This document shows positions 1 to 64,000 of a stretch of 64,000 nt of DNA, piece after piece. The notes below the pieces were generated by a model, which was not told where the DNA came from, did not search any database, and saw only the letters and a program-made list of their open reading frames with translations. A program made the translations under genes and the position numbers. The stretch spans positions 198,637-262,636 of the forward strand of contig CAYPEN010000001.1 of assembly GCA_964409875.1 (NCBI GenBank). The letters are read 5' to 3'. Numbering within the stretch: the first letter of the stretch is position 1; each line of letters opens with the position of its first letter. The DNA is from an uncultured Gammaproteobacteria bacterium. GTDB lineage: Bacteria; Patescibacteriota; Microgenomatia; Levybacterales; GWA1-39-11.

Positions 1-279
1 ACGGTTCTGCCAATAAATGACAAAGGGTTTGCCAAAGAAATGCGGGTGGTAGATCCTAATACTGTGAGGTTTAAATTGTGTGTCGAAGACAATGTCCTGG
101 AAAGAACGCTTGTCGGAGAGGAAATTAATTCTTCAGGGTTTCGCATCGGCCCTTCGAATTTTAGGGAAATGATTCTCGGGAAATCAACCTACATATACTG
201 GGACCCCGATATCCCTGGCGGGGAGGATATGGAACACGCGCCGCAATTCCCTTTGCGTCTACAATCCGCAGGAATATAA
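1..279 (+). CDS. hypothetical protein, C-terminal fragment (frame is open from position 1)
   Basis: Frame 1 is open from the window edge to the stop at 277-279. No recognisable motif. Confidence 0.3.
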   Translation, partial: TVLPINDKGFAKEMRVVDPNTVRFKLCVEDNVLERTLVGEEINSSGFRIGPSNFREMILGKSTYIYWDPDIPGGEDMEHAPQFPLRLQSAGI

Positions 280-290
280 GCGGTTTTAAA

Positions 291-533
291 TTAAACCTTT
301 ATTTCAAAAAGTTTGAGGCGGGATTTTTGCCCGGAGATAAGTACAATAGCATTCTTTTTCACCTTGAAATATTCAGAAAGGGCTTCAATGGTCGATATAT
401 TTGCACGCCCTTCAATAGGAGGAGCGGTAACATACACATTCAATTGTCCCAAGATATCTTTTTCGACACGTTCCTTCCTGGAATTTGGATGCACAATCAC
501 ATTTAACCGCATTTTGTAATTATACAATCTCAA
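291..533 (-). CDS. DUF167 (YggU-like) small protein
   Basis: The 80-aa ORF has the ...NVYVTAPPIEGRANISTIEALSEYF...ISGQKSR pattern typical of the YggU/DUF167 family. An alternative start at the second Met is possible. Confidence 0.5.
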   Translation of the reverse strand: MRLYNYKMRLNVIVHPNSRKERVEKDILGQLNVYVTAPPIEGRANISTIEALSEYFKVKKNAIVLISGQKSRLKLFEIKV

Positions 534-591
534 AAATCGCCAGCCTCAAAAGAAATTGTTTTGAACTGAACAATATGGTAGAATCGCCTCT

Positions 592-1932
592 ATGGAAAGA
601 GACAACATACATCAGGAAAAGTTTCACGAAATTATCAACGGGTACAATATTCAGCCTCCATCCGAAGGGCTTAATAAAGCGAAAAGGTTGGGTATATTTG
701 CCGGTGCGGCTGCTACTTCTGCTATTGGCATGCTTAATTTTATAAATGGATGGTCTTCTATTTACGAGATTGATAGCTTCTACCCGGATAAGTTATGGGA
801 CAATGCAAAGACATTTGACACGGCAATGTTAGAACTAACCGGTGGAGTAATGATAACAATTGGGGGAGCACTTATTGCTTCTGTTGCAATTGATAAAGAT
901 GACAGAGAAGAATATTTTTCCCTCGAAGAATCAATACTTGCCCGTCATCCGGAATGGAAAGATGAGCCGCCAGACCCCATTGCTTTGCGTTCTGAAATAG
1001 AAACTTCGCTTCTCCTGCCACCGATAGGCGGTAAATTGAATGACTTTGATAAAAGTAAACCAATACCGCTTCCACCTGCGCTTACTGCTGAAAATTATGT
1101 GTCGGAGCTGATGAAACAAGTCAAAAAACTCCACCCTGAAAAAGGAGATAGTGAGTTTTTTGTAAGCCAGCTTGCAGTCCAGGGGAGGCGCGGAAATGAT
1201 TTCAGGTATGTTGCGCTGGCACTCCTTACCGCAAGCCCTTATGTTCAGGATTGGAATGACTATTTTTATGAAGCCAGCTGGGGAAAAGTAGGACCCCTCA
1301 TTCATGACGGAGGGCGGGTCAGTGGTAAAGTTAACCCGAAATATAAGGACGTTGTAGGGAGGACGGATTTTATCTTAAGAGTTGGTAAAGTCTGGGATCC
1401 GAATTTCGAGAGTATCATAGAAATGGCGCCGGAAGATGTGGTTAATTTACCTGTAGAGGATATAGAGAATGCACTACAAGAGCAGAAAGAACGGGAGCGG
1501 CTTTTGACTGAAGCAAAAGCATACCAAAGACTAGCCCTTGCATATGACGTAGCGTGCAGCAACAGACTGGGTTTGACTGATGATGAGGCAGATGCTTTAA
1601 GTTCTGAATGGTTCTCATTTACAGACAGCATTACAAACCTGTATGAAGAATATGGGGTAGCGGACATCCTGAATGTTAAGTGGTTCCGCAACAAACCTAC
1701 CCAACTGGGACTATGGAACAATAGATATGAGGGGAAATGGAAACCGATTAAAAAAAGTCTGAAAAAGCTTGATGCGGCAAGAATTGAAAATCCTGAAATG
1801 GTAGAGCGCTCGTATTACTTATTGAAAAATAAAGTCGCAGCAATTGATACGATTATCCAAAGCGCAGGACGGCGAATTGCTGAAGAATATTATGAAGGTC
1901 AACCGGAACAAAATGATAGGGCAGCTTTATGA
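592..1932 (+). CDS. hypothetical protein (446 aa) with two N-terminal hydrophobic segments
   Basis: Long ORF with two predicted TM-like stretches near the N-terminus. Its stop overlaps the next start (ATGA), which suggests translational coupling. Confidence 0.55.
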   Translation: MERDNIHQEKFHEIINGYNIQPPSEGLNKAKRLGIFAGAAATSAIGMLNFINGWSSIYEIDSFYPDKLWDNAKTFDTAMLELTGGVMITIGGALIASVAIDKDDREEYFSLEESILARHPEWKDEPPDPIALRSEIETSLLLPPIGGKLNDFDKSKPIPLPPALTAENYVSELMKQVKKLHPEKGDSEFFVSQLAVQGRRGNDFRYVALALLTASPYVQDWNDYFYEASWGKVGPLIHDGGRVSGKVNPKYKDVVGRTDFILRVGKVWDPNFESIIEMAPEDVVNLPVEDIENALQEQKERERLLTEAKAYQRLALAYDVACSNRLGLTDDEADALSSEWFSFTDSITNLYEEYGVADILNVKWFRNKPTQLGLWNNRYEGKWKPIKKSLKKLDAARIENPEMVERSYYLLKNKVAAIDTIIQSAGRRIAEEYYEGQPEQNDRAAL

Positions 1933-2252
1933 GTGAACGGGAGTTAGAAGCAAGTAGGCAGCATCTTGCAAGACTTGAAGAGCAAAATCAACAATCATTG
2001 TTTGTGCTTTGGAATAAAGAACAAGCTGATGGAAGGCTGGGAGAAATACTCGATCAAATTGATTCGGATGAATTAGATGAGGCAGTAGATACATCAATAA
2101 TTGCCGCACAAAAAATGGCAAAAGTTGTTGAGGAGAACAACTGGTTATTGGCATTGGGTGGGTCAGGTCTTACCAATGAAACAATCATCAAAGTTTGGGA
2201 TTTGAAATTAAAGTTAGATCAGGATATGGTTGACGAAACAGAACAGCCATAA
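1929..2252 (+). CDS. hypothetical acidic protein (107 aa)
   Basis: Start overlaps the stop of the upstream gene (ATGA). Acidic, helical composition. Confidence 0.45.
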   Translation: MSERELEASRQHLARLEEQNQQSLFVLWNKEQADGRLGEILDQIDSDELDEAVDTSIIAAQKMAKVVEENNWLLALGGSGLTNETIIKVWDLKLKLDQDMVDETEQP

Positions 2253-2313
2253 AAGCACCCACCCTCAAAAAGCCTCGCAATTGATACTGTTAGGTATTAT
2301 AATCTGTTTAAAT

Positions 2314-2997
2314 ATGCCTGAGGTTGTGCGTTTTACCCCCAAAGAAGAACAAATTAAAGCACGTCTTCGCGGTCAATGGGACTTGATGGTTCAGGGTGTG
2401 GGAGGCAGGATGTCTTTGATAAATTATGAATTCGACAGGATGGCATCTGAATATAAAAAGGGAGATGGAAGGTCATACCACAATTTGGAACATATCGCAA
2501 AAGTAGACGCAATTCTTAATAGATACCGTCATCTTGCAAGAAATTTTACCGCCTTAAAATTTGCAGGTGACGGGCATGATGTTATTTATGTTCCCGGATC
2601 CGATACCAATGAAGCAGACAGCGCAGCCTATATGAGAGTTGCCATGACAAGGCTGGGAATGCCTGAGGATACAATTGTCGAAACCGAAAGGATAATTAAT
2701 CTAACACACGACCATAAAACAACAGACAATGATGTTGACGGGAAGCTAATGATAGATGCGGATTTTGCGATATTTGCTTCCCCGGCAGATGAGTATGATG
2801 CATATGCACAGGGAATATGGCAGGAATATGTAGGGTCGGGAAGAGTCGGAGCGGATGCTTTCAGAGCTGGAAGAGGTGCACTTCTGAGAGGATGGCTAGG
2901 ACAGGAAAAACTTTTTCTGACAGACGAAATTCGCTCAGACCTGCAACCAATTGCTCATAAAAATCTGCAAAGAGAACTTGACAGATTAGCCGCATAA
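2314..2997 (+). CDS. HD-domain-like metal-dependent phosphohydrolase (putative)
   Basis: The ...RSYHNLEHIAKV...GDGHDVIYVP... His/Asp pattern resembles the HD superfamily. Start chosen at MPEVVRF because the AGCCTCAAAAA intergenic motif and promoter-like TTGATA/TATAAT lie inside the longer ORF (2230). Confidence 0.45.
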   Translation: MPEVVRFTPKEEQIKARLRGQWDLMVQGVGGRMSLINYEFDRMASEYKKGDGRSYHNLEHIAKVDAILNRYRHLARNFTALKFAGDGHDVIYVPGSDTNEADSAAYMRVAMTRLGMPEDTIVETERIINLTHDHKTTDNDVDGKLMIDADFAIFASPADEYDAYAQGIWQEYVGSGRVGADAFRAGRGALLRGWLGQEKLFLTDEIRSDLQPIAHKNLQRELDRLAA

Positions 2998-3038
2998 CCA
3001 ACAGCCTCAAAAAAATTATGATATTGCCCGCTTTGTGA

Positions 3039-3677
3039 ATGTATAATCATTTTATGCTCGTTTTTATCGATGATTCCGGAGATCCGGGATTTAAATTAGA
3101 AAAAGGTTCCTCAACTCACTTTGTAATATCTTGCATAATTTTTGATGACGATTTGGAAGCAGAAAAAACATCTTTAGCTATTAAAGAACTCAGAAGAAAA
3201 TTAAAAGTTAATGATCGATATGAATTTAAATTTAATAAAACTGATTTACGTTTTAAAAAAGTTTTTTTTGATACGATTTTTCCCTTCAAATTTAGAGTAA
3301 GGGCTATTACGGTTGATAAAACAATAATTCATAGCTCTCGTCTAAGAAATTACAAAGAAAATTTTTATAACTACATCATCATGCAGGTTTTGAAGCAAAG
3401 TAAAGGACATATCAAAAATGCAAGATTAAAATTCGATAAAAGAGGAGAAAAAACATTGAGAGATGAGTTAAGAGTATATTTAAGTCGTGAACTTGATAAT
3501 AGAAGAAATCATATTTTCAGCGATGTAAGATTTGTTGATTCTAGACAGAATACTTTAATTCAACTAGCCGATATGGTTGCCGGCTGTATAACGTCTTTTT
3601 CTAAAGGCAAAGATAGGATTTTCTATAAACAATTAAAGGATAACGGTAGAGTAGAGGATGTCTGGCAGTTTAAATAA
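3039..3677 (+). CDS. DUF3800 family protein
   Basis: N-terminal FIDDSGDPGF motif and ~210 aa length are characteristic of DUF3800. A start at MLVFIDD (3054) is possible. Confidence 0.6.
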   Translation: MYNHFMLVFIDDSGDPGFKLEKGSSTHFVISCIIFDDDLEAEKTSLAIKELRRKLKVNDRYEFKFNKTDLRFKKVFFDTIFPFKFRVRAITVDKTIIHSSRLRNYKENFYNYIIMQVLKQSKGHIKNARLKFDKRGEKTLRDELRVYLSRELDNRRNHIFSDVRFVDSRQNTLIQLADMVAGCITSFSKGKDRIFYKQLKDNGRVEDVWQFK

Positions 3678-3968
3678 TTCGACCCTGCTTTCTATCCAAA
3701 CGTAAGTTTGGAACGCGCACCATACGGTGACAATTCGAAAACAGGGTCTTTGTAAAATTATTATTACATATTGAGAAGTTCTTGTCAATTTCCCCAGCCT
3801 CAAAAAAATTCGCAAAAAACCTCGCTTTCAGGTGCAAGAAGCACTTTGTAATTGTCGTTTTCTCAAGAATTTGAGAATAGAAAGGTGTAACTGAAGGTTG
3901 TCCATGGGTGGTGCCCGCCCCCGGATAGATCCGAGGGCGGACTGGAAGACGGCTGGGAGACGGGAAAC

Positions 3969-4310
3969 CTACTTCGAGCGCAGTGCTCGTTTCGGCCTCT
4001 TTGCCTCTGACAACCTCTTGCTGACCAGTGCCACAACGGCAAGGCGGAACGCATCCTTGGCAATGACTCGCGCTAGCAAGCCATCATTGGTGCGGTCCTG
4101 CCATCGGGTGACCCCGGTCCTAATTGCCTCGGCGACAATGTGGGCCCAGTACTCCGACCTATCGTCGATACGGGACGCTTCTTCCAACTGCTTGTAGAGC
4201 AGTCGGAGGGACTCGTCGTCACTCGACTTAAGGAAGGCATCGACAAGCTTGAGAGCTTGTCTAACACTGATCGCCTCCTTCGCACGAGACAGGGCTTGGG
4301 AAACAAACAT
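3969..4310 (-). CDS. hypothetical protein encoded in a GC-rich island
   Basis: 113-aa ORF with GGAG 8 nt upstream of the ATG. Local GC is far above the surroundings (island ~3890-4400). Confidence 0.45.
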   Translation of the reverse strand: MFVSQALSRAKEAISVRQALKLVDAFLKSSDDESLRLLYKQLEEASRIDDRSEYWAHIVAEAIRTGVTRWQDRTNDGLLARVIAKDAFRLAVVALVSKRLSEAKRPKRALRSK

Positions 4311-4553
4311 AGGGCATACTCCGCTGGGGCCGGTCTAGCCAACCCTCGAAACATTTGAACCTCCTGGTTCGACGTACATCTCTATTTCAAGATGCTGCGA
4401 TCTAGACCCATTCGCGGACAATCCCTAGTCATTCCCGGTTATACATTATAGGGTGAAATTGCAGAATGTCAATACTATAAGCTTAGAAATACTATCTTGC
4501 TGTCTCAAAAAAGAGCATTGCTTTCGTTTTAAGATAGGTTTATAAATGAGTTA

Positions 4554-5216
4554 GTGAATAAAGGATTTAAAAGCTTTATTCTTGCCCTTATTCTTACCGC
4601 AGCTTTTGCTTTTCCGGTTTCTGCTGCAAGCTCCAATTTTTTATCTCAGGCAACAAAATTTTATAACAGAATTTGTAAATTGCGTTATGTTCCGGAAAAT
4701 TATGCTTTTCAGTGCTATGTATTCGATAAAGTCGGAGAGATGGATAGTTCTTTAAACTCGCTTGTTCACCGCGTTTCAACTCTTGAAACCAAAGACAATT
4801 CGCAAGACCAAAAGATACAAGGCCTTCAGGACAAAAACGCCTCGCAAGACGCGGAAATTACAGATTTGAAAACAAAAGTTTCAGAATTAGGAAATTCAAA
4901 ACCCGCAGATCCTACTGATATCATATTTTTCAATGGGAAAGTTAGCCCACAAGGTGCTGTTTCACAAGTTTTCGACGCTCAAAAATATTCAAAAGTTACA
5001 TTTACTTATCAGGGAACATCAAGTGCTTTTGTTGTTGAAGTAAGTGGTAATCAAACTGATTGGTTTACACAATATATAAGAGGAGAAGGAGAAAATAAAG
5101 CAGGTGGCTCCGTAACTTTGGATTCTGCTGGAAGATATTATAGAGTCGAAGCCGGCAGCACTACATTGCCCCCAAATGAAGTACATGAATATGCCTTAGG
5201 ACATTTCTTCAACTAG
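4554..5216 (+). CDS. secreted hypothetical protein with coiled-coil segment
   Basis: N-terminal signal peptide (…LILTAAFAFPVSAASS), then a Q/D/K-rich coiled coil and a beta-rich C-terminus. Confidence 0.55.
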   Translation: MNKGFKSFILALILTAAFAFPVSAASSNFLSQATKFYNRICKLRYVPENYAFQCYVFDKVGEMDSSLNSLVHRVSTLETKDNSQDQKIQGLQDKNASQDAEITDLKTKVSELGNSKPADPTDIIFFNGKVSPQGAVSQVFDAQKYSKVTFTYQGTSSAFVVEVSGNQTDWFTQYIRGEGENKAGGSVTLDSAGRYYRVEAGSTTLPPNEVHEYALGHFFN

Positions 5217-5280
5217 CCTCAAAAAAATGTATATTTTGTTCCATTTTGTTTCCAGATAAGCTGTGATATATTGAATTACC

Positions 5281-6108
5281 ATGAAACCGTACTTCCTCGA
5301 TAATAATTTCGCACTCTATCAAGGTGATTCTTTAGAACTTATGAAGAAATTCCCGGACAACCATTTTGATATGGTTTTTGCTGATCCCCCATACAATCTC
5401 TCAAACGGTGGGTTTACAGTCCACGCAGGAAAGCGAGTAAGTGTTAATAAAGGAAAGTGGGATGAAAGTAAAGGATTTGATGAGGATTATGAATTTCATA
5501 CAAGGTGGTTAAGTGAAGTGAGGCGTGTCTTAAAACCTAATGGTACTGTGTGGGTAAGTGGAACCTATCACTCAATTTATCAATGCGGTCATGCTCTTCA
5601 AAAAGCAGGGTACCACATTTTAAATGATATTGCATGGTTCAAGCCAAATGCATCTCCTAATTTATCTGGTAGATATTTTACGGCAAGCCATGAAACTCTC
5701 ATTTGGGCGCGACGTGACAAAAAAGCAAAGCATATTTTTAATTACAAGGCTATGAAAGAAGGAAATTGGCATTTGTCTGACTTTATAAAAAAGGCTGAAA
5801 AACAAATGAGAAGCGTTTGGGCAATAGGAACTCCAAAGCCCGAAGAAAAAAAATTCGGTAAACATCCGACGCAAAAACCCCTAGCTCTTCTTGAGAGAAT
5901 CATTCTTGCCAGTACCAATAAAGACAGCGTAATTTTGGACCCATTCACAGGCAGTTCAACAACAGGTATTGCTGCAGCAAAATTGGGGCGAAAATTTATC
6001 GGAATTGACACTGAAGAAAATTACCTTAAACTATCGATAAAACGATATAAAGATTTGGATAGCATGCTTTTTAAATATGCAAATAATAACTCGGCTGCAA
6101 GCGATTGA
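5281..6108 (+). CDS. type II DNA methyltransferase, beta class (N6-adenine or N4-cytosine), DpnA-like
   Basis: Motif IV FADPPYNL lies near the N-terminus. Motif I LDPFTGSSTTGIAA lies near the C-terminus (IV..I order, i.e. beta class). Confidence 0.85.
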   Translation: MKPYFLDNNFALYQGDSLELMKKFPDNHFDMVFADPPYNLSNGGFTVHAGKRVSVNKGKWDESKGFDEDYEFHTRWLSEVRRVLKPNGTVWVSGTYHSIYQCGHALQKAGYHILNDIAWFKPNASPNLSGRYFTASHETLIWARRDKKAKHIFNYKAMKEGNWHLSDFIKKAEKQMRSVWAIGTPKPEEKKFGKHPTQKPLALLERIILASTNKDSVILDPFTGSSTTGIAAAKLGRKFIGIDTEENYLKLSIKRYKDLDSMLFKYANNNSAASD

Positions 6109-6694
6109 GAATTTAAAAAAATATATAGGACAGGATTTGCGCACACTTGCTCTCCAATTTGGAATCACCACTTACGAAACAGGAAAACAAAATAAAGGTT
6201 GGAAGGGCCTTGTCTTAGAACGGCTTGCCGGACTTGATAACAATAATGCCAAAGCTCCAAATGGACTCTCTTACGAACTTAAAAGTGTAAGTTTTTATGA
6301 AGTTAAAGGAAATCTTGTTCCAAAAGAAACAATGGCAATTACTATGGTAAACCCGAAAGAGTTATTGGAAAAGTCTTTTTTTGAAAGTCATTGCTGGTAC
6401 AAATTAAAAGCAGTTGTTTTTTGTGCTGTACGGTGGCACGGGAAAAATGCTGAAAGTGCGGAACTAATTGATGTTACAAGCCTTGATTTTCTTGAAACTG
6501 ACACATTAATTAAAGAAATAGAAAAAGACTATGAATTCATACGAAATAAATTAAGAACTCAAGGTTTTGAAGCGCTTACAGGGAAAGATGGAAAATGGAT
6601 ACAAGCCCGAACAAAAGGTGCAGGACATGGGTCGACATCACGGGCTTTTTATGCGAGAAAAGAATTAGTTAAAAAAATCTTCGAACAAACTTAG
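6077..6694 (+). CDS. MutH/Sau3AI-family restriction endonuclease (putative GATC-specific)
   Basis: From memory it aligns with MutH at several points. Examples: KGWKGLVLERLAGL vs MutH KGWIGVLLEIWLGA; ELKSV vs ELKTI; ETMAITMV vs ETTFVCV; GKWIQARTKGAG vs GEYLQIRPKAANAK; FYARKEL vs FYLKKNF. It overlaps the end of the methyltransferase gene. Confidence 0.7.
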   Translation: MQIITRLQAIENLKKYIGQDLRTLALQFGITTYETGKQNKGWKGLVLERLAGLDNNNAKAPNGLSYELKSVSFYEVKGNLVPKETMAITMVNPKELLEKSFFESHCWYKLKAVVFCAVRWHGKNAESAELIDVTSLDFLETDTLIKEIEKDYEFIRNKLRTQGFEALTGKDGKWIQARTKGAGHGSTSRAFYARKELVKKIFEQT

Positions 6695-6732
6695 ACATTC
6701 AATTTCAGAAAAGACCGAAAACATGAGCTAAA

Positions 6733-6760
6733 TTGACTTTTTAAGGAATAGTATTACAAT
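6733..6760 (+). promoter_or_regulatory. sigma70-like promoter (TTGACT -16 nt- TACAAT) upstream of small secreted protein gene
   Basis: TTGACT at 6733-6738 and TACAAT at 6755-6760 with a 16-nt spacer, 7 nt upstream of the ATG at 6767. Confidence 0.4.
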
Positions 6761-6766
6761 CTGATT

Positions 6767-6994
6767 ATGAACTTCAAAAAAGCAATTCTCACATTCCTAG
6801 TTGGAATTTTTCTCTTTAGTGCAGTTGTAACACCTGCATTTGCTAGAGTAAGAGTTAAGGGATACACGAAGAGAAATGGAACTTATGTCGCTCCTCACTA
6901 CAGGACAAATAAAAACTCCTTAAAATATGATAATTGGTCAACAAAAGGAAATATAAATCCTTACACTGGCAAAAAAGGATACAAAAATTTCTAG
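6767..6994 (+). CDS. small secreted/membrane-anchored basic protein (75 aa)
   Basis: Signal peptide (…LFSAVVTPAFA) followed by a basic Tyr/Lys-rich tail. Confidence 0.5.
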   Translation: MNFKKAILTFLVGIFLFSAVVTPAFARVRVKGYTKRNGTYVAPHYRTNKNSLKYDNWSTKGNINPYTGKKGYKNF

Positions 6995-7077
6995 ACTAAG
7001 AAAAATAACCCCCACCTGTTTTATCTAATAGTGATTTTTCCAACTTAATATAGAAATGGCAAACAAGCAGGTATATA

Positions 7078-7524
7078 ATGCTTCCAATGAGTAAGACGCT
7101 CAAAAAACGATTCAAATTTCCCCAGGTTTTGAGTTTTGCCATGAGAGTTATCAAAAGAATTCCTCGCGTAGCGTGGGGAACGGCTGCTGTTTTTGGAGTT
7201 TTTTGCTTGGGCATTATATTTGGGTCCATTTCCCAAAGTGGATATATCAACGAGCAAGCTTCGCAAAAGCAGGGAGAGAAGAGTGCCCAGCTGACGGATG
7301 TCCTCAACAATTATCAAGGACTCTCAAAACTTTTTTACCTGCAGCAGCAAGATATGGATATCATAACCGACACATCTCAATGGTCTACAAATCCCCAAGA
7401 ACTAACTGATGCAATATCAAGCTACAAGCAAAAGAAAAACGAAATCCTTTTCCAATGGGGAAGGCTCTACGAGCTTCGCAGAAAAGCCGGATTGCCAAGC
7501 GACCCGAATTTGAAAGCAGAATAG
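7078..7524 (+). CDS. hypothetical membrane protein
   Basis: One TM segment (AAVFGVFCLGIIFGSI) and a Q-rich region. The true start may be a downstream Met. Confidence 0.4.
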   Translation: MLPMSKTLKKRFKFPQVLSFAMRVIKRIPRVAWGTAAVFGVFCLGIIFGSISQSGYINEQASQKQGEKSAQLTDVLNNYQGLSKLFYLQQQDMDIITDTSQWSTNPQELTDAISSYKQKKNEILFQWGRLYELRRKAGLPSDPNLKAE

Positions 7525-7533
7525 GAACGCATT

Positions 7534-7737
7534 ATGGATAATTTCTTTGGAAATAAAAAACAAAAGGTAGTATGGGCGGTATATGTCGTTCTTGCTGCAA
7601 TAATCTTTATTGGAATAACGACCGACTATTCGTGTTCTGTCGCCAATAAATGCGGACAGCTGATCCCAATCCTTTTCTCCCTGACCCTAATATTTACGGT
7701 CCTATCTTTACTATTCAAATCCTCAAAAAAAAGCTAA
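7534..7737 (+). CDS. small hydrophobic membrane protein (67 aa)
   Basis: Two TM-like segments. Low confidence because of size. Confidence 0.35.
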   Translation: MDNFFGNKKQKVVWAVYVVLAAIIFIGITTDYSCSVANKCGQLIPILFSLTLIFTVLSLLFKSSKKS

Positions 7738-7797
7738 ATTCTGTCGCTACGCTCAAAAAACCTCGCTTTCACGCTCAAAAAGTGGTAGAATTACTTT

Positions 7798-9252
7798 ATG
7801 TTCGAGCAAGCTTTTAAAAATATTGATGATGTTTTGTGGAAAGATTCTGGGGTTTCTAATGAGCTTGATTATGTAGAGCAAACTTCATGGATTCTTTTTC
7901 TAAAATATCTTGATGATTTAGAGGAGACGAAGGAAAAGGAGTCAAAACTTGCCGGAAGATCTTACAAATCAATACTTGAAGACAAATATAAATGGGATAC
8001 ATGGGCTGCGCCAAAAGACTCTAGTGGAAAAATAGATCACCGAATAGCTCTTTCTGGGGAAGATCTCACCGATTTCGTAAATTTAGAATTATTTCCATAT
8101 CTTAAAAAATTTAAGGCAGATGCTAAAAGTCCAGACTCCATTGAATATAAAATAGGTGAGATTTTTAGCGAGTTAAAAAATAAAATTCATAGCGGATATA
8201 CCCTTCGTGAAATATTAAATATCGTAGAGACCCTTCATTTCAGGTCACAAAAAGAAAAGCATGAGCTATCTCATCTATATGAATCAAAAATCAAAAACAT
8301 GGGCAATGCGGGGAGAAATGGGGGGGAGTATTACACACCGCGCCCTCTAATACGAGCTATTGTCAAAGTTGTAAATCCAAAGATAGGAGAGACGGTCTAT
8401 GACGGAGCTGTAGGATCGGCGGGATTTTTGTGTGAGGCATTTGAATACTTAAAAGAAAGCAAGCAACTTTCTACAGAAGATGTAGAAATTCTGCAGAAAA
8501 AAACATTTTATGGGAAGGAGAAAAAGTCTCTTGCTTACATAATAGGTGTAATGAACATGATTCTTCATGGAATAGAAGCTCCAAACATTAAGCACACTAA
8601 TACACTTTCAGAAAATATAATGGATTTTCAGGAAAAAGACCGTTTCAACGTAGTGCTTGCCAATCCGCCTTTTGGTGGTAAGGAACGTTCCGAAGTGCAA
8701 CAAAACTTCCCGATAAAAACAGGCGAAACCGCTTCACTCTTTTTGCAGCACTTTATTAAAATTTTGAAAGCAGGTGGCAAGGCAGGTGTAGTAATTAAAA
8801 ACACTTTTTTGAGCAATACCGACAATGCCACGGTTGCCATACGCAAAACCTTATTGGAAAACTGCAACCTGCACACCGTGTTGGATTTGCCGGGTGGCGC
8901 TTTTACGGGTGCTGGGGTAAAAACAGTCATACTGCTTTTTGAGAAAGGCAAATCGACCCAGAAGGTTTGGTATTACCAGTTGAACCCTGGCCGCAATTTA
9001 GGCAAGACCAATCCATTGAATGATAAAGACTTGGCAGAGTTTGTAGAATTACAAAAAACCTTTGCTGACAGCAAAAATTCTTGGACGGTGAATGTAAAAG
9101 ACATTGACCAAAACACTTTTGATTTGAGTGTAAAAAACCCGAATAAAAAAGAAGAAGTTACGTTACGCCAACCGAAAGATATTGTGGAAGAAATGAAAGC
9201 ATTGGACGAAGAAAATACGAAAATCATAAACTTAATTTTGGAATTGATATGA
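7798..9252 (+). CDS. hsdM: type I restriction-modification methyltransferase subunit HsdM
   Basis: Carries the VLANPPFGG catalytic motif and the AdoMet motif DGAVGSAGFL. Its stop overlaps the hsdS start (ATGA at 9249-9252). Confidence 0.9.
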   Translation: MFEQAFKNIDDVLWKDSGVSNELDYVEQTSWILFLKYLDDLEETKEKESKLAGRSYKSILEDKYKWDTWAAPKDSSGKIDHRIALSGEDLTDFVNLELFPYLKKFKADAKSPDSIEYKIGEIFSELKNKIHSGYTLREILNIVETLHFRSQKEKHELSHLYESKIKNMGNAGRNGGEYYTPRPLIRAIVKVVNPKIGETVYDGAVGSAGFLCEAFEYLKESKQLSTEDVEILQKKTFYGKEKKSLAYIIGVMNMILHGIEAPNIKHTNTLSENIMDFQEKDRFNVVLANPPFGGKERSEVQQNFPIKTGETASLFLQHFIKILKAGGKAGVVIKNTFLSNTDNATVAIRKTLLENCNLHTVLDLPGGAFTGAGVKTVILLFEKGKSTQKVWYYQLNPGRNLGKTNPLNDKDLAEFVELQKTFADSKNSWTVNVKDIDQNTFDLSVKNPNKKEEVTLRQPKDIVEEMKALDEENTKIINLILELI

Positions 9253-10367
9253 AGCAAGGTTGGGAAATAAAGAAGTTGGGTGAAGTTTCAGAAATTCTGA
9301 ATGGTGGAACACCGAAAACAAATATTGCAGAATATTGGGACGATGATATTCATTGGATTACCCCTGCTGATTTAGGAAAGTTAACTAAACCAACAGTAGC
9401 AGATACTCCAAGAAAAATTTCAAGTTTAGGCTTAGAAAAATCGTCTGCAAAATTATTTCCTGAAAATTCAGTAATACTTTCAACGAGAGCTCCAATTGGA
9501 CATTTGGCAATCAATGTAGTTCCTATGAGCACTAATCAAGGGTGTCGTGGAATTGTGCCAAGTAAAAAACTTGATACTTGGTATTTATATTACTTCCTTA
9601 AAAAGAATGTAGAGTTACTTGATAGTTTGGGAACAGGAGCAACCTTTAAAGAGCTTTCAACAAAAGCACTTTCAGGGGTTGAGATCCCCCTTCCCCCTCT
9701 CCCCGAACAACAACGCATTGTTTCTATATTAGATGAAGCCTTTGCCGCCATCACATCGGCAAAAGCAAATGTACAAAAAAACCTCAACAACGCCAAAGAA
9801 CTTTTTGAAAGCTACTTGCAGGGAGTGTTTGAGAATAAGGGTGATGGTTGGGAAGAGAAAAGATTTGATGAAGTCTGTGTTTTGCAAAGGGGATTTGACC
9901 TACCAACTCATTCAAGATTTGAAGGAGATTATCCTTTGGTAAGTTCTAATGGAATTACAGACAATATAAATCAATGGAAAGTTAAAGCGCCAGGTGTTGT
10001 TACAGGTCGTTCAGGCACAATTGGCAATGTTCATTTTATTGAGGAAGATTTTTGGCCACTCAACACAGCACTTTTCATTAAAGATTTTCACGGAAATGAT
10101 GAACGCTTTATTTATTATTTCTTAACGTCTTTTGATTTGAGTAGATATAGCTCAGGAGCAGGTGTACCGACTTTAAATAGAAATAATGTTCACAGCGTAA
10201 GAGTTTGTGTTCCAAAATCAAAAGAAGAACAACAAATCATTGTCAGTCAATTAGATGCCCTGCGAGCGGAAACACAAAAGTTGGAAGCGGTATATCAAAA
10301 GAAAATAGCTGATTTGGAAGAACTGAAAAAATCCATTTTACATAAAGCATTTTCTGGAGAATTATAA
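9249..10367 (+). CDS. hsdS: type I restriction-modification specificity subunit HsdS
   Basis: Conserved central HsdS region (…LPPLPEQQRIVSILDEAFAAI…) and C-terminal coiled-coil (…QKKIADLEELKKSILHKAFSGEL). Sits between hsdM and hsdR. Confidence 0.85.
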   Translation: MKQGWEIKKLGEVSEILNGGTPKTNIAEYWDDDIHWITPADLGKLTKPTVADTPRKISSLGLEKSSAKLFPENSVILSTRAPIGHLAINVVPMSTNQGCRGIVPSKKLDTWYLYYFLKKNVELLDSLGTGATFKELSTKALSGVEIPLPPLPEQQRIVSILDEAFAAITSAKANVQKNLNNAKELFESYLQGVFENKGDGWEEKRFDEVCVLQRGFDLPTHSRFEGDYPLVSSNGITDNINQWKVKAPGVVTGRSGTIGNVHFIEEDFWPLNTALFIKDFHGNDERFIYYFLTSFDLSRYSSGAGVPTLNRNNVHSVRVCVPKSKEEQQIIVSQLDALRAETQKLEAVYQKKIADLEELKKSILHKAFSGEL

Positions 10368-10369
10368 GG

Positions 10370-10425
10370 TTTGTATACATTCATTGACTAAATGTATACA
10401 AACTGGTATACTTTGTATACATTCA
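10370..10425 (+). promoter_or_regulatory. promoter with triple TGTATACA-palindrome operator upstream of fic/hsdR
   Basis: TTGACT (10384-10389), a 17-nt spacer, then TATACT (10407-10412). Three copies of TTTGTATACATTCA (direct, inverted, direct) overlap the -35 to +1 region. Confidence 0.45.
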
Positions 10426-10445
10426 CAAAAAGATGTAAACAAACT

Positions 10446-11585
10446 ATGGATATCAACATTGGAACACTGAAAGAACAAAAAGAGGGGTTTAAGGCTTTTA
10501 TTCCATATACATTTCCTCCCGAAAAAGGTTTTGAATTTACTCCAAGAATAATTAAAAAAGATAATGAAGCGACACGACTTTTAGGTAAGCTTGATGGTAT
10601 CACCAAGTTATTACCTGATGCTGATTTCTTCTTGCTCATGTATCTGCGCAAAGATGCTGCTTCTTCAAGTCAAATAGAGGGAACTATGGCTACCATGGTA
10701 GATGCGATTGAGGCAGAGGTAAACGTAAGCACTAATATCCCGGAGGATGTAGATGACATTTTGCATTACATACAAGCATTAAATTACGGTATAAAACGCG
10801 TTACTTCTGATGATTTTCCAATAAATCTTCGATTTGTTAGAGAACTTCACTTGAAACTTATGAAAGGCGCGCGCGCTACTCATTTTAGTGATCCTGGGGA
10901 ATTTAGAAAAAGTCAGAACTGGATTCAAGGAACAAGGCCCGACAATGCACATTTTGTGCCTCCTCCGGTTGATGAAATGCATCGTGCGCTGAATGAGTTA
11001 GAGGCCTTTATACATGCTGAAGACACAACTCCAACTGTTATTAAAGCGGGGATTATTCATTCACAGTTTGAAACGATTCATCCTTTTCTTGATGGGAATG
11101 GAAGAACAGGTAGAATGTTGCTAACATTTTATCTTTGGAAGGAAGGATATTTAGAAAAGCCAGTACTTTTCTTATCATCTTACTTTAAAAAGCATCAAAA
11201 GCTTTATTACGAGAGGCTTGAAGGATACCATGAGGGCAAAATTGATAAATGGGTGGAATTTTTTCTCGATGGAGTTATTGAGATTGCAACTGAGGCAATC
11301 GGCATAGTTGATAAGATTACTGAATTAAGAGAGCGAGATATTTTAAAAATTCAGAGACTAGGTAAAAGGGCCTCTGAAAGCGCGGCTATGATACTGCCTA
11401 AGTTATATGGGCAACCAATCGTGAATGTCTCGACAGTGCGTGACTGGACAGGATTTACTAGAGCTGGTGCGCAACAGGTTATTGACCGTTTTATCGAAAT
11501 GGGAATACTTTCTCCAAAGGATAAGGATGTGAAGTATGGACAGTCATATATCTATAATGAATATATTCAAATATTTTCAAATTAG
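10446..11585 (+). CDS. fic: Fic family protein (AMPylation/Fido domain)
   Basis: Canonical Fic motif HPFLDGNGRTGR. Start chosen at MDINIG, downstream of the promoter. It is embedded between hsdS and hsdR. Confidence 0.85.
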   Translation: MDINIGTLKEQKEGFKAFIPYTFPPEKGFEFTPRIIKKDNEATRLLGKLDGITKLLPDADFFLLMYLRKDAASSSQIEGTMATMVDAIEAEVNVSTNIPEDVDDILHYIQALNYGIKRVTSDDFPINLRFVRELHLKLMKGARATHFSDPGEFRKSQNWIQGTRPDNAHFVPPPVDEMHRALNELEAFIHAEDTTPTVIKAGIIHSQFETIHPFLDGNGRTGRMLLTFYLWKEGYLEKPVLFLSSYFKKHQKLYYERLEGYHEGKIDKWVEFFLDGVIEIATEAIGIVDKITELRERDILKIQRLGKRASESAAMILPKLYGQPIVNVSTVRDWTGFTRAGAQQVIDRFIEMGILSPKDKDVKYGQSYIYNEYIQIFSN

Positions 11586-11587
11586 CT

Positions 11588-13897
11588 ATGAATGAATCAG
11601 AGACAAGAGCAGAATATATAGATCCAAAATTAAAGGAAAGCGGTTGGGGAGAGGTAGAGGGATCAAAAGTATTGCGAGAACACAGAATTACTGATGGAAG
11701 AATTCTCGTTGGTGGAGCACGCTCGAAGCCCGAAATCGCGGATTATGTTCTCGTGTATAAAAATCAAAAACTAGCCGTCATTGAAGCAAAGCAAATAGAT
11801 CTACCAGCAACGGAAGGTGTAGCGCAGGCAAAAGCATACGCTCATAAGATGCAACTTGAATATACCTATTCCACAAACGGTAAAGAAATTTACGAGATGA
11901 ACATGAAGACAGGGAAGGAATGGTATCTTGAGCGTTTTCCTACTCCTGATGAGTTATGGAATGCTTATTACTTTGACCAAAATGACTGGAAAGAAAAGTT
12001 TGCATCAATTCCAAGCGAAGGCGAATTAGGGAGAAGATATTATCAAGAAACAGCGATTAAAAATGTGCTTGATGCTATTGCGGAAGAAAAAAATAGAGTA
12101 CTTCTTACAATGGCAACCGGAACAGGTAAAACTGCCGTAGCCTTTCAAATAGCTTGGAAACTATATCAAGCTAGATGGAATTTGCAAAGAGACGGAAATC
12201 GTAGGCCAAGAATTTTGTTTTTGGCTGATAGAAATATACTAGCCGATCAAGCATTTAATGCTTTTAGTGCGTTTTCAGAAGATGCATTAGTAAGAATAAA
12301 TCCTCTCGATATCAGGAAGAAGGGATCAGTCCCAACGAATGGAGCAGTGTTCTTTACGATATTTCAAACTTTTATGAGCGGACCTCAAAACACACCTTAT
12401 TTTGGTGAGTATCCACCTGATTTTTTTGATTTCATCATCATAGATGAATGTCATAGGGGAGGAGCAAATGATGAGGGCAACTGGAGAGGAATTTTGGAGT
12501 ACTTTTCACCCGCTGTGCAGCTTGGGCTTACAGCTACTCCGAAAAGAAAAGATAATGTCGATACTTATAGATATTTTGGAGAGCCTGTTTATACATATTC
12601 ACTAAAAGAAGGAATAGGTGATGGATTTCTGACACCATTTAAGGTTAAAAGGATTCAAACAACTCTTGATGAATACATATATACATCGGATGACGAGGTG
12701 GTAGAGGGGGAGATAGAAATGGGCAAGGTCTATACCGAGCCAGATTTTAATAGAATAATCGAGATAAAAGAGAGGGAGGCTAAAAGAGTCAAATTGATGT
12801 TAGAAAATATAAATCAAACAGAAAAAACTATAGTCTTTTGTGCCAATCAAGAGCATGCGTTAGCAGTCAGAGATCTTATAAATCAAATGAATGATGTGAA
12901 GGATCCATTTTATTGTGTAAGGGTTACTGCAAATGATGGGTTTCGAGGTGAGCAATATTTGAGAGAATTTCAGGATAACGAAAAAACTATTCCAACTATT
13001 CTAACTACTTCTCAAAAACTTTCCACTGGTGTTGATGCGAGAAATATCCGAAATATTGTTCTTATGCGACCAATTAATAATATGATTGAATTCAAACAAA
13101 TAATTGGACGGGGCACAAGGCTATTTGACGGTAAAGAATATTTTACTATTATTGATTTTGTAGATGCTTATAAAAATTTTCTTGACCCTGAATGGGACGG
13201 AGAACCTGTTGATCCTGAACCTCCCAGACCTCCTGGTCCTACACCGCTACCACCTAGGCCATGTCCGGTTTGTGGGCAAGCTCCATGTATCTGTGACAAA
13301 GTAGAACCAAAACAGAAAATTAAAATAAAACTTCGTGACGGAAAAGAGCGCGAAATTCAACACATGATTTCCACGTCTTATTGGGGAGCTGATGGTAAGC
13401 CTATGTCTTCAGAAGAATTTATTTACAATTTGTACGGAATATTACCTGACTTTTTTAAAGATGAAGAAGAATTGAGGAAAATATGGTCAAATCCAACAAC
13501 ACGAAGTAAGTTTCTCGAGCGATTTTTTGATATGGGAATTGATATTGAGCAAATCGAAAACCTTTCAAAAATTGTAAGCGGTGAGGATAGTGATTTTTAT
13601 GATGTCTTGCTATTTTTAGCCTACCATAAACCATTAATTACCCGTAAAAAACGAGTTGAAAAAAATAAAAGCGAGATTTTGGAAGGGTTAAATGAAAATG
13701 AGTCAGAATTCCTTAATTTTGTGTTGAGAAAATATGAAGATGATGGGTTTGAGGAACTATCTGAAGAAAAATTGCCAGTTCTTCTAAACTTAAAATATCA
13801 AGCTATTGCGGATGCAGAACAAAAATTGGGAGATGTAGAAAAAATAAGAAATACTTTTTTTGAATTTCAAAAAAAATTATATTCAAACATTCAATAG
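11588..13897 (+). CDS. hsdR: type I restriction enzyme R subunit HsdR
   Basis: HSDR_N-like N-terminus (…RAEYIDPKLKESGW…), Walker A MATGTGKT, and DEAD-like IIIDECHRG. The C-terminal EcoEI_R_C-like helical region is preceded by a Pro-rich linker and a CPVCGQAPCIC zinc-knuckle-like motif. Confidence 0.85.
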   Translation: MNESETRAEYIDPKLKESGWGEVEGSKVLREHRITDGRILVGGARSKPEIADYVLVYKNQKLAVIEAKQIDLPATEGVAQAKAYAHKMQLEYTYSTNGKEIYEMNMKTGKEWYLERFPTPDELWNAYYFDQNDWKEKFASIPSEGELGRRYYQETAIKNVLDAIAEEKNRVLLTMATGTGKTAVAFQIAWKLYQARWNLQRDGNRRPRILFLADRNILADQAFNAFSAFSEDALVRINPLDIRKKGSVPTNGAVFFTIFQTFMSGPQNTPYFGEYPPDFFDFIIIDECHRGGANDEGNWRGILEYFSPAVQLGLTATPKRKDNVDTYRYFGEPVYTYSLKEGIGDGFLTPFKVKRIQTTLDEYIYTSDDEVVEGEIEMGKVYTEPDFNRIIEIKEREAKRVKLMLENINQTEKTIVFCANQEHALAVRDLINQMNDVKDPFYCVRVTANDGFRGEQYLREFQDNEKTIPTILTTSQKLSTGVDARNIRNIVLMRPINNMIEFKQIIGRGTRLFDGKEYFTIIDFVDAYKNFLDPEWDGEPVDPEPPRPPGPTPLPPRPCPVCGQAPCICDKVEPKQKIKIKLRDGKEREIQHMISTSYWGADGKPMSSEEFIYNLYGILPDFFKDEEELRKIWSNPTTRSKFLERFFDMGIDIEQIENLSKIVSGEDSDFYDVLLFLAYHKPLITRKKRVEKNKSEILEGLNENESEFLNFVLRKYEDDGFEELSEEKLPVLLNLKYQAIADAEQKLGDVEKIRNTFFEFQKKLYSNIQ

Positions 13898-13971
13898 CCC
13901 TACTATACTAAAATGGTGTGGAATTGGCCTCAATTGCTTTTGTTTTGTACCAGTAGTATACTTCACCTCAA

Positions 13972-14898
13972 ATGGCGTTGTTTAGAATAAATGGGAAAAA
14001 ATTAAGCCCTGTAAAGGAAATGGGGTTTGATTCTCAATTTAAAAAAGAGAAGGAACTCCAAAATTTTACAGAAAACAATCTTCAAGAACTTTTTGGTCTT
14101 GAATATATTGCTACTGAATTTAATATCGAGACTTTTTGGCTTGACTCTCTGGCATTTGATCCTGCTATCAATTCATTTGTAATCATAGAGTACAAAAAAG
14201 TCGAAAATTTCTCGCTTATGGATCAGGGGCAAACGTATTTGAATCTTGTGTTGGATCACAAGGCTGACGTTTTGCTGGAATATATTACAAAAACAGGAAA
14301 GACAATTGATAAAAAGAGTGTCGATTGGGGACAGACCAGAGTCATGTTCATTGGTCCAAAATTTAATACCTATCAAAAGAGAGCGTTAAGTCCAAATTTA
14401 CCATTTGAATTGTGGGAAGTTGGAATTTATGAGGGGGGACTTATAGAATATGATCAGATAATTCCCGTGGGTGGAGACAAAAAAGTTGAAAAGAGAACTG
14501 TTTCTCTTTCTGGTTCTGCGAGTAAGGAAATTAAAGTATATGCAGTAGAGGATCATCTAAAAAAATCCAACCAGAAAACACAAGATCTTTTTCAGACTAT
14601 CAGAGAGGAAATTTTTTCTTTGAATAGCAAAATTCAGGAAAAACCAGTTGGGAACTACATAGGTTATAAAGTAAATTGGTATAATTTTGCCTCGATCCAT
14701 TTTTACAAAGATTGGTTAAAAATTCATGTTAGAAAGGAAAAGTTGCAAAGTGATAAGGATGGTAGACTGACAAAAATACCCTCATCATATGGATGGGGTA
14801 AAACGCCGCTTTGGTGGATGGATGTTAAAAATGAAAAGGATGTGGAGTATGTATTACCAATAATTAAGGAGTCCTATGATGCATCGCCTGATAAGTAA
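13972..14898 (+). CDS. PD-(D/E)XK-like nuclease-fold protein with uncharacterised C-terminal domain (putative)
   Basis: N-terminal …FDPAINSFVIIEYKK… fits a D…(D/E)xK restriction-endonuclease-like signature. It lies immediately downstream of hsdR on the same strand. Confidence 0.4.
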   Translation: MALFRINGKKLSPVKEMGFDSQFKKEKELQNFTENNLQELFGLEYIATEFNIETFWLDSLAFDPAINSFVIIEYKKVENFSLMDQGQTYLNLVLDHKADVLLEYITKTGKTIDKKSVDWGQTRVMFIGPKFNTYQKRALSPNLPFELWEVGIYEGGLIEYDQIIPVGGDKKVEKRTVSLSGSASKEIKVYAVEDHLKKSNQKTQDLFQTIREEIFSLNSKIQEKPVGNYIGYKVNWYNFASIHFYKDWLKIHVRKEKLQSDKDGRLTKIPSSYGWGKTPLWWMDVKNEKDVEYVLPIIKESYDASPDK

Positions 14899-14904
14899 AT
14901 AAAT

Positions 14905-15663
14905 ATGTCTCAGTACTATAATCCCATCAGAACACGGAATTTGTTTGATCCCAGCTCTTCCGAGCCGTTTCGACTGAGCCGTTCAAAAATCGACCTTTTT
15001 GTAAAGTGTCCCAGGTGCTTTTATATGGATAGGAGGTTGGGAATAGGGCAGCCGCCAGGATATCCTTTTTCTTTAAATTCTGCAGTCGATGCACTTCTCA
15101 AAAAAGAGTTTGATATGCACCGCGCAAACGGCACGCGGCATCCATTGTGTGAAAAGTATGGAATCAACGCAATTCCCTATGCTCACGAGAAAATTGATGA
15201 GTGGAGAGACTCGTTACGACGGGGAATTACTGTCCCAATTGACGGCACTTCGGTAGTTGTAACAGGAGGAGTAGATGACGTTTGGCATGAAAATGGCGAG
15301 CTTATTATCGTTGATTACAAAGCAACGTCAAAAAAAGAAGAAGTAACACTGGATGCAGAGTGGCAAGATGGGTACAAAAGGCAGATGGAAATCTATCAGT
15401 GGCTGTTCCGAAAGAATGGTTTTAACGTTTCTAAAACAGGATATTTTGTGTACTGTAATGGAGACACCGATAAAGAGGCTTTTGATGGGAAGCTGGAGTT
15501 TGAAATAAAACTAATTCCCTATGTTGGTGATGACTCATGGGTCGAGGGAAAAATTTTGGAAGCAATCGAATATCTAAAAAGTGATACCATCCCTGAGAGC
15601 GGGGCGGATTGTGACTTTTGCGCGTATAGAAAAGCCGCGGCAAGTGCAGAATCCAGGGAGTAG
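14905..15663 (+). CDS. Cas4-like / RecB-family PD-(D/E)XK nuclease with Fe-S cysteine motifs
   Basis: N-terminal CPRC. RecB motifs GGVDDVW and IIVDYKATSKK. QxxxY motif QMEIYQWLF. C-terminal CDFC, giving a 4-Cys cluster. It starts 6 nt after the upstream gene. Confidence 0.6.
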   Translation: MSQYYNPIRTRNLFDPSSSEPFRLSRSKIDLFVKCPRCFYMDRRLGIGQPPGYPFSLNSAVDALLKKEFDMHRANGTRHPLCEKYGINAIPYAHEKIDEWRDSLRRGITVPIDGTSVVVTGGVDDVWHENGELIIVDYKATSKKEEVTLDAEWQDGYKRQMEIYQWLFRKNGFNVSKTGYFVYCNGDTDKEAFDGKLEFEIKLIPYVGDDSWVEGKILEAIEYLKSDTIPESGADCDFCAYRKAAASAESRE

Positions 15664-15808
15664 TAACGGGACTGGTCCGCAAATTCCAAATTTCTCTACC
15701 AAAATCCTTTGATTGAGGTAACTATTGCGTCGGATTATTTTTCAATATAAAAGTTGTGGGTGGGAAAATGCCCCCCGGAGCCTTGCGGCTCCGGGGGGCG
15801 AATGCGCC

Positions 15809-16171
15809 TTACTGGCGCGACGTCTGGGTCCTGCTTTCGGACCTTTTCCTCGCTAGCCATTCGGCTATCTGCTCACCTGTGAACGTGAAGCCCGCGTCGT
15901 GCGGGAATCCGGCGATGACCTCCTCTTTGAAATACCGCACATACGGATACAGTTGATCCCTAAGTACATCTGGATTCACACCCGGTGCAAGACCGAGGTG
16001 ATCGCAGAGGATTGAAAGTGCCAGGGCGTAAGGCCCGGCTCCTCCATATCCCCACTCGAACCCGTTATCCGGGTCGCCGTACTGGTCGTAGTTGAAGAGT
16101 TTTTGGCCATTGACCTTGACTTCATCAACCCAGGCACCGTCGCGGGTGCCCACGTAAATCTTACCGGACAA
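15809..16171 (-). CDS. hypothetical protein in GC-rich island (TTG start)
   Basis: 120-aa ORF with AGGAG 6 nt upstream of a TTG start. GC content is far above genome background (island ~15750-16180). Confidence 0.45.
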   Translation of the reverse strand: MSGKIYVGTRDGAWVDEVKVNGQKLFNYDQYGDPDNGFEWGYGGAGPYALALSILCDHLGLAPGVNPDVLRDQLYPYVRYFKEEVIAGFPHDAGFTFTGEQIAEWLARKRSESRTQTSRQ

Positions 16172-16291
16172 GCTACACTCCTAAGTCAGATAGGGAGGAT
16201 TATAGCAAATGCTAGGTTCAAAATCAAACTATAAGATAAAATTTACCCATGCGGGAGAGTCGGCTAGCATGTTTAAATAGGAAAATTCGGG

Positions 16292-16370
16292 CGCGCTTCC
16301 TTGAACTGTAAATCCAATCACACAGAATGCCATGTTTAAAATTTAAAAGCACAAATTCTGAAAATGGCAA
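16292..16370. repeat. direct repeat copy 1 (~78 bp) flanking the Doc/antitoxin cassette
   Basis: cgcgcttccttgaactgtaaatccaatcacacagaatgccatgtttaaaatttaaaag… recurs at 17419-17498 with ~5 mismatches. Confidence 0.8.
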
Positions 16371-16398
16371 GTACACACTAACAATCGACGGTACGAAG

Positions 16399-16782
16399 TT
16401 ATGCAGGTTTTGTGTGGGATTTGAGCCATGAAGAAATTTCCTCCAGAGATAGATTTCGATTATCAACATTTATGGCAAACTCCACCTCTTCATCATGAGA
16501 ATTTATAAGTTGATATCCATTTATTTTGAGAAAAATTCCGGCAGAGGTAAGTGCTGTCCTTTTATTCCCATCAACAAACGGGTGGTTTTTTAGAAGAGAT
16601 TGAAGAAGAGCTGCAGCTTTGGAGAAAATATCAGGATACATTTCTTGCCCGTCATATGTAGTCTGAGGTCTAGCCACAGCCGATTCCAAAAGTCCTAAAT
16701 CTCTCAACCCATGAGAACCTCCAAATTTTTTTATCATCTGGTCATGAATAGCTAAAATTTGGTGAGGAGTAAGGTATTTCAA
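16399..16782 (-). CDS. doc: Doc (death-on-curing) toxin, Fic/Doc family
   Basis: Doc-type motif HPFVDGNKRTAL. 127 aa. Its start overlaps the upstream antitoxin stop. Confidence 0.85.
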   Translation of the reverse strand: MKYLTPHQILAIHDQMIKKFGGSHGLRDLGLLESAVARPQTTYDGQEMYPDIFSKAAALLQSLLKNHPFVDGNKRTALTSAGIFLKINGYQLINSHDEEVEFAINVDNRNLSLEEISSWLKSHTKPA

Positions 16783-17015
16783 CGGTTGGAAAGAGCTTGT
16801 AAAACATCTTTGTGCTCTTCTACAAACTCATCAACCATTTTCATGAATTTTGCGTCGACTCCTGAGTCTTTTGATGCTTGTGGCGTGATGGTGATTTTCT
16901 TGTTTTTTTCTTCCACGATAACTTTATCTCCAGGCTTGATACCTGCAGATGCAAGAACTTTTTGAGGTATGATAATCCCTTGTGAATTTCCAATTTTTAT
17001 AACTGTCTGTTCCAT
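16779..17015 (-). CDS. AbrB/MazE/SpoVT-type antitoxin (Phd-like partner of Doc)
   Basis: …VIKIGNSQGIIIPQKVLASAGIKPGDKVIV… is a swapped-hairpin AbrB/MazE fold signature. 78 aa, in an overlapping operon with doc. Confidence 0.75.
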   Translation of the reverse strand: MEQTVIKIGNSQGIIIPQKVLASAGIKPGDKVIVEEKNKKITITPQASKDSGVDAKFMKMVDEFVEEHKDVLQALSNR

Positions 17016-17418
17016 GTTATTACATGTTATAACGTATTTGTGGCAATGTCAAGGTTTTGTTGGAGCTGAAACTATATTTTCAAAAGCTCTGATGTTGTTA
17101 ATACTTTCCTATCGGTGAAAGTATTCAAAGCCTCTGCCAAATTCTATTTCTTGATACTTTTGTATCGCCAAAAGTATCCAAAAACTCTTTGCTATGCTGT
17201 TCTTTTCTGCCGAAAAAAGAACCAAAAACTCTCGTCGAGGAGCAGTCTTGAACGTTCGGTTTTTCCTTCATTCACTCAAAATACCGGACTTCGCCTTTCT
17301 ATTTTGCCCGTAAAGCGGTCGTTCATTCAGTCAAAATCTCAAGTTCAGACCTGCAATCGACGAATAAAAAAAGGGAACTTTGCAGATTCTGAAAATGGCA
17401 ACCTGAAGCAAATTTTAA

Positions 17419-17498
17419 CGCGCTTCCTTGAACTGTAAATCCAATCGCACAGAATGCCATGTTTAAAATTTAAAAGTGCAGATTCTGAAAAGGGCAAA
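17419..17498. repeat. direct repeat copy 2 (~78 bp) flanking the Doc/antitoxin cassette
   Basis: Matches 16292-16370. A partial extra copy of the repeat end (cagattctgaaaatggcaa) lies just upstream at 17381-17401. Confidence 0.8.
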
Positions 17499-17568
17499 TT
17501 CATGAGAGGCGCGTTGTCTTGAACAGTAAATTTAGCGCGTCAAGTTGTGTGTTATAATCTGTGGCATT

Positions 17569-17901
17569 ATGGTTTCACGTATTGAAATCCGTCCTGAAGG
17601 GTGTGATTGGACTTTTGAGCGGGGAATCATGGCCGGCGAATCATGTGGAATTTCAAATCCCTTGATGGATGGAGGAGAGGAGTTAATTGTTGTAATCTGT
17701 GATGAAAATGATTTGACAACTACCGTAACCCGTCTTTTTGAGGATGAATTTTTTGAAGATAGTAAAACGGGTGAAATTTGCTTTGAAAAAGATCCTGTTG
17801 CAGTGCTTAAATTAGGCGACCCTCATTACATCACCTCTATCCAGTCTCAATTAAACTCGGACAAAATCGGCCTTCGTATTTCCCACCAAAATGTTTTCTA
17901 G
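17569..17901 (+). CDS. hypothetical protein
   Basis: ORF 17545-17901. Start chosen at MVSRIE. No motif recognised. Confidence 0.35.
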   Translation: MVSRIEIRPEGCDWTFERGIMAGESCGISNPLMDGGEELIVVICDENDLTTTVTRLFEDEFFEDSKTGEICFEKDPVAVLKLGDPHYITSIQSQLNSDKIGLRISHQNVF

Positions 17902-17958
17902 CAATTTTTAGCGCATTTTTTCTGGAATTTTTGACTATTAAGATGTACAATCACCCTC

Positions 17959-18606
17959 GTGTCAGAATTTGATATCACTATACGGGCAAAAAACAGGGAA
18001 GCGGCTACTGCATTGGAAAGGGTCGTTGCTGCTAACCCTGACAATTTCGTGCATATGGGAACGGTTATGGTGCCGGGTATTCCGTATGAATTGGAAGGAG
18101 AAGGATCTCTTTTTGACCCCGTCAAAGAGTATTTGAATGAAAATCCCACAATTACCGTTCATGATTTGAAGCACAACAGCCAAAAAACTTGGGAAGAGCA
18201 AGTAAGGGATTTGGGGGCCATGATATTGCTCTCTGAGCGGGCGCTTACCGAAGGAAATGAAGTAGCAAGGGAGGGGATGATGGGATTGTATAACGGAAAA
18301 AGCAAAGGTATTCCGACAAAAATACGCATAAATAAAAGGGGCGAACGGATAGATTTCAATATGTTCCAAAGAGGGGTAATTGACATTTTTAAGGCATCCT
18401 TTCAAGCATATGCTAAAGAGCCCGAACTTCCCAAAAAACGGCCGTCAAGGTTTGTTATGAGGCCGAGCGAAGTGAGAATTTTGATCGAAAATGTTGGCCT
18501 TGCAGGAGAAAAGTTGCCGTTTTCTGAAATTGTGGAATCTGAAGGGGTTAAGCAGCTCGCAACACAAAAATCGAGCGCAATTACACGGATCGGGTGGAAT
18601 CTGTAG
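17959..18606 (+). CDS. hypothetical protein (215 aa)
   Basis: Long ORF with balanced composition. No motif recognised. Confidence 0.45.
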   Translation: MSEFDITIRAKNREAATALERVVAANPDNFVHMGTVMVPGIPYELEGEGSLFDPVKEYLNENPTITVHDLKHNSQKTWEEQVRDLGAMILLSERALTEGNEVAREGMMGLYNGKSKGIPTKIRINKRGERIDFNMFQRGVIDIFKASFQAYAKEPELPKKRPSRFVMRPSEVRILIENVGLAGEKLPFSEIVESEGVKQLATQKSSAITRIGWNL

Positions 18607-18885
18607 TAAACGTGAAAATTAGGGGGATATATAGTAAACCAAAATTCCTCAATTAATTCAATAAGAAATATCACAGTTTTTCCCTTTGCTATTTGCTAAA
18701 TTAAATTCCGATGGGGGAACGGTTAAAATATCAGAGATGGAAAGAGGGCGTTGAGCCTCTTCCTACCACCCCCCAAGAAGACTTTTTGCACCGGATGACA
18801 CTTTTTTATCCTGCAGAACGTTCTGCTGCCGAACAAGCTCATCCAACAGGACAACTTCAGACTCTATTGAATGGCAAAAGCCAGA

Positions 18886-19209
18886 CTATCCGTTAGCATT
18901 TTGACCTAGCTGGTTTTTTAAATAAGGACATTGGGTAAGGCGGGTTTTTAATAGCTGTTCTGAAACGATGCTCTCTTGAGTCCGTGCTTCCGCCTCAAAA
19001 GTTGATTTTATCTCCTCAACCGTCGGCGCGGCGATAGCCGGAAAACGTATTTCAACCCCCAGTGCCAGGGGGCATGCTGTGACGTCGCAAAATACGTCGG
19101 CAGTATTGACACGGAATTTTTGTGGGCCGAAATTTTTACTGTCATTTATCCTGAGTCTTGCATCAGCATAATCAAGTCCACAACTTCCTACTTCCAGTTC
19201 TTTTGGCAT
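18886..19209 (-). CDS. hypothetical protein (107 aa)
   Basis: ORF only. Confidence 0.35.
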   Translation of the reverse strand: MPKELEVGSCGLDYADARLRINDSKNFGPQKFRVNTADVFCDVTACPLALGVEIRFPAIAAPTVEEIKSTFEAEARTQESIVSEQLLKTRLTQCPYLKNQLGQNANG

Positions 19210-19235
19210 AGCGCTTTATTGTACCAAAAAATTTT

Positions 19236-19856
19236 TTAATTTTTTGTGACGGAGTAGACTTTGACTCCGTTATCAAAAAGTACGGTCACACAGTCCCCTA
19301 TGTGATAGTTATTTTTGTCAGGCAAGTCTTTGAACCAAAATCCCGGCATCCAAAGCCCCGGCCCCTTTTCCCCGCCGCCGTAGGACAATTGCCATGAACC
19401 TTCATCCATCTTTACAATCCTGCCTGAAACTTGCGCGATGTGGCCTGAAGAGCTTTTGATAGAGTCGGGAGGAAGGTAGAGTATGGAGTCGACGGTCATT
19501 TTTGAAATATTGTCATTAAGCGTCAGAATTTCTGTGTTGCGTGTTGTGTCCCCCAATTCATTTTTGGCTATGGAATTGATGGTGTCTCCCTCTTTTAAGA
19601 TGTAGCTTTTTAGATACTCTTTTTTTTCCGATGCTCCTGTTTTTTCGCACGCGCTTGTCAGGTCTACTTGGGTAGTAGGGATAGCGGTTGGAAGCGTGTT
19701 GTCTGAGAGTACGTTTTTTTGCGGTTGGTCAATTTCAGAAGCTTTTTGGGATACGGTGTTGCGGCCAATGAAAAAACAAACGACACCTGTTATCAACAAC
19801 GCAAGAAGCCAGAGGGAAGTTGAGGCTACATTTGAATTGGTTTCCTGCCCGTCCAT
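19236..19856 (-). CDS. membrane-anchored LysM-domain protein
   Basis: N-terminal TM (LWLLALLITGVVCFFIG) and a LysM-like motif YILKEGDTINSIAKNELGD. Confidence 0.5.
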   Translation of the reverse strand: MDGQETNSNVASTSLWLLALLITGVVCFFIGRNTVSQKASEIDQPQKNVLSDNTLPTAIPTTQVDLTSACEKTGASEKKEYLKSYILKEGDTINSIAKNELGDTTRNTEILTLNDNISKMTVDSILYLPPDSIKSSSGHIAQVSGRIVKMDEGSWQLSYGGGEKGPGLWMPGFWFKDLPDKNNYHIGDCVTVLFDNGVKVYSVTKN

Positions 19857-19897
19857 ATGACACTAGTATTCAAAATGAAGTGAATTTTGTCAAGAGA

Positions 19898-20398
19898 TTA
19901 TGCAGCTTTTGGAAGAAGAACGGGAATAGGTGCGGCAATTGATTCTGCCGGAAATGTAGTTTCTTTTTGGCTCAAAAGCGTTAACTCAACGCCCGGAAAA
20001 AGAATTTCAGGGTCTGCTGCAAAGTGCGAGTAAGAAAGAGTGGACGCGTATTCGCGGGAATAAAGCTCGGTTAATTCCGTTTCCTCATGCGTTTCGTTGT
20101 CCCATGAGCGGGAAATTTTTCCGCCAAGAGATGCGAGTGGACCGTCTTTCTTATAGCTTCTGACATAAGTCCTGACTGCTATTTTTTCGCTCCCGTCGGC
20201 AAATAGCACTACGCTGTCGGCAACCCGCCCCACAACTTGTCTTGTGACCGGTCTTGAGGTAGTACCGATATTGGCCCAACCAACGACAGTATTTTCAGGC
20301 TTAAACCCGTCGTTTACGTACCAAATTGTCTTTCCTTCTTCCTCAAGCGGTGTAAATTTAGAAATAACTTCTTCCTGCACCGGGCAGAATTCATGCAT
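19898..20398 (-). CDS. hypothetical protein (166 aa)
   Basis: ORF only. Confidence 0.45.
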   Translation of the reverse strand: MHEFCPVQEEVISKFTPLEEEGKTIWYVNDGFKPENTVVGWANIGTTSRPVTRQVVGRVADSVVLFADGSEKIAVRTYVRSYKKDGPLASLGGKISRSWDNETHEETELTELYSREYASTLSYSHFAADPEILFPGVELTLLSQKETTFPAESIAAPIPVLLPKAA

Positions 20399-20489
20399 AG
20401 ACGACTATATTAGACCTATATTAAGGTTTTCACAGTGATTATAGTCACATTTTTCACGCACATCTTGACATAATTTGGACAGTTTGGGC

Positions 20490-21770
20490 TCATTTATTCA
20501 CAAAAAGAATAGCGTTAGGGATATTTCTGCCCGGACCCGCCTTGTATCCGCCTCCTGCCCACAGAGCGGTTGAGCCACCCGAGTCCAAATTAAGCGCGTT
20601 TTCCATACCCATGTTTTGCAGGACCAACGCGCTTTGCGCAACCGTCACGCCATGCACGACACCAATGTAGACGGTGTTTCCCTTGTTAGCGACAAAGCTT
20701 CTATTTCCTACGCTTCCTTTCTTGGGGTCACCGTCCCCACCAAAAACAGAATTTCCGCCCGACACAAGAAGCGGTTGGTTAGCAAGTACCCCGTCAACTC
20801 CCGTATCCCTTCCCCAGCCGCTTGAGTTGCCGATGAACCTCACCCACCCATTCCCAAAAACGGCAACCGGAACGGTGGAGTAGGCGTTGTTATCTGAATT
20901 GAAATAGTGCTTTTTTGTATTCATAGCTAACGTGTCAAAAGAATTGGTTTTGCCCGCGCAGGAAGGGTACTCAGCGGGACAAAAGTACGAGCCGTTAACA
21001 CCCGCATATGCGCCATTTCTCGCAACATATGTACCCAGAGGAAGGGTGGGGCAATTATCATGGCAATCATCATCAGAGGCAGTATCGACGATAACTTTTG
21101 TAGAGGAAAGATTGCCCGCAACAACGTCGACCAAGTACGTAGAGTCGCCCACTTTGACTTGCTGGCGCGAGAATCCTGAGCCCGGAGGAGCGTTGTTGAC
21201 AGGGACATTTGATAGGTCAATTCCACCGGCCAGAGCCAGAGCTGCCGAGTTGGCCTTGTCGATATCCGAATTAAGCATTGCAATTTCCGCGCTTCCCGAA
21301 GCATAATTTTTGTCAGAGAGGTATTTGATAACTTTGGCAAACCTTTTTCTGTACGCAGGCAAATCCTTGTTGGTAGCGGGAAGGTCGGCCATTTTTTCGT
21401 ACAAGAGAACCGATGCGTCGTAGCTTTTTTGCACTTCTTTTATGGTTTTCTCAAGCTCGTCGTTTCTTTTTATTTGGTCGGTTTTTTTAAGAGTTTCAAA
21501 ATCCGTTTTTAATGAAGAGAGCTGTTTTGCAAGCTCAGCGTTTTTCTTTTGAGAAAGTGCAGCCTGGCGTTCACTTTGGGAGGCTTTATCAAGAAAAAAA
21601 GCGGTGAACAGTCCAAAAAGCGCAACAATTACGGTTATTGTTAAAAAAAGCTGGTGCTTTGACAGTTTTTGGAAGAGGGAGGCTGTTCGGTTTTTAAGCA
21701 CAATGAACTTCATATGTGGAATTATCATAGGAAGAATGGGGAGCAAATGCAAATCAGGAAGCAGGCGCAA
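20490..21770 (-). CDS. membrane-anchored coiled-coil protein with C-terminal phosphodiester glycosidase-like (DUF2233/NAGPA) domain
   Basis: TM helix and a long coiled coil. C-terminal …ALNLDSGGSTALWAGGGY… resembles the NAGPA/DUF2233 family. The start may be the internal MKFIVLK. Confidence 0.5.
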   Translation of the reverse strand: MRLLPDLHLLPILPMIIPHMKFIVLKNRTASLFQKLSKHQLFLTITVIVALFGLFTAFFLDKASQSERQAALSQKKNAELAKQLSSLKTDFETLKKTDQIKRNDELEKTIKEVQKSYDASVLLYEKMADLPATNKDLPAYRKRFAKVIKYLSDKNYASGSAEIAMLNSDIDKANSAALALAGGIDLSNVPVNNAPPGSGFSRQQVKVGDSTYLVDVVAGNLSSTKVIVDTASDDDCHDNCPTLPLGTYVARNGAYAGVNGSYFCPAEYPSCAGKTNSFDTLAMNTKKHYFNSDNNAYSTVPVAVFGNGWVRFIGNSSGWGRDTGVDGVLANQPLLVSGGNSVFGGDGDPKKGSVGNRSFVANKGNTVYIGVVHGVTVAQSALVLQNMGMENALNLDSGGSTALWAGGGYKAGPGRNIPNAILFVNK

Positions 21771-22521
21771 TTGTATCTAAAAAGCAATCTCTTGACTGTC
21801 CGTACAATTGCACGTTGAAGGTAACAGGGACAAAAGAATCTTCCACCCGCTGCCACCTCGTATTGATAGATGGGGTTGCTTCCTCGCCGAATGAGTCAGC
21901 CAACGCAACCATAAGCCCCATATTTTGAGAGTTAAACCGCAAAAAGTCATCCCTTCTCCATGTATAGGTTGCGCCCCGGCCATCATAGAGCCCCTTCAGA
22001 AAATAGGGGTCTGAAAGAAGGTAGGTGTACGCGGACGGGTCCGGGTATTCTTTGTAACCATTGATGTATTCGCTGAATTTCTCGGCAATTGCAAGCTTTG
22101 TATTAAGCGGCGCGCCATTACAGACAGTTTCCATGAGATCTACCTGCGGGGAGCGGAATGGCATGTAGGGCTTGCTTTGCTCGAGAATGTGCAGTGCGTT
22201 TTTACCCTGAGCAAGCCAGCGCCATGACTGTTCTGTTTTAAGAGGAAAAGCCATTCCCCCGAACCGTTCTGCCATTTTAAGAATTGTTTTTTCATTGCTA
22301 TCATTAAAATAAGCCTTTGGACGGACATTTATGTAATTGGGCCGGTCTTTTTTCGTTTCGGGGCGAATGGAAATTCCTCCTCCTATTTCAAAAACACCAG
22401 CCAAATACTTGGCATCTTCGTCTGAAATTTCCTTGCATTCAGGTATAAAGTATTCCTCTGCAAAGCCGTTATTATGATAAATTCCAGGCCTTTCTCCCAT
22501 GGTTGGCATTATACCACTCAA
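21754..22521 (-). CDS. LAGLIDADG-like double-motif protein (degenerate homing-endonuclease fold, putative)
   Basis: Two LAGLIDADG-like segments, AKYLAGVFEIGGGISI and FLKGLYDGRGATY. Neither has an acidic residue at the position that canonical LAGLIDADG motifs use for catalysis. Confidence 0.4.
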   Translation of the reverse strand: MSGIMPTMGERPGIYHNNGFAEEYFIPECKEISDEDAKYLAGVFEIGGGISIRPETKKDRPNYINVRPKAYFNDSNEKTILKMAERFGGMAFPLKTEQSWRWLAQGKNALHILEQSKPYMPFRSPQVDLMETVCNGAPLNTKLAIAEKFSEYINGYKEYPDPSAYTYLLSDPYFLKGLYDGRGATYTWRRDDFLRFNSQNMGLMVALADSFGEEATPSINTRWQRVEDSFVPVTFNVQLYGQSRDCFLDTIAPAS

Positions 22522-22551
22522 ATATATTGCATAAAATGCTATACTTTTTTT

Positions 22552-24123
22552 ATGGATGATATGTCAGCCGAAAATGCCGCTCCAACACCCATGGAGCAAT
22601 TAACAACCAAAATAGGTAAGTACGACAAAGCAATAGGGATGGTTGCCGAACTTCACGACTGGACACTGGGAACAGAGAAGGGGCCAGCCCAATACGATTT
22701 GTCGCTTATCGACCCGATAAAATTTCCAGAGTACCACCACCGGGCAAGCGAGGAAGTAAGACGGGTGAAGCTGCAGCTTGCGAATAAGACATACGAAAAA
22801 CTTGTGGAGCAGCGTGATGCGCTTTCGGATTTACATGGAAGAGCGACTTTAGCTGAGGAGGGGTTTAGAAAAGCTGAAGAGGAATATCTTACCAGCCAAG
22901 GAACACCCGATGATGACAGGAAATTTCAGGAAGCATATCAAAGGCTGCAGCTGGCAAAAGAAGAAATTGCTGCCGTTTTTCAAGGGGGGGATAGAAAGAA
23001 AGAAAATCTGGAGCAAAATGAGATGACTTCCGAAAGTGAGACGCCCGCAAATGGACATTCTGAGGTAACTGAGCACAACCAACAACCGGTACAACAGGAA
23101 GGGGAGCAAAGTGAGAGTACTACCGGTGGTACAGAGAGAGAAAATGAGACAGGACAAGAAATTGTAGTGCGGCAAGAAGGGGGAAGTTTGACTGTTCTGC
23201 CTGCAAAAATTGCGCTTGAGGAGAGTGAAGTACGGCATTTAGAATGGGTTGCAAAAGTAGAATTGAGTAGAGTTCCGGCAGTAAGGCAGCTTGATGATTT
23301 GGCTCTGAAAATAGCAGAAATCAGAACGGGGCAAAGACCTTTGCCTTCTTTGGGAGACTTTGTTGAGGCTAACACAAAACTTGATGGCCCGAGAAGGCGT
23401 ACGCTTGTTGCGGCCGCTTTGGAGGGACTTATCGCTACCCAAATTCTCCTTCCTGATGGAAGCATAAACCCACGAAAAGGGCTTCCCATGATACTCGCAA
23501 AAGACATGAATATGCTTATTGCCATGACCAGCCCAAAAATTGTTGCCGATGCAATAAGTGAGATGCCCAGTGTGGAGAAAGGGCTCCTTTGTGCTTCTCT
23601 GTCTGTTGCCATGAAGGAGAAGGTGGGAATTCCTGATTTGGACTTTTGTGATGCTGAGGACGCAGCTTCATATCTGACGAATGCTATGTATGATGTTCTC
23701 AAGCCTGCACGCGACAGGCGGATACGGGCCCAGCAGCGAAGAGTAGCCCAAAACGATATTGAAAGGGCAGATGTTACCTGGCAAGAGCCGTATCACGGAA
23801 GAGAGACGACCCTTCCCGTTGAAGTTGAGGAATTGTTGACCGTTATTATGGAACGGGATCAACGGGATATTGGTTTTGCACAGAGTGTCATCGAGGAGAT
23901 GCTGACGCAAAATAGAGAAAAAGGGAAGAGCCAAAACCAGGAGAATCAAGCGGGTATTCTCAACCATCTTTTGGAAGAGCTGGTGGATTATTGTGAGGAT
24001 GTGGATCTGCTGGGGGAGTTGCAAGATTTCTTTTCTTCCCATCCTGCAACTTCAAAATACAACAGGATGATCTCAAGAAGGGTAGATTTTGATAGGGGAC
24101 AACAACTTGTTGAATATGTCTAA
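22552..24123 (+). CDS. large acidic hypothetical protein (~524 aa)
   Basis: Start chosen at MDDMSAEN after a TATACT -10-like element. No recognisable domain. Confidence 0.5.
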   Translation: MDDMSAENAAPTPMEQLTTKIGKYDKAIGMVAELHDWTLGTEKGPAQYDLSLIDPIKFPEYHHRASEEVRRVKLQLANKTYEKLVEQRDALSDLHGRATLAEEGFRKAEEEYLTSQGTPDDDRKFQEAYQRLQLAKEEIAAVFQGGDRKKENLEQNEMTSESETPANGHSEVTEHNQQPVQQEGEQSESTTGGTERENETGQEIVVRQEGGSLTVLPAKIALEESEVRHLEWVAKVELSRVPAVRQLDDLALKIAEIRTGQRPLPSLGDFVEANTKLDGPRRRTLVAAALEGLIATQILLPDGSINPRKGLPMILAKDMNMLIAMTSPKIVADAISEMPSVEKGLLCASLSVAMKEKVGIPDLDFCDAEDAASYLTNAMYDVLKPARDRRIRAQQRRVAQNDIERADVTWQEPYHGRETTLPVEVEELLTVIMERDQRDIGFAQSVIEEMLTQNREKGKSQNQENQAGILNHLLEELVDYCEDVDLLGELQDFFSSHPATSKYNRMISRRVDFDRGQQLVEYV

Positions 24124-26740
24124 TCCGGAAATCCCACAAGACGTTCCTGGGGCAGGTCTTGTCCCGGTTTCACAAGAACAAACTCCGTTGTTTGATTTGA
24201 CTCCAAAACACAAAGAAACGCTTGAGCAGATGACAGTTTCTTATATGCAGCGGAGTAAAATCCCTTTTGATACAGACGGGCTTGCACTTGGAAAAGAAAT
24301 TGTTGCTGATGCGCTCAGCCGCGGTATGGAAGCAAATGGAGTTACGGGCGTTGCGGCAAATACAAATCTGCGCTCACTTGTAAAAGAGGGGATGGAACAA
24401 AGAGCTCAAGTGGCTTCCCATGCAACCCGGGTATACAGGGAGAACCAAAATGAAGTTAGGTCGGGGGATGACAGATGTATTGGCCCTTACGCACTCCCGG
24501 CCAGACAATTGTCGCGAGTTGGCAGAGAAGTTGCCCGTCCTGCTACTTCAAAGCTTGTTGAGTCTAAAAAGCTGAGTGAACTTGAGGAAAAAAGGCGGGA
24601 GCTGCTTCCTCATCTGGCTCACGCAATTGTTTCAGGTTTACCGAAAGACCAATTCCCTGATGTATCTCTTGATATGTTCCCTGATCCTTCCTCTCAGGCA
24701 AAACTTGTGAGAAATTCAATTGTTTCTATGTGGTTCAGAGGAAATCCTTTACCGCTCCTTCAAATACAGGATTTGCAACAATTTACCAACCTAGCACAAG
24801 AGGCGTTAGATATGCGAATACTTGCTCCGCTTGTTGAGGTGGTTGCAGCGTCAAAAGGAGAAGACCCGCTTCCAATTGCCGAGTATATACGTGATTTGGG
24901 TGTGCAAGTAAGTGATCTTTTCCAAAAAGCACGGGACCGCTTCAGCCCAAATGAGTTAACAGATAGGAATTCGCCCAATTTTAGGGATATAGTCTACAAT
25001 TTTTTTGACAGAAAACTTCTTCTACTGCATCCGGCACTTGAAGAGCAGGAATTGGTTGTCGATGGTAAACGTTATGGTGAAAGTGATTATTCGCTGTGGG
25101 GTCCTCAGTGGAGCGTTGATATGGGAGGGGTGAGAGTACCAAATGAGGAGATTTTGGAAAGAGCCAGACGCATTGCCATTGCCCAGGGGAGAAACGGGAC
25201 ACGTTTTCAAGAAGGTATTAACATATGGACCACTTTGAAAAGAGGGGAAGAAAGGACCGAAAAAAGGAAAGAGGCATTATCGCATTTACTGCAAGGGACA
25301 GAAGAAACACTTGCAGCAGCCGGTATTGAGACAATGCCTGTTTCTGAATTCGATAACACACTTGCAACAAATGTCAGAAAAGCTGAAGATTACAAATGGA
25401 AGCGGGGAGTATATAGGGAGGATAGGCGCATATTACGCAGAGGCGATGAAAATCTACAAAAGATACGGGAGCTTGATGAAGAATTGAGACGAGAGAATGG
25501 TGGAAAGTTGCCGGATGAGATGGTTCTGCCGTGGTCATTAAGCGCTGAAGATTCAAAAAAAAGGATACATACGGTGCTTCTTGCTGCTCAGCGCCGCGCA
25601 GAGTTTGAGGCACAAGAGACCTTCATGCGTGATTTTTTCTCACGTGAGATTCCAGTTTTGGACAGGGAGGAAGTGTATGACTTTCCGGTGATGGATACCC
25701 CAACGGTAGAGCGGATGTTGGACAAGCTCAAGCAAGACCAAGGTCTTATAGAGTCACACCGAGGAGGTATTATTCCTGCCGACATTGAGATAGGGGAAGT
25801 GGGAAGGTATATAGATATTACAGTAAGGAATTTACGGTCCGAAGTTGAATACATGAGTAGACACACAACGCACAAGGAAAGACATGGTACAAGCAAGGAA
25901 AAGAGAAGACTGGATGATTTTGTTGGACTGCAACAATCATTGGCTGGCGTCATGAAAGTTGCATCAGGGATGACAGGGATTCCCAAACTTTTTTATGCAT
26001 ATTCCCTAGCTTCACGTATCTCCTCTTTGGAAAAAATTATTGCTGCGCGGACAAAAAGGGAGGATATGGAGGGAAAAGATATTAGCCAGAAAAAAATGGG
26101 GAAAGCGGAATTTGAAATGAATGTAAAAGTTGCGCATATTGAGGCTCCAAAAATTGAAACCCCAGAAGAAGAAACGGTGCTCTTACATCATTTACACGAA
26201 TGGAAAGATGTAAGAGCTATATCTCATCGACTCAGACGTTTTCCATTCCCAACAAGCATCAATTCAAAAGAAGAATTGATACAATGGGCTGGGAAGATGC
26301 TTCATGAGCTTCCTGGGCTTCCCCTTTCTTTCCCAAGGGTTTCTCGTGACTATGCACCATCTGAGTTCCAAGAAATGAATAGGAAAAATCAGAAAGATGC
26401 TTTGACAAGTCTCATCACCATCGCAAATAGCCCCTTATTCCCTTCGGACGAATTACTAAAAGGGTTGAAGCCCAGGGTTCTTTTGAGTGCGCTGAGTAAC
26501 CGGTATGCGTACATGAAAGCGCGTGCAGAGCTTGAGGTAGATGAAAAAAATTATAAAGAGCTGCATGAGGAGCTCCAGAGTATTGCCCTTGAAAGGTATA
26601 GACTTCATTTGGGGCAGCAGCGGGATAACTATGCACGGCAACGGAAAGAGATTGAGGATAGGGATCTTAAAAAGGAATTCATCTCATCGATGAGGACTCT
26701 TGATCTTGCAATTGATATACCGCAACAGGAACAGAGCTAG
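24089..26740 (+). CDS. large hypothetical protein (883 aa)
   Basis: Overlaps the upstream gene by 35 nt. Charged, helical. No recognisable domain. Confidence 0.5.
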   Translation: MIGDNNLLNMSNPEIPQDVPGAGLVPVSQEQTPLFDLTPKHKETLEQMTVSYMQRSKIPFDTDGLALGKEIVADALSRGMEANGVTGVAANTNLRSLVKEGMEQRAQVASHATRVYRENQNEVRSGDDRCIGPYALPARQLSRVGREVARPATSKLVESKKLSELEEKRRELLPHLAHAIVSGLPKDQFPDVSLDMFPDPSSQAKLVRNSIVSMWFRGNPLPLLQIQDLQQFTNLAQEALDMRILAPLVEVVAASKGEDPLPIAEYIRDLGVQVSDLFQKARDRFSPNELTDRNSPNFRDIVYNFFDRKLLLLHPALEEQELVVDGKRYGESDYSLWGPQWSVDMGGVRVPNEEILERARRIAIAQGRNGTRFQEGINIWTTLKRGEERTEKRKEALSHLLQGTEETLAAAGIETMPVSEFDNTLATNVRKAEDYKWKRGVYREDRRILRRGDENLQKIRELDEELRRENGGKLPDEMVLPWSLSAEDSKKRIHTVLLAAQRRAEFEAQETFMRDFFSREIPVLDREEVYDFPVMDTPTVERMLDKLKQDQGLIESHRGGIIPADIEIGEVGRYIDITVRNLRSEVEYMSRHTTHKERHGTSKEKRRLDDFVGLQQSLAGVMKVASGMTGIPKLFYAYSLASRISSLEKIIAARTKREDMEGKDISQKKMGKAEFEMNVKVAHIEAPKIETPEEETVLLHHLHEWKDVRAISHRLRRFPFPTSINSKEELIQWAGKMLHELPGLPLSFPRVSRDYAPSEFQEMNRKNQKDALTSLITIANSPLFPSDELLKGLKPRVLLSALSNRYAYMKARAELEVDEKNYKELHEELQSIALERYRLHLGQQRDNYARQRKEIEDRDLKKEFISSMRTLDLAIDIPQQEQS

Positions 26741-27168
26741 CCACGTTTTATACTTCTTTTCGTTAGAATAGAGACGGTAAGGCTTAGTAAGTATATGACC
26801 GAGCCGTAGAAGCAAGGTGTTGCAAAGGGAGTTGAGACAATAAGTCCGGAGCAGCTTGTTGGGTTTTTGAAAAAATAAAACTTACAAAACTCGAGAGTAA
26901 AATTTCCCCAGCCAAAAATGGTTCCTGCTACAAGAAAGATTACCAAATATTTCTGGTGTCTTCTTTGTTTTTCAGGCGCTGCAAAAAAAATGAAAAGCGA
27001 GTAAAAATAGGCGAGCAAAAATCCTATCGCACCGTAAAAACAGGGAGTAGTCAACGGGTTTACGCCTTGGTTATTTGAAAACCGTAAAAAATCTGAGGCT
27101 ACCGTTGTCCATGCAAAGAGTACGCCGCCAAACAGAATCAGGCTTTGTATAGCAAAAAGCTTTCTCAT
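26737..27168 (-). CDS. integral membrane protein with internal TPCFYG repeat
   Basis: Four TM segments. The motif TPCFYG occurs twice, suggesting an internal duplication. Confidence 0.5.
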   Translation of the reverse strand: MRKLFAIQSLILFGGVLFAWTTVASDFLRFSNNQGVNPLTTPCFYGAIGFLLAYFYSLFIFFAAPEKQRRHQKYLVIFLVAGTIFGWGNFTLEFCKFYFFKNPTSCSGLIVSTPFATPCFYGSVIYLLSLTVSILTKRSIKRG

Positions 27169-27218
27169 ACTTCAAGAATACCAGGCATGGTGGGTTTTCG
27201 TATGTGACCTGGGTCATC

Positions 27219-27722
27219 CTAGAAAGAAACGGGGACAGAGTGCTTTTGCGGATTTTCTTTGCCGCTGGGATTCTCTTCCGTTATGGTAAGGGTTCCTCCT
27301 GAAGTTGTCGGTTTTGACAGAGTAATAGTTGCTGTGTAAGTAACCGGGTTTGGCGTAGTCCATTCCTGGGCAGTTTTCAAAACACCCTGACCTACCACTT
27401 TTCCTAGCCCGTCGGTTATGGTGACAGTTCCTGCTTGTGCTTCAAAAACCGTCCAATGGCACTCACCACGGTTATCAACCACAACCCTAACGGTTAGGGG
27501 CGTTATAACTTTTGAATTATCCCGTGGAGAAAGGACAGAAATTGCAGAGCATTTTACGGCTATTTTTGTAGTAGGGATAGGCCGCTCGTTGGTACGTGTG
27601 GGAGTAGGTCCTGAAGTGGGAGTAACTTCTGTTGTTTTTTTGCTTTGCTTTGAGGCAAAGAAGAGCAAAACCGGGAGGATGACAACGAGAAGGACAATGA
27701 TACTAATGATTACTTTTTTCAC
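27219..27722 (-). CDS. secreted/membrane-anchored Thr-Pro-rich protein
   Basis: Signal/anchor sequence followed by a TPT-rich segment. Confidence 0.45.
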   Translation of the reverse strand: MKKVIISIIVLLVVILPVLLFFASKQSKKTTEVTPTSGPTPTRTNERPIPTTKIAVKCSAISVLSPRDNSKVITPLTVRVVVDNRGECHWTVFEAQAGTVTITDGLGKVVGQGVLKTAQEWTTPNPVTYTATITLSKPTTSGGTLTITEENPSGKENPQKHSVPVSF

Positions 27723-27726
27723 ATCT

Positions 27727-28932
27727 CTATTGGAAACCGAATTTTATGAAAGTACATGACCTTTCCAAAATCTTAGTCGGCCTGAAGGTCCCAAGCTTTA
27801 GCTGGTCGCCTTTAGACTGAGGTTTTGGGGTAGCAGTTGGGGACTCAGCAACAGGGGCAGGGGTTGTTTTACTTCCGGCAAAAAGTCCTGCAAAGAAGCC
27901 GTAAATTTTATCAAGAAGTGAGGGATTTTGAGTAGATGCTCCCATCACCGCATTGTTGGTTGGGGCAAAAAGTGCGACAGCTTTTCTGGAACAGTTCAGT
28001 TTTGCTTGAATGCGGTAGGTAGCAGTTGTGTCCAGATTTGAGGCAAGTGTCAGGTCCCAGCTGGCTTTGTAGCGTGTTAGCGCCGGCTGGTCGGAAACGA
28101 CGGTTGTTGCTATGGGTTGGGATTGGTCGATGATAGTGACATTCTGGTCATTTCCTTTGTAAAGGAAGAATGTCATATTGGGAATTTTTGCGTATTTTGT
28201 GTCATCGCCCATAACTTTTCCATACGCGGTAATGGTCGATTTTTGGCCGAGCGCAAGGCTGGTGTTCTCGATACCGTCGCATTTACACATATCCTCAGAA
28301 AACGGAGGGGTTGGGGTAGGGGTAAGTGTTGGCGTTGCTGTCGGTTGAGGGGTAGCGGTAGGGGTTGCTGTTGGAGCGGCTTCACATTTTTTGCTTGCGG
28401 GGTTGCAGTAATTGCAACCGACAATATTTTGGCAGACATTTGCATTTTGAGAGCAATCCGCACCACAAACAGGCGCAGGGGTAGGGGTGGCAGTTGCCGT
28501 GGGTTGAGGTGCCTGACATATTTTTTGTCCCCCTGATGATGCCTTACAAGACGAACAATTCTGAGGACACTGTGCATCACTATTGCACGAAGCACCACAA
28601 ACAGGTTCAGGAGGATTGTTGATGGTTGGTGGTTCATACTGAGGAATTTCGATAGGGGGAATATTCGCCGGCGGTACATATGATGGGGGTGTTACTACCT
28701 CATTTCCATTCGAACAAACCCAGTGGGAAGTTCCATCAGGGTCAGTCCATTTATAAATGTTGTCTCCCGGCCCATGTCCTGTGGGATCATCAACGTGACC
28801 AACCGTTGCCGTATCTGGTATATCAATCGGTTGACCGTCATGCCCAATTACAGGGTCGATTGCAAGTGCTCTTGGAGCATGTGAGAAAAATAAAAATGAC
28901 AACAGCACTAATATTAGTATTTTTATTTTCAT
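27727..28932 (-). CDS. secreted Cys-rich protein with Thr-Pro-Ala linkers
   Basis: Signal peptide MKIKILILVLLSFLFFSHAPRALA, multiple CxxC-type Cys clusters, and (TPTA)n linkers. Confidence 0.5.
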   Translation of the reverse strand: MKIKILILVLLSFLFFSHAPRALAIDPVIGHDGQPIDIPDTATVGHVDDPTGHGPGDNIYKWTDPDGTSHWVCSNGNEVVTPPSYVPPANIPPIEIPQYEPPTINNPPEPVCGASCNSDAQCPQNCSSCKASSGGQKICQAPQPTATATPTPAPVCGADCSQNANVCQNIVGCNYCNPASKKCEAAPTATPTATPQPTATPTLTPTPTPPFSEDMCKCDGIENTSLALGQKSTITAYGKVMGDDTKYAKIPNMTFFLYKGNDQNVTIIDQSQPIATTVVSDQPALTRYKASWDLTLASNLDTTATYRIQAKLNCSRKAVALFAPTNNAVMGASTQNPSLLDKIYGFFAGLFAGSKTTPAPVAESPTATPKPQSKGDQLKLGTFRPTKILERSCTFIKFGFQ

Positions 28933-30263
28933 GAATTAATAAAACCGACAAATTTAGGATCAGTTGCAACAAATTTAAAATATCCCAGTTTTATGTCAGT
29001 GCGAAGAAGCGTTTTATAGGCAGAATTCAAAGCAATAGCTTCTCTGAGACTTATGATGGTGTTTGGAACATCTTTTGTCAAGGAATAATCTTGTGCGAGT
29101 TCGTAATACATCTTAGATTTTCTTGAGTTTTTTTGTGAAACACCGACGATAGTGTTATCTGTATCGGCTCGTATTATAGCCTCTTTTTGCAGTGATATTG
29201 CGGTCGTATATTGTTGTCTTGCACGCATTGATACTCCAAGGAGCATATAGTTAAGCGATATCCTAGGATTTTGTTTTATCGCTTTTGTAAGATTTTCAAT
29301 GCCTTTCTTATAGGTATCATTGCTATAAGTAAGCATAAATCCATATATACCCAATGCATGAGAGTAGGTAGGATCAAGTTTTACAGCAGCTTGTGAATAT
29401 TCCAAAGCCTGCTGCTTATGACCTTGTCCAATTTCGGCCATAGCTGCTGCAGTAAGTGCTTGTGACCGCAATTTAATGGTTGTTCTTTTGCTTTTTGCTG
29501 CGAGCACATAATTTTCTATTGCCAATGCGGGTTTTCCTTCCTCCTCAAATTGTGCTCCTCTTATCATTAAAATTATGGGAGACTCCGGGTCGAGCGCATA
29601 GGACTTATCATACGCTTCCTTTGATTCAGCTTTTTTATCTAAGAACGCAAGGGTATGTCCTTTATGAAAGTAGGCCTCAGCAGTAGGTTTGATAGCAAGT
29701 GCTTTCCCATAATAAGATAACGCCTTTTCGTATTCACCTGCAGTTTCATGTGCATATCCAACTGCAAGTAGAACGTCGGGATTATTTGAACCCACTTTTA
29801 ATGCCTTTTCGATAAGCGCCTTGTTTTGCTCAAATGTTTGTTTTTCTGTTCCGTTGGAATTTGCCAGGCTCGAAGATGAATCAAGTGCAATTCTTAAAAG
29901 GGTCGGGTCGTCAGGGTATTTTGCGAGTCCTTCTTTTGCAAGAGAATAGGACTTTTCATAATTACCTTCTTTGTACCGGTTATACGCATTGTATGCATAT
30001 GAAACGTTCTTATTGCCAGGAAGGAAGAGGTAATAGGATAAAAGAATGAGAATAAAAAGAAGAGTAACTCCCAGACCTGCAAATATAAGAATCTTCTTGC
30101 TCTTTTTTTGTGGTATAGGTGGCATTGAATCTTTTTCTACAGGTGTTACTGGTGAATTAGCAGTTACAACGGAGTTATGGTTCTCTTCCATGTATTTATC
30201 GTATGTTTGAATTGAGGCGTTGTCAAGCAACCTCTTGATTATCGTGCAATCATTCGGTTGCAC
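28929..30263 (-). CDS. membrane-anchored TPR-repeat protein
   Basis: TM segment followed by multiple TPR-like repeats (…AYNRYKEGNYEKSYSLAKEGLAKYPDD…). Confidence 0.6.
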   Translation of the reverse strand: MQPNDCTIIKRLLDNASIQTYDKYMEENHNSVVTANSPVTPVEKDSMPPIPQKKSKKILIFAGLGVTLLFILILLSYYLFLPGNKNVSYAYNAYNRYKEGNYEKSYSLAKEGLAKYPDDPTLLRIALDSSSSLANSNGTEKQTFEQNKALIEKALKVGSNNPDVLLAVGYAHETAGEYEKALSYYGKALAIKPTAEAYFHKGHTLAFLDKKAESKEAYDKSYALDPESPIILMIRGAQFEEEGKPALAIENYVLAAKSKRTTIKLRSQALTAAAMAEIGQGHKQQALEYSQAAVKLDPTYSHALGIYGFMLTYSNDTYKKGIENLTKAIKQNPRISLNYMLLGVSMRARQQYTTAISLQKEAIIRADTDNTIVGVSQKNSRKSKMYYELAQDYSLTKDVPNTIISLREAIALNSAYKTLLRTDIKLGYFKFVATDPKFVGFINS

Positions 30264-30341
30264 AGCAACCTCTTGATTGTAAGAAGCTTGGTGTGTATTA
30301 TGTATGCATCCTGTAATAGTTCTATTAGAAAGGAGATTGCT

Positions 30342-30872
30342 ATGGTAAGAATAAGAACATCCGAATTCAAAAATTTTGTACTACACAACGGACTATTCAC
30401 TATTTCAGTGAGCCACAAGCGGCATAACACTCATCTCATAATGTCTTTACATACTAATGTTGTGAATACGAAATATCTTCCTATGACAAAAGCATTGTTA
30501 AGACACTATGTGCCGTCTGTTTTTTATTCGAAATGTTTCAATTATGATAATGCACCGTTTCTCATAGAGTCACAACAAACGGAAATTGGTCACCTCTTTG
30601 AACACATTTTGCTTGAATTCTTGTGTCATTTGAAAAGTCATAGGGGAATCAAAAATCCGGTGCATAACGGAGTAACGAGTTGGAACTGGGTGAAGGAGAA
30701 AAAAGGAACATTTAGGATTACCATTGATGTAGGGGACAGCGAGCGTGACATTTTCTTCTTGGCTTTACAGAAAAGTATAGAAATAACTAATAAAATTCTT
30801 TCTTCCCAAGCTGCCTTCCAGCCTCAAAATAACATCCCTATCGAGAGCCTGAATGACTCCCGAATAGGTTAA
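30342..30872 (+). CDS. hypothetical protein
   Basis: ORF 30258-30872. Start chosen at MVRIRTSEF to avoid overlap with the divergent TPR gene. Confidence 0.3.
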   Translation: MVRIRTSEFKNFVLHNGLFTISVSHKRHNTHLIMSLHTNVVNTKYLPMTKALLRHYVPSVFYSKCFNYDNAPFLIESQQTEIGHLFEHILLEFLCHLKSHRGIKNPVHNGVTSWNWVKEKKGTFRITIDVGDSERDIFFLALQKSIEITNKILSSQAAFQPQNNIPIESLNDSRIG

Positions 30873-30874
30873 AA

Positions 30875-31018
30875 TCACCTGTTTCTGCCGCGGTTGCCGG
30901 TTCTATTGCCTGATGATTGGCTACCCGCCATAGCATGTCCTTCAGAGTCCCCGTGCCATCCACGTCCCGGTCCTTTGCTGCTTTGGCCGCCTTTTCTCCC
31001 TCGCTGATTCTGTGGCAT
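30875..31018 (-). CDS. KGG-repeat small stress protein (YciG-like), 47 aa
   Basis: Translated by hand: MPQNQRGRKGGQSSKGPGRGWHGDSEGHAMAGSQSSGNRTGNRGRNR. AAGGAGGTGA lies 5 nt upstream of the ATG. Below the 60-aa ORF-track cutoff. Confidence 0.65.
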   Translation of the reverse strand: MPQNQRGRKGGQSSKGPGRGWHGDSEGHAMAGSQSSGNRTGNRGRNR

Positions 31019-31083
31019 ATTGTTCACCTCCTTCTTTTATCCTCATATAAATTCGTACAGGGATTTTGTCCCTGCACCAGGTT

Positions 31084-31233
31084 TTTAGCTTTGAGACTGT
31101 TGTCCGCCAGTGTCATTGTCATCTTGTGACTCCGATGTCTGGCCGCTCGATTGTCCCCCTTTTGTACCAGTGTCATTAAGATCCTCATTTGTCAGACCTT
31201 CCACGTCATCGTCTGTTGTGTAGTCCATATCAT
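31084..31233 (-). CDS. KGG-repeat small protein (YciG-like), ~49 aa, start ambiguous
   Basis: Frame containing …GTKGGQSSGQTSESQDDNDTGGQQSQS*. The best-positioned ATG (31238-31240) after AAGGGGGTGA is out of frame and hits a stop after 18 codons. The in-frame ATG is at 31231-31233. This may be a frameshift or a poorly spaced start. Confidence 0.45.
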
Positions 31234-31334
31234 TTGCCATATTTTTTCACCCCCTTTTTATACCTGCTTTATAAATTCTGTATAAACGGGAGGAGACTTT
31301 GTATACTTTCTCCCATTTATACGGTTTGAGGAAA

Positions 31335-31487
31335 TTAGTGTTGTCCTCCTTTTTTGCCGGCTTCGCTTGCTTTCTCGCGGTCATTTTTGAAATTTCCACC
31401 GCTTGCTTGTCCGCCTTTACTTGCTATTTCGCGTTGTTTGTCCTCGTCCATTGAGGCAAACCCTCTTTTGCTTTTATTGTCTGCCAT
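31335..31487 (-). CDS. KGG-repeat general stress protein (YciG/YmdF-like), 50 aa
   Basis: Hand translation: MADNKSKRGFASMDEDKQREIASKGGQASGGNFKNDREKASEAGKKGGQH. It matches the E. coli YciG repeat GGNFKND(P/R)E(R/K)ASEAGKKGGQ (from memory). GGAGGTGAGAAAAT precedes the ATG. Confidence 0.7.
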   Translation of the reverse strand: MADNKSKRGFASMDEDKQREIASKGGQASGGNFKNDREKASEAGKKGGQH

Positions 31488-31628
31488 ATTTTCTCACCTC
31501 CATTCTTATCACAAACACCATTCAACCATTCGCTTGTAAGTATTCAATAAAAGTGGTGTAGGGTTTAGGGTATAGCAGAATAAAAATTTCTTGACAGCAA
31601 CATACAGATTCATCTACACTGTGAACAG

Positions 31629-33335
31629 ATGAAAGGGGTTCTCCTCAAGTCAGCTTTTTTTTCGCTATTTGCAGGCTTTCTTTTAATTTGTGCAATGTCC
31701 TCACTGGGTTCTGTGTCGGCTCAGAAGTTGAATAAGACTCTAAGACCCCGTGCGAATCGATTTTTCAAAAACGCATGCTCAGTTCCCATTAATGGATTTG
31801 CCCATTGTCATGCAAAGTTATTGACCGAAAACGATTCTATTTCTCCTTTTGCAGGAAACGCACCAGCCGCAACGAGTATGGGGCCACAACAGCTTCATGG
31901 TGCGTATCAACTTCCTTGCACCCCCGGAGGAGCGGTTTCCGGAGCATGCCCCGCGCCTCAAGCATTTGGACCGCAAACTATTGCCATCATCGACGCGTAC
32001 CATTATCCAACCGTTGAACAGGATTTGGTCGCATACAGCAACCAATTCGGTATTCCTCCCTGCACAAAGGCAAACGGTTGTCTTCAAGTCCTTAACCAAA
32101 ACGGCGGAACCAGTCTTCCTGTTACGGTTAATTCCGGATGGGCTTTGGAAGCGGCTCTTGACGTTCAGGCTGCGCATGCGATTTGTCAAACGTGCAAAAT
32201 TATACTTTTTGAGGCTAACTCAGCAACATACAATGACCTCACGGCAGCAGTCAACACCGCGGCTTCGATGAATGTCACTGCAATTTCAAACAGCTACGGT
32301 TCAAGCGAGTGGAGCGGGCAAACATTTTATGATGCTTTTTATAACCATCCGGGGATAGCAGTTACGGTTTCATCAGGTGACTCAGGATATGCCGCAGGCG
32401 CCCAGTATCCTGCCTCAAGCCCGAATGTCGTGGCTGTCGGTGGAACGACACTTCAGGTATTTTCCGATAACACATACGCCTCAGAATCGGTATGGAATGG
32501 GGCGGGGAGTGGCTGTAGTGGTTATGAGTCCGCATTGCCATTACAAACAGCATTATCTAATTGGGGAAGCACGGGATGCGCAAGGCGTGCTGTCGCAGAC
32601 GTTGCAGCCGTTGCCGACCCGAATACGGGAGCTGCTGTCTATACGACAACTCCCTACAGCGGGCAAACCGGGTGGTTTCAGGTCGGTGGGACAAGTCTTG
32701 CCTCACCCATTGTTGCCGGAGTTTTTGCGCTTACCGGTTTAATTTCTCCCGTTCAAGCAAATACCATTCCATATAGCAATTATTCACCTCTGTCGTTTCA
32801 TGATGTTACAACTGGCAACAACGGAAGTTGTGCGACGGCTCTTTGCAATGGAGGCGTGGGATTTGACGGACCGACTGGGCTAGGGAGCCCGAATGGACTT
32901 GCAGGTTTTGGCGATTTGGCTTTGTCACCCACCCCGACTGCGACCCCAACACCAACAATTACAGTAACTCCCACGCCGACCGCAACACCAACCGCTACAC
33001 CGACTCCTACTGTCACACCGACGGCGACACCGACACCAACGCAAGCGCCGGGTGATACAACACCGCCGAGCGTTACAATCACAAGCCCTTCGAATGGCAG
33101 TTCGGTTTTTAGGAATTTCACCTATACGGTTCGCGCGAATGCAAGCGACAATGTGGGCGTCGCAAAAGTTGAATTTTATATCAATAATGTGCTTCGCTCA
33201 ACCGACACTACCAGCCCGTACACGTCCTCATGGAGAGTTCCGAACGTCAGAAATGCAACGTACACCATAACTGCCAAGGCCTACGACGCATCAGGAAATA
33301 AGTCTTCTGCTTCAGTTACCGTCAAGTCACTATAG
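31629..33335 (+). CDS. secreted S8/S53-family serine peptidase with Thr-Pro linker and C-terminal Ig-like domain
   Basis: Signal peptide, catalytic Ser motif GGTSLASPIVAG, a (TPTA)n linker, then a beta-rich C-terminal domain. Confidence 0.65.
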   Translation: MKGVLLKSAFFSLFAGFLLICAMSSLGSVSAQKLNKTLRPRANRFFKNACSVPINGFAHCHAKLLTENDSISPFAGNAPAATSMGPQQLHGAYQLPCTPGGAVSGACPAPQAFGPQTIAIIDAYHYPTVEQDLVAYSNQFGIPPCTKANGCLQVLNQNGGTSLPVTVNSGWALEAALDVQAAHAICQTCKIILFEANSATYNDLTAAVNTAASMNVTAISNSYGSSEWSGQTFYDAFYNHPGIAVTVSSGDSGYAAGAQYPASSPNVVAVGGTTLQVFSDNTYASESVWNGAGSGCSGYESALPLQTALSNWGSTGCARRAVADVAAVADPNTGAAVYTTTPYSGQTGWFQVGGTSLASPIVAGVFALTGLISPVQANTIPYSNYSPLSFHDVTTGNNGSCATALCNGGVGFDGPTGLGSPNGLAGFGDLALSPTPTATPTPTITVTPTPTATPTATPTPTVTPTATPTPTQAPGDTTPPSVTITSPSNGSSVFRNFTYTVRANASDNVGVAKVEFYINNVLRSTDTTSPYTSSWRVPNVRNATYTITAKAYDASGNKSSASVTVKSL

Positions 33336-34040
33336 CTATCTATCAAGAGGGTTTTGGAATTTTTTTGCTATTCCTTCCAGTGCATCGACACCTATTCCCC
33401 CCACCGTTCCGTCTTCAATAAGGGGGTCCATATTCCCCATGGTATAAAACGTTAAATGGGTACGAAGAAGGGAAGGGCGAGCGAGAGGGTCGACTCTTCT
33501 ATTTATTCTTCTTGTTCCCACATTTACTATCTCTTCTCCCATCTCTTCTATCCGGCCGTAAAGTTCTTCAGTTGTGAATGGAAACTCAAGCATTCCTCTT
33601 CTTGAAAATCCCCGAGGAAGGAGGGGATGTGTCACAAAATCGGTTAATGCTCCAAATGCAATATATACCCTGGAGAATGTTTCCGTTTCCTCATCCCCCG
33701 GGGAATCTTCCGAATAAGGTTTGTTATAACGTAGTAATTCATCGAGAGTATCGGGTGTTATTCTTCCCAAATTTCTCAACAAATCCATGTTGTTTAAAAA
33801 TCCTTTCCTGGCCATATAGACTAAAGAAAGTGCTTGATTGAGGAGCCAGCTCCTGTCGGCATCGGTAATTTGACCACCATAAAATTTATCGAGTATGGCG
33901 TCTGCCTTTCGTGCAACTTTAACGGGAGTATTATCCGGGTCCAGGTATTCTATTGACGGCTGAAATGGCCTGTCTTCATGAGGTGAAAATTCAAGCTCTA
34001 AATGTGGCATATGAAAGAGATTGTAGTAAACTCTCACCAA
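33336..34040 (-). CDS. hypothetical protein (234 aa)
   Basis: ORF only. Confidence 0.45.
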   Translation of the reverse strand: MVRVYYNLFHMPHLELEFSPHEDRPFQPSIEYLDPDNTPVKVARKADAILDKFYGGQITDADRSWLLNQALSLVYMARKGFLNNMDLLRNLGRITPDTLDELLRYNKPYSEDSPGDEETETFSRVYIAFGALTDFVTHPLLPRGFSRRGMLEFPFTTEELYGRIEEMGEEIVNVGTRRINRRVDPLARPSLLRTHLTFYTMGNMDPLIEDGTVGGIGVDALEGIAKKFQNPLDR

Positions 34041-34061
34041 ATTTCAAGAGACGAATTTACA

Positions 34062-35819
34062 TTAGAGTGTTCTCACATCAACTGACTTTTTTGCTTTTAT
34101 CAATTCAAAAAGCGCATTGGTTGCCGTACCGGGCAAATATTTTTTGGCTTTTTGAGCGGATAAAAGTGCGTCTTCCTGCTTGCCCTGGTCGTATTGGCTT
34201 TGGGCGAGAAATGAGTAAAGCACGCCATTTGCCGGATATCTGCCCGTTGCCTCTTTTAAAATTTTTTCAGCCTTTTCCGGGTTTTTATTGAACAAGTAGG
34301 TTCCGGCCAGCCGAAGATATGCACGGGAAATTGCGGCATCGGTACGCCGTGGATTGTCATAGAGGGCGATGGCTTTTTCGTAACTCTTACGGGCATTCAC
34401 AATATCGTTTAATTGCTCGTATATAAAACCTAAATTTGTGAGATTTTTGTCGTACTCGTAGAGCTCAACGGAACGTTTGGCATGAACAAGTGATTCGGGA
34501 AAACGCCTTTGATATAGAAGGAAAGAAGCGAGGTTGTTCTCAAGCTCGTAGTTACTATGCACTTTTATGTCATGAAGAAGAAGGGTCGTGTCATCGTGCC
34601 AATCTGAGTTTCTAATAATGCTTCTAAGAGACAATAGAACAAGAAGTGTGACAACAACGGTTATGAATATTGTTTGTTTCAAAACATTTTTTGGCAGAAG
34701 CGTAACTGCTATTCCCAAAAGCCCCAGGAGGCCAACATAAGGAAAGTAAAACCACCGGTCAGCAACGGTCATATCCAGTGGCAATAGCTGTAAATGGATG
34801 AAGATGCCCGACAAAAACCACAAGAGAAAAAAGAAGTAGAGCATTACACTTTTTTTCCTTTTGAAAAGAACATAACCAAGATACCCAATTGCCAGGAGAA
34901 AAAGCATATCGATGAAAAGAGGAAAGTAGAAAGATTGAAGATTCAAGCTTTTCACTACCCAGACTTGGTCGATTGCCAGATCTCTTGGGAAAACCAATGT
35001 TTTAAGATAGTAAAAAAAGACCGCCGGGATGTTTAACAAGCGTTCTATAAATGGCAGATGGATGATGGGGGTAACGGCCCTGACATTTTTTTCAGTCAAC
35101 CCCACGCCCCCGACAAAAAAACGTATGAAAATATAAACGAGGGTTGTTACTCCTGCCGTTGAGAATATTTTCCAAAAAAATCTCCTCTCAAAAAGATACA
35201 CAAACCCCACCGCTCCAACAACAAACCCGGCCCCTGTTTCTTTTGTCAGAAGGCAAAGTAAAAGTAGAAGAAAAATCAAAGCGTAGGAATACGCCTTTTC
35301 CAATAATTTTTTGGACGAAACAATAAGAAGCGTTGTTATTCCAAAAATAAAAAAGAGAGGGCTGACCGTCGCACCGATAAATGAAACCGATTCAACTTGG
35401 ATTGGGTGGATGAGAAAAAGAAGTGAAAGGACAAATGAAATCCCTTTTTTAAAAAACTTTTTCAAGAAAATAAATAAAAGAACGGTGTTAGTTATGTGAA
35501 GAGAAAGTTGGACAAGGTGGTAAAAAAAAGCGTTATCGGTAAAAACAGAGTGAAGCAGCGCAAAGTAAATAGCAGAAAAAGCCCGGTACTGGGTGCCGTG
35601 ATTGAAAAAGCTTGGGCGGAATAATGAAAGAATATCAAGAGTATGTATCTCAGGGTTGTAGAGGATATATGACAAATCGTCCCATGCAAAAGAATTTATG
35701 AGCATATTGGCAAATACCAAAAAGCCTATTATGGCAAGAAAAACTACCGCTTTTTTTGTCGTGAATGGGATGAAATACCGCTTAAAAAAATAATCTTCCT
35801 CATCTTTCATAACTATCAT
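34062..35819 (-). CDS. multi-pass membrane protein, PMT/ArnT-like glycosyltransferase with C-terminal TPR repeats (putative)
   Basis: About 10 TM segments in the N-terminal two-thirds, then TPR-like repeats. Start chosen at MIVMKDEED. Confidence 0.45.
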   Translation of the reverse strand: MIVMKDEEDYFFKRYFIPFTTKKAVVFLAIIGFLVFANMLINSFAWDDLSYILYNPEIHTLDILSLFRPSFFNHGTQYRAFSAIYFALLHSVFTDNAFFYHLVQLSLHITNTVLLFIFLKKFFKKGISFVLSLLFLIHPIQVESVSFIGATVSPLFFIFGITTLLIVSSKKLLEKAYSYALIFLLLLLCLLTKETGAGFVVGAVGFVYLFERRFFWKIFSTAGVTTLVYIFIRFFVGGVGLTEKNVRAVTPIIHLPFIERLLNIPAVFFYYLKTLVFPRDLAIDQVWVVKSLNLQSFYFPLFIDMLFLLAIGYLGYVLFKRKKSVMLYFFFLLWFLSGIFIHLQLLPLDMTVADRWFYFPYVGLLGLLGIAVTLLPKNVLKQTIFITVVVTLLVLLSLRSIIRNSDWHDDTTLLLHDIKVHSNYELENNLASFLLYQRRFPESLVHAKRSVELYEYDKNLTNLGFIYEQLNDIVNARKSYEKAIALYDNPRRTDAAISRAYLRLAGTYLFNKNPEKAEKILKEATGRYPANGVLYSFLAQSQYDQGKQEDALLSAQKAKKYLPGTATNALFELIKAKKSVDVRTL

Positions 35820-35908
35820 AATACCACGACAAAAGAGGAAGAATTGACATTTGTTTTTTGTAGGTTTACGGTAATGGTATGACGTATTTGTCGCAGAGCT
35901 CCGAGTCG

Positions 35909-36352
35909 ATGGCGTTTCTTCGAAGTAAAAAGCTTGCGGTTGTCTCAACTGTTTCAAAGACAGGGCTAGCCATGGGGGCAACGGTGTATTATGTTATGGA
36001 TGACAAATTCAATATCTATTTTACGACGAAAGCATTTACGAGAAAACACGAGAACATTCAGCACAACCCCAATGTAGCTGTAGTAGTGGGAACCGAAAAC
36101 GAGCCGGTAACTGCCCAAATCCAAGGAGTTGCAACGCGTATAACAGACGTAGCGCAAGCGCAATGGGTGATGGGGGAGATGAAGAGAATTTTTGAGAACA
36201 ATAGTTATGTTGCGCCGCTTTTTCAGATGTCTCCCGACATAAATAATGAGGTAGTTTTTTACAAAATCACCCCGAATTGGATACGCTTCCTGGACCTCCG
36301 GGGAGAAAAGGTGGATGGTGATTTCGTTCAGGTGCTTCCCGCTCAAGGATAG
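35909..36352 (+). CDS. pyridoxamine 5'-phosphate oxidase-like FMN-binding split-barrel protein (putative)
   Basis: …LAVVSTVSKTGLAMGATVYYVMDDKFNIYFTT…HNPNVAVVV… pattern. Start chosen at MAFLRSKK. Confidence 0.5.
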   Translation: MAFLRSKKLAVVSTVSKTGLAMGATVYYVMDDKFNIYFTTKAFTRKHENIQHNPNVAVVVGTENEPVTAQIQGVATRITDVAQAQWVMGEMKRIFENNSYVAPLFQMSPDINNEVVFYKITPNWIRFLDLRGEKVDGDFVQVLPAQG

Positions 36353-36402
36353 GTATAAGAAAAACTTCTTTTTAATATTTTTTTGTGTTGTTATACTGAG
36401 GT

Positions 36403-37539
36403 ATGGATGAATTCTCCCCTGAAATACAGTCCGGCAGAAGAATTGTAAAAAGGCCGAATGCCCGTAATGTTGTTGGTGCAAAACGGCCGTCTGCTGTGTC
36501 ACAATTTGCCGGTAAAGCAGTACCTGCTGCACTCGTAGCACTTGGAGCCGTTGCAGGAGGGAGGGCGGTTGTTAACGAAATAGGGGCTGCGGTCAGCAGT
36601 GTTGGCGAAGAAGGCGTGCATGCTGCCTTATTGCCACAAGAGGCACATGCAATGGATGAACAGTCTCAATTAACCGCAGAAAAAAATAATGAAACTCACC
36701 CCCTTTTTGATACGATGTTCCATGACCTTGACCCCAACCAGAGAGCCCATGCTCAAGGAGAAGTCGAGAAATACAAGAATAGGGTTTTGACAAAACAGGG
36801 ATATGAGCATGAGCATCTGGCAATCCCCATCCAGTACGAAGAAGTCATCTCCCACACAGCTGATGCATACGGCATTTCAAAAGACACATTAATGGGTTTA
36901 ATTGGAACTGAGAATGGGGGAGGGACAGATATAACCAATGGAAGATCCGGGGCAAGGGGGGTTGCACAATTTATGGTCGATACTGCCGGGCAGTATGGAT
37001 TGAGCGTAAGTGATCAAGCCGATCAGCGTACGGATCCTGTTCTAAGTATTGATGCGGCAGGAAGGTATCTGCGCGACCACAAAGCTCTTCTTGGAGGAGA
37101 TGAGGGTTTGGCAGTGTGGTCATACCATGCCGGCATTGGTAATGTTTACAAGGCTCTGAGGATTTATTTTATGGATACAAATGGTAAGGATATATTTTTA
37201 GCTCCAAATGGGAAGGACATAATAAATTATGGCCAGGCAGTGACAAATAATGCAGTTATGAGGGAAAAAATAGAAAATGACGTAAATCAGCTTATAAAAC
37301 AAGATAAATTGGATGTTGAAAAACTATTTTCAAATGAAAAAGTTCAAGAATTTCTTGCAACACTTCAGGATTATTCCGAATCATATCCGTATACGGTTGT
37401 GGCAATTGCAAAAATTATAAAAGATTATCAAGCTCAAAATGGCCTTCAGGGTGGAGGGCTTGAGGGGCACACAGCTGATTTAGGTAACGGGCTGAAAATA
37501 AAAGTTGCACCAATTCCAGGAATTGCCATGAGAGAGTAA
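36403..37539 (+). CDS. lytic transglycosylase (SLT domain) protein
   Basis: …GTENGGG…GARGVAQFMVDTAGQYGL… matches the SLT catalytic-region pattern. Confidence 0.6.
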   Translation: MDEFSPEIQSGRRIVKRPNARNVVGAKRPSAVSQFAGKAVPAALVALGAVAGGRAVVNEIGAAVSSVGEEGVHAALLPQEAHAMDEQSQLTAEKNNETHPLFDTMFHDLDPNQRAHAQGEVEKYKNRVLTKQGYEHEHLAIPIQYEEVISHTADAYGISKDTLMGLIGTENGGGTDITNGRSGARGVAQFMVDTAGQYGLSVSDQADQRTDPVLSIDAAGRYLRDHKALLGGDEGLAVWSYHAGIGNVYKALRIYFMDTNGKDIFLAPNGKDIINYGQAVTNNAVMREKIENDVNQLIKQDKLDVEKLFSNEKVQEFLATLQDYSESYPYTVVAIAKIIKDYQAQNGLQGGGLEGHTADLGNGLKIKVAPIPGIAMRE

Positions 37540-37572
37540 CTTTGCTGGCAATACATTGTGTTCAACGCATGA

Positions 37573-38010
37573 TTAGCCTTGGGGAGTAGAGGGGATTTTG
37601 CTTTGGTCCATGAAGAAAAGCTCCCATACATGTCCATCAAGATCAATAAACGCTTTTCCGTACATGAAATCCACTTCAGGTCCGTTTTCTTCGTGGTCTG
37701 TTCCTCCGGCAGATAATGCTTTTTGATGAATCTCATCAACTTTTTCTTTCGACTCACAGGACAGAGCAAATATTGCTTCCTTTTGACGACGAGCATCCGT
37801 TATTTCAAGCTCTGGAATAAAACTTTTAAAGAATGGCTCTGTCAAAAGCATAACAAAGATCCCATTTTTCTCATCAAGCATAAGAGCCGCACCTTTATCA
37901 TCGGTAAATTGGGGATTGAATTTATACCCTAATTTTTCCCAAAAAAATTTTGAAGCAGGCAAATCCTTAACGGGTAAATTTATAAAAATCTGATGTGCCA
38001 TGGATTCCAT
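37573..38010 (-). CDS. VOC/glyoxalase-bleomycin-resistance family protein
   Basis: …IFINLPVKDLPASKFFWEKLGY… and the paired beta-alpha-beta-beta-beta arrangement typical of VOC proteins. Confidence 0.6.
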   Translation of the reverse strand: MESMAHQIFINLPVKDLPASKFFWEKLGYKFNPQFTDDKGAALMLDEKNGIFVMLLTEPFFKSFIPELEITDARRQKEAIFALSCESKEKVDEIHQKALSAGGTDHEENGPEVDFMYGKAFIDLDGHVWELFFMDQSKIPSTPQG

Positions 38011-38274
38011 TATAGCACCAATGAATCATTTTTCTTGATATAATTACCCTCATTAATCTAACTGTAGGGATAGTTAATTTGCCAGGATATTTTCGAGGCT
38101 CTTCAAAAATGGCTGACAAATATCTTGAAGAAACGATTCTTCTCGGGAACGAGGTGGATTCATTGGATCTTAAACCCTATATAAAAAATGATAAAAAAAT
38201 TAGAAAATTTTAAAAATAAATCTGACCAAATGAAAAAAGCGGAAGAAGCTATATAAGTGGATTATTGAAGAATT

Positions 38275-38904
38275 TTATTTCGGAAGGTATTCCATTTGTG
38301 CACCTGCATTGTAACCATGGACTTTTTTACCTGTTTTATTCGCAAGAGTTTGAAAGAATCCATCACGTCCAAAATTTGGATTATAATTCTGTGATTGATT
38401 TACAACATCAAGTAGCTCATCTTCGGGTAAATGTAGAGCAGCTATTAATTCCGACAAACTTACCGATGCAGTTGCATAATCCCTAGTCCCACCATTTTTT
38501 TTAAGATCATTTTCGTGAAATACAAATTGTAAAAATGAATCGGGCGACCAAGCTCCTTTGGATTCGATGCTCATATGTTCGGCGTCTAAAAGATTTTCTC
38601 TTGCTTTTTTCTCTCGTTCTTTATAATGTTCCATTCTTCTATTTGTTTCTTCTTCAACCCATAGTCGTGATTTCTCCTCATCTTCAGGTGTTGGATTTTC
38701 TCTATTTTTTAGATAAGTCATTAGTTCTTCTTTAATGAGGTTTTCTCTTTCTTGTTCAGGAAATATAAGAGCCCAATTAGCCAATTTACCAGCATTTCTA
38801 TTCTTAAAATCATCTAAGCTTTTATACGGTACATAATCTTCCTGCTTTGCATACTCTACAGGTAGTATGAAGTTATTTTTGCTACTTATTTCCTCATCTG
38901 ACAT
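38275..38904 (-). CDS. hypothetical protein (209 aa)
   Basis: ORF only. Charged. Confidence 0.45.
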   Translation of the reverse strand: MSDEEISSKNNFILPVEYAKQEDYVPYKSLDDFKNRNAGKLANWALIFPEQERENLIKEELMTYLKNRENPTPEDEEKSRLWVEEETNRRMEHYKEREKKARENLLDAEHMSIESKGAWSPDSFLQFVFHENDLKKNGGTRDYATASVSLSELIAALHLPEDELLDVVNQSQNYNPNFGRDGFFQTLANKTGKKVHGYNAGAQMEYLPK

Positions 38905-39009
38905 AAACAGAATATAACAAACGTAAAAATTTAAATCAATATAATTTAAAGTTCGAGATTTTTTTATTTCATGAGGCAGCTTGATTCTTTGCCTTATGTT
39001 AAAATATCC

Positions 39010-40113
39010 AATATGAACCTATCAGTGGGTATTGTTGGGCTTCCGAATGTTGGAAAGTCGACGTTGTTTAACGCGCTTCTCAAAAAGCAGGCGGCTTTGG
39101 CTGCAAATTATCCATTTGCAACCATTGAGCCGAATGTTGGTGTTGTTGCAGTTCCGGACGCACGGCTTGAGGTTTTGGCCGAGATTACGAAGAGCGAGGA
39201 AGGAATGACGGAATTGCCGCCCATAAAGCCTGCAACTGTTGAGTTTGTCGATATTGCGGGGCTCGTAAAAGGTGCTTCAGAGGGAGAAGGATTGGGTAAC
39301 AAATTTCTTTCCCACATCAGGGAAGTAAAAGTCATTGCCCATGTTGTCCGGGCTTTTGAAGATAAAGACGTTATCCGCGAGGGGAGTGTAGGAATACTTG
39401 AGGATTATGAAACTATAACTACAGAGCTTGTTTTGGCCGACCTTGAGACCCTTTCAAGGGTAAATGAGAAGACCCTCAGAACTGATAGCGACTTGAATGG
39501 TGCTGTTACAAAACTCAAAAATCACATGAATACCGGTCTTCCCGCAAGAAACGCCTTGCTTACCGACAAAGAGCAGGAAGCGGTCAAACAACTGTCGTTA
39601 CTCACGTCAAAACCTGAAATTATAGTTCTTAATGTAGGGGAAAATGAGTATTCCGAGGACAAGTTTGCATCAATCATTGCTGAATATGCTAAGGCTTTCG
39701 GGATGGAGGAGAAAAATTTTGTCGTTGTTAGCGCAAAAATTGAGTCGGAGTTGGCATCATTGGGAGATGAGGATGCAAAGGAATATTTGTCAGAATTAGG
39801 GGTCAAAAAATCCGGACTTGAAAGGTTGATACAAACCGCATATACAAAACTCGGACTTATGTCATTTTTGACGTGCGGGGAAAAAGAAGTGAGGGCGTGG
39901 ACGGTCAAAATCGGTGCCACAGCTGTCGAGGCGGCAGGTGAAATCCACACGGATTTTATGAGCAAATTCATCAAGGCAGAAGTTGTTTCGTACGACAATT
40001 TTGTAGAATGTCAGGGTTGGCAAGGGGCCCGTGAGAAAGGGAAAGCCGGGCTTGAAGGAAAAGAATATATCATGCACGACGGAGACATAGTCGAGTTTAA
40101 GATAGGAAGATAA
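39010..40113 (+). CDS. ychF: ribosome-binding ATPase YchF
   Basis: [17 protein letters not shown]…[28 protein letters not shown]… is near-identical in pattern to YchF. Start chosen at MNLSVGIVG. Confidence 0.9.
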
Positions 40114-40300
40114 ATTGGTACTCTCCTGCTTTTCTTGCGAAAAGTAGTCGAGTTTAAGATAGGAAGATAAATTGGTACTCTCCTGCTTTTCTTGCGAAAA
40201 GTAGTCGAATTCAAGATAGGAAGATAGGGATTTTCAAGGCATATTCTTCTACGCTTTTAACACTTGTGCAAAGCGTAGTCGAATTCAAAATAGGAAGATA
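40087..40300. repeat. tandem repeat of ychF 3' end plus downstream sequence (57-bp unit x2, then two degenerate copies)
   Basis: tagtcgagtttaagataggaagataaattggtactctcctgcttttcttgcgaaaag is perfectly duplicated at 40087 and 40144. Degenerate gtagtcgaattcaa(g/a)ataggaagata copies sit at 40201 and 40275. Confidence 0.85.
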
Positions 40301-40387
40301 ACAGAGTGAATTTTTTGAATATTTCCCCGGAAAAAAGTATAATCTGCTGCTGTTTACGAAGTGTAGCCAAGCCGCTACAATATTTGT

Positions 40388-41290
40388 ATGGAAAGCCAAA
40401 AACCACAGTTTGATGTTTTGCAGGCTGCAGAGAGTCTAATACATGAGGTGCAGTTGAAGGAAAGGCCTGTTGTACTCCAGCCATTTGTTGTTCAGGATAT
40501 TCTGGGTTACGTTGCTGAAATGCATGATAGAAGAGTGGAAAACGGTATTTACGAACCTTTATATGAAGGTGGCCCTGATATTGCCCATGAATTGCTTGAA
40601 AAAATGGCTTTTGCTTTGCCGGCGACAAATAACGGATACGGAGTTGAGGTACCTCTTAACAATCCTCAAATCAAATTCATCAGAGAACTTTTGGAAGAGG
40701 AACGGCAAAAAAAGGGAGATGCGGTTAAAAATATCGAGTGTGATAGTGACATTATATCTTTTGAAAATGCAGTTGAAGATAGTTTGCTAGAAAATCAAAT
40801 GAGCGAAAAGTCGCATGAAGGGGCACTCGAGCTTACCGATAAAGGGAGAGAAATGGCTGCAAGGCTATTGAGAGAGCGTGAGAAATACCCAAGAAGAATG
40901 AATGTGAGGGCAGTTGGAAGCTCGTTTTTGCAATGGAAGCTTGCCGCTTTTTTGGACGAGGAGCAACGTATGCGTCCTAAATATTCGCCTGAATTTGATG
41001 AAAGTTATGAAGTAGGAAAAAAGACACTGGCATCTTTTGGAAAGGAAAAAACAATAGAGAAAGATACGAAGGGAAACCCAAAACTTACTGAGGTTATTTT
41101 GACACGGGAGCAAATAGATTATCTAACGAGAAATATTGAAACATTGACTGCAGGCGTAGCCAATCATCAAGCTGTACAAATCCGCGAGTTAGTTGATGGG
41201 ATATCAAGGCGTTTTGATTCTGCTCCTATTGTAATGCCCCGTAAAGGAAAGCTGAGAAATTTTTTCAATAAATTCACTGGACAGAAGTAG
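40388..41290 (+). CDS. hypothetical protein (300 aa)
   Basis: ORF only. Confidence 0.5.
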   Translation: MESQKPQFDVLQAAESLIHEVQLKERPVVLQPFVVQDILGYVAEMHDRRVENGIYEPLYEGGPDIAHELLEKMAFALPATNNGYGVEVPLNNPQIKFIRELLEEERQKKGDAVKNIECDSDIISFENAVEDSLLENQMSEKSHEGALELTDKGREMAARLLREREKYPRRMNVRAVGSSFLQWKLAAFLDEEQRMRPKYSPEFDESYEVGKKTLASFGKEKTIEKDTKGNPKLTEVILTREQIDYLTRNIETLTAGVANHQAVQIRELVDGISRRFDSAPIVMPRKGKLRNFFNKFTGQK

Positions 41291-41312
41291 ATGTGTGATT
41301 TAATATAAATCT

Positions 41313-41645
41313 ATGGAAGATTGTATATTTTGTGAAATCGTGAAAGGTGAAATACCTAAGGATTTTGTTTATAAGGACGCAAATATTGTTGCATTTGACG
41401 ATATCCACCCCGTTGCAAAAGTTCATGTATTATTTGCTTCAAAGGAACATGTTGCGTCATTTGAAGACCTGCAGGATGATGATATTTTGGCTTCGGTCAG
41501 ACGTGGAATCCAAAAAGTTGTTGCTCAAAATGATTTGGTCGGGAAAGGGTACAAAATAGTCGTGAACGGCGGCGGTGCGCAAATTATCAATCATCTTCAT
41601 TTCCATCTCATCGGCCCGACCGGGCTAAAAGCCCCGATTCGCTAA
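41313..41645 (+). CDS. HIT-family (histidine triad) hydrolase
   Basis: Histidine triad HLHFHLIG at the C-terminus and the N-terminal CIFCEIV pattern. Confidence 0.85.
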   Translation: MEDCIFCEIVKGEIPKDFVYKDANIVAFDDIHPVAKVHVLFASKEHVASFEDLQDDDILASVRRGIQKVVAQNDLVGKGYKIVVNGGGAQIINHLHFHLIGPTGLKAPIR

Positions 41646-41715
41646 AAATTCAAAATAAAAAAACTCAGGAAAGAAGAAAGTATTTCAAAAGTTAGCTTTT
41701 TTGTGGTTGGATAAT

Positions 41716-42480
41716 CCCCCGCCCGGCCTACTTTCGTAGAGCCGAGCGGGGGTGAAACGGGGTTCGTGCCCGGAGGGCACGTAAATTCGCGGTCCGTCCG
41801 CTCGCGCGCGCAAATAGGCACGATTACGGGCCGGAGAACCCCCGGAATTGTTACATGCGTATCCCGGTGTGGGAGGCAGGAACCGGTGCGCTGCAGCAAA
41901 CCACACAGCTCCCACCTCCCCCTAGCCGGGGGAGGGAGTGCGGGAACGGGAGAGCATAACTCCCACCCCCTCCTGGCACCGCCGGGCATACTACCGGAGG
42001 TGCTTCCTCATCGTGGACTCATGGGTCCTCGGAAAAGTTGGGGTGGCGGCGTGGGGTGGTCGAGAATCCACGCCGCCAAGAAAGGACTAGGCGGGTTGTC
42101 TTGCTCACCCTTCGGGGGTGGGCTCAGTGGGGCTTCTTCTCCGGATACAGCCTAAGTTGGCTGACTTGGTGTCTGGCGTCCTCTCCTTTGCAGCCATGGG
42201 CTGCCTGGGTGTAGAGCTCCCGATTCGGTTAACAGCGTGTAGCTGCCTTGGTGCCGGCAATAAACCGACGGTTCCCGCCAAGTCGGGTCGGGACCGTGGG
42301 TTTACCCCGTTGGTATGGGGCCGTTCCCCATCTTGCGGAAGGTAGTGTCCTTGCGGACGCTCCTCCCCGTGACCGGGAACTAAGGCGGTGGTCGCCCCAC
42401 AAAGGGGCAGCCGAGGGCGTGACGTGGCATCGTATCCTCCGTAGCCTGATCTCCTGCAACGCAGAAAGGGAATGGATATA
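41716..42480. ncRNA. candidate large structured non-coding RNA (unclassified), ~780 nt, GC-rich
   Basis: About 60% GC in a ~38% GC genome, with no credible ORF. Many perfect hairpins: a 12-bp stem at 41716-41760, a 10-bp stem at 42043-42078, and a CACCC-UUCG-GGGUG tetraloop hairpin near 42107. Short stretches resemble RNase P CR-II and tmRNA 5' ends, but the overall architecture fits neither. Confidence 0.3.
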
Positions 42481-42662
42481 TACAACAATCCTTTCCTGCG
42501 GAACATGCAACAATAATTTCAAAGAACTATGAGCGTTTATGGCACTCAGACGGTCATTATAGTACCGCAAAAATCACCCGTCAAGAGTGTAAGAAATATG
42601 AGAAATGTAAGAGTTCTGACACTTCTCTTGCAGGATATTTACCTCTTTATTACAATCTATCT

Positions 42663-43742
42663 GTGAATACCGAAAGGCAGAATGGGGCGGCACAAAACCC
42701 CGATGAATCCCAGCCGACATTTCTTGACATGCGTCTTCCGAGAAGAAGGCTGCTCCGGTGGGGATTGGGAGCCGGCATAGCAGCATCAGCCGGAAATCTT
42801 AATTTCACCCAAGTTCCTGATATCATTAACGGGCTTAAAGCAGGCTATGAATATGGACCGGGTTTTGTGTCTGCGGTTGCCTCCGACCCTGAAGCGGCGT
42901 GGGAGACATGGAAGCTTATCCAGGAACCTGATGAGACGTACCGGAAAAGTCCTTTTTTTGGAAATTCACTGGAATACCCAACATCTGCCCATAACGTACT
43001 GATTGCATTCGGGGATAGTAATATGGTGGGAGCAGAGGGGAGGGATAGAGCAAATTCACCTGTAAGCCTTTTTAAAAGACGGGTGAAAGACAAATGGGGA
43101 ACTGACTGGGAAGATTACAATATAGCTCATAGTGGAGATACCACAAAGCTTGTTATTCAAAATCAATTGCAGTCTCAGCAGGCAAAAGAGGCATTCTCCA
43201 AAGGGGATTTTTGTGATGTGTGGATAAATGTAGGAGGAAACGATTTTTCAAGCGTTGCGAATACTCCTGATGAATTTTCTGAAGTCAAGGAGTTGGGGCA
43301 GGACCCCTGGAGGCATCCTGACTATCTTTTGAAATACACCCCAAGACTATTGGAAAATTTAACAGTATTCCGGCGTGATTTCCATACATTGCTTTCAGCA
43401 TTGTACGAAATGCAGGGGGCGAAAATAAAACATATAGTAATAATGTCAGCTCCCGATTTCGGAAAGGCACCGTCTATTACGTCCCAAGATGTTGGGGATA
43501 AAAAATATCACATACCGCTTGATGATGACTTTGCGTCAAAAATTGTCCATAACCTATCCATCCGGATGAATAATGAGATGTTCGGGGCCGCGAGCGAGTT
43601 TCACGGTCAAACAGGCACGAAAATTGTCGGAATTGATACCTTTAAGGATTCGATTTTTGACCGTGACCAGCATTTGACCGTCGAAGCGGTCGCGGCTATT
43701 GCTGACGATGCTTTTTCCCGTGTGGAATTTCATGCGGCATAA
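42663..43742 (+). CDS. Tat-secreted SGNH/GDSL-family hydrolase (putative)
   Basis: Twin-arginine signal (PRRRLLRWGLGAGIAASAG) and a GDSL-type motif IAFGDSNMVG. Confidence 0.55.
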   Translation: MNTERQNGAAQNPDESQPTFLDMRLPRRRLLRWGLGAGIAASAGNLNFTQVPDIINGLKAGYEYGPGFVSAVASDPEAAWETWKLIQEPDETYRKSPFFGNSLEYPTSAHNVLIAFGDSNMVGAEGRDRANSPVSLFKRRVKDKWGTDWEDYNIAHSGDTTKLVIQNQLQSQQAKEAFSKGDFCDVWINVGGNDFSSVANTPDEFSEVKELGQDPWRHPDYLLKYTPRLLENLTVFRRDFHTLLSALYEMQGAKIKHIVIMSAPDFGKAPSITSQDVGDKKYHIPLDDDFASKIVHNLSIRMNNEMFGAASEFHGQTGTKIVGIDTFKDSIFDRDQHLTVEAVAAIADDAFSRVEFHAA

Positions 43743-43835
43743 GAATAGCTCATGAAGGCGTTTCATTTTCTGCAACTTTGATGTAAAATAGCTGTATCCC
43801 ATATTATGGGAATTTTTAAGGAGGTGTTCTATTGT

Positions 43836-44021
43836 ATGGTTTTTGTAAAAAAGCAACCCGGGGACAGTCCCGACCAAATGATACGGAAATTTTCGAGAAA
43901 AGTGATGTCTGAAGGCATTATTATGGAGATGAAGAAGAGGGAATTCCACCTCAAACCATCTCTTTCAAAAAAATTCAAAAAAGAGCTTGCACGGAAAATG
44001 AACAAGCACAATAATTATTAA
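43836..44021 (+). CDS. rpsU: 30S ribosomal protein S21
   Basis: …IRKFSRKVMSEGI…KKREFHLKPSLSKKFKKELARKMNKHNNY matches the S21 pattern. Start chosen at MVFVKK. Confidence 0.8.
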   Translation: MVFVKKQPGDSPDQMIRKFSRKVMSEGIIMEMKKREFHLKPSLSKKFKKELARKMNKHNNY

Positions 44022-44110
44022 TCAATAGTTAATAGTCAAAAGCTAGGATCCGTTCAGTTAGGCTTTGCATCTCTTCATTAGCTATTAACTATTAATCATC
44101 ATCTATCAAA
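44022..44110. repeat. inverted-repeat element built from TTAATAGTTAATAG units (family member 1)
   Basis: Left arm aattattaatcaatagttaatagtc. Right arm cattagctattaactattaatcatc. They flank ~40 bp. Related elements occur at 50078-50142 and 60002-60097. Confidence 0.6.
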
Positions 44111-44114
44111 AATT

Positions 44115-44501
44115 ATGAATGCAATTTCTATCCCTATTTACGTGGAAAGCCGGTACAAAATTAACCGGAAAAAAATCAAGGAGACTATCATAAAGACCCT
44201 CCTTAAGCAGCACATAAACAGTGCTGTTGAAGTGTCTGTTGCGGTCATAGGAACGCGCAAGATGCATGCATTGAATAAGAAGTACAGGGACATGGACAAG
44301 CCGACCAACGTTCTCTCATTCTCCCAAACAGAAGGAGAGGCCGTCATGCAACCACCCGATAAATTGTATTTGGGCGACATAGTCGTCTGCTACCCGGTTG
44401 TTGTGGAGGAGTGTGCCCGGGAAAACAGCCTTATTGATGATAGGGTCAACGAGTTGGTTGAACATTCACTCATGCATCTTCTCGGATTCCACCACAGATA
44501 A
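44115..44501 (+). CDS. ybeY: endoribonuclease YbeY (rRNA maturation)
   Basis: Metal-binding motif HSLMHLLGFHH at the C-terminus. 128 aa. Confidence 0.85.
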   Translation: MNAISIPIYVESRYKINRKKIKETIIKTLLKQHINSAVEVSVAVIGTRKMHALNKKYRDMDKPTNVLSFSQTEGEAVMQPPDKLYLGDIVVCYPVVVEECARENSLIDDRVNELVEHSLMHLLGFHHR

Positions 44502-44624
44502 GCCTCTTCACGTAATTGTATGCGGAAGTTTTGAAACAAACTTCCTGAAAAGAGGAAAAGAGTTTTGGCTCCGCTCCCATTTGGTCGCTTTGCTAACCCT
44601 CAGTTTGATTTGAGCTAAGAAGTA

Positions 44625-46028
44625 TTGTATAAACTAAACGCTACAAAAATGGTTTTTTACCGGAAATACAGACCGCAAACAATTGCAGAACTAGACCTTT
44701 TTTCAGTCCGCGAAAAATTGACCGCTATTTTATCGTCAAAAGACCTTCCTCATGCGTTCCTTTTTACCGGAAGCAAGGGGCTTGGTAAAACCTCCTCTGC
44801 ACGCATTCTTGCTAAAGCCATCAATTGTACATCTCCAAAAGGAATCGAGCCGTGTAACAAATGTGAGGCTTGCATCAGTATTACAGACGGGTCCAATATA
44901 GATGTTCTGGAAATTGATGCGGCTTCAAACGGGGGAGTTGAGGAGATGAGGACACTCCGGGAGAGGGTGAAGTTCGCCTCCTCGGTATTGAAGAAAAAGG
45001 TGTATATCATAGACGAAGTACATATGCTTTCAACGGGCGCTTTCAATGCGCTTTTAAAAACCCTGGAGGAGCCGCCGAGCCATGTAGTTTTTGTACTTGC
45101 TACAACCGAATTGTGGAAATTGCCGCCTACCGTCGTGTCGCGTACTTTTCAAGTGACTTTCGATAAACCAACAGAAGAAGAGTTGGTACATTCACTCAAG
45201 CGTGTTGTAAGCGGCGAACACTTGAAGGTTGAGAAAGGTGTTTTGGAACAGCTCTATCTACTTGCGGACGGAAGTTTTAGGGACGGCACAAAGCTTTTAG
45301 AAGAGTTGGCAATCGCGTCTAATGGGCAAGAAATAACGAGTACCCTTTTTGAGGAAACATTCAAAACAAAGGGTGTGGGGAGTGAGGTGTATGACCTTTT
45401 GCGTGCGTATGAAAAAAGGGATGCAAAAAAAGCGCTTGAAACAATTGCACGCCTTTCCGGTTCCGGCGCCGATTTTAAGGTGATACTTGAACGGTTGGCT
45501 GAGCATCTTAGGGGACTTTTAATGATGCGAAACGAGATTCCCAGTGAAGAAAAGGACGTTCCCGGTTTGACTATTTCTGATATCAAAAAGCTTTTGGAAC
45601 TTGCCAATGAAGCGTACGGAGAAATCAAAATTTCAGTTATTCCCCAACTACCCTTAGAACTTATGAGTGTCAAATTTTGCATTATCGATGCGGAGCAGAA
45701 GACAGAAGACAAAAGTCAAAAGACTGAAGGCAGAAAATTTGAGAAAGAGGAAAAAGAGGAAAGTCCAAAAAATGATTCGAATAGTAGTCAACAGCTTTTG
45801 CCGGAGCTTATTGCGCGGTTGAATGCAGTGAACAAACCGGGAGCAGCGCTTTTAAGGTCAGCAAAAAGCGCAAAAATTGAGGGTAATGAATTCGTAATTA
45901 TAACCCCCTTTCCTATCCACGCAGAGAGGCTCAAAAGTGACAAAGTTTTTGGTGATTTGCAAAAAATTGCCTCTGAAATTACGGATAAGAAAATTGAAAT
46001 TGCAGTACGTGTGGGTTCGAAAGACTAA
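44625..46028 (+). CDS. dnaX: DNA polymerase III subunit gamma/tau
   Basis: Motif 1: YRKYRPQT. Motif 2: Walker A, GSKGLGKTSSARILAKAINC. Motif 3: zinc-module Cys cluster, CTSPKGIEPCNKCEAC. The true start may be the Met at 44649. Confidence 0.9.
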   Translation: MYKLNATKMVFYRKYRPQTIAELDLFSVREKLTAILSSKDLPHAFLFTGSKGLGKTSSARILAKAINCTSPKGIEPCNKCEACISITDGSNIDVLEIDAASNGGVEEMRTLRERVKFASSVLKKKVYIIDEVHMLSTGAFNALLKTLEEPPSHVVFVLATTELWKLPPTVVSRTFQVTFDKPTEEELVHSLKRVVSGEHLKVEKGVLEQLYLLADGSFRDGTKLLEELAIASNGQEITSTLFEETFKTKGVGSEVYDLLRAYEKRDAKKALETIARLSGSGADFKVILERLAEHLRGLLMMRNEIPSEEKDVPGLTISDIKKLLELANEAYGEIKISVIPQLPLELMSVKFCIIDAEQKTEDKSQKTEGRKFEKEEKEESPKNDSNSSQQLLPELIARLNAVNKPGAALLRSAKSAKIEGNEFVIITPFPIHAERLKSDKVFGDLQKIASEITDKKIEIAVRVGSKD

Positions 46029-46588
46029 AGCATCTTTTCCTCGAGCATTACTTTAACCCACGGAGCGAGGTTTTGATAGAGTCGTGAGTTTTTTCTTTTC
46101 AACTCATCTTTTGTGACAAGCGAATACCCATATGCAAATTCAAAATTCGGATTTGGCACGGCTTTTAGTTCTGCAATTAATATGTCATCTATCTCATGCT
46201 CCGTAAATTCACTGAACTTGTCTTTTGCTTTGTAATACACAAATCCCTCAATTGTAGGTCGTTTTTTTAGCCCCTTTATATCAACCTGAAATTCCCTTTG
46301 TAATGCACGAAGTGTACACTCAACCGTGTCTTCCATTTGCCCGTCGACCATAAGTTGGTGGGACGAAACGGTGATATCGTACGTTCCGTCAAAAGCAATG
46401 TGCTTTCTGTGCTGGATGACGTATTGGTTTTTATACCTAAGCGCCACTGAAATGGCCCTGTGCAAAATCCCTTTTTTGTGAGCTTCCCACTTTTCAATTT
46501 CGCCCAATATATTTCCCTTTCTGTCAACTCTAGCAATCATTTGCTTTTGCCTGTAGTAGGGATGGGCATTTTTAGTAATTGAGTTCAT
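46025..46588 (-). CDS. idi: isopentenyl-diphosphate delta-isomerase, type 1 (Nudix fold)
   Basis: LHRAISVALRY…HRKHIAFDGTYDITVSSHQLMVDGQMEDTVECTLRALQREFQVDI parallels E. coli IDI LHLAFSSWLFN…[22 protein letters not shown]…EDAVIRRCRYELGVEI (from memory). Start chosen at MNSITKN to avoid overlap with the divergent kinase gene. Confidence 0.65.
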   Translation of the reverse strand: MNSITKNAHPYYRQKQMIARVDRKGNILGEIEKWEAHKKGILHRAISVALRYKNQYVIQHRKHIAFDGTYDITVSSHQLMVDGQMEDTVECTLRALQREFQVDIKGLKKRPTIEGFVYYKAKDKFSEFTEHEIDDILIAELKAVPNPNFEFAYGYSLVTKDELKRKNSRLYQNLAPWVKVMLEEKML

Positions 46589-46636
46589 TTGTGTCGCGAG
46601 CGCCTTTGTCTTATAATACACTTTCGGGACAAAACT

Positions 46637-47416
46637 ATGGTCAAAAATGTGACAATTATAAAGCTGGGCGGCTCTATTATAACCGATAAAACACGTCCGT
46701 ACACTCCCAATGAAAAAGCGTTGAAAATGCTTGCGCTTGAAATAAAAAAAGCGGACATGCCTGTTATTGTCATCCATGGACAAGGCAGTTTTGCACATAC
46801 AAGTGCCAAAAAATACGGAGGGAAGAAGGGATACAAAAGTGAGATGGGAGTAGCAAAAGTTTTTTTGGACGCGATGGATATGAATAGTGTTGTTATGAAG
46901 GCCCTTTATAAAGCAAAGATCCCTGTAGTTTCATTCAGGCCCAACAGTCTTTTTCTAGCGACAAACGGCAAGCTCTCAAAAAATAACCTACAGCCTGTGT
47001 ATGAAGCATTGCAGCAGCGACTCGTGCCGGTATTGTACGGCGATGTCATCATGGACACGGCATGGCAAACGACAATTTTCTCAGGCGAAGTATCAGCCCG
47101 GTATGTGGCGTTATTTTTGGCAAAACACAGTGTAAACGTAAGAAAAATCGTGCAGGTAGGGTGTACCGACGGCGTTGTAGACTCTGATGGAAAAAGTATC
47201 CATCATCTTTCGTATCACTCATTTGCGACGGTCAAGCAACATATTTTTACGACAAAGACAACAGATGTTACGGGAGGAATGCTGCATAAGGTTGAGGAGG
47301 CGGTGCAACTTGCACGGTTGGGGATTCCCACAGTTATTCTCAATGGAACAAGGAGCAAAGAGCTTGAAAAAGCGCTGACAAATAAAAGTTCAAAATTTAC
47401 AACAACCATTCAATGA
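46637..47416 (+). CDS. isopentenyl phosphate kinase / amino-acid-kinase-family protein
   Basis: MVKNVTIIKLGGSIITDK…VIVIHGQGSFAHT… is an amino-acid-kinase fold with the IPK-like N-terminus. Divergent from idi. Confidence 0.65.
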   Translation: MVKNVTIIKLGGSIITDKTRPYTPNEKALKMLALEIKKADMPVIVIHGQGSFAHTSAKKYGGKKGYKSEMGVAKVFLDAMDMNSVVMKALYKAKIPVVSFRPNSLFLATNGKLSKNNLQPVYEALQQRLVPVLYGDVIMDTAWQTTIFSGEVSARYVALFLAKHSVNVRKIVQVGCTDGVVDSDGKSIHHLSYHSFATVKQHIFTTKTTDVTGGMLHKVEEAVQLARLGIPTVILNGTRSKELEKALTNKSSKFTTTIQ

Positions 47417-48102
47417 AACTAAGAAATGAAGGATATTACTCTCACGGACTTGTTCCCGAGAGTGAGCTTAAAAAAGACAAGATAAAAGCGGTTGCCGGTG
47501 TTGTAGTCTCAAAAGACGGCAGACTCTTGGTCGGCACAGAACAAGTAACAAAGCCCGCAACCAGAAAAAAACAAGGACAAATTTCTATTCCTTTTGAAAC
47601 GCTCAAGCCTAATGAGTTGGAGCAAGAGGGAGGATTTGTGAGCGCTCTTTTGACGGAAATTACAACAGATAGGGTAATGCCCGATTTAAGAGGCCGGATG
47701 TATTCGGCCGGGGTCATTGACCAGGTGGAAGTTATGCCTGAGGTGTGGGTTGCGACACTGCTTCTCAAATATGATGGAGAAAGCTGCACGATGCCCTTTG
47801 AGGCACAGCATCCACAAGAGTTCACAGAGCTCCGGTGGATGGGGGTCAAAACTCTAAAATCGTTACCCAATGTGCGTCCCTTTACCACACCTGTGTTGGA
47901 AAGGGTTTTGGAAATAAATAGAAGACACCCTAACAGCGTAGACTTCCGAAGACTGAATCTTGAACCTTATTATCCTTCTGTGTATGAAAATGCACGGGAA
48001 ATGGAGGCAGATGTAGAGTATGGGGGACTTGCCACAGCGATGAGCCATCTTGTCACTATGGATTCACCAAAAGAAATTGATGGCTTTTTTGGGAGCCACT
48101 AA
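47413..48102 (+). CDS. hypothetical protein, weak Nudix-like features
   Basis: …AVAGVVVSKDGRLLVG…GQISIPFETLKPNELEQEGGF… is only a degenerate match to the Nudix box. Confidence 0.3.
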   Translation: MKLRNEGYYSHGLVPESELKKDKIKAVAGVVVSKDGRLLVGTEQVTKPATRKKQGQISIPFETLKPNELEQEGGFVSALLTEITTDRVMPDLRGRMYSAGVIDQVEVMPEVWVATLLLKYDGESCTMPFEAQHPQEFTELRWMGVKTLKSLPNVRPFTTPVLERVLEINRRHPNSVDFRRLNLEPYYPSVYENAREMEADVEYGGLATAMSHLVTMDSPKEIDGFFGSH

Positions 48103-48166
48103 TGCTTGCCAATTATTACAAAAATTGGTACTCTTGTACCACAGATAAAGGAGGTGTAATTTTTTT

Positions 48167-48457
48167 ATGATAAATCCATTCAAACAAGCAGCAGAAATCA
48201 AAAAACTCCGCGATCAGGCAAAAAGAATTCAAGACGAACTAGCACAAATTGAGGTTGAAGTTGAGAAGGGAAGAGTAAGAATTGTTATGAGCGGTGACAT
48301 GAAGGTAAAAACGCTTGAAATCAACGGAGAGGAAATGAAAGATGCAAAAGACGCAGTCAATGAAGCAGTAGACAAAGCCCAGAAGAAGTCGGCCCAGAAG
48401 ATGCAACAGATGGGTGGCGGGCTCCAGGAGCTTTTGAGCGGACTCGGCCAAGGCTAA
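48167..48457 (+). CDS. ybaB: nucleoid-associated protein YbaB/EbfC family
   Basis: 96 aa. …QAKRIQDELAQIEVEVEKGRVRIVMSGDMKVKTLEINGE… and a C-terminal MGGGLQ tail typical of YbaB. Confidence 0.8.
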   Translation: MINPFKQAAEIKKLRDQAKRIQDELAQIEVEVEKGRVRIVMSGDMKVKTLEINGEEMKDAKDAVNEAVDKAQKKSAQKMQQMGGGLQELLSGLGQG

Positions 48458-48546
48458 TTTTAAATTTTTAATTTTTATTGAATTTTTAAAATTTAATTAT
48501 TTAAAATTGATTTTAAATTTCAAATTTAGAATTTGAATTTATATTT
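48456..48546. repeat. AT-rich low-complexity tract of AATTT/TTTAAA units (family member 1)
   Basis: ttttaaatttttaatttttattgaatttttaaaatttaatt…tttagaatttgaattt lies between ybaB and prs. Similar tracts at 61728-61814 and 62304-62416. Confidence 0.7.
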
Positions 48547-49455
48547 ATGTTGTTATTTGGTGACGACCAGAACAAGGAATTATCTGAAGGCTTAGCGGCC
48601 GCCCTATCATTACCACTTCATTTCCCCGAGATTACCGTTTTTCCCGATGGAGAACGGAGAATCCGGCTTTCCGAAAGCGTAGTTGAAAAAGACGTAGTTT
48701 TTTTAAAGACTGCCTCTGTTACTCCCAATGTTGATTCTTTTATCGTCGAGACCGCGTTTCTTATTGATGCTATCAAAAGAAGCGGAGCCGACAGTGTTAC
48801 CGGTGTTATCCCTTATATTCCCTATTCCCGCGCAGACCATGTATTCCGTGATGGCGAGCCGGTGCCTTTGGAGGTAGTTATCAATATGTTCGAGCGTGCA
48901 GGGCTTTCAAAAATTGTTTTTGTAGACCCCCACACCATAAAAATGCAAGAAATGTTTTCTATTAATGTCGTTAATTTATCAGCACTTTCCCTTTTTGCAA
49001 AGACAATAAAAACTCTTGAATTTGACCGTGAGAACGCGGTTATTGTGAGTCCTGACATGGGCGGATTAAGAAGAATGGAGCAATTGTCACAGCTTCTTAA
49101 CAATATGCCATTTGCCTCAATTGAGAAAGACAGGAATTACGATGACGGGTCTATTAAAGCAAACGGAATTCACGGGGAGATTAAAAAAACCTGTTTTGTT
49201 GTTGATGACATCATTTCATCAGGCAGAACTATCGTGCAGGCGGTGGAAAAACTGAAAGATAAAGGAGCAGAGGACATATATGTTTTTGCGACTCATCCTG
49301 TGCTTTCTGAGGAGGCTAGTCACATACTTGAAAAGTGCGGTGCGAAAAAGATTTATATTACGGATTCGCTTCCGGTACGTCAAGAAAAACGGTTTGAGAC
49401 GCTTGAAGTTCTAACCCTCGCTCCGCTTCTTGCTGAGGCTCTTCAGGGGAAGTAG
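48547..49455 (+). CDS. prs: ribose-phosphate pyrophosphokinase (PRPP synthetase)
   Basis: PRPP-binding loop FVVDDIISSGRTIVQAV and overall Prs pattern. Confidence 0.85.
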   Translation: MLLFGDDQNKELSEGLAAALSLPLHFPEITVFPDGERRIRLSESVVEKDVVFLKTASVTPNVDSFIVETAFLIDAIKRSGADSVTGVIPYIPYSRADHVFRDGEPVPLEVVINMFERAGLSKIVFVDPHTIKMQEMFSINVVNLSALSLFAKTIKTLEFDRENAVIVSPDMGGLRRMEQLSQLLNNMPFASIEKDRNYDDGSIKANGIHGEIKKTCFVVDDIISSGRTIVQAVEKLKDKGAEDIYVFATHPVLSEEASHILEKCGAKKIYITDSLPVRQEKRFETLEVLTLAPLLAEALQGK

Positions 49456-49831
49456 GTTGTAATGGATTCTCTCTGTTAGCCTTGAAGAACAATCTGGACA
49501 TAACCGCTTCTCCGGCTCCTATTATTGTCCAATTTACCGCATTTTTTACATTCCCTTCAGACAACTGATGCAGAGCTTCGCCTGCTGCTTGCATAGAAAG
49601 TAGAGTACCACTTATGTAGAGGGCTTTTCTAAAGTTATGTGTAAAAGGAGTTTCAGGTCCTCTCATTCATTTAGTATATTCCGAAAACAAAAATTTACAA
49701 TACGGCCGTTTGTAAGGCTATTGTGAGGTTGTTAAAAGGAATATATCAAGTTTAAGTTCATTTTGAGCGGTAAACTGCATTTAGTAAAAAAAATAAAAGA
49801 CAGAAGATATTAGTCAGAAGTTTCGGAAAAT

Positions 49832-50074
49832 ATGAAAAACGCAAATGCAGAAATAATGAAAAGAAATAACAGCGAGAGCATGGATTTAAAACAAATGCTT
49901 GATGAAGCAAAGATGAGGGTTACTGACGAGCAAATGGAAGCGCATGAGTCGGAAGAAGAGGCACGAAGTTTGGAGTTGGAACTGCGGGAAGCACAAGCCG
50001 CACACGAGAGACGCGAAGAAGCCGAAAGGCAAGGCAAAGAAACCAATGAAAAAATAGCAGAACTGACAGGATAA
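49832..50074 (+). CDS. hypothetical acidic coiled-coil protein (80 aa)
   Basis: ORF only. Confidence 0.4.
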   Translation: MKNANAEIMKRNNSESMDLKQMLDEAKMRVTDEQMEAHESEEEARSLELELREAQAAHERREEAERQGKETNEKIAELTG

Positions 50075-50077
50075 ACG

Positions 50078-50142
50078 TAATAGCTAATAGTCAAGCCAAG
50101 TATATGTTTTAGCTATTAATTATTAACTATTAAATATTAACC
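50078..50142. repeat. inverted-repeat element, TTAATAGTTAATAG family (member 2)
   Basis: Left arm taatagctaatagtcaag. Right arm agctattaattattaactattaaatattaacc. Confidence 0.6.
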
Positions 50143-50156
50143 ATAAGCTTAAATAT

Positions 50157-50453
50157 ATGACATACAAAGCATTACAAACTAATTTTGAACGGGAACTTTT
50201 GTTCCATCTCATTTTCAATATGAAACAGGGGAGGACGTCCTCCGCTCGGGCCCGTGAAATTGCAAGAGAATTCTTAAGTGTATTAAAAGCCGAAGAGGAT
50301 GCACAAGGATTTATGAATTCACTTTCAAAAAAAGCGGAATATTATCCTGAAATGCGTAGTGCGTTTTTAACGGTAGCATCAGAATTTGAAAAAGAAATGG
50401 TTGATGAAAATCTTGAAAGAGTAAGAAACATGTTGAAAGGAGGCATTAATTAA
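50157..50453 (+). CDS. hypothetical protein (98 aa)
   Basis: ORF only. Confidence 0.4.
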   Translation: MTYKALQTNFERELLFHLIFNMKQGRTSSARAREIAREFLSVLKAEEDAQGFMNSLSKKAEYYPEMRSAFLTVASEFEKEMVDENLERVRNMLKGGIN

Positions 50454-50454
50454 T

Positions 50455-51231
50455 ATGGAAGATATGGAAATGACACCAATGACAAATGGCGCAGCAGTTG
50501 CGGTAACCCAACCACAGGTAGAGCAACCGGTTGAAGTTGGGTCAACAAATGACACGGTAACGTCTAGGGAAGTTTTTTCCGACCCGGCATTGGAGGTCGA
50601 TACACCCAGAGATGAGGCGGAAATGCTTTTCAAATCTGCAAAAGAGGAGGGATTTGAAGAAGCGTTGACACATTTGGCAGAAGGAGATTTTGAGGAAAAT
50701 CCAGTTGAAGAAGCGATGGTAGAGGCGGAAACATCTGAAAAAGATTTGGCAAAAAAAGATAGTAAGGAAGGTGAAGTTGAGGAGGTTCCTGAAAAAGAGA
50801 GAGAAGAACTTTTGGAAAAAATAGAAACGCTTGAGGGGAAAGTATCGGCACTAATAGAGCGCAATGAGGAGCTCAATGAAAGGCTCATAAAAGCGGAAGA
50901 ACGTGCACAACTATCTCAGGAAATGCTTGTTGAGATGTTCAAATATCTTTATGAATTAGCCAAGAAAGAGGAGGACGAAAAGAAAAAGTTAAGCCTTTTT
51001 GAAGTGCTTCTCTCCTTTATCGCAAAATTTATGATTACAGTTGTTGACCCTGATGCAAAAATAGAAGATGACAAAAAGACCACGACAGCTACCACTTCAA
51101 AGCAAAAGAAGAGTAACTCTATGGATGAAATGATAAAATTTTTGAAAGAGAAAGGGATGGTGAGTGTAGGAAATGATATTCCAGGGCAGACCACGCCTCA
51201 CACTTCAGAAACCCAGCCGGTAGCAGTATAA
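50455..51231 (+). CDS. hypothetical acidic coiled-coil protein (258 aa)
   Basis: Glu-rich, with a coiled-coil middle region. Starts 2 nt after the upstream stop. Confidence 0.45.
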   Translation: MEDMEMTPMTNGAAVAVTQPQVEQPVEVGSTNDTVTSREVFSDPALEVDTPRDEAEMLFKSAKEEGFEEALTHLAEGDFEENPVEEAMVEAETSEKDLAKKDSKEGEVEEVPEKEREELLEKIETLEGKVSALIERNEELNERLIKAEERAQLSQEMLVEMFKYLYELAKKEEDEKKKLSLFEVLLSFIAKFMITVVDPDAKIEDDKKTTTATTSKQKKSNSMDEMIKFLKEKGMVSVGNDIPGQTTPHTSETQPVAV

Positions 51232-51273
51232 TCCATAATTCTCAATTCAGACGCAAGATGGTATACTAACTCC

Positions 51274-52500
51274 ATGCGTTATTCGAATTTGTTCCCAAAA
51301 ACCATTAAAGAAGCGCCCAGTGAAGAAGTTGCAGTGAATGCAAAGTATCTGATACGGGGAGGGTTTATAGACAAGCTGATGGCCGGGTCTTATACGCTCT
51401 TGCCACTGGGTAGGATTGTCGAGCGAAAAATCGAGCACATCGTAAGAGAAGAGATGAACGCGACAGGTGCTCAGGAGATACTGATGCCGCTACTTCACCC
51501 CAAAAGCATATGGAATGAGACTGGACGTTGGGATTCTGCAAAAGAGGTAATGTATCAATTTAAAAAAGATGAAAAAGAATACGCCTTGTCATTTACCCAT
51601 GAAGAAATAGTCCTTGATGTAATACGAAAACACGCGACAACTTACAGGGATTTTCCGGTAAAAATCTATCATTTTTCAACAAAATTCCGAAACGAGCTGA
51701 GGGCAAAATCGGGAATTCTAAGAGGAAGGGAATTTTTAATGAAAGATTTGTACAGTGCGCATGTGTCACGAGAAGATTTGGATACATATTATGAAGAGGT
51801 AAAAAAGGCCTATCTGAAGGTTTTTGAAAGATTGGGACTCAAGGCATTAGTGGTTGAAGCGTCAGGTGGTGTTTTTACAGAGAGCAACACTCACGAATTT
51901 CAGGTATTAGCCGAGAGCGGAGAGGATGAAATCATTTACTGTCCGGGAGGGGATTTCGCACAGAATAAAGAAATTGCGAACGTAGCTGAAGGGAAAGAGT
52001 GTGATTTGGGACATGGTCCACTAAAAAAGGCAAGAGCAATTGAAGTCGGAAATATCTTTAGATTTGGAACCGTTTACAGTGAAAAAATGAATGTTTCTTT
52101 CACCGATAGCGATGGAAGTAAAAAATTTGCATGGTTTGGAAGCTATGGAATCGGTCTGACTCGAATGGTTGGGGTATTGGCTGAAGTTTTCCACGACGAG
52201 AAAGGTATTATTTGGCCTGAGAGCGTTGCTCCATTTAGAGTATACCTTATCTCTTTTGGCAAAGATGATGAAGCTGAAGCGCTGTATGAAGACCTACAGG
52301 ATAAAGGTATAGACGTTTTGTATGATGACAGGGACAAAACAGCCGGTGAGAAATTTGCCGACTGCGACTTGCTGGGTATTCCGTTAAGGGTTGTTTTGTC
52401 TCATAAGCTTGAAGAAGGGAAAGTTGAAGTGAAAAAAAGAAGTGAGAGTGAAGCAAAGGTGATAACAAAAGAAGAGCTTTTTAATAATTTCCTCTCTTAG
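51274..52500 (+). CDS. proS: prolyl-tRNA synthetase (short form, no insertion/editing domain)
   Basis: N-terminus …LIRGGFIDKLMAGSYTLLPLGRIVERKIEHIVREEM… is the class II ProRS pattern. 408 aa. Confidence 0.9.
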   Translation: MRYSNLFPKTIKEAPSEEVAVNAKYLIRGGFIDKLMAGSYTLLPLGRIVERKIEHIVREEMNATGAQEILMPLLHPKSIWNETGRWDSAKEVMYQFKKDEKEYALSFTHEEIVLDVIRKHATTYRDFPVKIYHFSTKFRNELRAKSGILRGREFLMKDLYSAHVSREDLDTYYEEVKKAYLKVFERLGLKALVVEASGGVFTESNTHEFQVLAESGEDEIIYCPGGDFAQNKEIANVAEGKECDLGHGPLKKARAIEVGNIFRFGTVYSEKMNVSFTDSDGSKKFAWFGSYGIGLTRMVGVLAEVFHDEKGIIWPESVAPFRVYLISFGKDDEAEALYEDLQDKGIDVLYDDRDKTAGEKFADCDLLGIPLRVVLSHKLEEGKVEVKKRSESEAKVITKEELFNNFLS

Positions 52501-53009
52501 TGCTTAATGAAGCCAAAGATAATTGCCCAGAAAACTCCCCATACGGCAATAAATACAACCCCAATTCCGATAAGAAGAGGCATTGTGAGTTTGAATTTCC
52601 CTTTCGGTGCTTTTGCCTCTGCGGCCTGTGGTGCATTCATTACACTTGAAGAGGGGGTACTCCCGCTATAAGAGAACGTATTTCCCTCAGAAATAGGTCG
52701 GGGTGGTGTGTTTGATAACGCATCTTCTGCGGTTCCGGGCATTGGCGGCATCGATGGCGAAGAAGGCGGTGGCATAACCGGTGTGGCAGCCGGTTGAGCG
52801 CTAACTGTGGGGGGAGGAGGAGTAGCACTTACGGTTGGCTGCGGTGTTGCAGGGGAAGGGGCTGTTGTGCCTGTGGGAGGAGGAGGGGTAGCCGGTTGCA
52901 ATGGTTCTGCGGTTGCTTTTGGTTGTGCTTGAGTGGAAGCAGACGTATTCATGACTCTATCGTAGATTTCTTTCAGCTCAGGAGTAAGGTTAGTTTTCTT
53001 GGAATCCAT
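52497..53009 (-). CDS. Pro/Thr-rich protein with C-terminal TM anchor
   Basis: Pro/Thr/Ala-rich low-complexity body and a C-terminal hydrophobic helix. Confidence 0.45.
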   Translation of the reverse strand: MDSKKTNLTPELKEIYDRVMNTSASTQAQPKATAEPLQPATPPPPTGTTAPSPATPQPTVSATPPPPTVSAQPAATPVMPPPSSPSMPPMPGTAEDALSNTPPRPISEGNTFSYSGSTPSSSVMNAPQAAEAKAPKGKFKLTMPLLIGIGVVFIAVWGVFWAIIFGFIKH

Positions 53010-53192
53010 ATACTTAGTTTATTTACAATCATTTACTAAAGTCAAGTTCATTGTGTTTGAGCCTAATTAACTGTATACTAAAGGTACAAATTTAAATCAA
53101 AAATTATTTTATGAAACGAATCATATCATCAACTCATTGTTCGATTCACTCACAATGAGCCTCAAGATACGATTTTTATTTAAATTAAATAT

Positions 53193-54080
53193 ATGAAAAA
53201 AATCGTTACCCACAAATCTTGCGACCTTGATGCCATTTCCTCAGTTTGGCTTATAAAGAGGTTCTTAATCGGATGGGAAGATGCGGTAGCGGAATTTGTG
53301 AATGCCGGTGAGAAGCTCTCGGGAACCTACGAAAAGGAGGGGGAGGCAATTGAAATTGTCGATGGGATACCTACAATCCATGTTGATACCGGCATGGGGG
53401 CTTTAGATCACCATCAGACTCCGGATAACAACGTGTGCGCAGCACGTAAGACTTTTGAGTTCATATTAACGCAGGAAACCCAGCTTCACAAACGTGACAA
53501 CCAGCGGGAAGCCGTACGGCGTATTGTTGAGCTTGTTATTGACGACGACCATTTTCAGGAAGTGTATTATCCCGACGCTAACCATGATGTGTATGAGTCA
53601 GGCATTGTTGCACTTATCCAAGGATACAAACTCCTTCACAAAGGGGATGATATGGCGTTGGTTGAATTTGGATTTGAACTTTTGGATGACATGGTGCACA
53701 ATTTGGAGGCCAAAATCTGGGCAGAGAGTGAGATAAAAGAAAAAGGGGTAGAATTTGAATCAAAATGGGGGAAAGCAGTTGCGGTTGAGACCATTAATGA
53801 TGAGGTTCTCAAGCGCGCGCAGATGATGGGATATGTGGTATCGGTCAGGCGTGACCCTTCATACGGATATATTAGGATAAAAGCTTTGCCCGACAAACGC
53901 GGTTCTGAAAGCTTGAATATTGACCTAACACCTGTTTATGAAAAACTCAAAGAGATGGATCCTGAGGCGACGTGGTTCTTGCACGCGTCAAAAAGGATGT
54001 TATTAAACGGCAGTTCTAAAAATCCTGACATGAAAGGCAGCAAGCTTACCCTTGATCAGGTAATTGAGGTTTTGAAGTAG
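53193..54080 (+). CDS. DHH-family phosphoesterase (NrnA-like, putative)
   Basis: Motif [13 protein letters not shown] and motif III LDHHQT. Confidence 0.55.
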
Positions 54081-54993
54081 TATCGTTATTTTCTGATTTT
54101 TTCAAATCTTCCAGCATCTCGTCTATTTCCCCGTCCATAAATGTGGGTAAATTGTGGTAGGATTTACCGATTCTGTGGTCCGTTACCCGGTCTTGAGGGA
54201 AATTGTAGGTCCTGATTTTCTCATTTCTCATCCCTCGTCCAACCTGCGTTGACTTGAGTTCCGCAATTTCCATATGCTGCTTTTCCACCTCTTGCTCCCA
54301 CAGCTTTGCGCGAAGAAGGCTCATTGCATTCTCCCTGTTCTGGATTTGTGACCGCTCTGTCTGGCAGGTGACGACAAGACCTGTAGGGATATGTTTAAGA
54401 CGCACTGCTGTCGAGACTTTATTGACATTCTGTCCTCCGTGTCCACCTGCACGGTATGCTTCAAATTCGATGTCTTCGGGACGGATATGCAGGTCAATAT
54501 CTTGCAACTCAGGCAATATGGAAACGACTGCAGTTGAAGTGTGAACCCGGCCCCGTTTTTCTGTAAGCGGTACTCTTTGAACTCGATGAACTCCTGATTC
54601 AAATTTAAATATTCCGAAGGCATTTTTACTCATAACCTTAATGCTGTCCTCGTCAATCATTTCCTTTGGAATATTATGTCTTTCGCAGTAGCGGATATAC
54701 ATCCGTAAGAGTTCGCGTGCAAAAATTGAAGCTTCATCGCCCCCCGCAGCACCTTTCACCTCAATTATGGCGTGTCTTGTGTCGAGGGAAGCGCCCGGGT
54801 CCGGTTTTTCTTCGTATGTGACTTCAAAAACAGAAGTATCAACGTGTTTTTCCAATTCTTCTTTCTGTTTTTTGAGTGTATTTATCTCCTCGTGTGCCAA
54901 AACAGACATTTCAGGATCAGACAAAAGCTTTTCAGCTTCGGATATCTTGAAATCTATTTCGTAAAGTTGTGCAAGGAGTTCGTCTTTGTTCAT
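54046..54993 (-). CDS. prfA: peptide chain release factor 1
   Basis: Motif 1: GGQ ([10 protein letters not shown]). Motif 2: RF1-type [17 protein letters not shown] (PxT-like). Motif 3: [15 protein letters not shown]. Confidence 0.8.
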
Positions 54994-55079
54994 GGTTGGT
55001 ATATGGTATGTAGTATATAGTATTTAGTATAAATTGGAAAAAATACAAAATACCAAATACAAGATACAAACTACTGGGG

Positions 55080-55367
55080 TTAGCCTTTCTTGAGGGCTTC
55101 GAGCATTTCGCGCAGAGTCTTGGGGCGGTTGTCCTCGGCGGTTTCTTTTTGCGCTTTTTTAACAACAGGGCGTGCAGCTTCCATTTTCTTCTGGAATTTC
55201 TCAATTCTTGAAGCAGTGTCAACGAATTTTTGCTGACCAGTGTAGAAAGGATGGCAATTGTAGCAAAGTTCAACCGTGATTCTTTCGGAGGTTGAGCCCA
55301 CAGTAAAAGCGTTGCCGCATGAGCAGGTTACCTGTGCTTCGTAATATTTTGGATGGATTTGCGCTTT
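55080..55367 (-). CDS. rpmE: 50S ribosomal protein L31 with C-terminal extension
   Basis: [20 protein letters not shown]…[13 protein letters not shown] matches the L31 pattern. Start chosen at MKAQIHP. Confidence 0.8.
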
Positions 55368-55508
55368 CATATTCGGACTATTATAGCTGATTTTGAGTTT
55401 ATTTGCAATTGAAATATTAGCGAAGCGACTATATGGGAGCGGAGCCAAGAATATTTTCCTATTTTAGGAAGTTTTTTTAAACTTCCGCATACGATAATGA
55501 AAATAGGC

Positions 55509-56420
55509 TTATTTCTTCAAAAACAAATGGAATGGGTGATAATGGAGTCGACCCTCGGCCAAAAGAATTCCAAGAATTACAAGTACTGAGCCTACAACAA
55601 ATGTGGTATCGGGGAATTCCCCTAAAAGAGGAGCAGCAACAAGAATTGTGATAACCGGGTCGATATAAGTAAAAACCCCCACATCTGCTGCTGTCAGGTA
55701 TTTGAGGGCGTATGTTTGGAAAAAGTAGGCAATAAGAGAGGAAAAGAAGATTCCAAAGGCAAGCCCGATAATTCCATGAAGGTTGAGGTTGGGGAGAAAC
55801 CCAAATGTATTTACTTCATGGATAAAAAACGGAATAAATCCAATTGAACCTGTTATAAATGTCCAAAATGTAATTGCGTATGGATTATTGCGCTTCATCA
55901 TTTTGCGCATAATGATGACCGACGACGCGCTTCCCATCATCGCAAAAAGGTAATAAAGATTACCAACCGCTGCGATTTTCCCGTCAAGAATGAGGGGTGC
56001 ACCAAGCACAATAATGACCCCAATAAGGCCGATGAGAGAACCAGTTATGAGTTTGTGCTTTGGTTTTTCCCTTTTAAGAAAGAAAAGCGAGTAGAGTATG
56101 AGAAAAATTGGGGCGGAGGAGGCAATAAGTGCAGCATTTATACTGGGTGCTTTCAAAAGTCCATGGAAGAAAAAGGAAATATTCACCGTAATTCCCAAAA
56201 AGCCGGCAAAAAAGATATTCAAATAATCTTTTTTATGCAGCGTTAAACGGTCTCTTACAAATGGGTACATGAGGATAGGGGGGACAATAAACCGCAGGAA
56301 CGCAAGTGTATAAGGATGCACATCTGACAACGCCCATTTGAATATAGGGGGTGCTGCACCCCAAATCATATTGGCAACAATGAGCGCGAGAATGGCGGTT
56401 TGGGGTTTAGACAATCGCAT
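55509..56420 (-). CDS. EamA/DMT-superfamily transporter
   Basis: Ten predicted TM helices in two repeated halves. Confidence 0.7.
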   Translation of the reverse strand: MRLSKPQTAILALIVANMIWGAAPPIFKWALSDVHPYTLAFLRFIVPPILMYPFVRDRLTLHKKDYLNIFFAGFLGITVNISFFFHGLLKAPSINAALIASSAPIFLILYSLFFLKREKPKHKLITGSLIGLIGVIIVLGAPLILDGKIAAVGNLYYLFAMMGSASSVIIMRKMMKRNNPYAITFWTFITGSIGFIPFFIHEVNTFGFLPNLNLHGIIGLAFGIFFSSLIAYFFQTYALKYLTAADVGVFTYIDPVITILVAAPLLGEFPDTTFVVGSVLVILGILLAEGRLHYHPFHLFLKK

Positions 56421-57618
56421 CGGGCAGGTTGTTTAAAGGAATAGTTTTTTTGACGATTTCCCCTGCCTGGTTCTTCGTCCGGAGTTCTACTTGAGTTTCA
56501 TTTATAGGCACAACAACATAAGGAATCCCTTTCTTTTCTGCATATTTAAATTGTTTTTCAAAAGATAGGCTCGCATCAAGGCAGCATTCGGCATTTATTT
56601 TTTTATAGCGCAACGCATCGCAAATTGTGAGAGTGAGCTGTTCTGATCCGGGGGAAAAAAGAACAAGCACCGACTTGTTTTCCATTTTGTCAAACAACCC
56701 GTTTTCCTCCATTGCTTCATAGAGCCTGTCAAACCCGAAAGCAAACCCTACAGCAGGAATATCATTATTTCCGAACATCCCGATTAAATTGTCGTACCGT
56801 CCCCCTCCGCCAACCGACCCGGCTGTGTACCCATCTATTTCAAGTTCTATGATGGTTGCAGTGTAGTAATCCAGCCCCCGTGCCAGAGTCGGAAGAAATT
56901 CAATCTGGTCTTCCATAACCCCCATTTCAATTGCCTTTTTCATAACGAGTTGTATCCATGGGGTAGGGTCTGAGTGTTTTATGGCAAGAATTGCCTCTTG
57001 GGCTTTTTCCGACGAGTCATATTCGCCTCGCGTTACAAGTTCTTCAATAACCATTTCTTCCCCGATTTTTTTGAGTTTGTCGATTGCACCAACCGTTATT
57101 TTTGAAACATCCTCAAAAACCTTGCGGTCGTTAATATAAAATCTGAATTTCTCAAACCCCAAAGCGCGAAGACATGAGGAAGCGCAGGCGATTATTTCTG
57201 CATCAGCCTCAGGTGTGGCACTTGCAACGGTATCTATATCGCACTGTAAAAATTCACGAAACCTTCCTCTTTGAGTGTTTTCGGCGCGCCAAACATTTTG
57301 CAATTGGTAGCGCTTAAAAGGCATGGGTAGGACGTCTTTATATTGTGCTACGACCCTGGCAAGCGGAACGGTTTGGTCGTATCGCAAAGTAACCCGTCTT
57401 TGGCCATTGTCTTCAAAGCGGTACATGAGTTTGTCCCCTTCCTCGCCGTATTTACCCATCAAAATGTCCTCATATTCCAAAGCAGGAGTTTCAAGCGGCT
57501 CAAAGCCATACGACTCGAATACCTTTCTCAGGGTTTCAATAACATACTGGCGCTTCCGTGCTTCTTTTGGTAAAAAATCACGGAAACCTTTCAAAGTTCT
57601 TGGTTCAATTTTGTTCAT
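56407..57618 (-). CDS. hisS: histidyl-tRNA synthetase
   Basis: LKGFRDFLP N-terminal motif, class II motifs, and the …GGGGRYD… motif 3 region. Confidence 0.9.
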   Translation of the reverse strand: MNKIEPRTLKGFRDFLPKEARKRQYVIETLRKVFESYGFEPLETPALEYEDILMGKYGEEGDKLMYRFEDNGQRRVTLRYDQTVPLARVVAQYKDVLPMPFKRYQLQNVWRAENTQRGRFREFLQCDIDTVASATPEADAEIIACASSCLRALGFEKFRFYINDRKVFEDVSKITVGAIDKLKKIGEEMVIEELVTRGEYDSSEKAQEAILAIKHSDPTPWIQLVMKKAIEMGVMEDQIEFLPTLARGLDYYTATIIELEIDGYTAGSVGGGGRYDNLIGMFGNNDIPAVGFAFGFDRLYEAMEENGLFDKMENKSVLVLFSPGSEQLTLTICDALRYKKINAECCLDASLSFEKQFKYAEKKGIPYVVVPINETQVELRTKNQAGEIVKKTIPLNNLPDAIV

Positions 57619-57690
57619 AACGTTTCCTTTCTTGGTTCAACCATAGTGATATTGTACCTTTAAGACATCTCACAAACAAGATTAACAGGT

Positions 57691-58773
57691 TTGATTAGGA
57701 GGAGTATAATTGTGCCTATGCGAATAGAGAACGGGTCAATACTTATGGGAGACGTCCCAAAACCTTTAAATGACTCTTTAAAAGTAGGGGAGAAAATCAT
57801 GGGATCTTTAGTGGGCCCTGAGATGCAGGATGTGACAGTTCATGTAGTTTCCGGCAAACAATTAATTGATCTTGAAACCGATTCGTTTGTTGCTGATAAC
57901 CTTCTTGGGAAAATGGCTAAGGAGCAGGGGATAGATCCTTCTCTTTTTGTAACGACATCGCATTTCGGAACTCTTATTGAGAATGGAGCCGGCAGGGATA
58001 TATATTTATCATCAGATTTTTTGAAGCCAATTTATCATCTTAACAAAAAAGATATACATCAGCGTGGTTTTCTTTCCGACGGCTGTGTTTATGCATTTTT
58101 TATATACCAGGATCTTTTACTACACTCGTTACCTTCAGAAAAGCCTTTCAAGGCTACGGATGCTCTAGTCGATGAGCTTATTCCGGCAATCCCAAGATAT
58201 TTAAGAACCGATGAGTTTCAATCCAATCCCAAAATTGGAGAGTTTGCTCAGGAATTTGAAGAATATCTAAGATCGGGAAGAAATGATATATCTACAAGTT
58301 TTAAAGGCTTGGAATTAAACGTTTTTCTTAGGGATGAGAAAGTATTCAGTGTTTTTACAGGAGAGGATCAGGCAGTACGCACTATCATCGGACGTCCGCT
58401 GGTAGACAATTTTATCCGTCATATGCGTGATAGGAATATCTGGTTTGGAACAACAGATAATCTTAATTTTGGTGTTGATGAGAGAGATGAGCGTATGGTA
58501 TTTGCAAAAGAGGCAATCCGTCTTGACGATGATATCAAATCAGTGGGTGATGTTTTCCGGAAATATAAGGCCAGTGAGATAGGTCTTATAACAGGTGAAG
58601 AGCTCGTTAAGCAATTGACGATTGCAAATGTTGCACAAGATGAGATTACTGAACCGGAGCAACAGGGAGAACAGGTAGATTTATTTGAGTTTGAAGAAAT
58701 GGAGGAAAATATAGATTATAGAATATCCGGAAGAAGGGTTAGAAAGGGTAGCAAAGTTAAATGGAATGACTGA
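57691..58773 (+). CDS. hypothetical protein (360 aa)
   Basis: ORF only. Confidence 0.45.
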   Translation: MIRRSIIVPMRIENGSILMGDVPKPLNDSLKVGEKIMGSLVGPEMQDVTVHVVSGKQLIDLETDSFVADNLLGKMAKEQGIDPSLFVTTSHFGTLIENGAGRDIYLSSDFLKPIYHLNKKDIHQRGFLSDGCVYAFFIYQDLLLHSLPSEKPFKATDALVDELIPAIPRYLRTDEFQSNPKIGEFAQEFEEYLRSGRNDISTSFKGLELNVFLRDEKVFSVFTGEDQAVRTIIGRPLVDNFIRHMRDRNIWFGTTDNLNFGVDERDERMVFAKEAIRLDDDIKSVGDVFRKYKASEIGLITGEELVKQLTIANVAQDEITEPEQQGEQVDLFEFEEMEENIDYRISGRRVRKGSKVKWND

Positions 58774-58790
58774 GTTAAGAAGCATAAGAT

Positions 58791-58852
58791 TTACCCTTTG
58801 AAATTTCTGCCTTGTTCGGCTCGGCCTAAAGCCTGGCGCGAGGTTTCATCAA
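58791..58852. repeat. 62-bp direct repeat, copy 1
   Basis: This is a copy of the 3' end of the 59616-59999 gene. ttaccctttgaaatttctgccttgttcggctcggcctaaagcctggcgcgaggtttcatc matches 59616-59677 with 3 mismatches. Confidence 0.8.
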
Positions 58853-58993
58853 TAGAAGTTTTATTTTTATCTTGGGTTTGAAGCTCATCTCTATTTTCAT
58901 AGGTATATTGTAACTTATAAGTACATTTTAGTCGAGAAAACTTAATTTAATGAAGTTGCAAATTGTTTTTTTAGGTCTATAATTCAGTTAATT

Positions 58994-59605
58994 ATGGCAG
59001 CAACTTCTGAGTTACAGCAACAATTTGATGAGATTACTGCTCAACGTCATTCATTTGCACGAAGATTTCATGAAATTGTCGGTACAAAAAAGGCTTTTGA
59101 AAGGATAATCCCTCAAGAAGTTTCAGCGAAGATATCGTTTGTTGAGGGCGTTTTCTCATATCTTGTGGTTCACGGATTGAATGGAGGAGACAATAGTACG
59201 GGTTTTGATGAGGCGCGGGATTATGTTTGGGTATCAGGTTTTACAACAGAATTACCCGATACTTCTTATAGAAATCCTAGACCGCGTGTTTTATTTGCAG
59301 GCTTAACAGAGTATGTTTGGCGTGATTACTTTGGTGGGCAACATGATTTTAGACCAGGCATGAGGCTCGGAGCAATACAGGTTGATAAAGACAGGGGTTA
59401 TAAAACAGATGATCTTGCAATGGCAGCAAAAGTAATTGATGACAAACATAGTTCTAATGTGGGGAGTTTTCCACTTGAGGAATATTCATTGGATCAGCTC
59501 AAAGATGAGAGCTTTATTAATTCGTCAAAAGCAAAACTTGAAAGCCAATTAGGTTTCTTAGCCGAAGAGTTAAAAGTGAATACTCCTTCTAATTCACTTG
59601 TTTAG
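58994..59605 (+). CDS. hypothetical protein (203 aa)
   Basis: ORF only. Flanked by the 62-bp direct repeats. Confidence 0.45.
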   Translation: MAATSELQQQFDEITAQRHSFARRFHEIVGTKKAFERIIPQEVSAKISFVEGVFSYLVVHGLNGGDNSTGFDEARDYVWVSGFTTELPDTSYRNPRPRVLFAGLTEYVWRDYFGGQHDFRPGMRLGAIQVDKDRGYKTDDLAMAAKVIDDKHSSNVGSFPLEEYSLDQLKDESFINSSKAKLESQLGFLAEELKVNTPSNSLV

Positions 59606-59615
59606 TGTATAGGTT

Positions 59616-59999
59616 TTACCCTTTGAAATTTCTGCCTTGTTCGGCGCGGCCTAAAGCCTGGCGCGAGGCTTCATCTATTTTAGGGCGCGAATTGGTGGTA
59701 CTTGGTCCGTTTTCTTCGTCTAAGACAGTTTTTTGAACAATATCCGGTCCCTTTTTTTGTGCATTTTGAGAGGCTATTTGCGCCATTTCAGCTTCAATTG
59801 CCTTTATCCGTTGAAAAGTAGCAGCTTGCTGGGCCTTTTTCTTCATCTCATTTTCTTCAGAAGTATAGCCTGCTACCTGCTGTGTTACGGTTTTGAGTGA
59901 GCTTGAGGCACTCCCTGCAACCTGATTGACCGTTTCCTTTACGAAGTCTTTACCTGCATCTGCAACAGAGCCTAAAATTGAAGAATCACCATCACTCAT
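59616..59999 (-). CDS. hypothetical protein (127 aa)
   Basis: ORF. Its last 20 codons are duplicated at 58791-58852. Confidence 0.45.
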   Translation of the reverse strand: MSDGDSSILGSVADAGKDFVKETVNQVAGSASSSLKTVTQQVAGYTSEENEMKKKAQQAATFQRIKAIEAEMAQIASQNAQKKGPDIVQKTVLDEENGPSTTNSRPKIDEASRQALGRAEQGRNFKG

Positions 60000-60001
60000 A
60001 C

Positions 60002-60097
60002 CAATAGTTAATATCTAATAGTTGATAGTTAATAGTATAAGGAGAAATCGACAAAAAAACAAAATTTTCATCAGCTATTGACTATTAGGTATCATTG
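60002..60097. repeat. inverted-repeat element, TTAATAGTTAATAG family (member 3)
   Basis: Left arm caatagttaatatctaatagttgatagttaatagta. Right arm cagctattgactattaggtatcattg. Confidence 0.6.
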
Positions 60098-61273
60098 CGA
60101 GGGGGCTTCCTTGAGTTTTACATCAATGTCTTTCGTATCGCCATCACGGTAGAGCGTAACAGTAATAGTATCTCCAACCTTTTTCTTAGAAATAAGTAAT
60201 GCAAGTGCTGCATCCGTATCATTTACTTGTTTTCCGTCAATTTTCGTAATGATGTCTCCAATTTTGATTCCGGCATTATCAGCTGAAGAATCGGGAACAA
60301 CATTTTGGACCAACGCACCTTGCGGCATTTCATTGAGAAGTGCTGCGCGCTGGGAGATGATATTGTAGGTAACTCCTAAGAAAGGGCGGGAGAATTTACC
60401 GGTTTGATTGAAGTTATCAAGCGATTCTTTAACGAGATTTATGGGGATTGCAAAGCCGATATTTTGTCCTTGCTCCGATACGGCGGTATTAATTCCTATA
60501 ACTTGACCTACCGAATTGAGAAGCGGGCCACCCGAATTCCCCGGGTTGATAGCCGCGTCGGTTTGGATAACATTGTCCAACCGTTCAGCAAATCCTGCAT
60601 AGGAACTTCCAGCAGTTATACCTCTTCCGAGGCCTGATACGACACCTGTTGTAACCGTATTCCTGAATTCACCCAGCGCCGTGCCAATTGCTATAACGCT
60701 TTGGCCTACCTCAAGATTGCTGGAGGAACCCAGTGTAATTTCTGGCAAACCGTTGATAGGCGGGTTTTTAACAGAAATGATGGCAATATCATTTGCGGGG
60801 TCGCGGTACACTTTGTCCACATCGTATTTATTCCCTTTTTCATCGATAACGATATAGTCGGCTTGACTTGATACCACGTGCTTATTTGTGACAATTATAC
60901 CTTCCTTTTTGACTACAAATCCGGTTCCAATATAGTCTTCCTGGGATTGTCCGTCAGATGGGGTAGGTTGTGGAATGTTAAAGAAGAAGGAAAATGGACC
61001 ATTATCCCGTTGTGATAGACTGTTTTTAACTCCAATAGTAACGACACTGGGACTCACTTTTTTAACCACATCAATGACATTTGATTGTTCTTTGATGATG
61101 ACTGTTTTGTCCGCCTGCTGGTTTTTTGAAAGAAGTTTTGAAAGCTGTGGTGAGTGGGATATTGCATCCCACGAAAAAGCTACGATGAGAAGAATTATGA
61201 GGAGTACAAATAGTTTTCTCATAAGAGTACTATATTCTATAAAGTTTAAAATTTCCTGAAAAGGAAATTTCAA
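60092..61273 (-). CDS. htrA: HtrA/DegP-family serine protease with PDZ domain
   Basis: N-terminal TM anchor, catalytic His in VTNKHVV, Ser motif GNSGGPLLN, and a C-terminal PDZ-like region. Confidence 0.85.
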   Translation of the reverse strand: MKFPFQEILNFIEYSTLMRKLFVLLIILLIVAFSWDAISHSPQLSKLLSKNQQADKTVIIKEQSNVIDVVKKVSPSVVTIGVKNSLSQRDNGPFSFFFNIPQPTPSDGQSQEDYIGTGFVVKKEGIIVTNKHVVSSQADYIVIDEKGNKYDVDKVYRDPANDIAIISVKNPPINGLPEITLGSSSNLEVGQSVIAIGTALGEFRNTVTTGVVSGLGRGITAGSSYAGFAERLDNVIQTDAAINPGNSGGPLLNSVGQVIGINTAVSEQGQNIGFAIPINLVKESLDNFNQTGKFSRPFLGVTYNIISQRAALLNEMPQGALVQNVVPDSSADNAGIKIGDIITKIDGKQVNDTDAALALLISKKKVGDTITVTLYRDGDTKDIDVKLKEAPSQ

Positions 61274-61445
61274 GGTTTCCTTCTAATTTCCTGAAAAGGA
61301 AATTTCAAACTCATTAAAACAAGTCCTAGTGTAGTACTGCAAACGCTAGGAGTCAACTTTGATGACTTCCTACTTGTAATTTTGGGTAGGTTTTAGTATC
61401 ATAGTGGGAATCTTTGAACTCAGTTTTCGTGTGGTTACAAAGAAA

Positions 61446-61727
61446 GATATTATGGCTCGCAAATACAGACTCGTTTTGGTCCTGAAAAGTGACCTCAAAA
61501 AGGAAGCAAAAGACAAACTTTTGGCCAGCGTGAAATCGTGGGGCGGAAAGATAAGTGCAGACAAAGTGACTGAGCTTGGTGAGAAGAAATTTGCATATCC
61601 TATTAAGGGGGCACAAAAAGGAGATTACGTTCTTATGGAGTTGGAGAGCGATGCGGTATCGGGAGAACTAGAGAACAAGGTCAGAATTAACGACGACATT
61701 CTAAGACACTTACTAGTGAGGGACTAA
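61446..61727 (+). CDS. rpsF: 30S ribosomal protein S6
   Basis: MARKYRLVLVLKSDLKKEA…GEKKFAYPIKG… matches the S6 pattern. Conserved rpsF-ssb-rpsR order. Confidence 0.85.
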   Translation, partial: DIMARKYRLVLVLKSDLKKEAKDKLLASVKSWGGKISADKVTELGEKKFAYPIKGAQKGDYVLMELESDAVSGELENKVRINDDILRHLLVRD

Positions 61728-61814
61728 TTTTAAATTTGAAATTTTAAATTTTTAATCAAATTCAAATTTTTAAAAATTCATTTAAAATTAAAAATTAAGA
61801 ATTAAAAATTATAC
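61728..61814. repeat. AT-rich AATTT/TTTAAA low-complexity tract (family member 2)
   Basis: ttttaaatttgaaattttaaatttttaatcaaattcaaatttttaaaaattcatttaaaattaaaaattaagaattaaaaatt lies upstream of ssb. Confidence 0.7.
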
Positions 61815-62303
61815 ATGGCTAGGTCATTGAACAGAGTACAACTAATCGGTAACTTAACACGGGATCCTGAGCTGCGGTATACCCCACAGGGGACTGCAGT
61901 GTGTACTTTTGGGTTAGCAACTAACAGAAGTTGGACGACTGATAATGGGGATAAAAAGGAAGAGGCGGAATATCACAAAATTGTCGCCTGGAACAAGCTC
62001 GGAGAACTCTGTTCGCAGCTTTTGACAAAAGGAAGAAAAGTATATGTAGAAGGAAGACTTTCAACAAGAAGTTGGACGGGACAAGATGGAGCTCAGAAAT
62101 CAACGACCGAGATAGTTATTGATGACATGATTATTCTTGATTCCCGAAAAGAGGGAGCCGGTGTAGCACCTGAAGCAGACATGTCATACGAAGAAGAAGA
62201 GCAGGCACCGGTTGCAAAACCAAAAGCGGCAAAGAGCAAAAAAGAAGAGAAGAGTGAAGAGGCTGGGTTTGATGATGTCAATCCCGACGACATTCCTTTT
62301 TAG
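61815..62303 (+). CDS. ssb: single-stranded DNA-binding protein
   Basis: OB-fold N-terminus (…VQLIGNLTRDPELRYTPQGTAVCTFGLA…) and an acidic C-terminal tail ending DDIPF. Confidence 0.9.
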   Translation: MARSLNRVQLIGNLTRDPELRYTPQGTAVCTFGLATNRSWTTDNGDKKEEAEYHKIVAWNKLGELCSQLLTKGRKVYVEGRLSTRSWTGQDGAQKSTTEIVIDDMIILDSRKEGAGVAPEADMSYEEEEQAPVAKPKAAKSKKEEKSEEAGFDDVNPDDIPF

Positions 62304-62416
62304 GAAACACTAAATTCGAAGCACGAAACAGGTTTGAAATTTAGGAATTTGAATTTTAGAATTGTTTCGAATTTCGATATTAGAATTTAGAATTTCTTTT
62401 TCGAAGAAAAAGTATT
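62304..62416. repeat. AT-rich GAATTT/AAATTC low-complexity tract (family member 3)
   Basis: …gtttgaaatttaggaatttgaattttagaattgtttcgaatttcgatattagaatttagaatttc… lies upstream of rpsR. Confidence 0.7.
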
Positions 62417-62665
62417 ATGCCAAAGAAAAAACTAGTTAGACGAAAAAATATACGGGAAGTAGCTAAAGAATGCTATTTCTGTAAAGAAAAGAAGAATCCG
62501 GACTTTATGGATTATGAAACGCTTAAGAAATTTATCTCCGAAAGGGGAAAGATTCTAAGCAGGCAGAGAACCGGAATCTGCAGCAAACATCAAAGAAAGC
62601 TTACCACTGCGGTGAAAAGAGCACGGCTTCTTGCGTTGCTTCCGTTCATCGTGCGGGCTGAATAA
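62417..62665 (+). CDS. rpsR: 30S ribosomal protein S18
   Basis: …[52 protein letters not shown]… matches the S18 pattern. Confidence 0.9.
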
Positions 62666-62798
62666 GCTCGTAGTCAGAGTAATCATTTCTTTCCTCTTGT
62701 AGAATTCATCAAAAAAATAGTAAGATTAGTGCTACGTTTGGTTGCAGTGGTTCAGCAAAAATTCAGCATTTATGTAGTAATCTAAACGGGCAATTTGT

Positions 62799-64000
62799 AT
62801 GAAGACACAAATAAAACTTCGGGTTTTTCAGCTTTGTATCGTCATCCTGATCTCGGTCGGTGTCGGATACCTTTTGGGAAACTACCGTATCAATGCGCAG
62901 TGGAAGAACTTCAAGCCGATTCTTAGCATCTCAAACCAAAATCCTCCAGTTGCCCAAAATTTGGATATGCGTCTTTTTTATGACGTCGTTAACAAACTCA
63001 ATACAATGTATTACGACAAAAGCAAAATAGATGCAAAAAAAATGGAAACCGGTGCGATTACCGGCATGGTTGCAAGTCTGGGTGATCCATACACGGCTTA
63101 TTTCCCACCAAAACAAAATACCGATTTTAAGACTCAAATGGCCGGTGAATTTTCAGGTATAGGTGCGGAGTTGTCTCTGAACGACCAAAATCAAATAATT
63201 GTTATTGCTCCTCTTGACGGTTCTCCTGCAGAAAAAGCAGGGGTTAAAAGCGGAGACTTAATTGCCAGGGTCGATGGGAAGATGACAACAGGATGGACAA
63301 TTGCAGAGGCGGTTGATAAAATACGCGGTCATAAAGGAACAAAGGTTACTATCACCGTTATTCATCCAAAAGAAAAAGAGGCGCATGACTTAGCGATAGT
63401 AAGAGACACTATTCAGGTAAAAAGTGTGACAAGTTGGGTGAAGCAGTTTGATTGTTCGAAGGGCAATTCTTGCCAGGCTGTAAACAGTGGAAGCTGTGCC
63501 AACTGTGACTCGGTTGCATACATCAGGATTTCACAATTCGGAGACAAGACAAATAATGAATGGCTTGCGGCTGTTAACAAGATTTTGACCCAAATAAAGT
63601 CATCAAAAAATTTCAAAGGACTTATTTTAGACGTCCGTAACAACCCCGGAGGATACCTTAATGACGCAGTATATATTGCTTCTGAATTTGTAAAGAGCGG
63701 ACCAGTTGTCAAACAGGAAGATGGAAATGGCCTTATTGAGTCAATGGATGTAAATAGAACGGGAGTGCTACTTGATGTGCCATTAGCAGTTCTTATCAAC
63801 AAAGGTTCGGCTTCTGCTTCTGAAATAGTGTCGGGTGCATTGCAGGATTATGGACGGGCAAAGCTTGTAGGCGAGCAGTCATTTGGAAAAGGGACCATCC
63901 AGCAGGCGGTTGACGTTGATGGAGGCGGAAGCGTGCATATTTCTGTCGGCAAATGGCTGACTCCGAAAGAGCGGTGGGTACATGGCAAAGGACTTACTCC
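62799..64000 (+). CDS. ctpA: carboxyl-terminal processing protease (S41, CtpA-like), partial (runs off window end)
   Basis: Hand-translated open frame from ATG 62799. It has an N-terminal TM anchor and a PDZ region. The S41 signatures are …RNNPGGYLNDAV… and …GSASASEIVSGALQDYGRAKLVGEQSFGKGTIQQ…. There is no stop before position 64000. Confidence 0.8.
   Translation, partial: MKTQIKLRVFQLCIVILISVGVGYLLGNYRINAQWKNFKPILSISNQNPPVAQNLDMRLFYDVVNKLNTMYYDKSKIDAKKMETGAITGMVASLGDPYTAYFPPKQNTDFKTQMAGEFSGIGAELSLNDQNQIIVIAPLDGSPAEKAGVKSGDLIARVDGKMTTGWTIAEAVDKIRGHKGTKVTITVIHPKEKEAHDLAIVRDTIQVKSVTSWVKQFDCSKGNSCQAVNSGSCANCDSVAYIRISQFGDKTNNEWLAAVNKILTQIKSSKNFKGLILDVRNNPGGYLNDAVYIASEFVKSGPVVKQEDGNGLIESMDVNRTGVLLDVPLAVLINKGSASASEIVSGALQDYGRAKLVGEQSFGKGTIQQAVDVDGGGSVHISVGKWLTPKERWVHGKGLT

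Follow-up and report, generated by a model that had tools for sequence, protein, structure and literature searches.

When a two-gene toxin-antitoxin (TA) operon lies between two near-identical direct repeats, the question arises whether the repeats arrived with the operon or are a property of the site in which it is found. Here, we address this question for an operon in a 64-kb stretch of DNA (hereafter, the window), for which a preliminary description had suggested either an att-like insertion by site-specific or homologous recombination or a mobilisable TA cassette without its own recombinase. The host is probably a small-genome, Levybacteria-like bacterium of the CPR. The TA pair does lie between near-identical repeats; for the reasons given below, we put the probability at roughly 0.6 that these repeats are part of a patchwork of short non-coding modules at a fast-changing site, and not att sites of a mobile cassette.

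The toxin-antitoxin operon and its flanking repeats

The operon is encoded on the minus strand. The gene for the Doc (Fic/Doc) toxin (16399-16782) encodes 127 aa, matches PF02661 (E = 5.6e-22) and has the Doc-type motif HPFVDGNKR, and the antitoxin gene (16779-17015) encodes a 78-aa protein of the AbrB/MazE fold (PF04014, E = 1.9e-11). The antitoxin gene is located directly upstream of the toxin gene and its stop codon overlaps the toxin start by 4 nt, in agreement with the two-gene Doc/AbrB operon of the preliminary description. Judged by sequence criteria, the pair is a type II TA module with a Doc toxin and an AbrB/MazE-fold antitoxin. The promoter and putative operator (17016-17065, minus strand) have a -35 element TTGACA at 17052-17047 and a -10 element TAACAT at 17029-17024, with a spacer of 17 nt. 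The palindrome previously placed at around 17016-17040 could be located as GTTATAAC at 17026-17033, where it overlaps the -10 element of this TTGACA-17-TAACAT promoter, and the 18-nt GTTATAACATGTAATAAC at the promoter is unchanged in a TA homologue with an overall identity of 77%. The palindrome is a probable operator. Because the ATG follows 8 nt after the -10 element, the TA mRNA is probably leaderless. From promoter to stop codon, the TA unit covers ~0.66 kb (17065-16399), and the promoter region 17016-17065 is also the upstream limit of homology to other TA loci.

The two repeat copies were detected by repeat search, blastn and profile search. Copy A (16283-16375), with the Doc stop codon on one side and the DUF6166 promoter on the other, consists in minus-strand order of a tail (16372-16346), a mid part and a head (16317-16284); copy B (17410-17502) has the same orientation and module order. 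In a blastn self-comparison, A and B form one direct repeat of 93 nt with 88% identity (E = 1e-25). Its core of 79 nt (16292-16370 versus 17419-17497) has five mismatches (A>G three times, C>T once and T>G once) and exact blocks of 29 and 28 nt, and over the mid part and head the copies are identical at 58 of 59 positions. Thus, the repeats of ~78 bp with five mismatches that had been described as bracketing the TA operon are there. Between them lie the toxin gene, the antitoxin gene and ~400 bp of non-coding DNA. A search of the 64-kb window for more units returned just these two full copies (shuffled sequences: 0), i.e. the repeats are not scattered through the window.

The whole layout is present at 100% identity in three independent assemblies (SRR11845619, SRR11845633 and SRR11845634) and is, therefore, no assembly artefact. 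Exact-protein look-ups with Doc, the 110-aa protein described below and PDDEXK returned three identical contigs only.

Repeat modules, hairpins and neighbouring genes

The two full copies are accompanied by partial modules. An extra partial tail, t' (17377-17402), is separated by a 17-nt linker from the head of copy B; it was found by repeat and profile search and corresponds to the partial repeat end reported earlier at 17381-17401 upstream of the second copy. This head-linker-tail junction is also kept in a spacer of a relative (L032 spacer S1) and in a second related contig, L034, both of which are described below. An extra partial head, h' (17505-17534; blastn and profile search), lies 10 nt past the tail of copy B and is absent from the preliminary description. 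In the short array that h', copy B and t' form together (h' - 10 nt - B - 17 nt - t'), the tandem period is 91-96 nt. Tandem Repeats Finder gave no report for this array because it is too degenerate, and it is visible by blastn and profile search only. After the head of copy A follows the Z flank (16245-16290), of which the stretch 16267-16290 (CCCGAATTTTCCTATTTAAACATGC, minus strand) is a continuation of the head that also occurs in L032 spacer S3; 16267-16317 is 88% identical to this spacer.

The modules are short (head ~24 nt, tail ~21 nt, hairpin unit 47 nt, plus the Z flank), and the spacing from head to tail varies from 10 to 37 nt. Across the window and the relative, all seven heads and all five tails have the same orientation. 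Three heads are present in the 64 kb of the window genome and four in 24 kb of the relative; in the profile search, no head or tail copy was found in the window outside 16.2-17.6 kb, and the copies of the relative all lie within 9.3 kb of the 24 kb scanned.

Upstream of the TA promoter, the two tandem hairpins previously noted at 17101-17177 are part of a larger block: tandem hairpins are present, but there are three units (17091-17137, 17144-17190 and 17196-17235; minus strand), each with a header AGAGnyTTTGr and a 9-bp stem. The block (17091-17235) folds far better than shuffled sequences (z = -5.0), and covariation is seen at five of the nine pairs. As for the relatives, L032 has one hairpin copy each in spacers S1 and S3, and L034 has two. 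A genome-wide REP-like hairpin was considered and rejected, as a covariance model gave no more copies in the 124 kb scanned. The adjacent segment X (17236-17380) is conserved non-coding DNA, with 70% identity to L032 S1 and 84% to L034, and in it we found neither a conserved ORF nor a significant fold.

On one side, the slot that contains the operon is anchored by the conserved DUF6166 gene (15809-16171, minus strand), which forms a conserved cluster with PDDEXK and DUF5655 (PDC-S18). The proximal promoter of DUF6166 (16172-16244, minus strand; TTGATT-17-TATAAT with a TG extension) is 97% identical to that of L032 and 78% identical to those of distant relatives, and its upstream end is one edge of the slot. 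On the other side, a divergent ORF of 110 aa without a family match (17569-17901, plus strand) begins just past h'. The 215-aa right-hand neighbour is of no use for synteny because it is almost an ORFan. Neighbours in the island include RM systems, SoFic, PDC-S18 and a Cas4-like nuclease.

The slot in related genomes

We compared three haplotypes of the slot, namely those of the window, of L032 and of the 1-kb contig L034. The labels L014, L018 and L032 all refer to JGI contig Ga0172278_1017 (the relative), which is 94.7% identical to the window over 15617-16244, with 95% identity in the DUF6166 gene. In L032, three intergenic spacers contain heads and two contain tails, and all of these modules point in one direction. 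The spacers adjoin ChrA and GNAT, a DUF6166 paralogue and a 123-aa gene, and DUF5674 and a 67-aa gene, i.e. the modules lie beside unrelated genes and at gene 3' ends. This recurrence in several spacers fits a dispersed or mosaic family of intergenic repeats. The preliminary description had set a generic dispersed repeat against an insertion; such dispersal is seen in part, as a third spacer of L032, at a distance of 7 kb, contains further heads and tails, but there are no scattered copies in the window.

The content between the hairpins and the DUF6166 promoter differs among the haplotypes, in support of the earlier view that the TA operon sits in DNA that varies between close relatives. In the window, this interval has 894 bp (hairpin H1, the TA operon, a Y segment, copy A and the Z flank). 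In L032, it has 1.83 kb and contains a GNAT acetyltransferase, a DUF6166 paralogue, a head with Z, a hairpin and the 123-aa gene, and not the TA operon. In L034, which also lacks the TA operon and has one head and one tail only, it has 54 bp, part of which is a 3'-end remnant of the 123-aa gene that immediately follows a hairpin unit. A scaffold of head, linker, tail, X and hairpin is conserved between the window and both L032 (E = 1e-35) and L034 (E = 1e-104); the three haplotypes are connected by common descent and thus do not count as three independent observations.

Both head positions are already present in L032: one counterpart matches the head of copy A plus Z flank, another the head of copy B plus linker and tail, and both positions, therefore, predate the TA operon. 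By contrast, at the matching site L032 has nothing that corresponds to the tail and mid part of copy A; a decayed tail and mid part before the S3 head was considered and rejected, as none could be detected. Moreover, ~300 bp of the DNA between A and B (17147-17439; linker, t', X and hairpins) is found next to the TA-less slots of L032 (70% identity) and L034 (84%). As L034 has kept this DNA, A and B do not delimit a single inserted element. Thus, of the empty site with a single repeat copy that the preliminary description had proposed to look for, L034 provides the absence of the TA operon and the single head and tail, but not the absence of the interval. The window haplotype cannot be derived from either relative in a single event, since head-Z and the S3-type hairpin come in a different order.

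Between the window and L032, identity drops from 95-97% to ≤77% at the head/Z boundary near 16290. The slot edges in L034 and L032 match the hairpin units and the DUF6166 promoter, and not the head/tail junctions. In more distant relatives, only ~70 nt of the DUF6166 proximal promoter are kept, without repeat modules. The surrounding DNA is a mosaic as well: L032 lacks the type I RM block and has a PDDEXK 3' remnant and a duplicated region of a 148-aa gene.

The same antitoxin-toxin gene pair is present in L018-L021. In four other contexts, TA homologues share with the window only the unit from promoter to stop codon (17065-16408 and 17058-16421), and none of the flanking non-coding DNA of the window lies beside them. 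In the relative, the TA homologue (L018) is located 8 kb away and is 77% identical, again from promoter to stop only. Because the DUF6166 genes are 95% identical, the TA loci of the window and the relative are not positional orthologues. No direct repeats flank the homologue in L018, the sole homologue searched for them. These observations speak against a reading of the TA operon as a cassette that carries its own repeats.

Searches for mobility features

No integrase, transposase or reverse transcriptase was found among the 49 window ORFs scanned, and no Xer protein, tRNA gene or tmRNA gene was identified in the 64-kb window; the interval between A and B codes for the two TA genes only. The attC boxes R'' (RYYYAAC) and R' (GTTRRRY) are absent from both strands of 16172-16398 and 17016-17568. 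Neither copy of the repeat folds significantly on either strand (z from -1.3 to +1.4) or has an internal inverted repeat, and the best dyads in the repeat have 5-6 matches, which were equalled by 125 of 300 and 281 of 300 shuffles.

Several known classes do not fit on these grounds. An integron cassette with attC sites would have R''/R' boxes, a foldable imperfect palindrome and IntI, none of which was found, the last among the 49 ORFs. The 28-bp site of Xer dif/pdif or IMEX modules has two inverted 11-bp arms and a 6-bp spacer, and the dyads here are no better than in shuffles. For the attL and attR sites of an integrase island, we found neither an integrase nor a tRNA or tmRNA target, and 17147-17439 is retained in the TA-less haplotypes. 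A MITE or IS element was rejected for lack of terminal inverted repeats and because a duplication of 79-93 nt is far longer than a target-site duplication. A template/variable pair of a DGR was rejected as no reverse transcriptase was found among the 49 ORFs, A and B both lie in intergenic DNA and the mismatches are not restricted to adenines. The repeat is also not a structured RNA (no significant fold, no Rfam match) or a small conserved ORF, as the frame open in A and B stops in the L032 S1 copy and the tblastx frames are inconsistent.

In scans with exact 19-21-mers, GCGYTKYCTTGAACWGTAAAT in one genome per species and CTTGAACTGTAAATCCAATC in JGI metagenomes gave chance matches only, without extended similarity, and in viral contigs the head had no match and the tail one chance 20-mer. 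The repeat had no match in the plasmid and phage collections.

Discussion

Based on these data, we suggest that the repeats around the TA operon belong to the site. In this model, A and B would be units of a lineage-specific, modular non-coding repeat composed of head, tail, Z flank and hairpin unit, and the DNA upstream of DUF6166, at the edge of a defence/TA island, would contain these modules as short degenerate arrays. The Doc/AbrB-MazE operon would be a self-contained unit in a hypervariable slot within this repeat scaffold, and the contents of the slot would be swapped or lost by recombination among modules or between strains that share the scaffold. This recombination may be homologous, gene conversion or illegitimate, rather than an insertion by an integrase with duplication of an att site. 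The near-identity of A and B would then reflect recent copying or conversion, and the exact blocks of 28 and 29 nt common to both could also allow the TA operon to be lost by homologous recombination between them. Several points count against the scaffold model, among them the small number of haplotypes (three, one of them a 1-kb contig, all related by descent) and the fact that no single event leads from either relative to the window. In addition, with just one difference in 59 positions across mid part and head, and with no tail or mid part of copy A at the matching site of the relative, a duplication may have occurred recently, when the TA operon arrived.

Alternatively, the repeats could be cis-regulatory DNA, such as arrayed binding sites or promoter modules of the divergent DUF6166 and 110-aa genes; selection would then maintain their similarity, and their position around the TA operon would be incidental. 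The copies are each found on the 5' side of a gene, A at 112-204 nt from DUF6166 and B at 67-159 nt from the 110-aa gene, a consensus scan placed a sigma-70-like site within copy B, and DUF6166 paralogues have 89% nucleotide identity in the proximal promoter versus 48% amino-acid identity in the coding sequence. However, the promoter-like site of copy B is not kept in copy A, distant relatives have the proximal promoter without the modules, the modules of L032 are found at gene 3' ends and beside unrelated genes, and no regulator or binding motif was identified. We, therefore, regard a regulatory role as unlikely to account for the repeats.

The single-event history implied by the preliminary description, in which a circle with the TA operon and one repeat was integrated by a single homologous or site-specific crossover, leaving A and B as flanks, is quite unlikely. 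It would explain the five mismatches in 79 nt and the near-identity over mid part and head, the missing tail and mid part of copy A in the relative, and L034 with its one head, one tail and no TA operon. The same two contigs have already weakened it: linker, t', X and hairpins are present in both TA-less haplotypes, and the head of A with Z and the head of B with linker and tail are each matched in the relative. In addition, TA homologues lack the flanking DNA of the window, L018 lacks flanking direct repeats, and no integrase is present among the 49 ORFs. What survives of the att-like reading is that the TA operon lies in variable DNA, that one haplotype (L034) lacks it and has one head and one tail, and that the repeats are not scattered through the 64-kb window; an insertion of the interval as one unit does not survive, and no recombinase was found among the 49 window ORFs.

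It is improbable that heads and tails are sites for a recombinase encoded elsewhere, with TA, GNAT and 123-aa cassettes entering and leaving at head/tail junctions. In favor of such sites are the short conserved motifs with sharp ends of similarity, the co-orientation of all seven heads and five tails, and the cargo-free head-linker-tail junctions (h'-tail B in the window, L032 S1 and S6, and L034) with cargo that depends on the strain; also, integron arrays and dif modules often carry TA cassettes (PMC13108822, PMC6449649). On the other hand, the 49 window ORFs include no recombinase of any family, the attC consensus is absent, the dyads match those of shuffles, the fold is not significant, the spacing from head to tail varies from 10 to 37 nt, the slot edges in L034 and L032 are at hairpins and the DUF6166 promoter, and the exact 19-21-mers are absent, chance matches aside, from reference genomes, JGI metagenomes and viral contigs. 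With respect to the scaffold model, we note that the co-oriented heads and tails and the sharp end of similarity at the head also fit recombination sites. Least probable of all is a new CPR gene-cassette system in which a recombinase encoded elsewhere shuffles small defence and TA genes at the island edge through head/tail sites, working like integron attC sites or Xer dif modules and unrelated to them in sequence and structure.

Returning to the scaffold model, the locus is ordinary biology and a modest curiosity. It is a small-scale example of a TA operon that is bracketed by direct repeats and yet is not a mobile cassette, the repeats being a property of the site, and it cautions against reading a repeat-flanked TA operon as att-like by default. 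For the poorly known CPR/Levybacteria-like group, it documents an intergenic repeat that is modular and lineage-specific, a covarying hairpin unit and a hypervariable slot next to a conserved DUF6166, PDDEXK and DUF5655 (PDC-S18) cluster. If the motifs were true recombination sites, they would represent a new cassette-exchange system, which the present evidence does not favor.

The E. coli BIMEs/REP clusters and the pneumococcal BOX elements consist of short intergenic modules of variable order and number, which are often located at gene ends and some of which form hairpins. Similarly, the head, tail, Z flank and hairpin modules described here are mixed in intergenic spacers. However, this family is seen in a single variable island (64 kb plus 24 kb), all its heads and tails are co-oriented, and it has no sequence relation to any described family (Rfam). 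In variable hot spots and defence islands, conserved anchors flank content that is replaced by homologous recombination. Here, the DUF6166 promoter and the head-tail-X-hairpin scaffold likewise anchor content that varies between strains, but the slot is small (0.05-1.8 kb) and non-coding repeats, instead of core genes, serve as anchors.

In chromosomal integron arrays, TA operons with their own promoter are flanked by similar repeats of one orientation, in variable DNA with few genes (PMC13108822; IntegronFinder and CALIN, PMC4889954). The window operon shares these features, but there is no attC consensus or hairpin-forming imperfect palindrome, and no IntI among the 49 window ORFs. The Xer-dependent dif modules of Acinetobacter plasmids and IMEX are small modules, often TA pairs, with short sites and no recombinase of their own (PMC6449649, PMC13141974). 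The operon described here is also small, bounded by repeats and without its own recombinase; however, its repeats are direct and ~80 nt long without an 11-6-11 dyad, the locus is chromosomal and there is no Xer protein in the window. Finally, as in Phd/Doc of phage P1, the toxin has a predicted Fic/Doc fold with the kinase-type motif HxFx(D/N)(A/G)NKR, the antitoxin gene is upstream and overlaps the toxin gene, and there is a palindrome at the promoter. In contrast to Phd/Doc, the antitoxin has the SpoVT/AbrB fold instead of that of Phd/YefM, and the host is probably a member of the CPR.

Results

The two repeat copies that flank the Doc/antitoxin (TA) pair, copy A on the DUF6166 side (16283-16375) and copy B (17410-17502), form a 93-nt direct repeat with 88% identity (blastn E = 1e-25). 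Their core (16292-16370 vs 17419-17497) has five mismatches in 79 nt, with two fully matching stretches of 29 and 28 nt, and each half of the unit is present at precisely two places in the 64-kb window and never in shuffles. The near-identical direct repeats noted in the preliminary description are, therefore, borne out. Across the repeat/TA region, the window is 100% identical to three independent assemblies and, thus, the layout is not an assembly artefact. The unit is modular and on the minus strand runs from a tail (TTGCCATTTTCAGAAT...) through a 37-nt mid to a head (TTTACAGTTCAAGGAAGCGCG). A partial head (h', 17505-17534) lies 10 nt past the tail of copy B and a partial tail (t', 17377-17402) 17 nt past its head; together, h', copy B and t' form a short array that repeats every 91-96 nt. 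After copy A comes a short module, the Z flank (16245-16290). Neither strand of the unit folds significantly, inverted repeats were found neither inside it nor at its ends, attC R''/R' boxes were not found, and its dyad symmetry is no better than in shuffles. It has no Rfam match, and searches of large DNA collections returned chance matches only.

The tandem hairpins described previously are present, but as three units rather than two (17091-17235, minus strand), and this block folds far better than shuffles (z = -5.0). Each 47-nt unit has a header, AGAGnyTTTGr, and a 9-bp AT-rich stem with compensatory changes in five of nine pairs. The units have no U-tract; canonical GC-rich terminators with T-runs are found in the same genomes, e.g. 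downstream of DUF6166. Between t' and the hairpins lies segment X (17236-17380), about 150 nt of non-coding sequence with no conserved ORF, significant fold or Rfam match.

The gene pair between the repeats is confirmed as a Doc toxin (16399-16782, minus strand; PF02661, E = 5.6e-22, motif HPFVDGNKR) and an AbrB/MazE-fold antitoxin (16779-17015, minus strand; PF04014, E = 1.9e-11) that overlaps the toxin start, and by these matches it appears to be an ordinary Doc type II pair. The pair is preceded by a TTGACA-17-TAACAT promoter, overlapped, as described before, by a palindrome (GTTATAAC, 17026-17033). At the starts of the antitoxin gene (17013-17029) and of a 110-aa ORF (17554-17571), the ATG lies 8-9 nt after the -10 box without a Shine-Dalgarno sequence, which suggests that both mRNAs are leaderless.

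Window positions 1-17 kb are a defence island with DUF3800 (3039-3677, plus strand), a type II methylase with a MutH-like nuclease, a type I RM system, DUF5655, a Cas4-like PD-(D/E)XK nuclease and DUF6166; housekeeping genes are found in the right half of the window. Directly after the DUF3800 gene is a DUF3800-IX RNA motif (3677-3748, minus strand; Rfam RF02968, 64 bits), a known association. A SoFic-type Fic gene (10392-11585; PADLOC SoFic, E = 2e-104) is embedded between hsdS and hsdR of the type I RM operon. DUF6166, the PD-(D/E)XK nuclease and DUF5655 (PADLOC PDC-S18, E = 5e-83) are clustered here (13972-16244) and in several relatives (e.g. L015 10001-12555 and L025 6396-9508) with 65-80% amino-acid identity, and may constitute a multi-gene defence system. 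Between paralogues, the DUF6166 coding sequence is less conserved than its promoter. There is no tRNA in the window, and the 49 ORFs scanned include no recombinase, transposase or reverse transcriptase. Because every named homologue of DUF6166 and Doc is annotated as Candidatus Levybacteria, the source organism is probably a CPR bacterium.

The informative loci were reached via the DUF6166 neighbour and not via repeat scans. In one relative (L014/L018/L032; GCA_041910135.1 and JGI contig Ga0172278_1017 are the same sequence), the DUF6166 block (window 15617-16244) is 94.7% identical in L032, while the genes upstream of DUF6166 differ. Repeat modules are present in three L032 spacers. The first, S1, separates ChrA from a GNAT gene; it has mid-head, linker, tail, X (7862-8010) and a hairpin, and matches window 17464-17130 at 70% (E = 1e-35). 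S3 has a head and Z flank as in copy A (88% identity) and then a hairpin where a 123-aa gene ends. DUF5674 and a 67-aa gene border S6, which lies 7 kb away and has head, Z-like, tail, 10 nt and head. The L032 hairpin units (8019-8077 and 9441-9496) are single copies at the 3' ends of unrelated genes. Thus, each window copy has its own counterpart, S3 for A and S1 for B, and between the two heads L032 has a GNAT gene and a DUF6166 paralogue in place of the TA pair. A tail-mid counterpart of copy A is absent from S3, and where the head of copy A meets the Z flank, identity to the window falls from 95-97% to at most 77%.

L032 has no type I RM block: unrelated small genes replace window 7733-15616 (type I RM, DUF5655, PDDEXK), and of the PD-(D/E)XK gene only the last 47 nt are kept (L032 10488-10534, window 15617-15663). 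The 148-aa gene region (window 7086-7732) is duplicated, with 88% and 82% identity. By this comparison, the island around the slot, the variable stretch upstream of DUF6166, is also mosaic.

The same relative has a Doc/antitoxin homologue 8 kb away that matches the window from promoter to stop only (17065-16408, 77%), and no flanking repeats were found at it (L018). TA homologues in three further contigs match only 17058-16421. The short -10-to-ATG arrangement is kept at the L018 homologue, which directly follows a DUF433/DUF5615 TA-like pair, and the two pairs make up a small TA cluster (L032 1384-2643, also L018 5125-6384).

A third haplotype, L034 (a 1060-bp contig, SRR11914004), has, in the DUF6166 direction, one head, linker, one tail, X (229-385), two hairpins (about 376-493), 54 nt and the DUF6166 promoter and gene. 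X and the hairpins are 84% identical to window 17439-17147, and the DUF6166 promoter and gene 94% to 16252-15740; the TA pair, copy A and the Z flank are all absent from this contig. X has 70-84% identity across the three haplotypes, beside different cargo. The 54 nt include a 3'-end remnant of the 123-aa gene, and about 17 nt after a hairpin unit comes sequence that in L032 stands after another hairpin unit, which fits a deletion via recombination between repeated hairpin units. Among more distant relatives, the sequence shared by L015-L017 and L025-L030 is limited to some 70 nt of the DUF6166 promoter and to the DUF6166 terminator, L031 matches only just downstream of DUF6166, and none of them has repeat modules.

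Discussion

Based on these comparisons, we suggest, with a probability of roughly 0.6, that a compact TA unit occupies a hypervariable slot within a scaffold of lineage-specific repeat modules, and that the slot contents would be swapped or lost through recombination, either among the modules or between strains with these modules in common. From the hairpins to the DUF6166 promoter, the slot measures 894 bp in the window, 1.83 kb in L032 and 54 bp in L034. Both head positions appear to be older than the TA pair. Two observations, how nearly identical A and B are and the missing tail-mid counterpart at S3, point to a recent copying or conversion event in the window lineage. Because A and B have 28- and 29-nt exact blocks in common, RecA-type recombination between them could delete the TA pair.

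That the repeats are purely regulatory is unlikely: they lie upstream of both flanking genes, but in L032 they are at gene 3' ends, and more distant relatives lack them. The preliminary description had proposed an att-like insertion by site-specific or homologous recombination. Taken as a single crossover that would have integrated a circle carrying the TA pair and one repeat, this model is weakened by L032 and L034 and is now quite improbable; because about 300 bp of the A-B interval is present in both of these TA-less haplotypes, the interval is not a single inserted element. It is very doubtful that heads and tails are sites for a recombinase encoded elsewhere, since co-oriented copies, sharp motif boundaries and head-tail junctions without cargo are offset by variable spacing, missing dyad and attC features, the lack of a recombinase among the 49 window ORFs, and a slot that ends at hairpins and not at heads or tails; that CPR bacteria have a cassette system served by a recombinase in trans is more improbable still.

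None of the hallmarks tested for integron attC sites, dif/pdif modules, integrase att sites, MITEs and DGR repeat pairs is present in this repeat. In its behaviour, it is nearest to BIME/BOX-like mosaic intergenic repeats and to the anchors of defence-island hot spots.

What the first reader, a model, noticed from the sequence alone, without database searches (positions are those of the whole stretch)
30875..31487. Tandem trio of KGG-repeat (YciG-like) small stress proteins missed by the ORF track
Three minus-strand mini-genes (47, ~49 and 50 aa) each follow a strong Shine-Dalgarno (AAGGAGGTGA, AAGGGGGTGA, GGAGGTGAGAA) and encode KGGQ/SGGN repeat peptides. The third matches the E. coli YciG repeat almost residue for residue (GGNFKNDREKASEAGKKGGQH). 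The middle gene has a possible frameshift: the best-spaced ATG is out of frame with the KGG-containing frame. The ORF-track entries on the opposite strand (30917-31129 and 31354-31539) are antisense artefacts of these genes.
Basis: seen in the sequence. Interest (0 to 1): 0.6.

Follow-up and report, generated by a model that had tools for sequence, protein, structure and literature searches.

The report
Three tandem mini stress-protein genes
Three real back-to-back mini-genes (47-51 codons) in a probable Levybacteria (candidate phyla radiation) genome encode very water-loving, largely unstructured proteins; one is an ordinary YciG-type general stress protein, and the other two belong to small unnamed families that travel with it.

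Summary
The three minus-strand mini-genes exist as described. Each has a strong Shine-Dalgarno site and an ATG 5-6 nt downstream. All three evolve under purifying selection in related genomes; for g1, 23 codons changed synonymously and 1 non-synonymously over the 47-codon block (0 in the gapped protein alignment).

Only the upstream gene (g3, 31335-31487) is a true KGG/YciG-family member (Pfam PF10685, E=9e-20; 16/20 identical to an E. coli YciG repeat). The middle gene (g2, 31085-31240) has no frameshift: its best-spaced ATG is in frame with KGGQ. It is a very acidic protein (pI 4.05) seen only in this narrow clade, and it shares just a KGGQSS core with KGG repeats. The downstream gene (g1, 30875-31017) is very basic (pI 12). 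It carries an invariant GRGWHGDSEGHA motif absent from Pfam and NCBIfam but found across several phyla. Elsewhere that motif is fused or adjacent to KGG repeats, hemerythrin, DUF892 (YciE/F) and YflT stress domains.

The plus-strand ORFs are antisense by-products.

Best reading: a modular array of intrinsically disordered hydrophilin-type stress proteins, probably driven from one upstream promoter. Stress function and expression are inferred, not shown. Modest novelty.

The parts
31335..31487 (-). g3: 50-aa KGG/YciG-family general stress protein (two KGG repeats), stop codon included
   Evidence: ORF. Pfam PF10685 E=9e-20, 70.9 bits against a cut-off of 20.4, 2 stretches. 1820 homologues, many named 'general stress protein YciG'. 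16/20 identical to an E. coli YciG repeat. Synonymous/non-synonymous 10/4 vs L005 and 11/5 vs L001.
31494..31501 (-). Shine-Dalgarno GGAGGTGA of g3, 6 nt before the ATG
31085..31240 (-). g2: 51-aa highly acidic mini-protein (pI 4.05, charge -12.5) with the conserved core DD-EGLTNEDLN-TG-KGGQSS; in frame, no frameshift
   Evidence: ORF. Homologues P0013-P0015 and copies in L005, L006, L065 and L066. Alignment A3. L005 vs L006: 20 synonymous and 3 non-synonymous codon changes. No Pfam or NCBIfam hit.
31247..31254 (-). Shine-Dalgarno GGGGGTGA of g2, 6 nt before the ATG
30875..31017 (-). g1: 47-aa highly basic Gly-rich mini-protein (pI 12, 25.5% Gly) with the invariant GRGWHGDSEGHA motif. The GTG at 31027 lies inside the SD and is not the start.
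   Evidence: ORF. Family alignment A1. 23 synonymous changes vs L005, with 0 non-synonymous in the gapped alignment and 1 in the ungapped 47-codon block. 60 loci among GTDB species genomes. 89 clusters at 50% identity. No Pfam or NCBIfam hit. This exact protein is absent from the 15-billion-protein collection.
31024..31031 (-). Shine-Dalgarno GGAGGTGA of g1, 5 nt before the ATG
31280..31322 (-). 13-bp stem-loop after g3 (GTATAAATGGGAG...CTCCCGTTTATAC) followed by AGAATTTATA
   Evidence: Fold -17.5 kcal/mol, z=-4.3. The stem is nearly invariant in 5 related loci. Inverted repeat I4.
31055..31077 (-). 9-bp stem-loop after g2 (GTGCAGGGA...TCCCTGTAC) followed by GAATTTATAT
   Evidence: Terminator-like hit. 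Fold z=-3.3. Kept in 5 loci with one compensatory UA<->CG pair.
30837..30868 (-). Stem-loop after g1, overlapping the 3' end of the convergent gene; likely end of the array
   Evidence: Fold -20.4 kcal/mol, z=-2.2. The L005 counterpart is a clean hairpin plus T-tract, z=-4.8.
31520..31550 (-). Conserved upstream block TTATTGAATACTTACAAGCGAATGGTTGAAT; candidate promoter of the array (inferred)
   Evidence: Conserved in the window, L001 and L005. Retained directly upstream of g2 in L006, where g3 is missing. Unique in the window. Not detected by the sigma-70 consensus scan.

Best explanation
The locus is a co-oriented, modular array of three very small, strongly hydrophilic, largely disordered proteins of the general-stress 'hydrophilin' type. 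It sits in a probable Candidatus Levybacteria (Patescibacteria/CPR) genome.

g3 is a standard two-repeat KGG/YciG protein. g1 is a stand-alone copy of a widespread but unnamed GW[HFY]GD[SP]EGHA motif. In other bacteria this motif is fused or adjacent to KGG repeats and to other stress domains. g2 is a clade-restricted, extremely acidic protein built around a single KGG-like core.

Each gene is one module: a strong SD, an ATG, an ORF and a stem-loop. The array is most likely transcribed from one conserved promoter region upstream of g3. The stem-loops would then act as leaky terminators or as 3' stabilisers of the mRNA.

By analogy with YciG, YmdF and GsiB, the products would accumulate under stress or in non-growing cells and would protect cell components or adjust physiology without enzymatic activity.

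Shown here: coding status, family assignments, selection, conservation of the array, and predicted disorder. Inferred: the promoter, co-transcription, stress induction and the protective mechanism.
For: CODING.
- The gene-strand frame is the only one open in all orthologs, and it has the best synonymous/non-synonymous ratio.
- The three SDs are the strongest of their kind in the window.

FAMILY.
- g3 hits PF10685 at E=9e-20 and is 80% identical to a YciG repeat.
- All three meet the hydrophilin criteria: GRAVY -1.58 to -1.87 and Gly 13.7-25.5%.
- AlphaFold2 gives g1 a mean pLDDT of 58 with no secondary structure. It gives g3 a pLDDT of 65 with two short helices.

ASSOCIATION OF THE WHGD MOTIF WITH STRESS PROTEINS.
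- It is fused to KGG repeats in L062 and P0158.
- It is fused to Hemerythrin, to DUF892, the YciE/YciF family (E=3.5e-58), and to YflT.
- A same-strand KGG gene lies next to the WHGD gene in L001, L004, L005, L033, L054 and L066.

ARRAY CONSERVATION.
- The full trio occurs in the window, L005 and L066. L065 carries g2 and g1.
- L001 lacks g2. L006 lacks g3 but keeps the same upstream block.
- The stem-loops are conserved.

LITERATURE.
- KGG proteins are RpoS-regulated. They are reported as intrinsically disordered and as contributing to heat, acid and antimicrobial-peptide resistance, motility and biofilm formation (PMC7161692, PMC9262955).
Against: - No expression or stress-induction data exist for this organism.
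- The sigma-70 consensus scan found no promoter on the minus strand. The proposed promoter rests only on conservation.
- g1 and g2 fail the KGG family test, so their 'stress protein' label rests on fusion and neighbourhood evidence.
- Only 7 of 66 WHGD loci carry a stringent KGG repeat, either fused or within 1.5 kb on the same strand. Most Pontibacter loci have none.
- The near-absolute conservation of the g1 motif across phyla fits a specific binding site better than a non-specific 'molecular shield'.
- The molecular mechanism of KGG proteins themselves is still unknown (PMC7161692).
Confidence: 0.72

Rival explanations
1. g1 and g2 work as an oppositely charged pair. The polyanionic g2 (-12.5) neutralises, chaperones or forms condensates with the polycationic g1 (+6.7). 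The array would then be a charge-balanced system rather than three independent protectants.
For: The charges are extreme and opposite. Wherever g2 is found it lies immediately upstream of g1. Multi-repeat WHGD proteins alternate basic WHGD motifs with poly-Asp tracts in the same chain (P0138, P0140, P0141). P0157 has a 'SDDEGLVD' linker that resembles g2's 'DDVEGLTNED'.
Against: L001 and many other lineages have g1-type genes without any g2, so pairing is not obligatory. g2 was not found outside a handful of close relatives. No interaction was tested.
Confidence: 0.12
2. g1 (and perhaps g3) is a nucleic-acid- or ribosome-binding small basic protein, or a metal-binding one, rather than a general protectant. 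The invariant W-H-G-D-S-E-G-H would be a specific ligand site and the Arg-rich tail would bind RNA or DNA.
For: Twelve columns of the motif are invariant across phyla. 23 synonymous codon changes between the window and L005 come with at most one amino-acid change. pI is 12 and the C-terminus reads NRTGNRGRNR. His, Asp, Glu and His alternate in the motif. Two fusion partners, hemerythrin and DUF892, are metal-binding domains (that they bind iron is from general knowledge).
Against: No similarity to any solved structure or to a known ribosomal or nucleoid protein. AlphaFold2 predicts no structure. The Arg-rich tail is replaced by 'SQSHKNK' in most family members, so it is not a family feature.
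Confidence: 0.1
3. g2 is not a functional protein. It would be a decaying duplicate of a neighbouring gene, or a short ORF kept only because its translation affects expression of g1.
For: Its distribution is very narrow. It is absent from the otherwise syntenic L001. Its C-terminal tail is poorly conserved and carries indels. Its RBS and first codons resemble those of g3 (D1, 80% over 30 nt).
Against: The core DD-EGLTNEDLN-TG-KGGQSS is invariant in 5 distinct sequences. Changes are 11 synonymous and 0 non-synonymous in the core, and 20/3 overall between L005 and L006. All indels are multiples of three. It has its own strong SD.
Confidence: 0.05
4. The small ORFs are precursor peptides (RiPP or bacteriocin) processed by the divergently transcribed subtilisin-like protease at 31629-33335. 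Alternatively, the plus-strand ORFs are the real genes.
For: Tandem ORFs of about 50 aa lie next to a secreted S8 protease. Plus-strand ORFs of 61 and 70 aa exist.
Against: There are no modifying enzymes, transporters, Cys residues or leader motifs nearby. g3 is an unambiguous KGG stress protein. The protease neighbour is not conserved: L004 has a release-factor-like gene there and L002 has rpoB/rpoC. The plus-strand ORFs start with TTG, lack an SD and a Pfam hit, and acquire stops and many amino-acid changes in orthologs.
Confidence: 0.02

Closest known systems
YciG / YmdF / STM1513 (SEN1538) of E. coli and Salmonella; PA2146 of Pseudomonas (Pfam KGG, PF10685)
   Same: g3 is a 50-aa protein with two KGG repeats. 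One repeat is 80% identical to a YciG repeat. It is hydrophilic and weakly structured. As in enterobacteria, several paralogous or related mini-proteins coexist in one genome (PMC7161692, PMC9262955).
   Different: The enterobacterial paralogues are dispersed and RpoS-dependent, and yciG sits in the yciGFE operon. Here the genes form a tandem array with two non-KGG partners, in a genome-reduced CPR bacterium. g3 lacks the YciG C-terminal GGNKSGKS (Walker-like) tail. Regulation is unknown.
GsiB of Bacillus subtilis and bacterial hydrophilins / LEA-like proteins
   Same: Small, Gly-rich, highly hydrophilic and disordered. GRAVY is below -1.5 and Gly above 13% for all three. GsiB is a multi-repeat KGG-type, sigma-B-dependent protein (general knowledge; it is listed with hydrophilins in the LEA literature found).
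   Different: GsiB is one longer protein with many repeats. Here the repeats are spread over three separate genes with contrasting net charges (+2.6, -12.5, +6.7).
WHGD+KGG fusion proteins, e.g. Chthonomonas calidirosea CCW35695.1 (P0226, 'Stress-induced bacterial acidophilic repeat motif'), the Saccharibacteria L062 72-aa protein, and P0158
   Same: They carry the same GRGW[HF]GD[SP]EGHA(K/R)AG motif as g1, directly followed by KGG-type repeats. P0158 carries g1-like, g2-like and g3-like segments in one 73-aa chain.
   Different: In the window the modules are separate genes. In g1 the motif is followed by AGSQSSGN rather than AGRKGG.
Stand-alone WHGD mini-proteins, e.g. Pontibacter arcticus WP_207801924.1 ('hypothetical protein')
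   Same: A single GRGWHGD(S/P)EGHA(R/K)AGSQS motif near the C-terminus of a 30-100-aa low-complexity protein.
   Different: They have N/Q/S-rich N-termini and a SQSHKNK ending, and no adjacent KGG gene. They are only 50-65% identical to g1.

Membership tests
Pfam KGG (PF10685) / YciG family - g3 | Significant match to the PF10685 repeat model above the gathering score | tested here: met
   70.9 bits against a cut-off of 20.4, E=9e-20, two stretches. 1820 homologues carry PF10685.
Pfam KGG (PF10685) / YciG family - g3 | Direct similarity to the type protein E. coli YciG | tested here: met
   BLASTP gives 49% over 43 aa and 16/20 over one repeat, using the yciG CDS of NC_000913.3.
Pfam KGG (PF10685) / YciG family - g3 | Walker-A-like tail after the last KGG (QSGGNKSGKS in YciG; described in PMC9262955) | tested here: not met
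   g3 ends ...KKGGQH. The tail is also absent from YmdF, PA2146 and SEN1538, so it does not define the family as a whole.
Pfam KGG (PF10685) / YciG family - g3 | Stress or stationary-phase induction (RpoS / sigma-B regulon) | not testable with these tools
   No expression data. No recognisable alternative-sigma promoter.
Pfam KGG (PF10685) - g2 | Significant match to the KGG repeat model | tested here: not met
   No Pfam hit at E<=10. hhalign vs the KGG alignment: 14 columns, probability 11.6%. Own repeat HMM: 4.4 bits over 7 residues, with 3 of 2000 shuffles at least as good. BLASTP vs YciG: 9/15, pairwise E=3e-4.
Pfam KGG (PF10685) - g1 | Significant match to the KGG repeat model | tested here: not met
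   No Pfam hit at E<=10. hhalign probability 0.15%. Own repeat HMM: 6.7 bits over 8 residues, with 5 of 2000 shuffles at least as good. BLASTP vs YciG: E=0.53.
WHGD-motif family (unnamed; defined here by alignment A1) | Invariant G-W-x-G-D-S-x-G-H-A-x-A core in a short low-complexity protein | tested here: met
   g1 carries all invariant columns. Profile search: 89 clusters at E<=1e-3. 60 genome loci.
Hydrophilins (Gly >6%, mean hydrophilicity >1; criteria recalled from Garay-Arroyo et al. 2000) | Composition thresholds | tested here: met
   g3: GRAVY -1.59, Gly 16%. g2: -1.58, 13.7%. g1: -1.87, 25.5%.
Hydrophilins / intrinsically disordered stress proteins | Lack of a stable fold | tested here: inconclusive
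   AlphaFold2 gives g1 pLDDT 58 with no secondary structure. It gives g3 pLDDT 65 with two short helices. This is prediction only. g2 was not modelled.
Hydrophilins / LEA-like | Accumulation under water deficit and protection of enzymes in vitro | not testable with these tools
   Requires experiments.

The most novel reading that the evidence does not exclude
The GW[HFY]GD[SP]EGHA motif defines a new, phylum-spanning general-stress module with a specific ligand, a metal ion or a conserved macromolecule. In this Levybacteria clade it has been split from its usual acidic and KGG neighbours into separate genes. A polycationic g1 and a polyanionic g2 would then act together as a two-component disordered system, for example a stress-triggered complex coacervate.
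Probability: 0.12. Interest if true: 0.6.

Novelty: new variant of a known kind. Interest (0 to 1): 0.35.

Why it matters
KGG/YciG proteins are among the most strongly stress-induced small proteins of bacteria, yet their mechanism is unknown. This locus shows three things.

- Genome-reduced CPR bacteria keep such proteins and give them unusually strong ribosome-binding sites.
- A second motif family, GWHGDSEGHA, is highly conserved, absent from Pfam and NCBIfam, and annotated only as 'hypothetical protein'. It repeatedly accompanies KGG repeats and other stress domains (hemerythrin, DUF892/YciEF, YflT).
- Annotation pipelines with length cut-offs miss these genes or mis-start them. g1 of this genome is absent from a 15-billion-protein collection, and g2 was called from its second ATG.

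Defining the WHGD family would improve annotation of many genomes. It would also give a compact 20-residue motif for biochemical tests of how bacterial hydrophilins work.

Tried and rejected
- **Frameshift or homopolymer error in g2.** Rejected. The reading frame is continuous from the SD-spaced ATG, and homologues share the MAN... start.
- **Plus-strand ORFs as genes.** Rejected.
- **g1 and g2 as divergent KGG members.** Pfam, NCBIfam, hhalign and my own repeat HMM recognise only the KGGQSS core.
- **Exact-sequence look-ups** of the three window proteins found no encoding contig. However, g3 and an N-terminally shortened g2 are present as P0016 and P0013, from an NCBI contig of 423,548 bp.
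- **JGI metagenome scan for g2 relatives.** Nothing found.
- **Rfam.** Nothing in 30600-31800 even at E<=1. No tRNA in the window.
- **Sigma-70 consensus scan.** No minus-strand promoter upstream of the array.
- **A shared regulon motif.** The conserved upstream block occurs only once in the window and exactly in only one other locus.
- **PDB sequence searches** for both families found no relatives.
- **Literature.** Nothing on the GWHGD motif in bacterial proteins or on KGG proteins in CPR.
- **RiPP-precursor reading.** Rejected for lack of any maturation genes and because the protease neighbour is not conserved.
- **Duplication origin of g2 from g3.** Only short RBS/N-terminal similarity. 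Left open.
Full report
**What is there**

Reading 30700-31700 on the minus strand and listing all ORFs of at least 20 aa shows three co-oriented mini-genes.

| Gene | Coordinates | Length | Sequence | SD and spacing |
|---|---|---|---|---|
| g3 | 31335-31487 | 50 aa | MADNKSKRGFASMDEDKQREIASKGGQASGGNFKNDREKASEAGKKGGQH | GGAGGTGA, 6 nt before ATG |
| g2 | 31085-31240 | 51 aa | MANDMDYTTDDDVEGLTNEDLNDTGTKGGQSSGQTSESQDDNDTGGQQSQS | GGGGGTGA, 6 nt before ATG |
| g1 | 30875-31017 | 47 aa from the ATG | MPQNQRGRKGGQSSKGPGRGWHGDSEGHAMAGSQSSGNRTGNRGRNR | GGAGGTGA, 5 nt before ATG |

- In the whole window, on both strands, this combination of SD 8-mer, spacing and ATG occurs only at these three sites. 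Weaker GGAGGTG sites precede the genes for ribosomal protein bS21 and a YbaB-like protein.
- The GTG at 31027 that the mechanical ORF list uses for g1 lies inside the SD itself. It is not the start.
- The default ORF threshold of 60 aa explains why only the two plus-strand ORFs (30917-31129 and 31354-31539, both TTG-started) appeared on an ORF track.

**No frameshift**

The ATG at 31240 reads straight through the KGGQ motif to the TAA. There is no homopolymer run at 31195-31205. All homologues begin MAN(N/D). A public gene call for this genome (P0013, 47 aa) starts at the second ATG, and this is probably a mis-start.

**Are they genes?**

Related loci were fetched through exact-protein look-ups and a scan of GTDB species genomes.

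| Locus | Content |
|---|---|
| Window, L005, L066 | g3, g2, g1 (full trio) |
| L065 | g2, g1 |
| L006 | g2, g1 (record titled Candidatus Levyibacteriota) |
| L001 | g3, g1 |
| L003, L004 | an 87-aa KGG protein followed by a g1 homologue |

Substitutions in gapped protein alignments fall overwhelmingly on third codon positions of the minus-strand frames:

| Comparison | Synonymous | Non-synonymous |
|---|---|---|
| g1, window vs L005 | 23 | 0 |
| g1, window vs L001 | 26 | 2 |
| g3, window vs L005 | 10 | 4 |
| g2, L005 vs L006 | 20 | 3 |

Over ungapped blocks I scored all six frames. The gene frame is the only one free of stops in every ortholog, and it always has the best ratio; there g1 (window vs L005) scores 23/1. 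The wobble-sharing antisense frame comes second, as geometry predicts. It takes 6-11 amino-acid changes in most g1 comparisons (only 1 between the near-identical L005 and L006) and contains stop codons. The two plus-strand ORFs have no Pfam match. All three genes are therefore real coding sequences, and the plus-strand ORFs are by-products of codon composition.

**What are they?**

*g3* is a textbook KGG protein.
- PF10685: E=9e-20, two repeats.
- 1820 homologues, many named 'general stress protein YciG'.
- 16/20 identical to one repeat of E. coli K-12 YciG.
- It lacks YciG's Walker-like C-terminal tail, as do YmdF, PA2146 and SEN1538.

*g1 and g2* do not pass the family test.
- No Pfam or NCBIfam hit, even at E<=10.
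- Profile-profile probabilities against a 28-sequence KGG alignment are 0.15% for g1 and 11.6% for g2, the latter over only 14 columns.
- A repeat HMM I built from 163 KGG repeats recognises only the KGGQSS core: 6.7 and 4.4 bits. That is better than all but 5 and 3 of 2000 shuffles.

*The g1 family.* It is defined by an invariant G-W-x-G-D-S-x-G-H-A-x-A core (alignment A1).
- A profile search of 1.84 billion cluster representatives finds 89 clusters at E<=1e-3.
- The genome scan finds 60 loci: Pontibacter, several CPR phyla (Saccharibacteria, Levyibacteriota, Doudnabacteria, Peribacteria), Chthonomonadales, Caulobacterales and other Alphaproteobacteria, plus single Burkholderiaceae, Bacteroidia and actinobacterial (Schumannella) loci.
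- Members are either mini-proteins of 31-100 aa or long proteins with 2-6 copies of the motif.
- Stand-alone members are annotated 'hypothetical protein', for example Pontibacter arcticus WP_207801924.1.
- I found no paper on the motif and no solved structure.
- Domain context ties it to stress biology. It is fused to KGG repeats (L062; P0158; the Chthonomonas proteins that UniRef names 'Stress-induced bacterial acidophilic repeat motif'). It is fused to Hemerythrin (P0142, P0143, L017, L063), to DUF892, the family of YciE/YciF that partner yciG in the E. coli operon (L040, E=3.5e-58; one search shows the operon), and to YflT (L041, a Levyibacteriota MAG).
- With a stringent criterion, a same-strand KGG gene lies within 1.5 kb of the WHGD gene in 6 of 66 loci, and the two are fused in one. 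All seven are CPR lineages.

*The g2 family.* It is tiny: three database proteins plus the copies in L005 and L006.
- A JGI metagenome scan found nothing.
- The core DD-EGLTNEDLN-TG-KGGQSS is invariant. The acidic tail varies by in-frame indels.
- It always lies immediately upstream of g1.
- P0158, a single 73-aa protein, contains in order a g1-like segment, a g2-like segment (ENLDDEDRSKGGSASGGN) and a g3-like repeat. This suggests the three window genes are diverged modules of one repeat superfamily. That is inference, not a significant alignment.

**Physical properties**

| Gene | pI | Net charge | GRAVY | Gly |
|---|---|---|---|---|
| g3 | 9.5 | +2.6 | -1.59 | 16% |
| g2 | 4.05 | -12.5 | -1.58 | 13.7% |
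| g1 | 12.0 | +6.7 | -1.87 | 25.5% |

- All three satisfy the hydrophilin composition criteria (criteria recalled from the literature).
- AlphaFold2 with family alignments gives g1 a pLDDT of 58 and no secondary structure. It gives g3 a pLDDT of 65 with one short helix per repeat.

**Gene organisation**

- Each ORF is followed by a stable stem-loop, with z-scores of -4.3, -3.3 and -2.2 against shuffles. The L005 counterparts score -4.0, -4.4 and -4.8.
- The first stem (13 bp) is almost invariant in five loci, even though the neighbouring wobble positions have diverged.
- The second stem keeps pairing through one compensatory change.
- Stems 1 and 2 have the same design, GTATA(AAT)GGGAG...CTCCC(GTT)TATAC followed by GAATTTATA. 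So the unit 'stem-loop, spacer, SD' looks duplicated around g2.
- A 31-nt block upstream of g3 is conserved in L001 and L005. In L006, where g3 is missing, it sits directly upstream of g2. It is unique in the window.
- I therefore infer one promoter upstream of the array, with the stem-loops acting as leaky terminators or mRNA stabilisers. This is not shown: the sigma-70 consensus scan did not call a promoter on the minus strand.
- Rfam has nothing in this region.
- Loss of g2 in L001 and of g3 in L006 shows that the modules are individually dispensable.

**Source organism**

G+C is 41.7%. The closest loci are a Candidatus Levyibacteriota MAG (L006) and L005. L005 is titled 'uncultured Gammaproteobacteria' but is syntenic with the Levyibacteriota locus. 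The window is therefore most likely from a Levybacteria (Microgenomates, Patescibacteria) genome. g3 and a shortened g2 are present in the public protein collection from an NCBI contig of 423,548 bp. g1 of this genome is not present.

**Mechanism and its limits**

From the literature, KGG proteins are RpoS-controlled and are reported to be intrinsically disordered. Mutants lose resistance to heat, acid and antimicrobial peptides, and are altered in motility and biofilm formation. [quoted passage not shown]

The best-supported reading is that the array supplies three abundant disordered hydrophilins for stress or dormancy protection in a bacterium with very few other stress systems.

Two features go beyond that and are recorded as rivals:
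- The cross-phylum invariance of the g1 motif suggests a specific ligand.
- The opposite extreme charges of g1 and g2 suggest a pair.

The RiPP-precursor idea and the plus-strand reading are rejected.

**Verdict**

- The 'KGG trio' label is only one-third right, and the frameshift is not there.
- Novelty is modest. g3 is a new member of a known family. It is accompanied by a member of a widespread but undescribed motif family and by a clade-specific acidic protein, in a modular tandem arrangement.

Noticed in passing
window 3677-3748 (-): Match to the Rfam DUF3800-IX RNA motif (RF02968): 64.4 bits against a gathering score of 36.8. It is the only Rfam hit in the window.
   Followed up: no
window 30342-30872 (+): A 176-aa gene lies convergent with g1, and the two stop codons are 2 nt apart. 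The same convergent partner follows the g1 homologue in L001, L003, L004, L065 and L066. Its only family signal is a weak match to the cyanophycin-synthase-like N-terminal domain (PF18921, E=1.2e-3, below the cut-off).
   Followed up: partly
window 31629-33335 (+): A divergently transcribed, signal-peptide-bearing S8 subtilase with a long Pro/Thr-rich linker and a C-terminal Big_7 domain. A TTGACA-18-TACACT promoter-like site lies at 31591-31620. The gene is conserved next to the array in L001 but not in L002 or L004.
   Followed up: partly
L005 (CAZMSF010000037.1): The record is titled 'uncultured Gammaproteobacteria bacterium'. Yet it carries the same trio in the same order, its g1 is 100% identical to the window's over the 46 residues matched by tblastn, and it aligns with a Candidatus Levyibacteriota MAG (L006). 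This is probably a taxonomic mislabel of the MAG.
   Followed up: no
L040 3035-4102; L017 3047-4552; L063 2351-4231; L041 3305-4090; P0142, P0143: WHGD-motif repeats form C-terminal tails on DUF892 (YciE/YciF family), Hemerythrin and YflT stress-protein domains. This gives a domain-fusion link between the unnamed motif and classical general-stress proteins.
   Followed up: partly
P0158 (73 aa, JGI metagenome); P0157 / L046 3992-4228: P0158 combines g1-like, g2-like and g3-like segments in one chain. P0157 has two WHGD motifs joined by an acidic 'SDDEGLVD...' linker that resembles the g2 core.
   Followed up: no
L001 5746-6147; L006 3150-3730: Presence/absence polymorphism of the modules. L001 has g3 and g1 without g2. 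L006 has g2 and g1 without g3, and there the conserved g3 upstream block is joined directly to g2.
   Followed up: yes
window 43806-44021 (+) and 48167-48457 (+): The only other GGAGGTG Shine-Dalgarno sites followed by an ATG precede a bS21-like ribosomal protein gene and a YbaB/EbfC-like gene. In this window such strong sites therefore mark small, probably abundant proteins (protein identities judged by eye, not tested).
   Followed up: no

Follow-up and report, generated by a model that had tools for sequence, protein, structure and literature searches.

The intergenic region between a HIT gene and a GDSL hydrolase gene, in the 64-kb stretch of DNA that was analysed (hereafter, the window), holds a GC-rich element. 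Both flanking genes are on the plus strand, and the element's neighbours are, in order, YchF, an unknown gene, HIT, the GDSL hydrolase, S21, YbeY and DnaX. The GC fraction reaches 0.594 at window positions 41657-42523 against a whole-window mean of 0.417; the block of about 60% GC described in the initial annotation was thus confirmed, but its figure of about 38% GC for the genome was not. Also confirmed was its view that the block carries no protein-like ORF and only Arg/Pro/Gly junk: no ORF exceeds 133 aa, and every one is rich in Arg, Pro and Gly. Seven ORFs of the element gave no Pfam match at E≤1, the 133-aa ORF had no homolog among 5.8 billion protein clusters, and a profile search with plus-frame ORFs matched only spurious ORFs called within the same element of relatives. 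It was via these spurious matches that the full-length L035 sequence came to light. Insertions and deletions of 1-2 nt in the conserved parts of the element were counted against a protein.

The placement of the block between the HIT and hydrolase genes was borne out by relatives in which the same gap is occupied. We found the element there in seven distinct sequences from related Levyibacteriota assemblies, at the same site in all genomes that carry it, and as a single copy in the window. In three more distant relatives the gap lacks the element and the two genes are adjacent. Recurrence of the element at one and the same site in independent assemblies excludes an assembly artefact. Six sequences form the group to which the window belongs (the window group), and L004 is a distant homolog outside it. 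A look-up of hydrolase cluster members for further variants returned only sequences identical to L003, L035 or L004, and three related contigs break inside the terminal hairpin described below. The element has so far been found only in this small clade of Levyibacteriota, bacteria of the Candidate Phyla Radiation (CPR). Between the window and L003, identity is 76-77% in the two end domains of the element, 79-80% in the flanking coding sequences, 56% in the centre and 63% in the spacer. As judged from this comparison, the end domains are shown to be under selection, being as conserved as coding genes, while the centre changes at a near-neutral rate.

The initial annotation assumed that the RNA is read from the plus strand. 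On sequence evidence the RNA strand is minus, since every homolog has a sigma70-type promoter pointing into the element, since the terminal hairpin depends on G-U pairs, which only the minus strand offers, and since GNRA loops (GAAA and GCAA) occur on that strand only. In the window, this promoter lies at 42584..42556 (minus), with a -35 box TTGACG (42584..42579), a 17-nt spacer and a -10 box TATAAT (42561..42556). It matches the consensus at 11/12 positions, and no more than 4 sites in 2x64 kb score 11/12 or higher. L035, L003, L031, L032 and L029 carry identical hexamers in this place around a spacer that has diverged, and L004 has TTGCAA-16-TATAAT there; in each homolog it is the only or best promoter-like site of the intergenic region. 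No conserved plus-strand promoter was found upstream of the element in the homologs. The hydrolase gene has its own promoter outside the RNA, read from the sequence as TTGCAG-17-TACAAT at 42628..42656 (plus), which stands back-to-back with the RNA promoter in divergent orientation at a distance of about 45 bp. As the hydrolase promoter is kept in L003, in L004 and also in the element-less relatives L007 and L008, the element is a separate unit inserted between the HIT stop codon and this promoter. Base-pairing statistics lean the same way only moderately: where a pair is predicted on both strands, G-U cells on minus number 43 and A-C cells 25, some central helices lean opposite with more G-U on plus, and the alifold energies (-156 kcal/mol on plus, -160 on minus) cannot alone tell the strands apart.

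From the promoter position we infer a transcription start at about 42549, and the transcript is predicted to run from there to about 41709, giving an RNA of about 840-850 nt. The initial annotation had placed the element at 41716-42480 (about 780 nt). The place was right but the extent too short: the functional unit spans about 41699-42584, because the AT-richer 5' part and the promoter belong to it, and on the right side the RNA would start about 70 nt beyond 42480. The HIT gene is convergent with this minus-strand RNA, and no credible minus-strand ORF follows the terminal hairpin.

All parts of the RNA are given on the minus strand from 5' to 3'. Directly after the inferred start comes a 5'-terminal hairpin, UGAGUG...CGCUCA (42530..42548), which is kept in all homologs although loop and stem bases differ (5 G-U cells vs 0 A-C). 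The motif UCUUUGAAAU (42516..42525) is predicted to be unpaired; it is invariant in the six window-group sequences and recognisable as CUCUUUGAC in L004. Immediately 3' of it, the 5' strand UGUUGCAUGU (42503..42512) of a 10-bp long-range helix, LR, pairs with the 3' strand ACAUGUAACA (41849..41858). One LR position alternates between A-U (3 sequences) and G-C (2 sequences), L004 has UUAGCAUGCU and AGCAUGCUAA at the equivalent places, and the helix was recovered in 4/4 single-sequence MFE folds. Hairpin H2 follows at 42460..42500, with a 13-bp stem CGCAGGAAAGGA...UCCCUUUCUGCG (10 G-U cells on minus vs 4 A-C, and 2 pairs with a compensatory change). These features belong to the conserved 5' third (42256..42549), which has 76.5% identity to L003, compared with 79-80% for the flanking coding sequences, and in which several of helices 1-14 have compensatory changes. 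LR encloses the variable GC-rich centre (41861..42255). Here identity to L003 drops to 56% and whole hairpins are inserted or deleted, and yet the sequence stays at about 60% GC and hairpin-rich, with compensatory pairs in helices 15-25. The centre includes two structures that the initial annotation had pointed out: a perfect 10-bp stem, whose position we corrected from 42043-42078 to 42044-42054 / 42068-42078 (stem 42044-42078), and the UUCG hairpin near 42107, which is present as CACCC-UUCG-GGGUG at 42107-42121. The 3' domain (41754..41848) is a predicted four-way junction with a closing helix CGGGG/CCCCG and hairpins UCGUGC/GCGCGA, GCGG/CCGC and GUGCCC/GGGCAC. It is followed by a GC-rich 16-bp terminal hairpin with a GAAA loop (41716..41752), in which 2 G-U pairs on minus are A-C mismatches on plus. 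The initial annotation had recognised this hairpin as a 12-bp stem at 41716-41760; the hairpin is real, but it ends at 41752 and has 16 pairs when the 2 G-U pairs on minus are included. It is probably the 3' end of the transcript, serving as terminator or protective stem. The L004 counterpart has 15 contiguous pairs, 3 of them G-U on minus, and then UUUU; the lack of a U-tract after the hairpin in the window group speaks against the favoured reading. Directly 3' of it lies a G-free tail, AUUAUCCAACCACAAAA (41699..41715). Pairing of this tail motif with an internal UGUGGUU was rejected, as it is confined to the window and lacks conservation.

Folding and covariation analyses were consistent with a structured RNA. 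The minimum free energy of the 781-nt stretch was 5.1 (plus) and 7.6 (minus) standard deviations below that of dinucleotide shuffles, none of which (0/20) folded as well, and 92% of the cells in the predicted structure are paired. Changes on both sides of a pair numbered 34, versus 17.5 ± 2.9 in shuffles (0/500) and 6-11 in slid controls; this count comes from six sequences of a narrow clade, with few independent events and a structure predicted from the same alignment. The headline reading of the initial annotation, a large structured RNA of the OLE/GOLLD/ROOL sort, was upheld by the syntenic homologs, the compensatory changes, the conserved promoter and the absence of protein homology.

How far the structure extends to L004 depends on the domain. 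A covariance model of the 3' domain, built from the window group only, found the L004 element (5037-5174, minus) over its full length with a marginal score of 16.2 bits (E 0.066 in 357 kb), and in a manual alignment all five helices of this model (the closing helix, the three hairpins and the terminal hairpin) were present in L004 with changed sequences. L004 escaped detection by a corresponding model covering the 5' 180 nt, so that the case for homology of the 5' third across the two groups is made by location and common features and not by a score. In the tail region, TTTTGTGGTT is the longest stretch shared exactly by the window element and L004, and it is conserved in L003.

The initial annotation missed a conserved mini-ORF on the minus strand. 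A Shine-Dalgarno-like GGAGG (42436..42440, minus) stands 5 nt upstream of the AUG of a 16-codon frame, MPRHALGCPFVGRPPP-stop (42380..42430, minus), the middle of which forms a 9-bp hairpin (42390-42412). The pattern GGAGG-N3-9-AUG is unique in the element on either strand and occupies the same position in 6/7 homologs, and the predicted pairing partner of the GGAGG is a CCUC within the mini-ORF (alignment columns 138-141 with 164-167). Five sequences keep the frame as M[PS][RY][HL]ALGCP[FYH][VT]GRPPP*, and in L004 a frame of 20 codons with GPPGSRP* lies equally far from the start. In L032 the stop is lost. The mini-ORF, ending RPPP-stop, is a putative coding frame.

Comparison with known families was negative throughout. 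Scanning the window against 4227 Rfam families gave no match to the element at gathering scores, and with Rfam 15 at E≤10 on both strands of the window, L004 and L003 elements no model exceeded 19 bits, where gathering scores are at least 34. This covers all the families proposed in the initial annotation (RNase P, tmRNA, GOLLD, ROOL, OLE and introns), every one of which was negative. Specifically, its suggestion of a divergent RNase P or tmRNA was not sustained, as no Rfam model scored above 19 bits and ARAGORN reported no tmRNA, with 0 genes for either tRNA or tmRNA in the 64 kb. RNase P RNA (RF00010/RF00011) had no gathering-score match in the window and none at E≤10 in three homologs on both strands. 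The strings GGGUGAAACGGGG and GCAAAUAGG, which had been read as echoes of these RNAs and count as the CR-II/CR-III-like strings for RNase P, are literally present in the plus strand, whereas the promoter and G-U evidence put the RNA on minus. For tmRNA, a tRNA-like domain, T-arm and CCA end are all missing. A tmRNA tag reading frame has no start signal of its own and ends in a hydrophobic degron; the mini-ORF has an AUG 5 nt after GGAGG and a non-degron GRPPP-stop end. An ORF-less intron, also considered in the initial annotation, was rejected, since group I and II intron models gave no match at E≤10, there is no host gene, and the element is intergenic with its own promoter. OLE, GOLLD, ROOL, HEARO and raiA models were without a match at E≤10 in three divergent homologs, and none of the neighbours expected of such large RNAs (oapA, IscB, tRNAs or phage genes) surrounds the element, there being no tRNA in 64 kb. 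Nor did a transposon or MITE fit: terminal inverted repeats and flanking direct repeats are absent and the window has a single copy. Searches of phages and plasmids by blastn gave no match to the element, pattern scans of viral contigs gave 0 matches, and a metagenome scan with the tail and junction motifs gave 20 loci, all attributable to chance, with no hairpin and no GC contrast. In the full-text literature we found no such RNA described in CPR or Levyibacteria.

The favoured explanation, to which we assign a probability of about 0.62, is that the element is a stand-alone minus-strand gene for a stable structured RNA of a new family. Among the alternatives, the least improbable, though rather unlikely, is that the element is chiefly an mRNA or a dual-function RNA. 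Here the 16-codon ORF would be translated, and either a Cys/Pro peptide would be the product, or ribosome pausing at PPP-stop (PPG...RP-stop in L004) would act as a translation-coupled sensor that changes the downstream fold or lifetime of the RNA, much as Pro-dependent leader peptides do. PPP and PPG are EF-P-type stall motifs, known for polyproline stalling, and such motifs occur in both groups. Each element has one GGAGG-N5-6-AUG, on minus only, 100-118 nt into the extracted sequence, in 6/7 sequences, and the inferred start and the ORF stop are 176-184 nt apart in the window group and 179 nt apart in L004. In codons 5-9 and 12-17, across five sequences, all differences are third-position synonymous ones, including UAG to UAA, and the sole indel in the ORF is of 3 nt. 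Some of these third-position changes leave C-A mismatches in the hairpin (pairs 170/188 and 173/185), for which coding constraint is a better explanation than pairing. Evidence against translation comes from L032, where the Shine-Dalgarno sequence is weaker, the stop is lost, and the changes keep the hairpin and alter the peptide. Moreover, the genome rarely uses Shine-Dalgarno sequences (a 4-mer near any start in 12/54 long ORFs), GGAGG-N3-9-ATG turns up at 20 places in 2x64 kb, most of them not near genes, and the GGAGG itself is predicted to be base-paired. The L004 peptide can barely be aligned with that of the window, the transcript has no downstream gene to regulate, and a 16-residue peptide leaves about 650 nt of conserved structure unexplained.

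The other three explanations have far less in their favour. It appears very unlikely that the functional strand is plus, with the element forming either an extended structured 3' end of the HIT mRNA or the 5' leader of the hydrolase gene. HIT and the hydrolase are both plus and are adjacent in element-less relatives, the plus strand also folds well (z -5.1) with a similar alifold energy, some central helices are richer in G-U on plus, and the UUCG loop is on plus in the window, but on minus in L003 and L031. Against this, homologs have no conserved plus promoter upstream of the element, the hydrolase keeps its own promoter downstream of it, also in element-less relatives, on plus A-C mismatches interrupt the terminal hairpin, H2 and the 5' hairpin, and the GNRA loops read UUUC and UUGC there. 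Equally hard to credit is a decaying high-GC pseudogene or mobile-element remnant without function of its own, as the initial annotation had suggested in proposing a decayed high-GC insertion. The GC content 17 points above the window mean, the variable presence among relatives at one site and the near-neutral divergence of the centre would fit such an origin; however, no tested frame has protein or Pfam similarity, terminal inverted and flanking direct repeats and a second copy in the window are lacking, phage, plasmid and viral collections have no match, and the strong promoter is conserved, as are the end domains (like coding genes), with compensatory changes. Most improbable is that a known family (RNase P RNA, tmRNA, group I/II intron, OLE, GOLLD, ROOL or HEARO) has a strongly diverged representative here. 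Apart from the short plus-strand strings resembling RNase P CR-II/III and the tmRNA 5' end, this would draw on the mini-ORF and the 5'-3' long-range helix, which are tmRNA-like in outline. No Rfam 15 model reaches 20 bits, however, in three divergent homologs on both strands at E up to 10, ARAGORN is negative, and the echo strings fall on the strand opposite to the predicted transcript. Unlike a tmRNA tag, the ORF has an AUG and GGAGG and an RPPP end, there is no T-arm, CCA end or intron host gene, and IscB, oapA and tRNA or phage neighbours are absent.

For the stable structured RNA that we favour, a working model can be outlined. The near-consensus sigma70-type promoter (42584..42556) would start the transcript near 42549, and transcription would stop at the 16-bp GC hairpin (41752..41716). 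Folding would begin with the 5'-terminal hairpin, after which LR would clamp the conserved 5' third to the 3' four-way junction, enclosing about 400 nt of hairpins that evolve fast and yet are always GC-rich. The strong promoter, the capped ends and the compact fold suggest an abundant, nuclease-resistant RNA. The two conserved end domains would then form the functional core, and the centre may be a structural spacer. By analogy with other large bacterial RNAs, the folded molecule would itself be at work, most likely as a scaffold or protein partner. More speculatively, the 16-codon polyproline ORF may let ribosomes engage or remodel the RNA.

Several known systems resemble this RNA in part. 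Like OLE (RF01071), which is thought to act as a protein-bound scaffold (PMC12265935, PMC12054373), it is bacterial, predicted to have its own transcription, longer than 600 nt and lineage-restricted, with helices supported by compensatory changes and conserved unpaired stretches. There is no sequence or structure match, however, and OLE is found in Bacillota beside oapA, the present RNA in Levyibacteriota between HIT and the GDSL hydrolase; its fast-evolving centre and mini-ORF are both absent from OLE. GOLLD and ROOL, which form RNA-only multimeric cages (PMC12286853), are similar to the predicted RNA in being very large (about 600-800 nt), GC-enriched, multi-domain and closed by long-range helices. 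They differ in that no model matches and in that they are typically phage- or tRNA-associated, whereas the present element matched nothing in the viral, phage and plasmid collections and the 64 kb contain no tRNA. The dual-function regulatory RNAs RNAIII/hld of S. aureus and SgrS/SgrT of E. coli are 230-510 nt long and base-pair to mRNAs via known seed regions. They share with our RNA, whose ORF translation is only putative, a short ORF near the 5' part and a long structured remainder, but they are shorter (about 840-850 nt here). The leader peptides tnaC and mgtL/mgtP control a downstream gene on the same transcript. A putative short Pro-rich ORF, possibly stall-prone and followed by alternative RNA structure, is reminiscent of them (here RPPP-stop, and PPG...RP-stop in L004), but no gene follows here and the transcript would run into the convergent HIT gene. 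With tmRNA, finally, the RNA has in common a large structure, an internal short frame and a helix joining near-5' and near-3' regions, but not the tRNA-like domain, T-arm and CCA, and its ORF has an AUG, GGAGG and a non-degron C-terminus.

Only a small number of large, intricately folded bacterial RNAs have been described, and every such discovery has started fresh research; the ROOL and GOLLD cages resolved by cryo-EM and the OLE membrane particle are examples. For the Candidate Phyla Radiation, we found no large complex-fold RNA reported in the literature. Given the tiny genomes of CPR bacteria, a non-coding stretch of about 850 nt headed by a near-consensus promoter would be costly and is presumably useful. 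With seven distinct sequences from one clade, the general reach of the finding is limited for now. Even so, the clamped ends, the fast-evolving GC-rich centre and the possible stall-prone mini-ORF make it a compact, testable object for the study of structure and of translation/folding coupling. It is conceivable, if doubtful, that the RNA represents the first example of a class of large ornate RNAs specific to CPR bacteria, in which a clamped core with a ribosome-engaging polyproline mini-ORF would couple the fold or activity to translation or EF-P status, or which would form a higher-order RNA or RNP particle like those of ROOL, GOLLD and OLE.

Between a HIT-family gene (PF01230; 41313-41645) and a GDSL-type hydrolase gene (42663-43742) lies a block with a GC content of 59.4% (window 41657-42523), compared to 41.7% across the whole window. 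The longest ORFs of this region (113-133 aa) are rich in Arg, Pro and Gly. Seven of them gave no Pfam match at E<=1, the 133-aa ORF had 0 homologs among 5.8 billion protein clusters, and the sole matches to a profile of plus-frame ORFs were ORFs miscalled within the same element of relatives. Compared with dinucleotide shuffles, the folding energy of the 781-nt stretch was lower by 5.1 sd on the plus strand and by 7.6 sd on the minus strand. The GC-rich, ORF-poor and hairpin-dense block described in the initial annotation was thereby confirmed, and stems listed there were found at 41716-41752, at 42044-42054 with 42068-42078, and at 42107-42121.

With the hydrolase protein as the starting point, syntenic loci were found in a Candidatus Levyibacteriota MAG (L003) and in related assemblies. 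They brought the distinct versions of the element to seven, all located between HIT and hydrolase genes. Six form the window group (the window, L003, L029, L031, L032, and L035, which is of the same lineage as L002), and locus L004 provides a distant seventh version with a hydrolase that is 50% identical. Identical element sequences recur across independent samples, which rules out an assembly artefact. Three more distant relatives (loci L007, L008 and L033; hydrolase 37-45% identical) lack the element, and their HIT-hydrolase gap measures just 42-104 nt. All loci, whether or not they have the element, keep the hydrolase's own promoter (TTGCAx-17-TACAAT/TAGAAT); the element is therefore a separate unit upstream of that promoter.

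Several further observations were made on these loci. In the window, the TACAAT -10 box of the hydrolase promoter (42651-42656) stops just 6 nt short of the annotated GTG start (42663); the mRNA in this region (42628-42700) is leaderless unless translation really begins at the in-frame ATG directly before the twin-arginine motif (MRLPRRRLL). Three independent contigs (L002, L031 and L032) start, at their position 1, in or at the equivalent of the terminal hairpin at window 41716-41752, the perfect inverted repeat of which has probably broken the short-read assemblies. The L002 contig (CAZMSF010000041.1) is labelled 'uncultured Gammaproteobacteria bacterium', yet it shares synteny with the Levyibacteriota loci and encodes a hydrolase whose protein sequence is 86% identical to that of the window; the label of this MAG is probably wrong.

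A minus-strand promoter of near-consensus sigma70 type is present in every homolog, immediately right (in plus coordinates) of the GC-rich block: TTGACG-17-TATAAT in the window, L029, L031 and L032, TTGAAA-17-TATAAT in L003 and L035, and TTGCAA-16-TATAAT in L004. Across the homologs the hexamers are unchanged and the spacer has diverged, and no intergenic region has a better promoter-like site, this one being the best or the sole one in each. Sites scoring 11/12 or better number only four in the 2x64 kb of the window, and another of these four precedes the DUF3800-IX RNA. The pairing is also strand-specific. On the minus strand, the terminal hairpin has 16 pairs including two G-U in the window, and 15 contiguous pairs including three G-U in L004; these G-U positions become A-C mismatches when read on the plus strand. 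In the minus-strand reading, the 5' hairpin and a 13-bp hairpin (H2) contain 15 G-U cells versus 4 A-C cells, and pairs predicted on both strands contain 43 cells that are G-U on the minus strand versus 25 that are A-C. The terminal loop GAAA and a loop GCAA have the GNRA form on the minus strand only. Because alifold energies fail to separate the strands (-160 vs -156 kcal/mol) and some central helices favour the opposite strand by their G-U versus A-C counts, we assign the minus strand a probability of about 0.85. A plus-strand leader was rejected as a reading of the element. In the hairpin at 42107-42121 (about 5317-5333 in L003), the window and L029 have a plus-strand UUCG loop, but L003 and L031 a minus-strand one; the loop orientation is flipped between these subgroups.

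Read on the minus strand, the transcript would start at about 42549 with the 5' hairpin (42548-42530), followed by the invariant, unpaired UCUUUGAAAU (42525-42516), a long-range helix of 10 bp (5' strand 42512-42503; partner 41858-41849) and H2 (42500-42460). Downstream are two hairpins in a GGAGG/mini-ORF region (42440-42380), after which conserved helices continue to about 42256. The centre that follows (42255-41861) is variable and leads into a four-way junction (41848-41754), then the terminal hairpin (41752-41716) and, 3' of it, a tail without G, AUUAUCCAACCACAAAA. The long-range helix was present in 4/4 independent single-sequence MFE folds; one of its pairs switches from A-U to G-C within the window group, and L004 has UUAGCAUGCU/AGCAUGCUAA in its place. 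The longest exact match shared by the otherwise diverged elements is a motif of 10-12 nt, TTTTGTGGTTGG (plus strand; window 41699-41710, L004 5027-5038, L003 4907-4918), which lies between the HIT stop and the terminal hairpin. Read on the RNA strand, this motif is a C/A-rich tail without G and may serve as a site for Rho loading or protein binding, or as a 3' tail.

In the alignment of six sequences, 92% of cells are paired. Both-sided changes were observed at 34 of 173 pairs, versus 17.5 +/- 2.9 for shuffled columns (0/500) and 6-11 for partners slid by 1-3 columns, in a set of six sequences that holds few independent events and from which the structure itself was predicted. When a covariance model for the 3' domain was built from window-group sequences alone, it matched L004 over its full length at the expected place and strand (16.2 bits, E 0.066, 357 kb searched); a second model, for the first 180 nt at the 5' end, did not detect L004. 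Between the window and L003, identity is 77% for the 3' domain and 76.5% for the 5' third of the RNA, 80% and 79% for the HIT and hydrolase coding sequences, 63% for the promoter-to-hydrolase spacer and 56% for the RNA centre. By this measure, the end domains of the RNA are under coding-like constraint. The centre drifts and undergoes whole-hairpin indels; its GC content nevertheless stays at ~60%.

The conserved 5' region also contains a mini-ORF that may be translated. GGAGG-N5-6-AUG occurs exactly once per element, on the minus strand only, and begins 100-118 nt from the start of each minus-strand sequence extracted. The predicted peptide is M[PS][RY][HL]ALGCP[FYH][VT]GRPPP-stop in five window-group sequences; the L004 ORF has 20 residues and ends in GPPGSRP-stop. 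The ORF stop would lie 176-184 nt (window group) or 179 nt (L004) from the transcript start. Translation is favoured by codons 5-9 and 12-17, in which all differences are synonymous third-position changes (including UAG/UAA), by the one indel having a length of 3 nt, and by certain synonymous changes that produce C-A mismatches in the hairpin. However, the GGAGG is predicted to be base-paired, the GGAGG-N-ATG pattern has 20 occurrences in 128 kb, there is no downstream gene to regulate, and in L032 the stop is gone and substitutions maintain the hairpin, not the peptide. The genome, moreover, scarcely uses Shine-Dalgarno sequences: in the whole window a 4-mer lies near any candidate start in 12/54 ORFs of at least 150 aa, and GGAGG in only 2, so that such use looks very low. 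On these sequence patterns, translation of the mini-ORF is possible, though somewhat less likely than not.

Known RNAs and foreign DNA were considered as well. At gathering thresholds, Rfam 15 (4227 models) matched only DUF3800-IX in the window, elsewhere and unrelated to the element. At E<=10 nothing on the element exceeded 19 bits, where the families listed require 34-82 bits, and two divergent homologs likewise gave nothing above that score; ARAGORN detected 0 tRNA and 0 tmRNA in the 64 kb. The comparison with Rfam models that the initial annotation had suggested thus yielded no known family, and its candidates RNase P, tmRNA and introns were rejected. Also discarded were its further alternative of a decayed high-GC insertion, a decayed foreign gene, and a mobile element, the last because the element has no terminal or flanking repeats. 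Similar DNA was not found in phage, plasmid or viral collections, a metagenome scan with an exact pattern returned chance matches only, and a prior description of such an RNA was not found in the literature searched.

Two other loci were noted in the window. The DUF3800-IX RNA (RF02968, 64.4 bits; 3677-3748, minus strand) abuts the end of an opposite-strand DUF3800-like ORF (3039-3677, plus strand) and is preceded by an 11/12 sigma70-type promoter (3788..3760, minus strand). A promoter with a perfect 12/12 score, TTGACA-16-TATAAT (4472..4444, minus strand), precedes a second GC-rich island (55% GC; 3840-4431). The island contains a minus-strand ORF of 113 aa without a Pfam match, folds 5.5 sd below shuffles and has U-rich terminators near 3830-3800 at its end; possible readings are a small gene of foreign origin and an RNA that carries a gene.

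Synteny and conservation, strand-specific pairing, compensatory changes, the promoter and the lack of similarity to proteins or known RNAs all support the large structured RNA originally proposed, and the best-supported interpretation of the element is an independently transcribed, stable and highly structured RNA whose family is missing from Rfam 15. Its transcript ends are predicted; the RNA would be highly abundant and may act as a folded scaffold, of which the two end domains would form the core. As far as can be seen, the family is limited to one Levyibacteriota clade.
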